From the human T2T-CHM13v2.0 reference genome, Homo sapiens, in the NCBI RefSeq assembly GCF_009914755.1, contig NC_060937.1: DNA of 64,000 bases; one strand, given 5' to 3'. The translations under genes and the position numbers were made by a program. Positions 1-64,000 of the stretch are shown here, piece by piece. Numbering within the stretch: the first letter of the stretch is position 1; the number at the start of each line of letters is the position of its first letter. Under the pieces are notes generated by a model, which saw nothing but the letters and a program-made list of their open reading frames with translations, did no database searches and was not told the DNA's origin.

Positions 1-107
1 CTGAGCTATGCTACTATTTTAATGTCTGGTCAGTTCAGTAAATTGTTGAATGAAGGAGTTCAGTTGGGTGAGCTGAGAGAATGAGTAAAACATTTTCCGT
101 ATCTAGA

Positions 108-452
108 TGATATGGTTTGGCTGTGTCCCCACCCAAATCTCGAATTGTAGCTCCCATAATTCCCACATGTTGTTGGAGGGAACTGGTGGGAGATAATTGA
201 ATCATGGGGATGGTTCCCCCCATACTGTTCTCACAGTAGTGAATAAGTCTCACGAGATCTGAAGATTTTATAAATTCGCTTGGCTCTCATTCTCTCTTGT
301 CTGCTGCCATGTAAGATGTGCCTTTCGCCTTCGGCCATGATTGTGAGGCCTCCCCAGCCATGTGGAACTGTCAGTCCATTAAACCTCTTTTTTTAAAAAA
401 ATACCCAGTCTTGGGTATGTCTTCATCAGCAGCATGAAAACGGACTAACGCA
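108..452 (+). mobile_element. THE1 (MaLR) solo LTR
   Basis: TGATATGGTTTGGCTGTGTCCCCACCCAAATCTC start, ...GAAAACGGACTAACGCA end, ~345 bp. Confidence 0.9.
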
Positions 453-976
453 CCAGTCCAGTGTGTTTTTCCTATGCCTCTCACTACCACCATTTACAAC
501 ATCATTTGTAATTGGCTTTCTGATGTGTTTTCTCCAGATAGTAGTTGTATTGTTTTATTCTGGCTAATTTTCTCATATTTGAATTGTTTGATAGTTCTAG
601 GATTCTGGGTAGAGGTTAAATCCATCTCCCATGTTCAAGTTTCTAATAAGCTAGTATAAGGATTTGAATTATGTGGTTTAAAATGAAATATAGTATTTCC
701 ATATTTCCACATGTAGACTTGCAAATAATTTACATAATGAACAATATTATATATTGGATGGATAATAGGAAAAATACTTATTTTCAAGGTTATCCAGTCT
801 TGTATTGGTAAAAACTAAGCATGCATTTCTAAACCAATTCTTGTTTCACTTGCTACTTCATGCACAGTGATGTAGGAATGGACTCTAGTTCCATTAACTG
901 TTGGTATTTTAAGATGAAGAACCAGGGAAGGCTATTTTGATTTACTGTGCAGGTGACCCCATGCCTCTAAGAAAAT

Positions 977-1258
<282 letters not shown>

Positions 1259-1281
1259 AGAAAATTGATTCTTGATTCATG

Positions 1282-2232
1282 TGTTAAACTATTGTCATTT
1301 GATTCTCAGTGGACAAAAAAATTCAGTTTCTCCTATTATATTCTCCCCGTGCAGAATTCTTCTGTGACCTCTGGTCACCAAAATGTGTGGGAATTTCTCT
1401 CCACCAAGTAATCCTACAGATTCTTCAGCAGACAGCAGCTGGATGTCCTCTAATTCTGTTCAGTTCTGACACTGTCTATCTGGAGGTAGCCTAAGATCCC
1501 ACAGATTGAGAGCTCAGTGCCACAAGACCACTCCTGACTTCAGAAGCCATTCATAAGGCCCTGGTTGTTTTACCTGTACTTCTGACTGACTGGCTGTAAA
1601 TGAGGATTCCCATGACCCCTTCCTTGGGTTCAATTAATTTGCTAGAGCAGCTCACAGAACTCAGGGAAACACTTACGTTTACTGGTTTATTATGTGATAT
1701 TACAAAGGATACAGACGAACAACCAAATAGATGGAAGAGATGCATAGGGCCAGGCATATGGGAAGGGATATGGCGCTTCTTTGCCCTCTCTGGGTGTACC
1801 ACCCTCTAGGAGCCTCCATGTTTTTGGCTGCATGGAAGTTCTTCCAAACCCTGTCCTTTTAGGTTTTTGTGTACACATTATCACTTAGGCATGATGTATT
1901 ATATCATTGGCTGTTGGTAACCAACTCAACCTTCAACAACCCGAGGCTTTATCACTTAGGCATGATGTATTATATCGTTGGCTATTGGTAACCAACTCAA
2001 CCTTCAACAACCCGAGGAGGGTACAGAGTACTCAAAGTTCCAACCTTTTCACCTGGTAGGTTCCCCTGGCAACCAGCTCCCATCCTGAAACTATCTAGTG
2101 CCCAGCTGGTGCCCAGCTACCAGCCGTTTCGTTAGTATACAAAAAAGTAATCACTCCAGAGATCCCACGGGTTGTAGGAGCTATATGTCAGGAAGCTGGA
2201 AGAAGACCAAATATATATCTTATAGTACAACA
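1282..2232. mobile_element. MER21-type LTR with internal 71-bp tandem duplication
   Basis: Motifs ttctgacactgtctatctggagg...gctagagcagctcacagaactcagggaaacac recalled as MER21. Confidence 0.75.
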
Positions 2233-2464
2233 GATTCCTTATTTATGTAGATTTGGTGTTATAAATTGGGGTTCCAATTCCATTTCCTGTCTTAAAATGC
2301 CTAAAAACTGAACAGTAGAATTAGTGAGCACTCCAGAAATATTGTATGTAGACAATTTTTGTGTATGATGGGATCCTTAATACAAAAGTTATACACAGTC
2401 CTCTGTGGAGATTTTTTCTTCATGGATTGGAATGGTCAGGTTTTTCCAAATAGAAATCTAATGT

Positions 2465-2645
2465 AGTTTACCGTATACCATGTAAATGCTGTGTAAATAG
2501 TTGTTTTACTGTACTTTTTAGGGAATAATGAAAAAAGTCTGTACATGTTCAGTACAGACACAGTTTTTTTTTTCCTAAATATTTTCAGTCTGAGGGTGGT
2601 TGAATCTACAGATGTGGAACCCATGGATACAGAGGGCCAAATGTG
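2465..2645. mobile_element. MER2 (Tigger) DNA transposon fragment
   Basis: ttgaatctacagatgtggaacccatggatacagagggcc terminal motif. Confidence 0.8.
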
Positions 2646-3449
2646 TATAAATAATTAATAATCAGTGCTTAGGGTTAGGTGCAGTAAGGGATATGTATTA
2701 TAGAATGTTATGGAATTTGAGAGAAGGAAAGGTTTATTTTTCCATGTATAGTCAAATAAGTCATTTGAGCTGTGCCTCAAAGATTGAGTAGGATTTGGAC
2801 ATATGAAATTGATGGGGTTGTGTACTTTAGGCCTTAAATCATCGTATTTCCAGTATTATTCTTTGCTTAGTGTGAATAAGCCATGGATAACTTAAATTTT
2901 TTAAAAAACTAATGAATATGAAAGTAATCCATATGTATTGTGAAACATTTTGGAATACATGGACTACAGAAAGAAGAAACCCCATCTCTCTGCTTGGATA
3001 GCCACTGTTGACACGCAGTGAACTGCCTTTGCTGTCTGGTGCGTCACTTAAATGTTAGTAATTCTTAAGTATGAAATCATTCTATGGCCAGTTCACAAAC
3101 CAGACCCATAAAATTTTAATTTATTGTACCTTACAAATAAAATATAAGCTGAACTGAAAAATACTGTATATCAAGCAAGTTCTAAATGTAGTTACTCTGA
3201 TTCCTACTCTTTCCTCAAGTTAATTACAGTATTTTGTAAGAAATATCCTATATTCAGGCTACTGATTTTGCTGTCCTGTCCTTGCCTCCTAAAGGAAGTT
3301 ATTTAGTAAAGAAATGTTAGTGACGCTTAGCTGGGATCATATATTTTTATTTTTAGATTTAAGAAAAAGAAGGTTTTTTTTTTGTTGTTAAAATACCTAA
3401 TTCCTTTTTTAAAAAATACATTTTTTTTTTCTGACTGGTTCATGTTTTT

Positions 3450-4350
3450 ACTTTTTTATTGTGGTAAAATGTATGAAAATTTACCATTTTAACCATTTGT
3501 AAGTGTACAATTCAGTGGCATTGTGTTCACATTGTTGTGCAGTCATCACTATCCATTTCCAGAACTTTTTCATTATCCCAAACTGAAACTCTGCATCCAT
3601 TAAACATTAGGGCCCTATTCCTAACCCTTTACACCAGCCCCTGGCAACCACTATTCTACCTTCTGTCTCTATTATTTGAATATGTTAGGTACCTCATATT
3701 AGTGAAATCATACAGTATTTTCCTTTTGTGTCTTTGCTTATTTCACTTAGCATAATGTTTTTAAGGTTCATCCATGTTGTAGCATGCCTAGGAGTTTCAT
3801 TTCTCTGTAAGGCTGAATGAATAACCTGCTGTATGTATGGTATATCCCACCTTTTGTTTATCCATTCATCCACTGATGGACTTCGGGGTTGTTTCTGCCT
3901 TTGGACTATTGTGAATAATACTGCTGTGAACATGTGTGTTTGAATGCATATTTGACCCTTCTTTTTATTTCTTTGGGGTATATACACAGGAGTAGAATTG
4001 CTGGCCCACATTGTAATTTTACATTAAATTTTTTGAGAAATCATCTTACGGTTTTCCACAGTGCCATACCATCTTACATCCCACCAACAGCGCACAGGTG
4101 TTCCAGTTTCTCCACACCTTGCGAACATTTGTTATTTTATCTTTTTATTTTTCATAATAGCCATCCTAATGGGTGTGAATTGGTATCTCAATGTGTGTGT
4201 TTTTTTTTTTTTGGTTTTGCTTTTTTAGTTTTTATTAGTATTTTTGTTCCCCCATGCAGATCAATGTGGTTTTGATTTGCATTTTCCTAAAAACTTGTGA
4301 TGGTGAGCATCTTTTCATGTGCTCTTTGGCCATTTGTATGTCTTCTTTCA
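3450..4350 (-). mobile_element. L1MB-type 3' fragment
   Basis: ttgtggtaaaat...aagtgtacaattcagtggcatt L1MB 3' end; ORF 3694..4011 resembles the ORF2 C-terminus. Confidence 0.8.
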
Positions 4351-5049
4351 TGTTTGGTTGTATAGCCTAATCTCTTTTTCTGACCCACCTTCCCCTGGCA
4401 TTTTCAATGCCATTAACAACTGTTCACAACCATAATTTTGAATGATTATGGACTGTCCTGCCGTATAGATTCTTCTATTGTAATGTTTTCCAAATGACAA
4501 GAACTTTAGGAGTAGAACTTTTAGGGAGTTTAATTGTATATCTTATGATGATGAACACCTGAGTAGATAAATCTTTTATTTTTAAAAGATTGATGGCTGG
4601 CTTTTGTCAAGGTTAGTTTTAGAATTCTTTATATGCTTCTATTTCCAAATGCTTTTTAGAAGGATTGTTCTGCAGCAGATTTGCTTCTGACTGAATCCAC
4701 TCTTTTCTGTACTTCGTAGGTGCTGATAAGCAGAGTAAAATTAGCTCGGAAACCTAATTCATCTGTCTGCTTTCCTTACAAATGTTAACTTCTCTAGCCC
4801 CTTTCTCTAGTCTCACTCTCATTTCTGTTCTCCTCCTTTGTCCTTGTACCTTTATTTCTTCACCTCCATTCTAGTTGGAGTTTGTGAGGGAGCAGAGATT
4901 ATACATTCAATATATCAATTTAGTCAGAGGTTTATACATTTCTAAAACCCTGGACACCAATGTGCATAGTCCACATTCTTAGTATTTCACTTAGGAGAAT
5001 CTCCATAGAGACAAACTGAATTGCATACTTAACAAAAGTTATGAGTTGA

Positions 5050-5406
5050 GGCTGGGTGCAGTGGCTCATGCCTGTAATCCTAGCACTTTGGGAAGCTGAG
5101 GTAGGAGGATTGCTGGAGCCCAGGAGTTCAAGACCAGCTTAGGCAACATGGTGAGACTCTCTACAAAAAATTAAAAAAAAAAAAAAATTAGCCAGCCGTG
5201 GTGGAATACGCCTGTTGTCTCAGCTTCTCAGAAGGCTGAGGTGGCGAATACGCCTGTTGTCCCAGCTTCTCAGAAGGCTGAGGTGGCAGGATTGCTTGAG
5301 CGTGGGAGGTCAAGGCTGCAGAGGGCCATGATCATGCCACTGCGCTCCAACCTGGGTGACAGACACCTTGTCCGCCCCCCCCCCCCCCCCCCCCCCCGCC
5401 GAAAAA
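5050..5406 (+). repeat. AluJ with a 42-bp internal duplication and a poly-C tail
   Basis: Alu consensus; TSD ~AAAAGTTATGAGTTGA / AAAGGTTATAAGTTGA. Confidence 0.92.
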
Positions 5407-5439
5407 GGTTATAAGTTGAATATAGTTAATATTCTAGAC

Positions 5440-5620
5440 CAGGGGTTTGCGAACTTTTTTTCTAAAGGGCTAGACAAGTAGTTTCGGCTTTGCGGCCACA
5501 GTCTTATGTTTTTCTTTTGTTCTTTCTTTTTTTTGGGCAACTTTTAAGAAATGTAAAAAACATTCTTAATTGAAGTCTGTAGGTCGGATGTGGCTTGGGC
5601 TGTACTTTGCTGACCCCTAT
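5440..5620. mobile_element. MER58-type hAT MITE
   Basis: TIRs CAGGGGTTTGCGAACT / ACTTTGCTGACCCCT; TTCTAG-containing flanks. Confidence 0.75.
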
Positions 5621-5799
5621 TCTAGGTCTATTTGCACTGATCTTGCTAGGCAACATGACTCTTTTTTGATGATGAGATTCTTTTCTTAATGTCCATCTTA
5701 GTAGAGTTGCAAGTGCTGATACTGTCCAGGTGATTTGTTTTTTTTTAAATTTTTATTTTTGAATAAATGACTAAGAGGTAATATTATTTTAATTTTCAG

Positions 5800-5924
5800 A
5801 TGGTGACCCTGATAACTATATTGCTTATTATCGGAGGGCTACTGTCTTTTTAGCTATGGGCAAATCAAAAGCTGCACTTCCTGATTTAACTAAAGTGATT
5901 CAATTGAAGATGGACTTCACTGCA
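5800..5924 (+). CDS. DNAJC3: DNAJC3 (P58IPK) coding exon 3, 125 nt, TPR region
   Basis: ttttcag|AT...GCA|gtaagt boundaries; translates (D)GDPDNYIAYYRRATVFLAMGKSKAALPDLTKVIQLKMDFTA, matching human P58IPK as recalled. Confidence 0.97.
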
Positions 5925-7064
5925 GTAAGTATATCTCAACTTTCTTTAAAGGGGAACTTAACAGAACTTGGGGAGAGATAATTTGTTTCATAAGGTGAGG
6001 ACTGGCATGCTAGACATAGCTGGAAGAGATCAAAGCTACAGTGATGTTGTGGACTGAGGAACAAGAGAAATTCAAAGTCCCTAGAATCAAAGATCTGTGT
6101 GAAAGAGAACAGCGGGTACATTAGATGTTTTTTTTTCAGAAGTCTGGCAGTGATGTCAGCTTTGTGGTTTAGAAAGACAAATCTGTGTGGAGGCTGGAGT
6201 GTGAGGCAAGATGTGAGGCTGAGACATGAGTTGATGAAGAGGCTGAATTAAGATGCTATCAGGTGACTGGCAGCAGTTGCACTTAAGGCTGTACCAGGAA
6301 GAATAAAGTGGGGATTACTTAATTGGGCTATGATTTGTGGTGACAATAAAATGCTAAATTAGCAGAGACATCCCCTGGAACCAATCCACAAGCTTCAGAG
6401 GTGGAGAAACTTGTAGCCTAGTAGGAAATCCTGATGATTGGCAGGTCACCATAAAGGTTGTGACAGATGTGTGAACAGGGAGGGACTCATGAGGTAGAAC
6501 TCAGGTGGGGCTTTCAGAGGCAGAATTGACAACCACTGATCAATTAGACGGTTTCAGAAGTAATTTGATAGCCATTTATTATTTATTTCCTACTGTATTT
6601 CGAGAAGGATTTGAGATAACTGATTAGATATGGGGTGAATGTTTGATTTGAAATATTACTAATATTTTAAGATGGAATTCCCAAATCTCAAATATTTTTC
6701 AAATTTATCTTACACAGCTAAGCAAGCACAACCTTTCACAAAGGTTAAATGGCTCATTTTCTTAGTATTATGATAGTTGGAGTGGCTTTTTTATGATAGT
6801 TTAATCTTGCTTTTTATTGTATTGATGAATTTAACAGGGTTAGGAAAATTTTATTTACTGTAAAAGTAATGTATATAGGGTTAAGTGGAATATTAATGTG
6901 GCTTCATTGGTCATCCAGAGTTGGTATTCTTGAAAGAAACGGGATTACACACATTAGAAGAAGAGGAATATCAGATGAAGGGGGAGAAACTGGTGCATGT
7001 TAGAAGGGAAGAGTCATTGGTAAAGTCCCAACTTACGCAACTTTTATTGTAGGGCAAAAAGTAT

Positions 7065-7530
7065 TTTTAAAAATTGAGATATAATTTATATGCCATCAGA
7101 CTTACCCTTTAAAAGTATTCAGTGGTTTTTAGTATATTCACAAGTTGTGCAGTGGTCACCACTAGCTACTTCTAGGACACTTTTATCGACCCCCAAAGAA
7201 GCCCTGTACCTATTAGCGGTCACTCCCCATTGCTCCCCTAGCTCCTGGCAACCACTTATCATAGATTTGTTTCATATAATGTAACATCGTATAATGTTTG
7301 GCCTTTTGTGTCTGACTTCTTTCACTTAGCATAGTGTTTTCAAGGTTCATTCATGTAGCACATATCAATATGTCATTCCTTTTTATGGCTGAGTAATATT
7401 GTATGGATATATTATATTTGTATATTGATTTAGTTGATGGGAATTGGGTTATTTCCACTTTTTGGCTATCATTGTGAACATACATGTACAAGTTTTTGTG
7501 TGGACATGTTTTCAGTTTTCTTGGGTAGAA
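7065..7530 (-). mobile_element. L1M 3' fragment
   Basis: Decayed L1 3' end motifs; ORF 7351..7533 is ORF2 C-terminus-like. Confidence 0.7.
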
Positions 7531-7735
7531 CAAAAAGTATTTTTAAGGAAGCATACTTTAAGAAAAATTATACACATTCATTGGTTCCAGGAATTATTCT
7601 TGGTGTCAAGTCAGATGTGCACTGGAAAAATAAATATTTATTAATAATTTGTTTATTTAGTTTTATTCTTCGTGTTTAAAAAAGATTTAGAAATCTATAA
7701 TATTCAAGATAATCCTCTGCCCCCTTTTTTTCTAG

Positions 7736-7810
7736 GCAAGATTACAGAGAGGTCACTTATTACTCAAACAAGGAAAACTTGATGAAGCAGAAGATGATTT
7801 TAAAAAAGTG
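7736..7810 (+). CDS. DNAJC3: DNAJC3 coding exon 4, 75 nt
   Basis: tttctag|GCA...GTG|gtaagt; ARLQRGHLLLKQGKLDEAEDDFKKV; phase 0/0, in frame with exon 3. Confidence 0.97.
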
Positions 7811-8217
7811 GTAAGTTCAATATGTATTTGACTCTAGGAAGATGTTATTTTGAGAGAACGTATTTGACCTTTTTTATATTATGACAGTTAATAGTAATTT
7901 TATAGCTAAGAGTCAATAGTCTTAGACAGTAAATAGAGAATAGCCAGATTTATATATTTAAGAATCACAAATCCTGAATTACTATTTGATGGCAGACATC
8001 AAAGAATCCTGTTAACAGTTGGAAGGTAAAGCGTACCCAATAGATATATAATCTTAACTCAGTTTATACAGCTTGCTTGTTCTGCTTTGTCCACCATGAG
8101 AATCTAAAGATGTCAGCTGAACTACTTTTAAAGCCCTTGTTAATCCTTATTAGGCTTTGGATCTGTCCTTTTGGAGATCCTTCATTTGATTTGAGAGGAG
8201 TAATGAAACAGATTCTT

Positions 8218-9084
8218 TTTTTTTTTCTCTTTTTTTTTATTATTATTATACTTTAAGTTTTAGGGTACATGTGCACAATGTGCAGGTTTGTTACGTATGT
8301 ATACATGTGCCATGTTGGTGTGCTGCACCCATTAACTCGTCATTTAGCATTAGGTATATCTCCTAATGCTATCCCTCCCCCCTCCCCCCACCCCACAACA
8401 GTCCCCGGAGTGTGATGTTCCCCTTCCTGTGTCCACGTGTTCTCATTGTTCAATTCCCACCTATGAGTGAGAACATGCGGTGTTTGGTTTTTTGTCCTTG
8501 CGATAGTTTGCTGAGAATGATGGTTTCCAGTTTCATCCATGTCGCTACAAAGGACATGAACTCTTCATTTTTTATGGCTGTATAGTATTCCATGGTGTAT
8601 ATGTGCCACATTTTCTTAATCCAGTCTATCGTTGTTGGACATTTGGGTTGGTTCCAAGTCTTTGCTATTGTGAATAGTGCCGCAATAAACATACGTGTGC
8701 ATGTGTCTTTATAGCAGCATGATTTATAATCCTTTGGGTATATACCCAGTAATGGGATGGTTGGGTCAAATGGTATTTCTAGTTCTAGATCCCTGAGGAA
8801 TCACCACACTGACTTCCACAATGGTTGAACTAGTTTATAGTCCCACCAACAGTGTAAAAGTGTTCCTATTTTTCCACATCCTCCCCAGCACCTGTTGTTT
8901 CCTGACTTTTTAATGATTGCCATTCCAACTGGTGTGAGTTGGTATCTCATTGTGGTTTTGATTTGCATTTCTCTGATGGCCAGTGATGATGAGCATTTTT
9001 TCATGTGTTTTTTGGCTGCATAAATGTCTTCTTTTGAGAAGTGTCTGTTCATATCCTTCACCCACTTTTTGATGGGGTTGTTTG
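8218..9084 (-). mobile_element. 5'-truncated L1PA (L1PA3-5 type), ~870 bp
   Basis: ORF2 C-terminus ORFs 8450..8692 and 8801..9094; poly(T); TSD TGAAACA(G/C)ATTCTT at 8204-8217 and 9085-9098. Confidence 0.93.
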
Positions 9085-11738
9085 TGAAACACATTCTTAA
9101 AAGGGAATTTTGCAGTCATCCATTATGGCTGCTTTACAAAGTGTAAAGTGCTTTGGATTTGTTAGGGAATGTTACAGATTTTGTGTCATTGAAGGGGGTA
9201 TATACTAAAAAATGATTTGGTTAGAGACACTTAGCTGGTCTTTTTATGCCCTCATTAGGCTTGTTTTAAAGACCAGCATTTTTGTTTTACATGGGTTTGC
9301 TTCTGGAATGGTCTAGAAAGGGTATATAAGCCACTGTTTATTATTTGCATTTTTTATAGTTTATGGAAATGCTTAGTTACTATGATGATAACCACTATGA
9401 AAAGAAAACTAAAATTTCTAACATTATCATAACACTTGTCACAATACTCTGTCATCTGTGGATAAATCCAAAAACATTAGATTTAATTGTATTGGATCAG
9501 AAACTGCCTTGTGGTCTCAATAAAATCGGCTGTCATTTTCTTTTTATCTATCTCCCCTCCTACTTGGGAAGATGCTTGAGAGCAGGCTGAAGACTGGGTG
9601 GTGGGGAGGTGATAGTGCCGGAGTAATCTTTCCCTAGCCCAGGCCTTTGTTCAAAGAACGTGTTGCATAAACATTTGTCAAATGGATGAATGAATTATAA
9701 AACATGAGAATGTGTTTCTGCTTCTAGCAGATGCTTAAATCTGTTACTTAGGTTTTTTTTTTTTCCAATTAAACTTGAGAGTAGTTTTTTAGAAATAATT
9801 TAGGATATAGTTTTAGCACAAATTAATCCTTATTGGGCATTGGATGTTTCTTCTGGATAACTGAGATCTTGGTACCTTGGATATGCCTTGGGTTAATGTC
9901 TTTTCTGTGATCAGTATTAAAACTTCTCAGAAACAAGGAGGTGGACTCTCACAGACCTTCTACTTTTTAGATTGCTCTTTGGCAGTCATACTTGTAGAGT
10001 GTTCTTAAAGCAAACTATTTTTTTAGCTCTTACTATTGTTATAGGGATTCTTCCATGAGAATGCATATCTGTCTTTAATAATCTTTTAGTTTTAATTGAA
10101 CTTTTTACTGAGATAATTGTAGATTTTCATGCAGTGGTAAGAAATAATACAAATAGATGACAGGTGCCATTTACCCAGTTTCCTCCAATAAGAAAATTGT
10201 TTTTGTACCTATGAATTTATCCGTAGTGTAAAACTATAGCACTGTATCACAACCAGGATATTGACACTGATACAATCTATCAATCTATTCAGATTTCCTC
10301 AATTTTAGTAGTATTCATTTCTTTGTTGCATGTATTCCATATACTTTATCACATGTGTTGGTTCATGTACCTACCACCATAGTCAAGACACTGACTTGGT
10401 ATTCTGTTACCCTGGGATCCCTCCTGTTACCCTTTGTAACCATACCAATTTCCATCCCACCCTGCTCTGGCCCCCTAGTCATACTTTCTGGCATCCACTA
10501 ATTTGATATTCATTTCTTAAATTTTGACATTTCAAAAATCTTACATAACTGGAATCAAATGTTATACAAAAATCTTTTAGAATTGACTCTTTTTACTCAG
10601 TGTAATTTTCTGGAGATTTATCTAGATTTTTACATATCCTACTTAGTTTGTTCCTTTTAGATGCTGATGGACATTTGGGTTGTTTCCATTTCTTGGCTAT
10701 TGCAAATAAAGCTGCCGTGAACATTCTCGTACAGATGTTTGTGTGAACGTGAATTTTTGTTATCCCTGGGATAAATGTCCAGGAGTGCAGTTACTGGGTT
10801 GTATGGTTATTGCATGTTTATTTTGTAAGAAAGCACCAAATTGCTTTCCAGAGTGACTGTACCATTTTACATTCCTCTGCATCCTTGCCGGCATTTGGTA
10901 TTGTCATTATTTTTTATTTTGGCCATTCTCATAGATGTGTTACTATATTGTGGTTTTAATTTGGATTTCTCTGATTACTAATGATGTTGAACATCGTTTC
11001 CTGTGCTTATTTGCCATCTGTAAATCCTTTTCAGTGAAATTTCTGTTCATGTTTTCTGCTCATGTTCTAATTGGCTTGTTTGCTTTTTTATTGTTGTGTT
11101 TTAAATGTCCTTTATATATTTTAGATACTTTGTTGGATATGTAGTTTACAAATATTTTCCCCTCAGTCTGTAGCTTTTCCTTTGATCCTCTTCACAGGAT
11201 GTTTTATAGAACAAAATGTCTAATTTTTAAATTAATACAGAATATTTGTGCATATTTATGTATTTTTGAGGAACATGTGATGCCTTGTTACATGCATAGA
11301 CTGTGTGATGATCAAGTCAGGGTATTCAGAATATCTATCACTGAATATTTATCATTTCTGTGTGTTGGGAACATTTCACGTTCTCCCAGCTATTTTGAAA
11401 TAGACAATATATTGTTAACTACCCTACTTTGCTATTAAACATTACCTCTTATTCTTCTTTGCTGTGTGTTTGTACCCATTAACCTCTCTTCATCCCCGCC
11501 TCCCACTGACACACCCTTTCCAGTCTCTAATGTCTATCATGTCTGTCATCCTACTCTCTAACTCTGTGAGAGTAACTTTTTTTTTTGCTCCCACATATAT
11601 GTGAGAACATGCAATGTTTGACTTTCTGTGCCTGGCTTGTATTTCACTAATAACCTCCAGTTCCATCCATGTGGCTGCATATGAACATGATTTTAATTCT
11701 TTTTTATGGCCAAATAGTATCCCATTCTCATTCACTCA

Positions 11739-11774
<36 letters not shown>

Positions 11775-11980
11775 TCCCCCGCCCTCTCCCTCTCCCCCTC
11801 CCACTCCCTCTCCGCCTCCCTCTCCCTCTCCCCCTCCCCCTCCCTCTCCTTCTCCCTCTCCCTCTCCTTCTCCCTCTCCCTGTCCTTTTCCCTCTCCCTC
11901 TCCTTCTCCCCATCCTTCTCCCTCTGCCTATCCTTCTCCCTCTCCCTCTCCCTCTCCCTCTCTCCATACACACACACATA
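11739..11980 (+). repeat. Polypyrimidine microsatellite (CT)n/(CCCTCT)n followed by (CA)n
   Basis: Direct inspection. Confidence 0.95.
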
Positions 11981-12567
11981 CCCCATACTTAACTTTATTA
12001 ATTCATCTGTAGATGAGCACATTTGGTAAGATTCCATATTGTGGAATAGTGCTGCAATAAACATGAGGATACAGGTATCCCTTTGATATACTGATTTTGA
12101 TTGTATAGTAGTTCTATTTTTAGTTTTCTGAGAAATCTCCATACTGTTTTACATAGTGGCTGTACTAATTTACATTCCTGCCAACAGCGTATAAGAGTTC
12201 CCTTTTCTCTGCATTCTTGCCAGCATCCATTATTTTTTGTCTTTTTATAGTAGCCATTCTAACTGGGTGAGGTGTTCTCATTATTGTTTTGATTTGCATT
12301 TCCCTGATTATTAGTGATGTTGAACATTTTTTCATATACCTGTTGGCTATTTATATGCCTTTTGAGAAATGTCTGTTTATGTCCTTTGCCCATTTTTAAA
12401 TGGGATTATTTGTTTTCTTACTGCTGACTTCTTTCAGTTCCTTGTATATTCTGTATATTAGTTGCTTGTTGGATGAATAGTTTGCATATATTTTCTGTAG
12501 TCAACAGCTTGTCTGTCCACTCTGTTGATTGTGTCTTTTGCTGTGCAGAGGCTTATTATTTTTACAT

Positions 12568-12852
12568 TTTTGAGTTGGGGTCTCTGTCACCTATGCTGGA
12601 GTACAGTGGCATGATCGTGGCTTACTGCAGCCTCAAATTCCTGGGCTCAAGTGATCCCCCTGCCTTAGCCCCCCAAGTAACTGAGACTACATGTATGTAT
12701 CACTAGGCCTGGCTAATTTTAAAACATTTTTTGTAGAGATGGGATCTTGCTATGTTGCCCAGGCTAGTCTTAAACTCCTGGCCTCAAGTGATTCTCCCAC
12801 TTTGGCCTCCCAAAGTGGTAGGTTTACAGGTGTCAGCCACCATTCCCAGCCC
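12568..12852 (-). repeat. AluJ
   Basis: Alu consensus match. Confidence 0.9.
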
Positions 12853-14232
12853 AGAAGCTTTTTAGTTTAATATAATACCATTTGTTTATTTTTGTTTTTC
12901 TTGCTTGTGCTTTTGAGATCTTGGCCATAAAAACTTTGCATAGACCAATGTCTTAAAGCATTTTTCCCATGTTTTCTTCTAGTAGCTTTATAGTTTTAGG
13001 TCTTACGTTTAAGTCTTTAAGGCGTTTGTGTTGATTTTTGTACTTAGTGAGAGACAGGGATCCAGTTTCAATCTGCTGCATATAGATATCCAGTTTTCAC
13101 AGCACCATTTATTGAAGAGGGTGTGTGTCCTCTCCCCAATGTATGTTCTCGGCCCCTTTGTTAAAAATCAGTTGCTGTAAGTACATGGATTTATTTCTGG
13201 GTTCTCTAATCTGTTCCATTGATGTATGTGTCTGGTTTTATACCAATACCATGCTGTTTTGGTCACTATAGCCTTGTAATATACTTTGAAGTCAGGTAGC
13301 CTGATGCCTCCTTACTCTTTTTGCTCAGGATTGCTTTGGCTATTCAGGCTCTGTTTTGGTTTCATATGAATTGTATGATTGTTTTTTCTATTTCTGTGAA
13401 AAATGACATTGGTATTTTGATACAGATATCCTTGAATCTGTAGATTGCTTTGGGTAGTATGATCATTTTAACAATGTTAATTTTGATTTGTGAGCATAGG
13501 ATGTCTTACTATTTGTTTTTGTCTTTTTAAATTTCTTTCATCAGTATTTTGTAGTTTTCTTTGTAGAAGTCTTCCAATTCCTTGGTTAAATTTTTTCCTG
13601 GGTATTTTATTTTTATTATTGCTGTTGTAAATGGGATTGCCTTCTTAGTTTAAGTGATTTCATTATTGGTGTATAGAGATGCTATTGATTTTTGTATGTT
13701 GATTTAGTATCCTGCACTTTACTGAATTAAAAAAAATAGTTCTGAGAGTTTATTTTGGATTTTGGGTTTTCTAAATATAAGATCATGTCATCTGCAAAGT
13801 GGGACAATTTGACTTCATGTTTTTCAATTTGGATGCCTTTTATTTCTCCCTCTTGCCTGACTGGTCTGCCTAGGAATCCCAGTACTGACTGCATTGAGTA
13901 GGAGTGGTGAAGGTGAGCATCTTTGTCTTGTTTCAGTTCTTAGAGGAAAGGCTTTCAATTTTTTCCCATTCACTATGATGTTAACTGTGGATTTGTCATA
14001 ATGGTCTTTATTTTGTTGAAGTATGTTCCTTCTGTGCCTAGTTTGTTTAGAGTTTTTGTCCTGAGGAGGCTTTGAATTTTATCAAATGTTTTTACTGTAT
14101 CTTTTGAGATGATTGTATGGTTTTTGCCCTTTGTTTGTCCATGTGATGTATCACATACTGATTTCTAAATGTTGAACCATTCTTGCGTCTCTGGGATAAA
14201 TCCCACTTGATCATGGTGTCTTATGTTTTCTG

Positions 14233-14597
14233 GTTTTGTTTTTGTTTGAGATAGGGTCTTCCTGTGTTGCCCAGGCTGGAGTGCAGTGGTGCGGACATGA
14301 CTCGCTGCAGCCTCAACCTGCTGGGCTCAGGTGATCCTCTGGCCTGCAGTGGTGCAGACATGACTCACTGCAGCCTCAACCTACTGGGCTCAAGTGATCC
14401 TCTGGCCTGAGCCTCCTGAGTAGCTGGGACCACAGGTGTGCATCACCACGCCTGGCTAATTTTTTTTTTTTTTTTTTTTTTGAGACTGGGTCGCACTTTG
14501 TTGCACAGGCTGGTCTGAAACTCCTGGGCTTAAGAGATCCTTCCACCTTGGCCTCCCGAAGTGCTGAGATTACAGGCATCAGCCACTGCACCCAGCC
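14233..14597 (-). repeat. AluJ with a 63-bp internal tandem duplication
   Basis: Alu consensus; duplicated unit 14282-14344 / 14345-14407. Confidence 0.9.
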
Positions 14598-15856
14598 GGT
14601 GTCTTACCTTTTTGTCAAGCTATTGGATTCATTTGCTAGTATTTCGTTGAGGATGTTTGCATCTGTGTTCATCAAAGACATTGGCCTGTAGTTTTCTTTC
14701 TTTGTTGTGTCCTTGTCTGGTTTTGGCTTCAAGGTAATTCTGGCCTCATAGAATGAGTTAGGGAGAATTCCCACCACTTCAGTTTTTGTAATAATTTGAG
14801 GAGAGTTGGTATTATTTCTCTTTTATATGTTTGGAAGAATTTGGCAATGAATCCATCCAGTCCTGGGCTTTTCTTTGTTGGGAGACTTTAATTACTGATT
14901 TAATCTTGTTACTGGTCTATTCAGGTTTTCTGTTTCAGCCTTGGTAGGTTCAGCCTTGGTAGGCTGTAGGTTTCCAGGAATTTATCCATTTCCTCTAGAT
15001 TTTCCAGTTTGTTATTAGATAGCTATTAATAATAGTCTTTGGGGGATTTTTTTATATTTCTTGGGTATGAGTTACAATATTTCCTTTTTGTTTCCGATTT
15101 TGATTATTTGGGCCTTTTCTCGTTTTTTTCTTGGTTAATCTAGCTTGTGGTTTATCAATTTGTTTATCTTTTCGTAAAACCGACTTTTTGTTTTGTGATC
15201 CCTTGCATTGTTTTTTTAGTCTCAATTTCATTTAGTTCTGCTGTGATCTTTATTTTTTTTTCCTTCTACTAATTTTGGGTTTGTTCTTCCTTTTCTGGTT
15301 TCTTGGGATGCATGTTAGATTGTTTATTTGAAATCTTTTTTTTTATATATGTGTTTATTGCTACAAAGTTTCCTCTTAGCACTGCTTTGGCTGTATTCCA
15401 TAGGTTTTGGTATGTTGTGTTTCCATTTTCATTTGTTTCAAAAAAATTTTTTTATTTCCATCTTAATTTCTTGACAGAGTTTTCATGTATTTGTATAGTT
15501 TCCAAAGTTCCTCTTGGTATTGTTTTCTAGTTTTATTCCAATGTGGTCTGAGAAAGTACTTACATGATTTTGATATTTAAAAATTTGTTGATACTTATTT
15601 TATGGCCTAATATACGTCTGTCCTTGAGAATGTTGCATATGCTGATGAGCAGTATGTATATTCTACTGTTTTAGGGTAACATGTTCTGTGAATGTCTGTT
15701 AAGTCTGTTTGGTCTAAAGTTCAGTTATAGCCAACTTTTTTTGTTGATTTTCTGTCTATATGATCTATGTAATGCTGAGAGTGGGGTATTAAAGTCCCCC
15801 ACTATTATTATCTTGGAGATTGTCTTTCCTTTTATATCTAATAATATTTGCCTTAA

Positions 15857-16306
<450 letters not shown>

Positions 16307-17595
16307 TAAATACGTTTTATTTAAATATAGCTATTCTTGTTTGCTTTAGGTTTCCATTTGCGTGGAATGTCTTCTGTCCCTTTACTTTTAGTCTTCGTGT
16401 GTCTTTACAAGTGAAGGAAGTTTCTTGTAAGTGCCATATAGTTAGATCCATTTTTTAAAAATCCATTCAGTCAGTCCTTTAAGGGGAAAATTTAATCTGT
16501 TTAAATAACCTTGAAAAGTTATTACTGATATGTGAGATTTCATCCTGGTCATATTGTTTGTTGTTTTCTGGATGTTTTGTATATCCTTTGTTCCTTTCTT
16601 TTTCTCTTATTGTTTATCTTTTTGGTTTGGTGGTTTTCTGTAGTGGTAACATTTGAATCCTTTCTCATTTGTGTGTTTGCTCTACCAGTGAGTTTTATAC
16701 GGTGTGTTTTCATGACAGTAGATATTGTCCTTTTGCATCTAGGTTTAGGACTCCCTTAAGCATTTCTTGTAGAATTGGTCTAGTGGTGATGAACCTGTCT
16801 GGGAAAGGCTTTATTTTTCTCCTTCATTTATGAAGGATAACTTTGCTGGGTGTAGTATTGTTGGTTGACAGTTTTCTCTTAGCACTTTGAGTATATCATT
16901 CCATTCCCTGCAGGCCAGTAAGGTTTCTGCTGAGAAATAATCCCGATAGTCCAATGGGGTTTCCCTTATAAATGACTAAATGTTTTTATCTTCTGTTTTC
17001 AGAACTTTCTCCTAGTTTTTGACTTTTGACAGTTTGATTGCTATGTGCCATGGAGAAGTCCTTTTTGAACTGTATCTATTTTGGGTTATCTGAGCTTTCT
17101 GTCTATCGACGTCTAAATCTTTTGCTAGACTTGGGATGTTTTCAGCTATTATTTTGTTAAGTAAGTTTTTTATCACTGTGGTTTTCTCTTTACCTTCTGT
17201 GACAACAAAAATTCAAATATTTGGTTACTTTATGGAGTTCTGTGTGTCATGTAAGCTTGTTTATTCTTTTTCATTCTTTTTTCTTTATATTTTTCTGATT
17301 GGCTTATTTCAAAGGACCTGTCTTCAAGTTCTGAAATTGTTTGTTCTGCTTGCTGTCGTCTATTGTTGAAGCTCTTTTTTTTTTTTTTAATTATACTTTA
17401 AGTTTTAGGATACATGTGCACATTGTGCAGGTTAGTTACATATGTATACATGTGCCATGCTGGTGCGCTGCACCCACTAACTCGTCATCTAGCATTAGGT
17501 ATATCTCCCGATGCTATCCCTCCCCCCTCCCCCCCACCCCACAACAGGCCCCAGAGTGTGATATTCCCCTTTCTGTGTCCATGTGATCTCATTGT

Positions 17596-21437
<3,842 letters not shown>

Positions 21438-21485
21438 TTATTTTGCTCGTTAGTTGATGCAGTTTCTTCCTAGTCTCGATGGTCT

Positions 21486-22490
21486 TTACATTTTGGCATG
21501 ATTTTGCAGCGGCTGGTACTGGTTGTTCCTTTCCATGTTTAGTGCTTCCTTCAGGAGCTCTTGTAGGGCAGGCCTGGTGGTGACAGAATCTCTCAGCATT
21601 TGCTTGTCTGTAAAGGATTTTATTTCTCCTTCACTTATGAAGCTTAGTTTGGCTGGATATGCAATTCTGGGTTGAAAATTCTTTTCTTTAAGAATGTTGA
21701 ATATTGGCCCCCACTCTCTTCTGGCTTGTAGGGTTTCTGCTGAGAGATCCGCTATTAGTCTGATGGGCTTCCTTTTGAGGGTAACCCGACCTTCCTCTCT
21801 GGCTGCCCTTAACATTTTTTCCTTCATTTCAACTTTGGTGAATCTGACAATTATGTGTCTTGGAGTTGCTCTTCTCGAGGAGTATCTTTGTGGCATTCTC
21901 TGTATTTCCTGAATCTGAACGTTGGCCTGCCTTGCTAGATTGGGGAAGTTCTCCTGGATAATATCCTGCAGAGTGTTTTCCAACTTGGTTCCATTCTCCC
22001 CATCACTTTCAGGTACACCAGTCAGACGTAGATTTGGTCTTTTCACATAGTCCCATATTTCTTGGAGGCTTTGCTCATTTCTTTTTATTCTTTTTTCTCT
22101 AAACTTCCCTTCTCGCTTCATTTCATTCATTTCATCTTCCATCGCTGATACCCTTTCTTCCAGTTGATCGTATTGGCTCCTGAGGCTTCTGCATTCTTGA
22201 GCCTTGGTTTTCAGCTCCATCAGCTCCTTTAAGCACTTCTCTGTATTGGTTATTCTAGTTATACATTCTTCTAAATTTTTTTCAAAGTTTTCAACCTCTT
22301 TGCCTTTGGTTTGAATGTCCTCCCGTAGCTCAGAGTAATTTGATCGTCTGAAGCCTTCTTCTCTCAGCTCGTCAAAGTCATTCTCCATCCAGCTTTGTTC
22401 TGTTGCTGGTGAGGAACTGCGTTCCTTTAGAGGAGGAGATGCGCTCTGCTTTTTAGAGTTTCCAGTTTTTCTGTTCTGTTTTTTCCCCAT
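21486..22490 (-). CDS. L1 ORF1p (334 aa, open, with a 4-aa in-frame deletion in the coiled coil)
   Basis: ORF track MGKKQNRKTGNSKKQS...LQNHAKM. Confidence 0.93.
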   Translation of the reverse strand: MGKKQNRKTGNSKKQSASPPLKERSSSPATEQSWMENDFDELREEGFRRSNYSELREDIQTKGKEVENFEKNLEECITRITNTEKCLKELMELKTKAQECRSLRSQYDQLEERVSAMEDEMNEMKREGKFREKRIKRNEQSLQEIWDYVKRPNLRLTGVPESDGENGTKLENTLQDIIQENFPNLARQANVQIQEIQRMPQRYSSRRATPRHIIVRFTKVEMKEKMLRAAREEGRVTLKRKPIRLIADLSAETLQARREWGPIFNILKEKNFQPRIAYPAKLSFISEGEIKSFTDKQMLRDSVTTRPALQELLKEALNMERNNQYQPLQNHAKM

Positions 22491-23395
22491 CTTTGTGGTT
22501 TTATCTACTTTTGGTCTTTGATGATGGTGATGTACAGATGGGTTTTTGGTGTGGATGTCCTTTCTGTTTGTTAGTTTTCCTTCTAACAGAGAGGACCCTT
22601 AGCTGCAGGTCTGTTGGAATACCCTGCCGTGTGAGGTGTCAGTGTGCCCCTGCTGGGGGGTGCCTCCCAGTTAGGCTGCTCGGGGGTCGGGGTCAGGGAC
22701 CCACTTGAGGAGGCAGTCTACCCGTTCTCAGATCTCCAGCTGCGTGCTGGGAGAACCACTGCTCTCTTCAAAGCTGTCAGACAGGGATATTTAAGTCTTC
22801 AGAGGTTACTGCTGTCTTTTTGTTTGTCTGTGCCCTGCTCCCAGAGGTGGAGCCTACAGAGGCAGGCAGGCCTCCTTGAGCTGTGGTGGGCTCCACCCAG
22901 TTGGAGCTTCCCGGCTGCTTTGTTTACCTAAGCAAGCCTGGGCAATGGCGGGCGCCCCTCCCCCAGCCTCGCTGCCGCCTTGCAGTTTGATCTCAGACTG
23001 CTGTGCTAGCAATCAGCGAGACTCCGTGGGCGTAGGACCCTCCGAGCCAGGTGCCGGATATAATCTCGTGGTGCGCCGTTTTTTAAGCCCGTCGGAAAAG
23101 CGCAGTATTCGGGTGGGAGTGACCCGATTTTCCAGGTGCTGTCCGTCACCCCTTTCTTTGACTCAGAAAGGGAACTCCCTGACCCCTTGCACTTCCCAAG
23201 TGAGGCAATGCCTCGCCCTGCTTCGGCTCGCGCACGGTGCACGCACCCACTGACCTGCGCCCACTGTCTGGCACTCCCTAGTGAGATGAACCCGGTACCT
23301 CAGATGGAAATGCAGAAATCACCCGTCTTCTGCGTCGCTCACGCTGGGAGCTGTAGACCGGAGCTGTTCCTATTCGGCCATCTTGGCTCCTCCCC
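22491..23395. promoter_or_regulatory. L1 5'UTR: CpG-rich sense promoter (YY1 site intact) and antisense promoter pointing toward DNAJC3 exons 5 onward
   Basis: High CpG density ~22940-23390; CAAGATGGCCG on - strand near 23380; antisense promoter activity is established for primate L1 5'UTRs but unknown for this copy. Confidence 0.75.
22945..23253 (+). CDS. L1 antisense ORF0, C-terminally extended form (102 codons), translation unproven
   Basis: gcaATGGCGGGCGCC start; MAGAPPPASLPPCSLISDCCASNQRDSVGVGPSEPG... is the ORF0 N-terminus; frame open to TGA at 23253. Confidence 0.6.
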   Translation: MAGAPPPASLPPCSLISDCCASNQRDSVGVGPSEPGAGYNLVVRRFLSPSEKRSIRVGVTRFSRCCPSPLSLTQKGNSLTPCTSQVRQCLALLRLAHGARTH

Positions 23396-25744
23396 TGAAG
23401 CTCTTAAGTGTATTTTAAAATTTCATTCAGTGAATTCTTTAGTTCCAGTATTTGTCTGATTCTTTTTAAAAATGATATGTATCTCTTTTATACATTTTTC
23501 ATTCATACCCTGGATTGTTTTTCTAATTTCTTTGTATTGTCTATCTCTGTTCTCTTATATCTCCCTGAGCTTATTTAGTGTCATTATATTGAATCATTTT
23601 TCTGGTATTTCACAAATTTCTTTTTCATTGGAATCTGTTGCTGGAGAGTTATTGTTTTCTTTTGGAGGTGTCATATTTCATTGCTTTTTCATGTTTAAGT
23701 TCTCATGTTGATATTTGTGCATCTGTTAATAATGTAACTGTCATGTCTTTGAATTTTTTGGATTTGTTTTTGTAGGAGAGGACTTTTTCCTTAAGATGTG
23801 TTTGTGATTTTGGTTGGGTAGAGCACTTTGGCTTTGATTCTTGGTGTATGTAGTAGTATAGTCTCCATATAATTTGGCTGGCTGTAATCAGTGTCAGTGG
23901 TATCTGTGATTTCTTCAGTGGCTTAGGGTGCAGTTGTTATTGGAAGCTGTTTTGTAGTTTTGCTGGGGATGGGGATGTCAGATAAGCCAGTTCTTGGGCC
24001 CTAGTGGGGGCAATAACAGGCCAAACATGCCTAACTTAGGGCTTCAAGGTGGCGTATGCTGGCATTTATGTTAGTGGGTCCACGTGGACCAATTCTTGGG
24101 CTTCCGGGTGGCCTACTTTGGTACGGGAATGGCAGCAGTGGATTGGACAGGTGGGTGGGTCCGTGGGTCCCTGGGCAGCAGTTGTGGCCTGGGCAATGAC
24201 AGTAGCATTGGTGGGACAACCCTTTGGATCCCAGCTGGTCTGAGGTGGTCTTGGCGATGGCTACACTGTGTTGAGTGGGGCAGTCCCAGGCCACAGGTGG
24301 TGTGTCCTGGTGTATGCTACTGTGGTGGCATGGCAAGCTGGGTGGGCTCACCCTCAGGCTCCAGGAAGGAGTGCTCAGGTGCCAATGGGTATAGACTGGG
24401 CAGAGAAATCCTCAGGCCCCAGGATAGTGTGCTTGGGCACTTGGGCAGAGGCAGGGGTAGTGAGCCATGCCAGGCAGAACTATCCTCAGGCCCTTCCAGT
24501 GATGTGTACAGGTGCTGGCTGTGGTGGGTAAGGGTGGGGTGATCCCCAGACTTTCAGTGAAGTGCTTGGGTGGAGGCAGCAGTGGCTGTGCTGCAGTCCT
24601 GCTACTGGGTAAGGCGGGGATTTTTTCAGTGGCAGCAGCTGTAGGCAGGTGGCTGGGGAGCACACACTTTGTCCCTAGGTGGCGGCTGCTGGCAAGAGAG
24701 CCTGTGCTCAGTACATTTTAAAATGTGTAGCAATCCTTCTCCTGGGGTGGTGGGCTTGCTGCTAGTGTCTTGTGCTTGGCTCTGGTGGCAGCAACCAGCT
24801 ACAGTGGCATCTGCAGGTGGGGGATGTCAATGGGGCACAATGGATGTGGAGATGCAGAAACTGTGGGGTGGGCCCCAGGGCAGGATGCTGCCTGGTAAGG
24901 GCTGTATTCTTACAGAGGCACCATGTTGTAGGTGCATAGGACTTGGAAGGTGTGTAGGATCCAGTGTGATCTCCTTCTTTGAAGCAATGCCATCATGCAG
25001 TCTCCATGCAGCTGGTTACTTTCAGGGCCCACAAGGGTTGAGAGGATCTCCAGCTAGGATTGGAGGAGTCCACAGTGGCAATGTGGACTGCTGGGGGTCA
25101 CTTACTTACTTTTTCCCCACATTCAGAGCCTCTTTGGGCTCTTATCCCAGCCAAGCAGGCTGCCTCACTTCTCTCTTCTTCTTCTTCTTAGGTGTTTCCT
25201 GTTCCTTCTCTGTTGGGACTCCAGCGTTCTCTCCTAGATGATCTATACTTGCTATTTTGGTTCTTCCTTATGAAGAAGGTGACTTTCAGATGCCTCTCGT
25301 CAGCCATCTCTGAATGCCTTCCTCAGTCTTTAAATTTGATGAAGTTCAATTTGTTGATTTCCTTTTTACTTCTGTGGACTGTGCGTTTGGTGTCATGTCT
25401 AAGAAGTATTCACTACGCCGTAGGATCTAAAACTTTTCTCATATCTTCTAAAAGTTTTATGGTTTTGTGTTTTATTTTTAAGCCCATAGTCTATTTGAGT
25501 TAATTTTTGTATGATGGTATGAGGTTTAGGTCGAAGTTCATTTGTTTTGCCTTTAGGTATCAGATTGCTTCAGCACCATATTTTGAAAAGACTTTGTTTC
25601 TTTCATTGAATTGCTTTTGCACCTTATTCAAAAATCAGTTGGCTGTACTTTTATGGGACTATTTCTAGGTTCTTTATTCTGTTCCTTTGATCTGTGTGTC
25701 TGTCCCTTTGTCATTCCTGCACTCTGTTGATTACTATAGATAGT

Positions 25745-26456
<712 letters not shown>

Positions 26457-27879
26457 TAAAGTGATTCTTCTTTTGTTCTTTGTCAAAATTGTTTTAGATA
26501 TTTTAAGGTTGGTGTCTTTCCATATACATTTTAGAATAAACTTGTCTGTGTTTATAAAAAGTCTTGAGATATTTGGTTAGGAGTCGTAATAAACTTACAG
26601 ATTAATTTGGGGAGAATTGACACCTTTATTATGTTGAGTCCAGTGCATGAACATAGTAGGGATGTCTCCATTTGTTGAGGTCTCCTTCAGTATTTTTCAT
26701 CAGCAATTTTTAATTTAATATACAGATACTGTATGTGTTTTTTACATTTTTTTAAAAAGTGTATACCTAAGTATTTTATATTTTTACTGTGATTGTAAAT
26801 GGTATGTTTTAAATTCCAACTTTTGCATGGGATAATATTTTTGTGATTATTTCATAGGAAAGTACTCACCTTGTACTTAATTCTATGAGAGAAATCTTAG
26901 TGGGCATTCAGATGGGAGACCAAGTTAAATTTCAAAACTACAAGTCATTTTTAAAAGTTATATTAAAACAATTTTGTATGCATGTAAGAATAATTATAAT
27001 TAGATTGGATTTGGTTTAGAGAAAAATACAAGCACAGGATTCATATATTTCAGAATCATTTTATGTTAAGCTTTGTTTGAAGTAAATTTAGGGTACCTGG
27101 AATAGTTTGTCCAAACTCATTGTAGGACTTAAAATTCAGATTAACAATTGGCAAATTCATATGTATGTACTTTGATCAATATGTATAGTCCTGCTCAAGG
27201 ACGGTAGAGAGGGAGACACAGGGTCATGGAATTGGAATGCTGAGAAAAATTTATTTAACATATTAAAAAATTGATTAAATTTTAAGCATTCGGAACCTTG
27301 ATTCCACAGGACAGAAGATAAAAGAATATTATCAGGCAGGTAACACAAGAAATACAAATTCAAAATCAGTGCATACAGTGCGCAGTCTTCCAAATGAAGA
27401 GATGAATGTTAAAACTATTCAGAGACCACTGGTCATTAAGTTGAGCAAAAATCAAGACGTATTTTACAGCGTAATATTGATAGGTCTTAAAGGAAATGTT
27501 TTCAGTCATATAATATGTTGACACTGCAAACATAAGCAGAGCTTTTGCGGTACAGTCTGGCATTAAGTATTACGAGAGAAAAACATTTTGCCCAGAGACA
27601 CTTACTGGGGCTCTATTTGCTCTGGAAACTATTAGAGAATGTTGTATCTATATAATAGAATAATATTCATTAATAAGAATTATTTAAGGTTTGGTTTATA
27701 AACTTGGGCATACATAATAATGTCAATTAAATGGCAATATAAAAATTGTAAATGTTGATAACTACATAAAATTTTTATGTCTGTTAAATTAATATGATAT
27801 GAATGACAATTATTTGAAGTTTCTAGCTCTTTTCCCTTGTGAGAGTTGTCAGAATCAAAATGAAGTCACTTGTATTAAA

Positions 27880-28356
27880 TTCTAACAAAAAATAAATAAA
27901 GCCAGGAGGTTAAGAAGGGAGCTCTCACACACGTCTATCGTAAGAACTGCTACAAAGCATCTCTGAAGGGCTCTTCTGCACATATGCCTGTAATAAGAAC
28001 TTTTGCCAGCAGTCCCTGCATCTCTACATCCATGGAGCCCCATTGACATTCCCCACCTGCAGCGGCCACTGCAGCTCAAACTGCAGCTTGCTACGTGAGT
28101 CACAAGGATAGCTAGCTGGATGCATAAGAACATTTGACTGACACAGTCTCCCCTGTATCCAATGTTCTCTTTGTTTTCAAACAAATTCCTTATGCTTTTC
28201 CCTTTTGCCTTTAAAAGCTTCTCCTGGCTTCAACCTGTTTGGATATGCCTGTGGTCCCTATAGCCCTCATATGCTGGATTTGCAAATCCCCTGCACACTC
28301 CAGAATAAACTCAGTTCAATAAACTCTTTGAAGAATGCTTGTTATTTAGGTTGACA
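27880..28356 (+). mobile_element. ERV1 MER4/MER34-group-like solo LTR
   Basis: TTTAAAA box, AATAAA, and terminal TTATTTAGGTTGACA typical of this group. Confidence 0.6.
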
Positions 28357-28419
28357 CTCTTTTGTAAAGTTGTATTCAATACACTTTGAAGAAAAAAGAA
28401 AAGCTTTGGAACAAGAGGT

Positions 28420-28680
28420 AGGAACCTTGAGTTTTAGATTTGACTTTGTACTTCAGCCATGGTTTGTGCAGCACTCACCATGTACTGGGTGTGTTGCTGA
28501 GTGGTTTGCATGGATTATTCCACCTCTAGGGGCAGAGGACTGCTATATTCGTAGTCTCAGTTTACAGCAGAGGAAATTGAGGCTTAGAGCAGTTTAGTAA
28601 CTTGCTCAAGATTACACCAGTAGTTGGCAAGTAGGTTTTAGATTCCAGGGCCTGCACTCTGAAGCACTGCGCTGTTCTGC
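28420..28680. mobile_element. MIR SINE
   Basis: tttacagcagaggaaattgaggcttagag...taacttgctcaagattacac core. Confidence 0.75.
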
Positions 28681-29714
28681 CCTCTGTTATAATTAGTAAT
28701 TGTCCATATGCATCCTTTGAAGATGACTTCTGTAGAATATGGGCACAGGTCTCAACTGTATGGACAGTTTTACAAAGTGCAGAATAGGATAGTTGCTACT
28801 ATCTGCATAAATGTAAGAACATACATATTTGCTTGAATGTGGATAAAATACCCCTGGAAAGATATGCAAGAAACTGATAACACTGATTACCTTCTGGAGG
28901 AAGATTACACCATGTGACCTTATTACCTTCTCAAAAAAAGTGTAAAGTGTAGACTTTATACATTTTGTGTAAGTGGCCTTGAAAGTTCTTGCCTTCTAAG
29001 GACCTTATTTTCCTCATTGTGAAGTGTAGAAGTTGAATAGATGACATATTCCTATCTTTATTGTTGATACTATATAATGGATGATTTCTGAGTCTAGTTT
29101 GAAAAGATCAAATTTATGTTATGCCTATTTTATATTTACCAATTACAGGATTCTTATACTTTAATTTTTGAAGATTTGTGAGTATAAATGATATATAAAA
29201 GTTTGATTGTTTTATATGTTCTTGGTTAAATGAGCTTTTTGTGTAATGATCATTTACCAGGCTATAAAATGTACTAAGCATTTCATCTTACTAATGTGGT
29301 GCTGGATACAGCCAGGTGGATATGTTTAGCTACATTTTATATAAAAGAACAAAAATTTGAATAGGTGTAATCTCTTTCTGGGCTCCAGTGAGAATCTCAT
29401 TCTTTATTATGTACTGTATACTGATTACTCAGCTGGGGTGAGGGTTGCCTGCATAAAAGTATCTCCTCAGGTTCATAATTGCTGTCTTAGTCTTAAATTG
29501 GATTTGACTTAGTCTTAATCTATTCTTGGTCTTCATTGTTTACTATATATTTGCTATTCATGCTTTGGGCTTACGTGGATAATATTTAAATTTAGGCAGT
29601 TTTCCATGAGATCCAAATATAAAAAAGCAACGATAAATTTAAATAGTCATTTCATATAACTTAGATCATTTAATTTGTCTTTGAGCTGTCAGTTACTCTT
29701 AATCAGTGCATACA

Positions 29715-30500
29715 ATCATTTGTTAGTTCAGTGAGCATTTGAGTGCATGTTCTTTGCAAAGAAGCTAGTCTCTGCCTTCCAAGAAATGATACTAGAGTAA
29801 GAATTAATCAGGCAAATATGATATATGATAAGTGTGTGATTGAGTCCTCTGGGAACATATGGAAGGGTCATCTAACTTAACTGGGGGAGGAAGGGTCTGG
29901 ATTCAAGAAGGGCATTCCTAAAGGAGGTTACTTGCTTGAAATCTGAATTTTAAAAGGATGCATCCGTGTAAGCAAGGTGGGTAGGAGGACCATCCAGGGC
30001 AAAGGTGAGAGCCTGTGTAAGAATCAGAGGCAAGCATGTGCCTGTCATTTAGGAAATGTCCAGTAAGCTGGAGTATGAGACTCTTGACAGGCATGTGGGG
30101 GATCGTGATTATAAGGAGGACATTATATAGTGCCAGGAATTGGCTCTTTATGGCCATTGAAGGTTTATGTTGGAAGTATTATGAACAGTTTTTTGCTTAG
30201 CGTGATCGACTGGTTGCTCTGAAGAATGGATTGGAATAAGACAAGGGGAGAAGCAGAGAGTCTGCTAAATGAGACTGTTGCAGTAAATAAGTAATCCAAG
30301 TGTAACCTTACAGTGGTCAAAGAGTAGGCTAATGTAGGTGGGGTAGACGTTTAGGAGGTCGGCTCTAGAGAGATTCATTGGTTGGGGTGATAGGAAAAAA
30401 AGGAATTATGATATCCAGGTTTCTGGATTGTTCAAATTGTCCATGCTATTCCCTGAGATAGTCCAGAGAAAAATCATTTAGGGGAGAGGGACAGGTAGAG
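29715..30500 (-). mobile_element. L2 fragment
   Basis: Purine-rich + strand with L2 motifs (gaaatctgaattttaaaaggatg; ccaggtttctgg). Confidence 0.55.
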
Positions 30501-31091
30501 AAAATATGACTGTCTTATTTCTATAAAAACTTCCTGGTTCTCACTAACTTGTTTTATGTAATAATTTGTAATCTGTGAATTCTTCCCTTTTATCTCAAAT
30601 CCAACATACTTTCCTAAGTGCAGTTTAAACTCATCTATTCTTGGTCTTCATTGTTTACTATATCTTTGCTATTCATGCTTTGGGCTTACGTGGATAATAT
30701 TTAAATTTAGGCAGTGTTCCATGAGATCCAAATATAATTGGATCAATTATATTTAATTCAATTTAAATAGTCCTTTCATATAACTGTATTTTTTTACTTT
30801 GACAGAGCAGAAACTTGCATTTTGATTGTGAGAAACCATATATTAGGTAAATAATGGTGCCAATTGCAATTTAATTTTTAAATCAAGTATAAACCTTTGG
30901 TAAGACATTTGATAAACTCTCCTTTGGTAGTCTGTGGATCTGTATCAATTGTAAACAATTCAAACTAACATAATTATATCTATTATACATCAAAATAACT
31001 GTCATCATTTTTTTTCCATCTTTAATTCTTTAATGCAGAAAGGATCATTATATTGTTTCAGGATAGCTAACTCAGAAATAACCAAAGTTTC

Positions 31092-31400
31092 GGCTGGGTG
31101 AGGTGGCTCACGCCTGTAATCCCAGCACTTTGGGAGGTCAAGGTGGGCAGATCACCTGAGCTCAGGAGTTTGAGACCAGCCTGGCCAACATGGCGAAACC
31201 CTGTCTCCACTAAAAACACAAAAATTAGCTGGGCATGTTGGCACACGCCTGTAATCCCAGCTACTCAGGAAGCTGAGGCAGGAGAATTGCTTGAACCTGG
31301 GAGGGAAAGGTTGCAGTGAGCTGAGATTGCACCACTATACTCCAGCCTGGGTGACAGAGCCAGACTCCGTCTCAAAACAAACAAACAAACAAACAAAAAA
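31092..31400 (+). repeat. AluS
   Basis: Alu consensus; (CAAA)n tail; CCAAAGTTT flanking repeat. Confidence 0.93.
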
Positions 31401-32325
31401 ACCCAAAGTTTTAAAAGAATACTCAAAGTATTGTGAACTGAGAATAAAGGAGAATGGTACTTTTAAGTCATAAAGTCATTTTGGTTATAATTTAAAGATA
31501 GCACTTTATGCTATGATTCAGATAACTGTTCTGGTTTTTATTGGTTCAGATTTAATACTGGATCACATACTGTAATTCACCAACTGTAAGGAGCTATCAA
31601 TTATAAGACAAATTATTTTATGTACTACTAGAAGAATAAATGCTGCCAATTAAAGCCATCTTATAACAATATTTTTAATTTATGCTTATGGAAAGAACTG
31701 TTTGAGACTTAGATATGCATTTTTGTTATATCATACTGCTGTATTCATTGCCTTCCTGCATACATTAATTTCTTGAAGATTTTAAGTGGAATTTAAACTC
31801 AGCATGTGTAGTAAGTACCAAAAATGCCCATAACACAAATGAAGTGTGCTAGACCATTCTTGTGTATGTATGATCATGCTGACTGGCTGATGGTAAGACT
31901 CCATCAATTTTTAGATTCATCCCTCTTTGAGAGAGATTCAAATGTGTTTTCTTATCAGCTTGCTGAGATATGGGCCAAAGGGAAAGAGGAAGGGGTGAGC
32001 CTAAAAGATGCCAGCAGTAAAATGGAGTAAGACTCTATTACATCAGGAAAAGAGGGAACTACTGACTTTTAGGATTCATGGCTTAAATGATAAAGTAGAG
32101 CCATTGATTGAAGAGATTGATGGGGAGGGATAGCAATGGGTTGAAGATGGGAAACAGAATTCCACTTTGTCCCTGTTACTGAGATGCCATTTAGGTGATG
32201 GATTGGAGACATCTAAATGTGAAGTAGGTAGCTGCCTGCCTGATATTGGATGTGTACATAAGAGGGTTCTGGAAACAGCTATCTGAGTCACAGCATAAAG
32301 TGCTATCTTTAAAACCCACAGTTTC

Positions 32326-32852
32326 AGCCAGGTGCAGTGGCTCACACCTGTAATCCCAGCACTTTGTGAGGCCGAGGCAGGCGGATCATCAGGTCAGGAG
32401 ATTGACACCATCCTGGCCAACAAGATGAAACTCTGTCTGTACTAAAAATACAAAAAAATTAGCTGGGCGTGGTGGCCCATGCCTGTAGTCCCAGCTACTC
32501 GGGAGGCTGAGGCAGGAGAATTGCTTGAACCTGGGAGGTGGAGGTTGTAGTGAGCCTCTAATTAGTGTTTTAAAGATAGCACTTTATGCTGTGACTCAGA
32601 TAGCTGTTTCCAGAGTCCTCTTATGTACACATCCAATATCAGGCAGGCAGCTGCCTACTTGACATTTAGATGTCTCCAATCGAACGCCTAAATGGCATCT
32701 CAGTAACAGGGACAATGTGGAATTCCGTTTCCCGTCTTCGACCCATTGCTACCCCTCTCCCATCAATCTCTTCAATAAATGGCTGCACTCCAGCCTGGTG
32801 ACAGTGCAAGACCCTGTCTCAAAAAAAAAAAAAAAAAAAAAACCCAGAAAAC
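32326..32852 (+). repeat. AluS carrying a 228-bp non-Alu insertion in the right arm
   Basis: Alu to GTGAGCC (32556), resumes CTGCACTCCAGCCTGG (32783); TSD AAA(A/C)CCCACAGTTT at 32311-32324 and 32853-32866. Confidence 0.93.
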
Positions 32853-32977
32853 AAACCCCACAGTTTACTCCTGTATAGAAGGGAGATAATCTGATCTGCC
32901 CTTTAAGGTTTTAGGTTTAGCTTAGAGTAGTGCCTGGAGCACAGAAAGCTCTCAATAAGTGTTTTCTGCTGTCATGA

Positions 32978-33368
<391 letters not shown>

Positions 33369-33521
33369 CAATTATTCAATTTGTCTGTAAACTGGAAATA
33401 GTAAAACCAAGCTCATGGGTAGTATTCTTAGTACTAGATGAAAAAGAAAAGCAAGGAAGCATCTCTAGTGGGAAGTTATCTGTAGTAAGTATACAAAATA
33501 GACTTAAGACATATATTCTAG

Positions 33522-33806
33522 GGCCAGTTGAGGAGGCTCACACCTGTAATCCCAGCACTTTGGAAGGCCAAGGTGGGAGGATTGCAGCTTGAGACCAACC
33601 TAGGCAACATAGTGAGGCCATGTCTCTACAGAAAATAAAATAATTAACTGGGTATGGTGACACATACCTGTAGTCCTAGCTACTTGGGAGGTGGAGGCAG
33701 GAGGATCACTTGAACCCAGGGCTCTGAGGTTTACAGTGAGCTCTGATCATGCTCCTGCACTCCAGCCAGAGTGACAGAGGGAGACCCTGTCTAATTTAAC
33801 AAAAAA
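33522..33806 (+). repeat. AluJ
   Basis: Alu consensus; AAGACATATATTCT TSD. Confidence 0.9.
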
Positions 33807-34267
33807 GACATATATTCTGCTCTTTAGCAATTTACACTTTAGTTGCAGGAAATAAGTCCTAAACATGTATGTGCAAGATGAACAATACAGAGAAACTTGT
33901 GAGAAGTTGACATATGAGCTGTCTAGGTAACAAGATAAGATTGAGAACTACATAGGAGACCCACTTCAGTTTTTCTCTTGATTAACTGTGTGATGTTGGG
34001 CCAGTTGTTTACTGTCTGTGAGACTCAGGATTTTCACTTATAATGTGAGAGTTAATTGGACAAGATGATTTCTTAGGATACCTCCATTTTGAAGGGTTTC
34101 TTAAAGTGATATAAATATTTAGAGGAAAGGCGATTACTCCAGAAAGCTTGGAGGAGGTGGGACTTGAGAAAACAGAGTGGTTTGATTAAAAACTACAAGA
34201 TGGCACAAGAGTCTTTTGGAATTTTTGAAGGTATCTGTTTTATGTGTTACAATTAGGAGACATTAGC

Positions 34268-34629
34268 TGTATTAGTCTGTTCTCATGCTGCTAATAAAGA
34301 CATACCCGACACTGGGTAATTTATAAAGGAAAGAGGTTTAATAGACTCACAGTTTCACATGGCTGGGGAGGCCTCACAATCATGGTGGAAGGTGAAGGAG
34401 GAGCAAAGGGACTTCTTAAATGGCAGCAGTCAAGAGAGCATGTGCAGGTGAACTGCCCTTTATAAAACCATCAGATCATGAAACTTATTTACTATCATGA
34501 GAACAGCATGGGAGGGACCCACTCCCGTGATACAATTACCTCCCACCAGGTCCCTCCCATGACACATGAGAATTATGGGAGCTACAATTCAAGATGAGAT
34601 TTGGGTGGGGACACAGCCAAACCACATCA
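34268..34629 (-). mobile_element. THE1 (C/D-like) solo LTR
   Basis: TGTATTAGTC...GGGGACACAGCCAAACCACATCA; flanked by ATTAGC on both sides. Confidence 0.92.
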
Positions 34630-34732
34630 ATTAGCTATATCCTTACATTTTCCTGCTTCATTAGTTATGAATTAATCAACTATTTGAGCTCATCCTCTGT
34701 GTCCGTTTTCCTTGTGCAGGGTGTGTCTAGGA

Positions 34733-35360
34733 CAGTGGTTCTTGGGATTGGCCTCAGGATCTCATTATAGTGTTAATTACTGAGGTCACCAAAGAGCTTT
34801 GTTTATCGGTATTTACTATATTAGAAATAAATTTGAGAAATTAAAATAACTTAATGAAAAGTTACTACATGTTAATGTATTTTTTGTGTAAAAATAACTT
34901 TTCAAAAACCAAATTTTATTATTAAGAGTAGTATTTGTTTCACATATTTGCAAATTTTGTTAATATCTGTCTTAATTGAAGATAACAATTCTCATATCTG
35001 CTTCTATATTCAATCTGTTGTGATTTGTGCTTTGGTTGAAGTATATTGAAGATACTATGGCCTCACAGATATGCAGGTAGAAAAGGAAGAATGTTTTTGT
35101 ATTCTTTTTAGATAATTACGAGTATTCTTCTTTGATGTTCCACAAAACTCCACTCGCGATTATATAGGTTAGTTACATATGGACTCTGAATCCTTATTAA
35201 TTAACTTACAGCACTCTCTGTTATAATAAAATGCATTGGTTTATCTTGCCCTTTGAATGGGTTCTTTATCTTTTATCCATACATGCTTTTGTACTCACAG
35301 ACCCCTGAAAGGGCACTAAGGAATCCCAGGGGTTCCTAGGTCACACTTTGAGAATCACTG
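34733..35360. mobile_element. Charlie1-derived hAT element
   Basis: TIRs CAGTGGTTCT / AGAATCACTG; internal ccaaagagcttttgtttat motif. Confidence 0.65.
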
Positions 35361-36567
35361 CTACAGTGTTATCTGCCTCAGAGAGTGGTTACTACTTTAA
35401 GGTTATGGGTATTTTTAGCGTGGCAGAGAAATTTGGCCTGTCCTGTTAAGTGGTTATGTGAATTTATATTCCCACCAGCAGCATAGGGGAGTTCTAGGTA
35501 TGCCACTTCTTCAACACTTCATGTGAACAGATAGTGTGAATTTTGCTAACCTGTTAATGTGAGAAAGGCCCTTTGAGGTCTCTTGTGTATATTTCTGTTG
35601 GGTTCTAGTTATCCAACTATTTCTTTTCCATTCGTCCATCCTCCTTCTTCTTCCCTCCTGCTCTCTCCCCACCCCTAATGGATTTAGCTGCTTCTTCCTT
35701 AGTCTGTTCTTTCCGTATGGTTGTACATGCTGTGTGTTTTTCTCATACTCGTTACCTCAGGAATTTTAATATGCATGTTTAACAAGGTAATCAAAACACA
35801 AGGATTTTAGAATGCTTTAATTCAGTCGCTCACCCCCTGACTTGTATACTATTGTTTCCAAAAACAGTTCTTTATGTTTTTTTCTTTTTCTTTTTTTTGG
35901 ACATTCAAATTAGTGTTATTTTTATATAGTTCTTTTAACAAAGACTGCAGAAAGAATATGTGAAGGCAAATTCTAGAAGTCACTGCAGAATGTAATGTTG
36001 CATATACCTCAAGTGTTACATATTTTTCTATGTTATCAAATAATATCAAATGAAAATTTAAATTTTTGCTACTTATCCCAAAACATTAATTAAATAGAAT
36101 TAGAAATATTAATTTCTTGAGGAATTAGCAATTCATTGAATATATTTTATGCCAAAGTCTAATTTTATTTTGAATTCAGAGAAGTCAAAGAAAGGTTCTA
36201 TTATTCTAGGACCTTAATCACTGTAACTTTAATACAAGGGACCCAGTTTAAGTGGGCTAATATCTAATGCAATGGAAAATAAATTGAGCATCTTTTTAAA
36301 GTGTGTATTAGCACTTTTTGGAGTACTTGCTATGTGTTACATAGAGTATCTTCTTAATCTCTCAGTGACTGCCCTACAGGATATTGGTATTATTATCCCT
36401 CTTTTATTGGTAAAGAAAATGCAGAAAACACATAGGTAATTACTGATTGCCAGGAATGGGGTTTAATTAATTCATTCATCTAGACTTTATTTAAAAGCAA
36501 TATCTGTTTGGAAATATTCACAGCCCGGTCACTGAGAAATGGTAAAACTTCCACACTGTGTTACTCC

Positions 36568-37359
36568 TGTGTTGGCTATCTGCTGCTAGATAACACATTA
36601 TCCAACGTTAGCAGCTTAAGTAACACACATTTATATGATTTCACAGTTTATGGGGTTAGGAATCTGGCCATGGTGTAGCAGGGTCTGCTGCTTACTGCAG
36701 GGTCATGGCCTACAGTCAAGATGTGAGATGGGCTGCAATAGTAGCTGAGGGCTTGGCCAGTAAACGATCCGCCCCTAAACTTACTCAGCTGGCAGGGTTT
36801 AGTTCCTCTTGAGGTGTTTGACTGTTGGCCAAAGTCTTCCCTTGGTTGCTTCTCACACGGGCCTCTCACATGTCACAACATGGCAGCTTGCTTTATCAGA
36901 GCCAGCAAGTGAGAAGGTGAGAGGGAGTGCTAGCACCATGGAAGTCAGTTTTTTGTGACCTAATCAAGGACGTGACAGCTTATCACTTTGGTCATACTCT
37001 GTTTTTTAACAAACTTTTATACTGCAAAACAATAGGCCTAGGTTCATACCTCTCTTACCTTATAGTAGGATAAATTCAAAATGCATCAAAGATTTAAATG
37101 TAAAAAAAAAAGGCCAGGCATGGGCTGGGTGCAGTGGCTCACGCCTGTAATCCCAGCACATTGGGAGGCCAAGGTGGGAGGATCACATGAGTCCAGGAGG
37201 ACAACATAGTGAGAACCTGTCTCTACTGAAAACAGAAAAAATTAGCCGGGTTATTCTGTTTGTTAAAAGGAGTTACCAGGTCCACCTCATGCTCCAGAAA
37301 GGCATGAATACCATGAGGCGAGGATCACTGGGGGCCATCTTAGAAGGCTGCTTACCACA
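36568..37359 (-). mobile_element. MLT1 (MaLR) LTR interrupted by a ~240-bp insert
   Basis: MLT1 motifs (cacaacatggcagcttgcttt; ggatcactgggggccatcttagaaggctgcttaccaca). Confidence 0.75.
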
Positions 37360-37721
37360 ACTGCCAACCTGGTGTTTTTATTTGAGGCGCCAGAAGTAGA
37401 GGTGCAGTCATACAGAAGGCAGATCATCTCTTTGAACAAGCCCCCATCCCGTAGCTATTACGGGTTATTTTTCCAGAAGCTCAGTGACCAGGATACATAG
37501 TGAGAAGTAAAAAATATAAAATATTGTTACAGGAAGGGATTTGGCAGAAAGAGTCAGAAATGTGAAAGCCCTAAGGAAGAGAAAGGATGTCAAGAAACAT
37601 GAAAAAGGGAAGAATGAGGGAATTGTCAGCAAGGGCCATTCTCTACATGCAGGTGTAGAGAAAACAAGGGGGTGATTGAGAGGAGTCAACAGCCTCATGG
37701 TAATAATAAAAATCTTCATCT

Positions 37722-38358
<637 letters not shown>

Positions 38359-40203
38359 TCCCCCAAAACCCTAATTTCATCTGGCTTGACTCTCTTTGAA
38401 ACTCTCAGGCTTCTAAGGAAGCCCCTCGTTTCTCCAACTCCTTTCTTACTTCCTTGGAAGAATCCTCTCTCCCTCTTCCCCACCTCTCTTCTGGCCTCAC
38501 AGAGGCCTAGATGACCTGAGCTCACTCCCTCTTTCCTGTTTCCATTACCTGAGCCCTCCAGCCTCTGTCCCGAGATTTAGGGCTTCTCCTCTCACCTTCC
38601 AACAAGAAAAATTGTGTGGAAGAAATTAGACTCCAATGTTTGAGAGGAAAAAAAGGTGCAAATACGATCCTGAAGAGGCAGTCAGTCTTTGATACATTCT
38701 ATCTAAGAGGGTCAGTAGTGTACTCATAGGAAACACGTTATCAATAAACTTTTACCCAGAGCAAAGTGACAGTGCACACACATTCATACTCTCTCCGATG
38801 GGGTTTATCCGAAGTATTCAAGACCACCCTAAGGATGATAAAACAGACAGAGACAAGCATGTCTGACTCCAAACAACACCCTTAAACTGGATGATGCAAT
38901 CATTCCGGGAAACCCTCCCCCAGAGTGAGTGGAGGTTACCAATTCCTAGTTACCAATGAGTACTTCAAGTCCTGTTCTTCACAAGTCAAGGGTTAAAACA
39001 GACAAAATAGAATAGCTAAAATAGAATAGCTAAAATATCCTAAAACACAAAATGGACAAGTATAAAACCCTTACCAAGAAATAATATTGATAAAGTTTCT
39101 CATTTGGAGTGTTCTGTCCCACCAGGTTGGTAGTGGGAGTATATTTTAAAAATTAATCCACTGAAAGGAGGAATATGATTGACTCATTGAGGAGGGAGAT
39201 TTCTAGAATTAACTTTCCCTTGTCTGTACCTAACCCAAAATTGGAACCCTTTAGTTATAGTTTGCATCTTAGTAAGAATATTAAGATTTCAAAAATTATT
39301 AAATATAAACTACAATCTTAACCTCCCCTCCCTCAGGCTTAAAAAAATGTAGCTACCTGGTTTTCTGAGATAATTATTTTTTGTCTGGAGGAAGAAATTG
39401 TTAAGAGTCCCTGTGCACAGGGCTGGGGTTGGGAGTGGGGATGAACTGTAAGTAAAAACAAGGGATCTTACTGGGGTGATGGAAATGGTCTAAAACTGTG
39501 GTGATGGCTGCACAACTTGGTAAATTTATTTTTTAAAAAATCATAGAATTGTACATTTGAAATGAGCAATTTTATGCTATATAAATTATGTCTTTATAAA
39601 GTTATTTTAAAAAGAGGCAGTGTGCAGATCTCTTAAAGCCACATCATGCACCTTTTAGTAAGGTATTACTCTTATTTCCTTCTAAATTCTTTCTTGTACT
39701 TTAACCCTTTTGGTATCAGATCTTTTTTTAAATCTTACAACCTCTAAAAAAGCTGGCCCCTTCTTTCAGTTTCCCTATGTGTTTCATTATTTTGGTTATT
39801 TTATACTTAAAAAAATACTTAGGAACTATAAGTAGAAGGCAAAATAAATAAAACTCAAGTTAATTTATTCTGCAGAGCTATATGTAAGAAAGTGAAAAAC
39901 GTGCTTTCCTTCCTCCGTTCTTCTCTGTCCTTTCACGTGCCTACATGTATTTGCTTCCCGGTAAGTTTTTGGGACCCAGGTCTTCTGAGTCTAGATCTGT
40001 TGTTCATGCTCATGGACCATATCGGTAGAAATCAAGGGCCTTCCCTGCTGCATCCAGTCATCAGACAAGCCAGTTTTTCCAGTATCTCTTTACCCTTTTT
40101 ACCCAATGAACTTAAGTATTTGGAATGGTTTACCCTTGTGTATATTACAGGTATCAGATTTAAGAGATTAAAAACTCTGCTTAGTTTTTTATTTTCCTTA
40201 TAG

Positions 40204-40356
40204 CTCAAATCTAATCCAAGTGAAAATGAAGAAAAGGAAGCACAGTCTCAACTTATAAAATCTGATGAAATGCAGCGTTTGCGTTCACAAGCACTTAACG
40301 CTTTTGGAAGTGGAGATTATACTGCTGCTATAGCCTTCCTTGATAAGATTTTAGAG
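40204..40356 (+). CDS. DNAJC3: DNAJC3 coding exon 5, 153 nt
   Basis: ccttatag|CTC...GAG|gtaagt; LKSNPSENEEKEAQSQLIKSDEMQRLRSQALNAFGSGDYTAAIAFLDKILE; overlaps ORF 40270..40566. Confidence 0.97.
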
Positions 40357-40767
40357 GTAAGTTTCTTAGATACTGCAGTTGACCAGCCTGACACTTATTG
40401 TAAGGCACATTTATATACTTCGACATGTCACATACCACAAAGACCTAGACAGGAGAAAATCAGGTTGGTCCTTGGGCTTTTGCCTCTTAAGTATAAAATA
40501 GTGTTCCTAGACAACAAAATTTGGACTGAAGTTTTCAGTAAATGTACTGAATGTGCTGTGGCATGAGAGTTAAATATGTTTATAAATTGCTTGCTTTGCT
40601 ATTTTAGTTGATTTTGTATTTTTTTGGGAAGAAAACTCTAGCGGTTAGATAATGGGATAAAAGATGAAAAAGATGGTTGGAGTAAAAGGAAAAATGATGT
40701 TCGGGAGGAAAGAGGAATGTTTAGAGAAAAATTTCTAGAGAATAAGGCAGATAAAGAGTTGATAGTA

Positions 40768-41192
40768 TGTGCCTGTAGTCCTAGTTACTTGGGAGCTGAG
40801 GCTGGAGGATCACTTGAGCCCAAGAATTTGTCGCTGCAGTGAGCTGTGATTGCTCCACTGTACCCCAGCCTGGGCGACAGAATGGGACCCTGCCTCTAAA
40901 AATATTAATAATTGGCTGGGTGTGGTGGCTCATGCCTGTAATCCCAGCACTTTGGGAGGTCGAGGTGGGTGGATCACTTGAGGCCAGGAGTTTGAGACTA
41001 GCCTGGCCAACATGGCAAAATCCTGTGTCTAAAAAAAAAAAAAAGAAAATTAGCTGGGTGTGGTGTGCATGCTTGTGATCCCAGCTACTCGGGAGGCTGA
41101 GGCGCTCGAACCTGAGAAGCAGAGGTTGCAGTGAGCCACTACACTGTAGCCTGGGCCACAGAGTGAGACTCCGTCTCAAAAAAAAAAAAAAA
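40768..41192 (+). repeat. Alu right-arm fragment (40768-40900) plus full Alu (40914-41192)
   Basis: Alu consensus matches. Confidence 0.9.
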
Positions 41193-41878
41193 AGTTAATA
41201 ATAATAATGGTTGATAGGATCCAGAGAGTTCTAGCTAGGGAAACCTGAGTCTAGGTTTCCTTGCCTCTGAAGGATTTAATGACAACTGATTTCCGAAGGA
41301 AGTCTACTGAAATATTCAAATGGAAGCAGTCGTAATTCACATTTATTTGTGATTTTCACAGTATTTTGATATACAGTTTCATTTAATTTTGGCTCTAAAC
41401 TTATGATGTATGTAGAATGGGCAATTTGTTGATAATTTTACAGAAGATATTGTGATATGGTCCAGTAGAATTCATGTTTTACTGGGTTATTTTGTTTATG
41501 CTTTTTTAAGGAAATATAGTTTACATTTTTACATTCCCATAGACTATCCATTTTGAACTTAGTTCATTGTCCATGATATTTATGTATAATGTTGGTTTTG
41601 ATATTTTTGTATATGTGAAAAGTCGATACGACTTTAGAGCAGCTCTAAGAAATATGCAAAGATACTTCCACCAGCCTTATTGATGAGCTCTTGGGTTTAT
41701 GATTTGAAGAATACTATTGTGTTTCCTAAACCCTTATGGACTTTTTGATAAAATAGGAATGGTGAAGCCTCAACCTCCTGCCCTCTCACGGTATTTTTTC
41801 TTTCTTTCTTTCTTTTTCTTGATATGAGGATTTACTTTTAAGGCGGTGACATTTACAGAAGATAATTTCTTAAAAAAG

Positions 41879-42125
41879 GTTTTTGTTTAGAGACTGGGTC
41901 TCTCTCTGTTACCTAGACTGGAGTGCAGTGGTGCGATTGTAGCTCACTGTAACCTTGAACTCCTGGACTCAAGTGATCCTCCCATCTCAGCCTCCTGAGT
42001 AGCTGGGACCACTGGTGTGTTCCACCACACCCAGTTAATAATTTTAAACTTTTTATAGAGATGAGATCTTGCTTTGCTGCCTAAGCTGGTCTGGAATTAC
42101 AGGCATGAGTCAATGTGCCCAGCTA
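41879..42125 (-). repeat. AluJ with internal deletion
   Basis: Alu consensus; part of left arm missing. Confidence 0.88.
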
Positions 42126-42599
42126 AGAACATAATGTGGTTATTAGCAGAAAAAAGTATTTTGCCAATGTAGAACCTAGGTTTTATTTTTTTGACTACAA
42201 ATTAGAATTGTTGATTAAGTATAAAAATCTGATAACAGAATATTCTCTTCAAATATGCTTCACTAGGAACAACCCTCCAATAGTAAATGCTATGTTTTCT
42301 TATTTTCAGTGTCTTAGAATTATATAATCGAAGGAGGTAAGAAAAGGGCCTTGTTATTATATATATCTCTTCCCCCATTAGAATTCATTTACAACATTTT
42401 TGGAGAAACTATTTTGTCACATCAGTTTTGTCACATTTAAATTGTATCAGATTTTAAAATAATATTTGCACTATATAAGTCATCACATCAATTGAGAATG
42501 TTTTATGTTGATAAATACGTAGATAAAAAATACGTGGAATGCAACAATGAATGTGCATAATTTATTCTTTCTTAAAGTCTAGTTCTTTTGTTCCTCAAG

Positions 42600-42781
42600 G
42601 TTTGTGTTTGGGATGCAGAACTACGGGAACTTCGAGCTGAATGTTTTATAAAAGAAGGAGAACCTAGGAAAGCTATAAGTGACTTAAAAGCTGCGTCAAA
42701 GTTGAAGAATGATAATACTGAAGCGTTTTATAAAATAAGCACACTGTACTACCAACTAGGAGACCACGAACTGTCCCTCAG
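42600..42781 (+). CDS. DNAJC3: DNAJC3 coding exon 6, 182 nt
   Basis: ttcctcaag|GTT...CAG|gtcagt; VCVWDAELRELRAECFIKEGEPRKAISDLKAASKLKNDNTEAFYKISTLYYQLGDHELSL(S). Confidence 0.97.
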
Positions 42782-43238
42782 GTCAGTTCTAGTGACACAC
42801 ATGTCTGATCTTTTTTAATTGTTGGCAGTAAGATTACCTCATCTTGTTTTAACATTTTAATATTAAATTAATAAGATGATGGTAGTTAAGGCTGTTTTTA
42901 TATTGTATATCCATTTATATATTTTGTGTTATTCCCAAGTTACTTTAATTCCACATAGTTTGTTTTCATGAAGCTGCTTATTAAACAGGAAGGCTCTTAT
43001 ATTTATAGAAACAAAATGGAATGTTTACTATATAATGCTAGTAAGTCATTTTAATTTGAATTAACAAATGTATGCATGGTACAATGCCACGTATAAATGT
43101 ATATAGTAAATTATAAGTCTCAGTATGGTTTTTGTTTAATCGTTGCAAACAAAAAATACTTTTATTGTGATTTCTGTGGAAAACTACTCATTGATTGTTT
43201 TGACATGGAGTATTTTCCTTTTTTAAATACATGAACAG

Positions 43239-43358
43239 TGAAGTTCGGGAATGTCTTAAACTTGACCAGGATCATAAAAGGTGTTTTGCACACTATAAAC
43301 AAGTAAAGAAACTTAATAAGCTGATTGAGTCAGCTGAAGAGCTCATCAGAGATGGCAG
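43239..43358 (+). CDS. DNAJC3: DNAJC3 coding exon 7, 120 nt
   Basis: gaacag|TGAA...GCAG|gtgaga; EVRECLKLDQDHKRCFAHYKQVKKLNKLIESAEELIRDG(R); phase 2/2. Confidence 0.97.
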
Positions 43359-44029
43359 GTGAGAATATGGTTGTTCCAACTGTCCAGCCATTCCTTATGT
43401 GCGGGGCTGTGGGCACAAGTGAACTACAGAACTGCTCTTTTACTTCTCAGCCATTGAGGGTGGGGTATTCTAGATAGCCCTGGGCCTTAGCAAAACTACC
43501 AGAATTGGACATTTTTGGAATAGGGAAGAATATAAATAATAGTAACTGTGTAGTATCCTTACCAGCAGAATTACTTGTACTATACCAAATATTTATTATC
43601 TCCTATATCAGGCTGAGCTATGTACTGAGGGTGCAGACTTAAACTTGACAATAGTTTTTGTTCTTAAGAAGTTTATAGCATTGCGTGGGAGACAAATATA
43701 TGAATTGATTATTAAAAGACAATATGATACCAAAGTGATAGAATGTACATAGGATAATTGGAGTACCAAAGAGGAGTATTTACTCCAAACCAGGATGGTA
43801 AAGGCAAGGAGTAAAAGAGGAGCTTTTTTTTTTAGAGAAGGTGATAGATATTTAAATCCTAATCCTAAAGAATAAGTAAAAGTGGACAGAAGTAAGAGGC
43901 TGTGTCTGTGTGAGTGTTGTTTGTAGGGGGTTTATAGGCTGGGCAGGAGGACTGAAAAGAGTAGAGGGCACTGCAGACAAAACTGCCTAATAGAAAATAG
44001 GCTCCAATTCCTCTACTTTTAGTAGCTTT

Positions 44030-45160
<1,131 letters not shown>

Positions 45161-45169
45161 GCTGGCTTT

Positions 45170-45469
45170 TTTGTTTTCTTCTTTAAGTTCCAGGATGTAT
45201 GTGCAGAATGTGGAGGTTTGTTACATAGGTAAACGTGTGCCATGGTGGTTTGCTGCACCTATCAACCCATTACTTAGGTATTAAGCCCCACATGCATTAG
45301 CTATTTGTCCTGATGCTCTCCCTCCCCTTGCTGCCTGCCCCACACAGGCCTCCGTGTGTGATGTTCCCCTCCCTGTGTCCATGTGTTCTCATTGTTCAGC
45401 TCCCACTTATGAGTGAGAATATGCAGTGCTTTGTTTTCTGTTCCTGCGTTAGTTTGCTGAGGATGATAG
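45170..45469 (-). mobile_element. Short 5'-truncated older L1PA 3' end
   Basis: L1PA 3'UTR text; TSD AGAAGCTGGCTTT on both sides. Confidence 0.88.
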
Positions 45470-46202
45470 AGAAGCTGGCTTTTATTTTAAATGTTTTAGT
45501 TAAGCCTGTGTTTTAATACATTGGCATATTTACATATGAAGATTGTAGCACTTTGGGAATAGTGTGCCACCATGGCATAGAAACATATTTTTTACTTTAC
45601 TATTGTTGAGGGAAATAACTGAGTATATAACAGGATTAGTACTTTTTACTGGTTTAAAGAAAATGCTGAAATAGCTTTTATTCTTAGAAAGCTTATACAG
45701 TTGGGAATTTAATCAGGTACCTTTTGTGTGAACTACGTTGTACTTTGTTGTAAATACTGACATTAATTATATAAAATGGCACGTAATGGGTTCCATTATT
45801 TTCATGGAAGTGTTTACTGACCAAGAAATAAAACTTGATCTCTGTATTGTTCAAGGTGCTCAGTGTAAGTCAGACTTCAACAGGGTGTTTTACTCAGGTT
45901 TGGAATTCTGAGCAATGTTTCTGTAAGGAAATTCTTCTGGTTTGATTGGTACTTATACTCACAGGTATGCTTTGTTCTGTCCATCTGCATCTCCTATGGT
46001 CATATGTTTTTATTTCCTAACTCTTAATTATGGAGTGTACCTTCTATGGGACTCTAGATTAATAAGGGAAAAGCCGAATCTGAAGCCATGGGCTCATCCA
46101 ATTGGATTGATTAAGCAACACATGGTGAAGAGGGGAGGAGCCTTTCTACAGCTCTGGAAATCAAATGTCATCATTTCTTATCATGATTTGCTCATTTCTT
46201 AG

Positions 46203-46308
46203 ATACACAGATGCTACCAGCAAATATGAATCTGTCATGAAAACAGAGCCAAGCATTGCTGAATATACAGTTCGTTCAAAGGAGAGGATTTGCCACTGCT
46301 TTTCTAAG
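46203..46308 (+). CDS. DNAJC3: DNAJC3 coding exon 8, 106 nt
   Basis: ttcttag|ATAC...TAAG|gtaaca; YTDATSKYESVMKTEPSIAEYTVRSKERICHCFSK. Confidence 0.97.
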
Positions 46309-46392
46309 GTAACAGTTGACTTGTTCCCAGAAATGTGAAAACTCAACATGTGGAATACCAACCATAAATCCTTGTCTCACATTTCCTTTTAG

Positions 46393-46513
46393 GACGAGAA
46401 GCCTGTTGAAGCTATTAGGGTTTGTTCTGAAGTTTTACAGATGGAACCTGACAATGTGAATGCCCTGAAAGATCGAGCAGAGGCCTATTTGATAGAGGAA
46501 ATGTATGATGAAG
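46393..46513 (+). CDS. DNAJC3: DNAJC3 coding exon 9, 121 nt (follows an 84-nt intron)
   Basis: ccttttag|GAC...GAAG|gtaaat; DEKPVEAIRVCSEVLQMEPDNVNALKDRAEAYLIEEMYDE(A). Confidence 0.97.
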
Positions 46514-46902
46514 GTAAATCTTTAAGGATTTGATTTGCAGTACCGAAGTGTTGATTAGGAAATTATCACATTTTAAGCTTCCTTTTCCTTAAAACAAATT
46601 TACCAGAGTACCTGGAAATGTTGACAATTTTAGAAAAATGGCAGAGAACTTGAAAATTACTCTTCCATAGTGGAACCTGAAAGGTATACCATGTGAGGAA
46701 AGAGTTCTGCCATTGAAACCAGTTCAGTACAATAGAAAAATAAATATTTTAGCTTTTTTTGTAGAAAGGAAAAAAAATAACAAAATAGAAAATTTAAATT
46801 GTAGCTCTCATGTTATCCGGAAGTAATCACTGTTCATTTTGCATTTATCTTTTCCAGCTTTTATCTATGCACATATATTACTCTATATTTTATGCACATA
46901 TA

Positions 46903-46907
<5 letters not shown>

Positions 46908-46955
<48 letters not shown>
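46908..46955 (+). repeat. (CT)n(AT)n compound microsatellite
   Basis: Direct inspection. Confidence 0.95.
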
Positions 46956-47203
46956 CTCGGTGTGTATAAAACATAAATACAGAAAGCATACATACATGTC
47001 ATATATCCCTAATATAAAATGATCCTCTGTGACCCCAAGCTGTTTAGTAACATAGGACAGCTGCTACCCTATTTTGTTCAAGCCAAATGAAATAACAAGA
47101 GATTCCTGCCAGATGTTGTGAGGTCCTTGGATAAAAGCAGTGTCCTGTTTTTGGAAGATAACTACGGCGTATACAGTAATATACAGTTTTTGAAAAATAG
47201 AAT

Positions 47204-47205
<2 letters not shown>

Positions 47206-47256
<51 letters not shown>

Positions 47257-47335
47257 TATATATATACATATATATATATACACATATATATATATACATA
47301 TATAATACATGTATATATATACATATATATATATA
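47206..47335 (+). repeat. (AT)n(AC)n compound microsatellite
   Basis: Direct inspection. Confidence 0.95.
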
Positions 47336-48121
47336 GTTTTGTGCCTTTTTTCATGTGACACTATGTTATGAACATTTAAATGATACAGGTTTTTAAAAAA
47401 ATAAATGAGCCTTATAAGCCCTTATTGCAAATATTTTGTTTCAAATTCAGGTAAAGCATTTTAAATCAAAAACAGTAATTTTCTCTTACAGTTAAATGAA
47501 GGGTTCGAATGGTAAAATTTGGTTTGTGATACTCTTTTTAAGGCAAAACTGGTCAATCTCTTTTTCCCTGCTTTCCTCAATTAGAAAAGAATCTTGCTCC
47601 TAAGCAAGTTCCCAGTTTCCAGGGAATGATGACAACCTGGTCACTACTATTTGTGGGACATCTTGTGGGGGATTCAGACCTTGAGGTCTCTGAATGAGGC
47701 TTGAAATGAATGCAGTCAAAATGACACTTTAATATTTATAAGCATGCTTCAATAAGGCATGTAGTCCACATAGAAAATCCCTTTAGCATACTCGTTTTCT
47801 TTCCTTTTGAGCTACCGTGTCTACTCGGTGAGATGGTTTTACTCTAGGATTTGCATTCCAGTTAGCTTTTGGAACTCTTTATCAAAGATACTTTTGTCAT
47901 CTGTATGTAAACCCTTAGCTCTCACTGCGAAATTAGAGAAGCTACAGAAGAATATAAAGAGCTTAGCTGTTAAAAAAAAAAAAAAAGGCTAAATCTTGTA
48001 GAATGCTAAGTGTAATTTGAAAGATGCATTTGGAACTTGAATGTTAAACTGACTTGCTTTTTGGGGAAACCTGATGGCTTAATTCTGGAAGAAAAAGATG
48101 CTTAGTGCTAATTTAATATAA

Positions 48122-48405
<284 letters not shown>

Positions 48406-49199
48406 TCAATTGGCCCTGCCCAATTGATATGTCTTTGAAGTCTGTTGTTTCCTGGAAAAAATTCTTTTCTATAGGAATTTATTAAAGAGAGAGAGAGAAT
48501 AGTTGCCAGCTGTCTACATTTGCAAAAGAAAGAAAGAAAGGAAAAGAGCCTGTATAACTGAAACTGATAGGTATTACCTGACTTGTTTGGACTGGAATCA
48601 GAGGTTTAGTATAAATGATGTAAATAAATAATAATCTTACTTAGCTAAATAACAGTATGTCTTCAGTTGAAATCTTGAGTTAGAAATATGCTTTCCATAT
48701 TCTTCTGCTTCCTGGTTTTACCTTTCTTAGATAAGCAATTTAAAGTGATGGCAGGTACATAATAAAGAATGAATAGGTTTAGGTTAGTGAATAATGGAAC
48801 ATGGACATTTATTAATTTGGGGCTTATGATAGAATTATCAGGAAACAGGGGATTCCACTCAATAGAAAGCAAGTAAAGTAAGACTGTTATTTGAGGATGC
48901 CTCTGAGATCTTGAAAAATCAAGGGAAACTCTTCAGATCGCTACATGTCTCTGTTTTAATAGCTTTTGAGAGGAAAAAACTGACATTGAAGCAGTACTAA
49001 AATATTGGCAAAGTTTCTTTGAATATAGGGGTAACTCAGGTGTCCTTATGAAATGATCAGTTATATTTGCTAGAACTTAAGCTGTGTGAGGGCAGAGACC
49101 TGTGGCTGTTATATTAACTGATGCAGTCCTGGTGCTTGTGCTGGCACTCATCTTTGCTGAATGAATGAAGGTAATTTATTTATTATACAAAAGTCATAG

Positions 49200-49561
<362 letters not shown>

Positions 49562-49571
49562 AGTTATTCCA

Positions 49572-50715
<1,144 letters not shown>

Positions 50716-51250
50716 ATGCCATTTATTTTTTGCTATATGGTTTCAATCAAGTCATTTAATTTACTTTTTACTCTACTTATCTGTAAAATAGGAATAAGAA
50801 TAGTACTTATCTCCTAGAATTGTGGTGGCTATTAAATAAGATGATGCTCAGAAAATGCTCAGCAACATCTAAATCCGTGGTTTCCACTGTACTCATTTTC
50901 AGGTTGTTTGGAACTTGCATTGACTTTTCTGTATAAACAATATTGTGTGGGATATCTAGCTAGCTTCTTGGACTAACCTGTGACTGCTGCATGAACTCCA
51001 TTTGACACAGCTGTTATTGAAGTGTTACTAGTAATATCAATAATTCTGTGAATAGGGCCAAGTAGATTGCTTTCTCTGGATGAAGGCTGGCCTGGGCAAA
51101 ATTGTGAAAGAGGTAAAGTTTATCTTTTGATTCCCTAGGGTGTTATCCTGTTTGCAGATTCTTGTGCCCTCTTGCTTATCCTGGGACTCCACCCTGTTAT
51201 ACTACCTAGGCCCACCCTATCCCGCAGAAGTATTCTGTGTTCAAAATTTA

Positions 51251-51620
<370 letters not shown>

Positions 51621-53853
51621 TCCCACCTCTGCATCAGCAGTCTCAGCCACCAACACAGCTGCGTTTTAGTAAGAGTGGTCAAATTTAAGATATTTGTTGA
51701 AAACACTGATTGGTTTCTATTCCTTATGAGATAAACATTTTTAACCCAAAGGAGTCTGAATAGTGGAACTTCAGGCAAGTGCTTGTGCCATCAGGTCAGG
51801 CAGCCTATGAGGGAGGTACTGGGGCAACAGGCCTGCCTCCTGGGCATGAAAGAGACCATTCCCTCTAGCAGATCAGATTTCTCATGGCTGATGCTTTTTT
51901 TCAAGGTTGTTAACCAGGGGTTCCTGGCTTCTGTTTATGTGGAGGACAAGGGGTAGAGATTGGTCTTTGTTGGAAGATGCTGATTGTATTTAAGATCCTA
52001 ACTAAATGTGACTTTATAAGTTGGAGGCTGCTTATATATTGCCATTCTTTATACAACATCATAATAACCATGGACACATGTAATCAGAATCTATAAAGCA
52101 GATGCTTCTGAAACTTCCACCTCTTGAAATAAGTGCATCTACCTTAGCTCAGCTAATTAGTTGGAAGCAGGTGGTTAGAATAAATGGCTAGTCCTTTGCA
52201 AAGACAGTCAGTGGGATATGGCATGTAGATTGATGAAGTTCTTTGGCTGTACATTTCCTGAACTGTAAAGTCATGCTTGCAGTTTTTATTCACACTCGGG
52301 CCTCTCAGCCACAGCTGCAGACTTCTCATTTCTTTTGAAAAGTGTGTGGTTACAAGGAAAACTACATAGCTACCTGCTGGTTTGGGATTAGCACATTTGC
52401 TGACCATATCAGCTGGGTAAAACATTGTACTCCCTCTGGTGCCAACTCTGTGAACCCATGAGCGTAATATGTAGGTGAGGAAGTAGGAAACAGTTACAAT
52501 AGTCAAGCAGTATTATTCAGAAAAAGATACAAGGCAGATTTCCAAATTATGAAAAGCTTAAAGTGTTGGAAGTAAAAAGTGCTAAGGAAAAAGGATCAAG
52601 AAGGTCACTGCAGGTGCATAGCTGGGACAGACGCTTAGAAAGCTGTGGAGGGGTCCTTTGCCTCTCCCAGCAGTGACAAGACACATTTGATTTAGTGCAG
52701 AGGGTAGGTTTGAATAGAGAAAGACAGTCATAGATACATGTTCATTTTGGCTTTTTGTTAATTGACAAGACTGTAATTTCCTATGACTAATGAGTGTGAT
52801 CTCAAGTAATGAAGAGGCTTCTTTAAGAAAGGAAAAAAAAAAACAAGATTTTTCATCATCTTAAATAGAAACAGACTAAGTATATGAACGAAGGCCTATA
52901 TTTGTATCTGCCTACTCTAGTGCTTTGAATAGAGTTGGTGATATTTCTTAAGTGTTGATAAAGTACAGCACAATATTTAAAATCTCATAATTCAACAGAA
53001 CTGCAATTATTTTCTTTGTATTTTACTGTTAGCACTTTTATCTCTTTTCCCCTATAAAAATGTTAACAGTGCCTCATATGTAATAGATGCTAAAAATAAA
53101 GTCAACAAAACAGATGTATAGAGCATGTTAGCGTATCAGATTCAGTTAGTGTGCAGGACAAATTACGTCCCCTGTATATAGAATTAAACATACTATCTCT
53201 CTTCATTGTTTAAATCGGCCTAAAATATAATGGCTAGACTTGCCCTCAGATTTGATGTTAGAATGTGATCTAGTGTAGGAAGTAGTTACCTCAGTGGGAG
53301 AAGCTGACTTTAAATTGTTCAGCCCTCTTTACTGAGCTCACAGCTCTCGTACACTTCTGGGCTCATAACGAGGCTGTATCCTAAGTGTTCTTAGATATAA
53401 GATCTTTCCCTTTGTTGTCTTAAGGATGAATATGCATAAAACGTAGTAGTAGGAAATTTTTTATTTTCATTGTTTATATTATGACAGTCTCACAGCAGGT
53501 AAACCCTCCCCCCAACATTTTATTATGAGAAATTTCAAATAAAGAGAAAAGTTGAAAGAATTTCACAATGAACACCCAAGTCCTCACCATACAGATACTG
53601 AAGTTAACAGTTTACTATGCCTTATCACATTTATCTGTCTCTAGCCCTCCATTTATCCATCAGTTCATCTTTTTATGATGCATTTAAAAAAAGGTATTTG
53701 GTTTACTTTTCCCCCAGATACTTCAACTTGTATATCATTAACTTGAATTTGTTTACTGTCTTACATTTTTTCTTTCTTTAGGGATAATTTTAGATACGGT
53801 AAAATGCACAAGTCTTAGGGATACCATTCCTAAGGTCTGATACCCATGCGACA

Positions 53854-54293
53854 TGTTAAAGCAAGAAATCATTAATGACTCTTGTTAAAGACAGTAAGTC
53901 AGACTTTATTCAAGGGGGACTATGGTGACAGGTAGAGGGGCCACTGCAGTGGGGTCTTGTACTGGGGAGAGAGATTGGGTTTGACTCTGACTCCAGCAAG
54001 GACAAATGGGGATTTATAACCAAGGAGCAGAGTTGGGGGTCAGTGGGTGGGATTCTTGCTAGTTAAGGTCAACAGACTATGTGTTGAAGGCAGGCCAGGG
54101 TCATATGGAGAGTGGAGGGTGAGGAGTGTGACAGATATTGGTGGGGAGGGGTTTCCCTAAACTGATTTAGCAGGATTCTTGCTCAAGCTGGATTCCACAG
54201 GAACAGAGAGGGAAGCCTAGGGTCTGGATCTAGTCAGAAAGAAGACTCAGAGGAGCTGACCAAATTTCTGGTCAAAGGAGACAATCTTTGTTT
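53854..54293 (-). mobile_element. MER31-type LTR
   Basis: - strand begins ...CTCCTTTGACCAGAAATTTGGTCAGCTCCTCTGAG, recalled as MER31; AATAAA near the end. Confidence 0.65.
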
Positions 54294-54554
54294 AACCCAA
54301 CTCCTGTCAAGATATAGAACATTTTATTATCCTCTTGTCTCTTACCAATCAGTTCCCATCCCACCCCCCCACAGGCAACTCTGTTCTGATTTTCTCCATC
54401 ATGGATTAGCTTGGCCAATTCTAGATCTTCATATAAATACAGCCATGTATAGTATGTTCTCTCTTGTATAAAGCTTCATTCCTTCAGCATGTTTTTGAGA
54501 TTTATTTATGTTATTACATGTTTTCGCAGTTTATTCCTTTTTATTGATGAAGAG

Positions 54555-54740
54555 AAGTTGGCAGACTTTTCCTATAAAGAGCCAAATAGTAAATAGAGAC
54601 CCTGCGCACCATGTGGTCTCTGTTGCAACTACTCAGCTCTGCCATTGCAGTGCAAATGTGACCATAGATAATACGCAAATGAATAGGCATGGCTGTGTTC
54701 CAATAAAACTTTATTTTGAAAAACAGGTGGTGGGCTGGTA
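54555..54740. mobile_element. MER58A fragment
   Basis: gtctctgttgcaactactcagctctgccattg...ggctgtgttccaataaaactttatt. Confidence 0.8.
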
Positions 54741-55726
54741 GCACTGTTATCACTTTTCCACTATAAAAAAGCAGAAAAGCATTCAGTGTTTCGCCAATAA
54801 TCCTATCCTTGATGAAGGATATTTCATTTCATGCATATATCACACTTTATCTACTGTCATATTACCAGACACTTCAGCTGACTTTTTTAGTTATTAAAAA
54901 GAGCTGCTATGAACATTATTCTAACGGGCTTTTTTTTAGACATATGTTTTTGTTTATCTGCAAGCAGAATTGCTGTCATAGTGTACGGTGCTTGCTCAGT
55001 TTTAAAAGAAACTGCCAGACTCTTTCTAAGGTAATATATAATTTATACAGCTACAATAAAGTATGAGAGTTCTAGTTGCTCTGCATCCTTGCAAACATTT
55101 TGTGTTCTCATTCTTTTTAGTTTTATCCATTTTGGTGTGTGTTAGTATCTATTGTGGTTTTAATGTTTGTTTCCTTGATGACTAAGGTTGTTGAATACTT
55201 TTCATGTGTTGTTTCTGTGTTTAAATATCTTACTTTGTGAAGTAAGCATTCTGCACATGCTTACCCACTTAAAAATATTTGCTGTTTCTTTTTGTTACAG
55301 AGTTGAACTTATTTATATATTTATGTTTTCCCCTTTATTCCATTAATGTGGTAAATTAAACTGACATTTCTAAAGTTAAATCAACCTTTAATTATTGGGA
55401 TAAACTCTTCTTGGACAGGAATTTAGATATTGCTGGATTTGATTTGCTAACATTTTAAGAAGTGTGCACCTATGTTCATGAGGGATAATTGCTCTGTAAC
55501 TTTTTTTGGTAATGTCTTTGTCAGAGTTCAGTGTTAAGGATGTACTGGACTCAAACAGTTCAAAATTGTCCCTCCTCTATTTTCTGAAAGAGTCATATAA
55601 GATTGGTGTCATCTCTTCTTTAAAGTTTGAGAGAATTCACCAGTAAAACCATCTTGGTCTTGGAAGTTGGTTTTTGATTTTTTTTTTTTTTTTTGGTAGG
55701 ATGGTTTTTGACAAATTTAGTTTTTT

Positions 55727-56039
55727 TTTTTTTTTTCATTTTGTTTTTGCTTTTTTTGAGACAAGGTCTTGCTGTGTCACCCAGGCTGGAATGTAGTGGC
55801 ACAATTATGACTCACTGCAGCCTCGACCTCCCAGGCTAAGTGATCCTCCTACCTCAGCCTCCCAAGTAGCTGGGACTACAGGTGCATGCCACCACACCTG
55901 GCTAGTTTTTGTATTTTTTGTAGAGATGATGTTTTGCCATGCTGCCCAGGCTAGTCTCAAACTCCTGGGATCAAGTGATCTGCCCACCTAGGCCTCCCAA
56001 AGTGCTGGGACTACAGGCGTTAAGTCACTGCACCTGGCC
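55727..56039 (-). repeat. AluJ
   Basis: Alu consensus match. Confidence 0.9.
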
Positions 56040-56206
56040 TTATTTAGTTTTATTCAGTATAAGGCTATTAATATTTTCTGTTTCATCTGTGTTAGTTTTT
56101 GTAAGTTACATCTTTTAAGGAATGTTTCTATTTCTTGACATTGCTGAATTTGTTGGCATGAAGTTCATAATATTATCTTATTATTTAATGTCTATAAGGT
56201 CTGTAA

Positions 56207-56602
<396 letters not shown>

Positions 56603-59600
56603 TTGTTGGTCTTTTTAAGGAACCAACTTCGGGATTTGTTAATGGTTTCTATGGCTTTTCTTTATTACTTTATTGATTTCTGCTCTTTAGTTCCTTAGAC
56701 TTACTTTGGTTGTACCTTGTGCTTTTGCTAGAACAGTCATTGATTTTAGGCCTTTCTTTCTTTTTAAATATAAGCATTTAAAGTTGCACCTTTCACATTT
56801 TGTTTTACTTTCATTATAACTTGGCTTGAAGTGTATTCTAATTTCCCTTCTGACTTCTTTGATGCATGGATTATGTATAGGTGTTCTAATTTTCAAATAG
56901 TTGATGGTTTCTTAGGTACTTTATTATTTATTTTGAATTTAATTCCATTGTGGTCAGAGAACATACTAGGTGTGATTTCCTTCCTTTTAAATTTATTTAG
57001 GCTTGTTTTGTGGTCCAGCATGGTATCTACCTTGATGAATATTCTATGTACACTTGAAAATAAGGTGTATTCTGCAATTGTTGGGTGTAATATTTGTTAG
57101 TTTTTCCATCAGGTATAAGGTGAGAGTTGTTAAGATCTTTGATAATCTGTTGTGGAAATTGTGAACTTTCCTGTCTGTCTTTAATATTGTCAATATTTCC
57201 TTCAAGCATTTGGAAGCTCTGCTATTAGCAGCCTACATATTTATGACTGTCAAGTGTTCTCCTGATGAATTTTTACTTTTATTCTTACTCAGTGTTCCTG
57301 TTGATCACTGGCAATACTCTTTTTCTTGAAGTTTTATATGATATTAATAGAATCACCTCTGCCTTCTTGATCTTATTGTTTGCATGGTGTGTCTGTCTTC
57401 ATTCATTTACTTTGAGTGTCTTTGTGCCTTTATAAGTATGTCTCTTATAGACATCATGTAGTTGGAACTTGCTTTGTTTCTGTCAATTTTTATAATTATA
57501 ATCTGTGTTTGAAGTGTTTACTTGATCAATATTACTGTGATTATTGATATGGTTGTATGTAGGTCTGCCATTTTACTATTGTTTTCTTTTTGTCCTTTTG
57601 TTTTTGAATTTTTTGTTCCTCTCTTTCTGTTGTCATTTAGATTATTTGAATATTTCTAGTATCCCCTCTGGGGTGCAGTGGTTATTCACAGGTGTGATTA
57701 TATTGCATTGTAGTCTTAAACCCCTGGCCTCAAGCAGTCCTCCTGCCTCAGCCTCCCAAGTAGCTGGGACTGTAGGTGCATGTCCTGCACTTGACTGTAA
57801 CGACGTTTTAAATAAATTTCTAATATTAGTTTAATAGTTTCTAATTATTAGTTACCACTATAATTGAAATTAAAATATGTCTTCCTCTAGCTCTTGATTT
57901 ATCAATTTTAGGCAGTATCCCTTGTCTGCCTGCTACAGAAGAGGAAGAACTGAGTAGACCTCACTAGTTCCTTTTGTTCTTTCTCACCTTCAGTTTTAGT
58001 TGAGTATTTGATCTTTTGCTTATATTTACAGCTTTAATGTAATATAAATAAGTTTTAATATACCCAAGTTTCTTTCTTACCCTGTCACCTTTAGATAGCA
58101 TCTCGATTGTATACTACTGATAATAAGGAAATTAGTATATTTCCATCTTACCTTTCAGCTACATTTTAAGTATGTGTTAGTATACTTTTATAATGTTTGT
58201 AGTATGTAGATTATTTCCTGTAACTATAATTGTGTATAGTAAGGAAATGAAAGCCATTTAGTAGATTAATGTATTGTATAGCTGCAGGATCAAGTCATGT
58301 GTTTGAATCCTTAGAGAAGGAGATGCAATCATTTCACCAACCAGGGTCAGATACATGGAGTCTCTTGTTCACAGATGGCCACACTTTTAGTATGCTTCTC
58401 ATTTGGAGCAGGATTTTTTGGAAAGCGTCACCCCGAGTTAGAGTTACTGTCTCTCTGCCAGAAGAAACCTATGCCTCTGTCTTACTAAGAACATCTTGAG
58501 ATTTTTAATGACAGTTTGTATGAATGAGATCCGCTCTCTGTGAAGATACTCTTTTTATATATATATATATACTTTTTTTTTCTTTTCACTCTGAAGATAT
58601 TCTTTAGCCCTATAACTCCTGGCTGTGCCTGGCCTGCTGCACATCTTTTGCCCCAGAACTCCTTTCACTGCCTTTCTGGGTTTTTCTGTCTTCTTTTTAA
58701 AAATTTAATATAATGTCTTCATCTTTCTTGGATTCTTTTTTTATTTTGCTTAAAGTGCATCCTCAAAAAGTGATATGAATGCGTCTGATGCTGGAAGGGA
58801 GTATTGCAGCTTCTCAGAAATTCAGAGGAAAAATGAATTTTAACACAGACTTTTATGTATAGTAAACTATTAATTAGGGTAAGGATTCAGTGCAATTGTT
58901 TAGAAGTTTTCTTTTTTCAGTGTTCTGGAGACACTGGAATCACCTGTGGTGTAAAAGTTTGGAACAATCTCTGGAAAGACTGCTGCTTTACTGGGAGGTG
59001 GCTTAGTGACAGCTTTCTCTGTGAAAATGTTTTGTGTGGGCTTTCCTTTTTGAGCCAATGAAATTCTTTTAAATAGGTTAGTTTAGCACATTTGCATTGA
59101 TCGATATGACAGATGTTTGGTCAACATTCTATCATTCTGTTTTGCTGAAATCTTTTTGCGATTTGGCCTGTATTTTGTATACGCTCCTGATATTTAGGAA
59201 AGTTTGTATTTTTGTACTTTTAAAAATAGTTTTATTAACACTATTTTGGCAACATCCATTAGTTTCCTACTGTGAGGGAAAATTTAGTGTACTTCCTCCT
59301 CTTCCTCACTGTTCTTCCACCTCTTAATAATTTGTTGAGGAAATTTTTTAGGATTTGCCTTTGTAATATTACTCAATTTATCAGTGGCTGATGTTTTCTG
59401 ATTGCTTCAGCTGATGTAGGTGGGAATGAATGAACTTACTCCCTCATCATCCTTCCCCTTTCTTTTCCCATGTTTCGTCAGCTGTATCCCTTCTGCACCA
59501 TCAGGGCACACGCTCTGCTCTGTCGCTGTTAGTCCCCTGCTTTGTGTTAGTCTTGGTTCTACGTGAAATTCAGTGTCTACTGGTTTTCCTTTGGCCATGG

Positions 59601-60124
59601 TTTCTTCAGCCATCACTTGGTGAGTTCATCTTATAGTAGTTTCCTCAGGGAGGTCCTAAGAGAATTTTCCCTGCTTTCTTCTATGTTCAATACAGATTGT
59701 ACTTGTACCTTTTATATCTGAATGATAGCGTGGCTGGATAATAAAGTCCTTCCCTCACCCCTGTGCCATGTATCTCGTAGTTATTGTTCTGTTCTTTTCT
59801 GGGACTAATGTTATGGAAAACCTGGGGCCAGGTTTTTTGTTTTTGGCCTGGCCGTCCAAAGAGCCCTTATCTTCAAGTCTGAATTATGCTAGGATATGTC
59901 TTCTTGTTGCCCATTCTCAGCCAGGCTGCCCTGGCACCCAGTGCACCTTTTCAGTCTAGATCCATCTTTCACTTCAGGAACATTTTCTTAATCTGTTTTG
60001 GTCTCTTCTATTTGTTTCTTTTTCAGCTTAGTTTTCTGCATACAGGTTATACATGAATTGTATTTCCTTTGCCTTGTCATCATTAGCTATAATTTTTTCT
60101 CAGCCTTTTAAAAAAGTATTTTAT

Positions 60125-61245
60125 ATAATTTAGTTAAGTCAAAATTCACAAGAGACAAAGTAGGACATTAAATTATAATAAAAAGGTTCATTCATTGAGA
60201 ATCTATGAATATATCTGACATCAGTTTTCCCAAACACATAAAGCAAATATTGACAGAATTGAAGCAAAAAATAGACAGCAATATAATAATGGTAGGATAC
60301 TTCAGTATCCCACTTTCAGTAATGAATAATAAAGCAAGATAGAATATTAAGAAGGGAACAAAAAACTTGAATGCACTATAAAACAATTACACCTAACAAA
60401 TGTATTCAGACAGCAGAGTACACATTCTTTTCAATAGCTCATGAAACATTTTCCTAGATAGACCACGTGTGACACCACAAGTCTTAACAAATTTTTTTAA
60501 ATTGAAATTTTATAGACTATGATTTATGGCCCAAATGGAATAAAACTAGAAGTCAGTAACAGAAGGAAAATTGAAAAATTCACAAAATATGAAAATTAAA
60601 CATGCTCTTGAGCATGCTTTTGCTCAAGGGTTGGAAGACATAATATTGTGAAGATGGCCATGCTGCCCAGAGTGAGCCACACATGCAGCACACCTTTCAA
60701 TTCCCAATTTTACTTTTCTGAAAATAGAAAAAAACCCACAAAATTACATGAAACCTCAAGGGACCATGAAAAGTCTGACAATCTTAAAAGATGAAAAATA
60801 TTGGAGACATTACACTTAATAATGTCCAAACACCAAACAAAGCTACGGTAACCAAAGCCCTTTGGTACTGGTATAAAGGCTGAACACCAAAGCAGTGAAG
60901 CAGAATGCAGCACAGACAGCAACTCTGGCAACATGCTCAGGTGAGTTATTTGCACGCCATTTATTGAAGCATTATCCACAAAAGCCAATAGGCGAAAGCA
61001 ATTTAAACTTCCCTTACCAAATGAATGGATACATATAAATTGGAATACAAAAAAAATGGAATATTACTCAGCTTTTAAAAAGCAGGAGGTTTTCTAATAT
61101 CTACCATAAGACAAATTTTGAAGACATTTTGCTAAATTTAATAACCCAGCCACACACAGAAAAATACTGTATGAATCTACTTACATGGAATATCTAAAGT
61201 AGTTAACACCCTTAAAAAGAGAAAATAGAATGATGTTTGTACAGT
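60125..61245 (+). mobile_element. Internally deleted old L1 (endonuclease piece, ORF2 C-terminal pieces, 3' end) within an inserted segment
   Basis: Sense L1 motifs (aaaatagacagcaatataataat; gaatattactcagcttttaaaaag) with abrupt jumps near 60610 and 60950. Confidence 0.7.
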
Positions 61246-61680
61246 AAAAACATTGAATTGAAAAACACCAAAATGTGTGCCCTTTATGAATGTGCAGTCA
61301 TAGTTGAGAATTGTAGCTATTTAGAATTATTTTTTAGTAATACACTGTGTTTATTCAGTATTTTTTTGTGAAATTTTGTTCTGCCAATTTATATTCCTGT
61401 GTCATGTTTTATGGTAGGTTATGTCACATTGTGTTTTTAGTTTTTATTTATGTATTATAATTTTGTATGCCAATATTTGACTCTGTAAACATTAAGACAG
61501 TGTTTGGACAGAAGTCAGATATGAATCAGCCATACATCTAGAGCCAATATAATTATTTCTGTGTTTGTTTGCCTGTATAAATATTACCCCTATTTTATGA
61601 TTTGTATATTTCCTTTTTTTGGTTGTTTTATTTTTAATTGTAAAAAATACATAACGGAATTTATAATCTTTGATATTTTC

Positions 61681-61991
61681 TTCTTTCTTTTTTTTTTTTT
61701 TTTTTTTTTTGAGACGGAGTCTCACTCTGTCGCCCAGGCTGGAGTGCAGTGGCATGATTTCAGCTCAATGCAAGCTCCGCCTCCCGGGTTCACCCATTCT
61801 CCTGCCTCAGCCTCCTGAGTAGCTGGGACTACAGGCGCCCGCCACCATACCCGGCTAATTTTTTCTATTTTTTAGTAGAGACGGGGTTTCACCGTGTTAG
61901 CCAGGATGGTCTCGATCTCCTGACCTCGTGATCTGCCCACTGCGGCCTCCCAAAGTGCTGGGATTACAGGCATGAGCCATCGCGCCCGGCC
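61681..61991 (-). repeat. AluY
   Basis: AluY diagnostics (GCAAGCTCCGCC, CCGTGTTAGCCAGGATGG); T(G/A)ATATTTTC flanking repeat. Confidence 0.92.
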
Positions 61992-64000
61992 TAATATTTT
62001 CAATTATATAGTTAAGAATATTGACATTGTTAGCAACATAGCTCTAGAACATTTTTATTTTTGTGAAAGTAATATGCAATACACATGAATCTCAGGCTTT
62101 TAAAACTCTCTATTTCCATTTCCTTTTGTTAGATCCTTCATTTTTATCTTCTCCCTTGTCCTCTTTCTTGTTTTGTCTTCATGTCTATGATAGTTTTGAT
62201 TTGTTCTTATTTTTCTTGAGTCCTGATTGCTCACATTTTTACCTCCTCGTCATCTGGTCTCTTTCCTGAGTTCTGATTCTGCCTTGTGATTACTCTTAAT
62301 GGAAGTGATTGGATTAAGTTACATAATTTGTCTATGATGCTTGCCCAGAATTTCCTCTGGTTTTGTTTTTCTGATGGCTATTCAGAAAATAGTATGCTTT
62401 GGCTATGTTTTTCTGATGAACATTCATTAGATAAGTTTTACATGTTCTTTTCCTGATTTTTAAAATATCTTTGAAGTGATATTGTGCCAGTTAAAAAAAA
62501 ATTATTACTCATCATAAAATGAGTTGGAGTTCACTGCCCTAGCTATTTGTGGGGCTAGTCCTCTGGATGTCAGTTTTGTTTTTTTGTTTTCTGCATGTAA
62601 GGCGTGCTGGGGCCAGGGCAGCCTTCTGTAGTTAACAGTCGCAGTACTCTCTGCTTCACTGTTTCCACAGACATTCTGCTTCCCGCTAAAATGATTTTGC
62701 TGTATAGCCCTGCCCTCTCTACTTCTCTGCACCAAACCATGGCCAGGAGGTCATCTGCCACCAGCCCCACTTGCCCCTGTACCCCATTCCTTTGCTACAC
62801 CAAAGGGGTGTGTGTTTTGCACTTCAGGATGAGCATAGAGTTGCTGTTCTCTGGGATCTGCCGCACAGGCTGTTTCACTGTTCCCTCTCACTGTATTCTC
62901 TTCTTTACCTCTGTCTTGCCCCAGTAAGCCCTCTGCTTTATCTCCACTATGTGTGCTCTAGATTTCCTGGTTCCTGCAATATGCAAGGGATACAGGTTGT
63001 CACTTCAGGGTAAGCGCATACTCATAGAAGGTGTATTTTGTCAGCATTTTCTGTGATCTTTTACCATTTGGCTTTCTCACTATTTGCTTCCCCCTTCGTC
63101 TTAGGTTCATGGCTGATATTAGCACCTGTCAGCAGCCCTTGTACAGTTTCTTTGTATTGTTTTGCTGAAAATGGAATTTGGAGCTGCACCCTGTCTGTTT
63201 ACCTTGTTTCTTTTGTGTGATATGTTTCTTTTGTGTGATAGGCAGCAGGAGAATGTTGGTGTTCCATGGGACATGTTTATATTGGAGGTCTGATATACTA
63301 TATTCTTTCAAAGGATTTCTTTGCATTGAGAGTAGACTTTTAGGGGAATAGGGTGGAAGCTGGGAACACCTGTTAGGAAACTGTTTTAATGATTCAGGTG
63401 AATGGTGGCCCGCGTCACAGTGCTAACTATGGAAATGCTGAGAAGTGGTTAAACTGTGGCTATATTGTGAAGGAAAGCTGATTTGGAACTTGCTAATGAA
63501 TTGGTAGGGTGAGAGAGGGAGTCGCTTGTAGCTGTGTGCACCTGTCTTTCAAATGCTGGTCTGTGCTGGGGAGCTCAGGGCAGGCTGTAAGTAAATAGGA
63601 CCTGTTCACTGGAGAACGTCCCCAGTGGCACTTGCCCAGCTGCCCCAGTGAGCCCTGCTTCACTCATTTTACTGATCGGGGGTCAGTAAAATGATCTATT
63701 TAACTTTGGTCTGGGTGGGACCGCTTTTTGTTTGTTCCAGGTTTGTTGTAGAGGTTTGCGTGTCCTACAGGGGCCCTCCACAGGCACACCTTTCACTCTG
63801 CTTATAGTAGGGATTAATGCTGCAGCCAGTGGCTCCATATACAGGGGCCAGAGCCTGCCCAGCCATCCCATAGTCATCTCACGGACTATCCTGACAGTTG
63901 CCTTATAGCTACTTCAGCTTGCCAAAGTGAGGGTCCTCGGCCAAAGATAATGGCTTCCAGATCTGCTAGGGCCTCTTATAGTGTGTGCTTGCATTGTGGT

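What the first reader, a model, noticed from the sequence alone, without database searches (positions are those of the whole stretch)
32099..32784. 218-bp inverted copy of the Alu's own upstream flank inserted inside the Alu (long hairpin)
Seen: 32567-32784 is the reverse complement of 32099-32315, the DNA immediately 5' of the Alu, ending inside its TSD. By hand it has about 13 substitutions plus 1 indel. It replaces ~12 nt of the Alu right arm, with a 10-nt filler TCTAATTAGT (palindromic core) at the left junction and CT microhomology at the right. The Alu tail and TSD are intact. The inserted copy has several CpGs that the flank lacks, and about five differences read A>G on the + strand. 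Inference: fold-back template switching or polymerase theta-type templated insertion during or after Alu integration. The DNAJC3 pre-mRNA can form a ~217-bp non-Alu stem with a ~250-nt loop, a potential ADAR/PKR/Dicer substrate inside a PKR-inhibitor gene.
Basis: partly seen in the sequence, partly recalled or inferred. Interest (0 to 1): 0.7.

Follow-up and report, generated by a model that had tools for sequence, protein, structure and literature searches.

The report
Inverted flank copy inside an Alu
An old Alu in a DNAJC3 intron really does carry a 218-base backwards copy of the unique DNA just upstream of it, most likely a copying slip by a DNA polymerase, and the result is a long RNA hairpin with no evidence yet of any function.

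Summary
Window 32567-32784 is the reverse complement of 32099-32315, with 204 of 218 columns identical (13 substitutions, 1 indel). It sits inside one Alu whose target-site duplications are intact. About 12 Alu bases are lost and there is a 10-nt filler.

The source sequence has no other copy in the T2T genome, so it is not a repeat family. The 6% divergence between the arms rules out an assembly fold-back artefact.

New here: a third 40-nt inverted copy lies at 31491-31530. It starts at almost the same source base as the large copy (32313 versus 32315, inside the first bases of the target-site duplication). In 264 kb around the site these are the only two non-Alu local inverted repeats, so they are linked.

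Best reading: a switch-and-return (fold-back or snap-back) templated insertion. Timing is unresolved. The shared start at the integration nick argues for the Alu's own integration. The low arm divergence, about one third of the Alu's age, argues for a later event.

The sense pre-mRNA can form a 217-bp stem (204 Watson-Crick, 6 G-U). No editing, small-RNA or literature evidence was found. Primate alignments would settle the timing.

The parts
32099..32315 (+). F: unique source segment, the DNA immediately 5' of the Alu, including the first 5 nt of the left TSD
   Evidence: It has no other copy in the T2T genome apart from its two local inverted copies.
32311..32324 (+). Left target-site duplication, AAAACCCACAGTTT. 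The inferred first-strand nick lies between 32310 and 32311 on the bottom strand.
   Evidence: 13/14 match to 32853-32866. The nick position is inferred from the recalled L1 endonuclease preference TTTT/AA.
32326..32556 (+). Alu, 5' part (left monomer, A-rich linker and most of the right monomer)
   Evidence: 84% to the neighbouring Alu; sub-threshold SRP/Alu-type Rfam hits; alignment to other Alus.
32557..32566 (+). 10-nt filler TCTAATTAGT with palindromic core CTAATTAG
   Evidence: No 9-mer or longer of the filler recurs nearby, except a 10-mer overlapping its end at 35908.
32567..32784 (-). Frc: 218-nt inverted copy of F inserted in the Alu right arm
   Evidence: 204/218 identical, 13 substitutions and 1 indel.
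32785..32852 (+). Alu 3' part, A22 tail (32821-32842) and a 10-nt interruption CCCAGAAAAC (32843-32852)
32853..32866 (+). Right target-site duplication, AAACCCCACAGTTT
31491..31530 (-). T3: third copy, 40 nt, the reverse complement of 32274-32313. It has the same orientation as Frc and 3 private transitions.
   Evidence: 37/40. It is not part of a repeat family. It and F/Frc are the only non-Alu local inverted repeats in 264 kb.

Best explanation
The feature is a templated inverted insertion made by one switch-and-return of a growing DNA strand.

A top-sense strand being synthesised through the Alu stopped after Alu position ~232 (window 32556) and acquired 10 untemplated or snap-back bases. 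It then used the top strand of its own upstream flank as template. That template could be its own strand folded back, or the equivalent parental strand. It copied leftwards from 32315 to 32099, then returned to the original template 12 nt further on, at a CT microhomology (32783-32784). In the four-point notation for template-switch mutations the order is 3-2-1-4. [quoted passage not shown]

The 40-nt copy at 31491-31530, which starts at source base 32313, is a by-product of the same event or the same lesion.

Shown: the sequence relationships, the junctions, the uniqueness of the source, and the linkage of the two copies. Inferred: the polymerase path.

Timing is unresolved. I put about even odds on two options. 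One is second-strand synthesis of the Alu's own integration on a resected reciprocal end. The other is a later double-strand-break repair or stalled-fork event in a hominoid ancestor.

The consequence is a 217-bp near-perfect hairpin in the DNAJC3 intron RNA. It is probably a neutral passenger and a likely nuclear ADAR substrate.
For: - The insert is an exact-register reverse complement of the adjacent flank (E 3.5e-94).
- A whole-genome search with the flank returns only itself and its two local copies, 3 of 3 candidates.
- A 24-mer of the shared end, searched with up to 3 mismatches, gives 10 other hits. None extends beyond the 24-mer: 8-22 of 56 flanking bases are identical. So there is no transposon family or better source.
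- The Alu is one element. Its TSDs match 13/14, and its two parts are collinear with a gap of 12-14 consensus columns.
- The junctions are a 10-nt filler with no local template and a 2-nt CT overlap. The class these resemble (alternative end joining / template switching) is recalled and was not tested here.
- In 264 kb (the window plus 20 neighbouring loci) the only non-Alu inverted repeats of at least 35 nt, at least 88% identity and at most 3 kb apart are F/Frc and T3/F-end. Their source endpoints are 2 nt apart.
- Literature, read as passages: the four-point model covers this geometry (PMC5453318). Template switches of 28-83 nt create hairpins in one step (PMC10710096). Experimental L1-driven insertions show 3 cases with inverted genomic DNA at the reciprocal end, 3 with extra sequence templated from near the integration site, and cleaved flap pieces of 35 and 258 nt (PMC11702581).
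Against: - At 217 nt, with a 241-251-nt jump, the event is several times longer than the short-range template switches described (28-83 nt). It is also much longer than typical polymerase-theta snap-back inserts (that size is recalled).
- There is no microhomology at the left junction.
- The model does not by itself explain why both copies start in the A4C at the TSD start.
- It does not explain how the 40-nt copy came to lie 743 nt upstream.
- It does not explain why the flank has 0 CpG and the insert 5. Seven of 8 transitions are A/T in the flank against G/C in the insert (sign test p 0.07).
- The two timing clues conflict. The endpoint at the nick favours integration. Non-CpG arm divergence of 8/207, against 12-15/221-227 for the Alu, gives an age ratio of 0.29-0.44 with P 0.0035-0.057 for equal age.
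- No outgroup genome could be consulted.
Confidence: 0.8

Rival explanations
1. RNA-templated version. A reverse transcriptase (L1 ORF2p during the Alu's integration, or polymerase theta at a later break) extended the top-strand DNA end on the sense DNAJC3 pre-mRNA. It started at the A4 tract at 32311-32314, which would be near the 3' end of a transcript blocked at the endonuclease nick. Both inverted copies would then be cDNAs of the host transcript.
For: - The insert as read on the + strand has the sequence a cDNA of the sense pre-mRNA would have.
- Both copies start at an A tract 3-5 nt beyond the inferred nick, and both cross the nick. That fits an uncut template such as RNA.
- Template switching of ORF2p between RNAs, and ADAR-edited inserts, are documented in PMC11702581 (passages).
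Against: - No feature distinguishes RNA from DNA as template. The intact top DNA strand also crosses the nick.
- Editing of the sense transcript would give A>G in flank orientation. Only 2 of 8 transitions are of that type.
- The primer ends (…TTAGT, …TATAA) are not T-rich, as would be expected for priming on an A tract. That expectation is recalled.
Confidence: 0.1
2. The flank, the insert and the 40-nt copy are pieces of an interspersed repeat, for example terminal inverted repeats of a DNA transposon spanning 31491-32313. On this view the Alu insert came from another family member.
For: - A 40-nt inverted pair (31491-31530 / 32274-32313) brackets 743 nt, and TTAA can be read at both outer ends.
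- The interior holds two old interspersed repeats, with 11 and 8 hits elsewhere at 70-89% identity.
Against: - The 217-nt flank has no other genomic match.
- The 10 other hits to the terminal 24-mer, each with 3 mismatches, do not extend.
- The two interior repeats never co-occur at the other loci.
- The insert matches the adjacent flank over its whole 217 nt and runs into the Alu's TSD.
Confidence: 0.02
3. The hairpin is a selected functional element. It would be a long intronic dsRNA that recruits ADAR, Dicer or PKR and feeds back on expression of DNAJC3, a PKR inhibitor.
For: - The predicted stem is exceptional: MFE -483 kcal/mol, z -52.
- On the sense RNA it has 204 Watson-Crick and 6 G-U pairs with a 94-bp uninterrupted helix. 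The antisense RNA has 2 G-U pairs and 11 mismatches.
- It is the best-paired inverted repeat in the window, 93% against 74-86% for the 7 Alu pairs.
Against: - It is deep in a ~32-kb intron, so it is removed in the nucleus.
- The arms have drifted 6% with no compensatory pattern that can be tested.
- The 6:2 G-U asymmetry is not significant.
- Highly paired predicted dsRNAs are not unique: 31,017 of 5,134,754 are more than 96% paired (PMC11838218, section 10).
- No Rfam family reaches threshold.
- No paper links DNAJC3 to editing or an inverted repeat at this site.
Confidence: 0.05
4. Assembly artefact (a chimeric fold-back read incorporated in the T2T assembly).
For: Only one assembly could be examined here.
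Against: - Artefactual fold-backs give identical arms. These arms differ at 13 substitutions and 1 indel, include a 10-nt filler, and replace 12 nt of the Alu.
- A separate diverged 40-nt copy exists.
Confidence: 0.01

Closest known systems
Template-switch mutations under the four-point model (Loytynoja & Goldman 2017, PMC5453318), including those that create RNA hairpins and new miRNAs (PMC10710096)
   Same: A nearby segment is copied in reverse complement by one switch and one return. The point order 3-2-1-4 creates a new inverted repeat and so a one-step hairpin. A small replacement (12 nt) occurs at the target.
   Different: The copied fragment is 217 nt and the jump is ~240 nt, against 28-83 nt in the passages read. 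There is a 10-nt filler at the first switch. A second, shorter copy from the same start point lies 743 nt on the other side.
Local target-site rearrangements of L1-mediated insertions (PMC11702581): inversions at the reciprocal end, insertions templated from DNA near the integration site, cleaved flaps, twin priming
   Same: The source is the reciprocal-end flank of a TPRT insertion and reaches the TSD. The piece sizes (40 and 218 nt) resemble the reported flap pieces (35 and 258 nt). TSDs are preserved.
   Different: Here the inverted flank lies inside the retroelement, 230 nt from the 5' junction, and the Alu is collinear on both sides. The reported cases sit at the junction with the reciprocal end. 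Their supplementary figures S9 and S10 were not seen. Arm divergence suggests the insert may be younger than the Alu.
Polymerase-theta end joining with snap-back (templated extension in cis) inserts (PMC4912351, only the search listing and abstract start seen)
   Same: A small deletion, a 2-nt microhomology at one junction, a filler with a palindromic core at the other, and an insert templated in cis in inverted orientation.
   Different: The insert is far longer than the usual few to tens of nucleotides (recalled). The enzyme cannot be inferred from the sequence.
Inverted Alu pairs as intronic dsRNA / ADAR substrates
   Same: A long intramolecular duplex in a pre-mRNA intron.
   Different: The arms are unique, non-repeat sequence and pair at 94% (97% with G-U). 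The seven Alu pairs in this window pair at 74-86%. Only the loop is Alu.

Membership tests
Template-switch mutation (four-point model) | The new sequence is the reverse complement of a nearby segment | tested here: met
   204/218 identical in reverse complement. The source is 251 nt away.
Template-switch mutation (four-point model) | One switch-and-return explains the whole change | tested here: inconclusive
   The fragments L->32556, rc(32315->32099) and 32785-> explain everything except the 10-nt filler. The 40-nt copy needs a second switch.
Template-switch mutation (four-point model) | Short range and short length (tens of bases) | tested here: not met
   217 nt copied, against 28-83 nt in PMC10710096. 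The authors of PMC5453318 state that the model is restricted to short-range events.
Template-switch mutation (four-point model) | The ancestral state without the change is seen in an outgroup | not testable with these tools
   No primate genomes or other human assemblies are held.
TPRT-associated target-site rearrangement | Next to a retroelement with a TSD, an A tail and an endonuclease-type site | tested here: met
   TSD 13/14, A22 tail, and TTTT/AAAG on the bottom strand at 32310|32311. The endonuclease motif is recalled.
TPRT-associated target-site rearrangement | The extra sequence is templated from genomic DNA at the integration site | tested here: met
   The source ends 5 nt inside the TSD, and the 40-nt copy ends 3 nt inside it.
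TPRT-associated target-site rearrangement | The extra sequence lies at the junction between the insertion and the reciprocal end | tested here: not met
   It lies inside the Alu, between consensus positions ~232 and ~245.
TPRT-associated target-site rearrangement | Same age as the retroelement | tested here: inconclusive
   Age ratio 0.29-0.44, P 0.0035-0.057 for equal age. My hand estimate, not a tool result: allowing for source-gene variants weakens this to about 0.1.
DNA transposon with terminal inverted repeats | Multiple genomic copies sharing the termini | tested here: not met
   no extended match elsewhere.
ADAR-edited intronic dsRNA | A long duplex in a transcribed RNA | tested here: met
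   Prediction only. 217-bp stem, z -52. It lies in the DNAJC3 intron according to the supplied annotation.
ADAR-edited intronic dsRNA | Observed A-to-I editing clusters | not testable with these tools
   No RNA-seq or editing database is held. Four literature searches found nothing.

The most novel reading that the evidence does not exclude
The 218-nt and 40-nt inverted copies both start in the first bases of the target-site duplication. On this reading they are fossils of the Alu's own integration intermediate. Second-strand synthesis (or ORF2p itself) left the cDNA, copied the resected reciprocal end or the nick-blocked nascent DNAJC3 transcript, and returned. The result would be a germline-fixed 'internal flank capture', an outcome not described for Alu. 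It would also have created, in one step, a near-perfect 217-bp dsRNA in the gene for a PKR inhibitor.
Probability: 0.4. Interest if true: 0.55.

Novelty: new member of a known kind. Interest (0 to 1): 0.35.

Why it matters
This is an unusually clean and long natural example of a one-step inverted templated insertion. Both junctions, the filler, the microhomology and the source are all still readable.

If primate genomes date it to the Alu's integration, it would show three things for a germline Alu: that the reciprocal end can be resected, that it can be copied backwards, and that synthesis can then resume on the cDNA. That would extend what has so far been seen only at insertion junctions in L1 over-expression experiments.

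If it is younger, it extends the size range of template-switch mutations that build hairpins.

Either way it made a non-repeat dsRNA that is far better paired than the surrounding Alu pairs. That dsRNA is a convenient natural substrate for studying ADAR editing. The link to PKR biology is only an association by gene name at present.

Tried and rejected
- Repeat family or transposon origin: rejected.
- Local template for the filler: none found.
- Other local duplications around the site, with Alus masked: none beyond the three copies.
- Alu at 31093-31400 as a paralogue or parent of this Alu, prompted by their similar TSDs. The bodies are 84% identical, like any Alu pair, and share 0 private non-CpG variants. 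The TSD likeness is left unexplained.
- Known RNA families: 15 Rfam matches at E<=1, all below gathering score and all Alu/SRP-type or Alu-derived miRNA models.
- ADAR signature in the A>G differences: poor fit. 5' neighbours are C, C, C, T, A, read by eye. The preference is recalled.
- APOBEC/AID motifs at the C/T differences: 1 of 5 in a TC context, by eye. Rejected.
- Gene-conversion tracts: the longest identical block (48 nt) is about what 14 differences in 218 columns give by chance (my estimate). Clustering of differences is not significant (p 0.15).
- First Alu consensus from 12-16 window Alus: too crude, since it recovered only 12-16 CpG pairs. Replaced by 63 Alus from 264 kb.
- A first attempt to collect Alus with the joined Alu as query found only one.
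- Literature on DNAJC3 with editing, dsRNA or inverted repeats: searches found 0 papers. Searches (7 papers; 4 papers) found none that looked relevant from the listing.
- The sperm de novo insertion preprint has no mention of inverted or templated structures.

Full report
**What is there**

Reading the sequence and two repeat scans show one Alu on the + strand. Its parts are:

- Body from about 32326.
- A22 tail at 32821-32842.
- A 10-nt interruption, CCCAGAAAAC.
- Target-site duplications (TSDs) AAAACCCACAGTTT (32311-32324) and AAACCCCACAGTTT (32853-32866), 13 of 14 identical.

The Alu is interrupted after 32556 by a 10-nt filler (TCTAATTAGT, core palindrome CTAATTAG). A 218-nt segment follows at 32567-32784. 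The Alu then resumes at 32785.

A local alignment shows that the 218-nt segment is the reverse complement of 32099-32315. 204 of 218 columns are identical, with 13 substitutions and one extra base. The source runs up to and 5 nt into the left TSD.

Alignment to 16 other Alus of the window shows that 14 majority-consensus columns are missing at the interruption. That is 12 if the CT shared by the insert's end and the Alu is counted as Alu.

**Not chance, not an artefact, not a repeat family**

- The pair has a BLAST E of 3.5e-94 within the local region.
- A search of the whole T2T genome with the 217-nt flank returned 3 matches of 3 candidates: itself, the inverted copy (94%), and a 40-nt piece.
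- The search tool warns that it scores only the best candidates. So I also searched a 24-mer from the shared end with up to 3 mismatches. That gave 13 hits: the 3 local copies plus 10 others, each with exactly 3 mismatches. The reversed control gave 0.
- The flanks of those 10 hits are unrelated: 8-22 of 56 bases identical on one side and 4-9 of 20 on the other.
- The stretch between 31420 and 32098 does contain two old interspersed repeats, at window ~31564-31711 (11 hits elsewhere) and ~31930-32042 (8 hits), at 70-89% identity. They never co-occur at the other loci.

So the source segment is locus-specific. An assembly fold-back chimera would give identical arms, and these differ by 6%.

**A third copy**

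Window 31491-31530 is a 40-nt reverse complement of 32274-32313, matching 37 of 40. It has the same orientation as the large insert and lies 743 nt upstream of its source.

The flank and the large insert are identical over these 40 nt. The third copy carries 3 private transitions.

Its source endpoint is 32313. The large insert's is 32315. Both lie in the A4C that opens the TSD, 3 and 5 nt beyond the position where the recalled L1 endonuclease preference (TTTT/AA on the bottom strand) places the first-strand nick (32310|32311).

In 264 kb (the window plus 20 neighbouring 10-kb loci) I looked for inverted repeats of at least 35 nt, at least 88% identity and at most 3 kb apart. There were four. 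Two are Alu-Alu pairs and the other two are these. Two such rare events with source ends 2 nt apart cannot be independent. They share an event or a lesion.

**Mechanism**

The top strand of the insert has the sequence of the bottom strand of the flank, and it crosses the nick position. So its template was an uncut strand of top-strand sense: the top DNA strand, or the sense pre-mRNA.

The simplest path is a growing top-sense strand that:

1. leaves its template after 32556;
2. gains 10 bases (the palindromic core suggests a 4-nt snap-back, and no local template exists);
3. lands on the top strand at 32315 and copies leftwards to 32099;
4. returns 12 nt downstream of its departure point at a CT overlap.

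This is the 3-2-1-4 case of the four-point template-switch model (PMC5453318, passages). That case creates an inverted repeat in one step, as shown for 28-83-nt events that founded miRNA hairpins (PMC10710096, passages). It is equally the geometry of snap-back synthesis at a resected double-strand break (polymerase-theta literature, of which only the listing and abstract start of PMC4912351 were seen).

What is unusual is the size: 217 nt copied across a ~240-nt jump.

**Timing**

*For coupling to the Alu's own integration:*

- Both copies start at the TSD/nick.
- The Alu tail looks like nested partial copies of the TSD start, which hints at a messy integration.
- Experimental L1-driven insertions show the needed ingredients. 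These are 5' resection of the reciprocal end, 3 insertions with inverted genomic DNA at that end, 3 with sequence templated from near the integration site, and cleaved flap pieces of 35 and 258 nt (PMC11702581, passages; its supplementary figures were not seen).
- In that scenario second-strand synthesis, primed from the reciprocal end, would fold back on its own resected upstream strand and then return to the cDNA.

*Against coupling:*

- Those reported cases lie at the junction, not inside the element.
- The clock disagrees. With a consensus from 25-63 neighbouring Alus (22-26 CpG pairs recovered), this Alu differs at 12-15 of 221-227 non-CpG sites, or 5.4-6.6%.
- The two arms differ at only 8 of 207 non-CpG columns, or 3.9% for two lineages.
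- That gives an age ratio of 0.29-0.44, and P 0.0035-0.057 for equal age.
- My hand estimate, not a tool result: allowing a few source-gene variants weakens this to about 0.1.
- I see no evidence of gene-conversion tracts.

I therefore leave the timing at about even odds. The later-event version predicts an insert of hominoid age, about one third to one half of the Alu's age.

**Unexplained substitution pattern**

- The flank has 0 CpG and the insert has 5.
- Seven of 8 transitions are A/T in the flank against G/C in the insert (p 0.07).
- All five CpG differences lie within 32142-32200.
- Five of the 13 substitutions sit in two tight groups, although clustering overall is not significant (p 0.15).

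Simple CpG decay fits neither an old nor a young event well, by my own rough calculation. ADAR editing is a poor fit, with 5' C at three of the five A>G sites. APOBEC-type contexts are absent. An outgroup is needed.

**RNA consequence**

- The region lies in the DNAJC3 intron between the exons at 7736-7810 and 40204-40356 (supplied annotation), on the sense strand.
- Folding 32080-32800 gives -483 kcal/mol. The mean of 20 shuffles is -222, so z is -52.
- The sense-RNA stem has 204 Watson-Crick pairs, 6 G-U pairs, 7 mismatches and 1 bulge. The longest uninterrupted helix is 94 bp.
- The antisense RNA would have 2 G-U pairs and 11 mismatches.
- Of the 8 inverted repeats of at least 100 nt within 3 kb in the window, this is the only non-Alu one. 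It is also the best paired, at 93% against 74-86% (Alu identity judged from the coordinates).
- For scale, a genome-wide prediction lists 31,017 of 5,134,754 dsRNAs as more than 96% paired, and 2,018 as also longer than 300 bp (PMC11838218, section 10). So this hairpin is uncommon but not unique, and it is below the length favoured by MDA5.
- Being intronic, it should meet nuclear ADAR rather than cytoplasmic PKR or MDA5 (inference).
- No Rfam family reaches threshold.
- Four full-text searches combining DNAJC3 with editing, dsRNA, ADAR or inverted repeat gave 0, 0, 7 and 4 papers. None appeared relevant from the listing.
- Function remains unsupported.

**Verdict**

This is a real and well-preserved templated inverted insertion of the Alu's own 5' flank, with a previously unnoticed small sibling copy from the same start point. 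It is a new and unusually long member of a known class of mutation. Its timing relative to Alu integration is the one question of wider interest, and primate alignments can decide it directly.

Noticed in passing
window 31398-31411 vs 32311-32324: The right TSD of the neighbouring Alu (31093-31400; AAAACCCAAAGTTT) is 13/14 identical to the left TSD of the interrupted Alu (AAAACCCACAGTTT). The two left junctions also share the following C. The Alu bodies are only 84% identical and share no private variants. This is chance, a shared target preference, or an unknown link.
   Followed up: partly
window 32821-32866: The Alu tail reads A22-CCCAG-AAAAC-AAACCCCACAGTTT. The 10-nt interruption looks like nested partial copies of the start of the TSD, which may indicate slippage or re-priming at integration.
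   Followed up: no
window 32216-32247 and 32635-32666: The copied segment contains a 32-nt quasi-palindrome centred on CAGCTG. Two of the 13 arm differences (32221 and 32229) fall in it. The insert's version is the better palindrome (81%), against about 69% for the flank by my hand count.
   Followed up: partly
window 31479-31488 and 31529-31541: The sequences on either side of the 40-nt copy are weakly alike (TTTTGGTTAT / TTCTGGTTTTTAT). This might be a short duplication made when the copy was inserted. Its significance was not tested.
   Followed up: no
window 31564-31711 and 31930-32042: Two old interspersed repeat fragments, with 11 and 8 matches elsewhere in the genome at 70-89% identity. 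Their families could not be named because no repeat library is available.
   Followed up: partly
window 32445-32555 vs 33138-33248; 31089-31385 vs 33074-33371: The loop of the hairpin (the Alu 5' part) and the upstream Alu can each pair with the inverted Alu at 33072-33373 (81-86%). So competing Alu-Alu duplexes surround the non-Alu stem.
   Followed up: no
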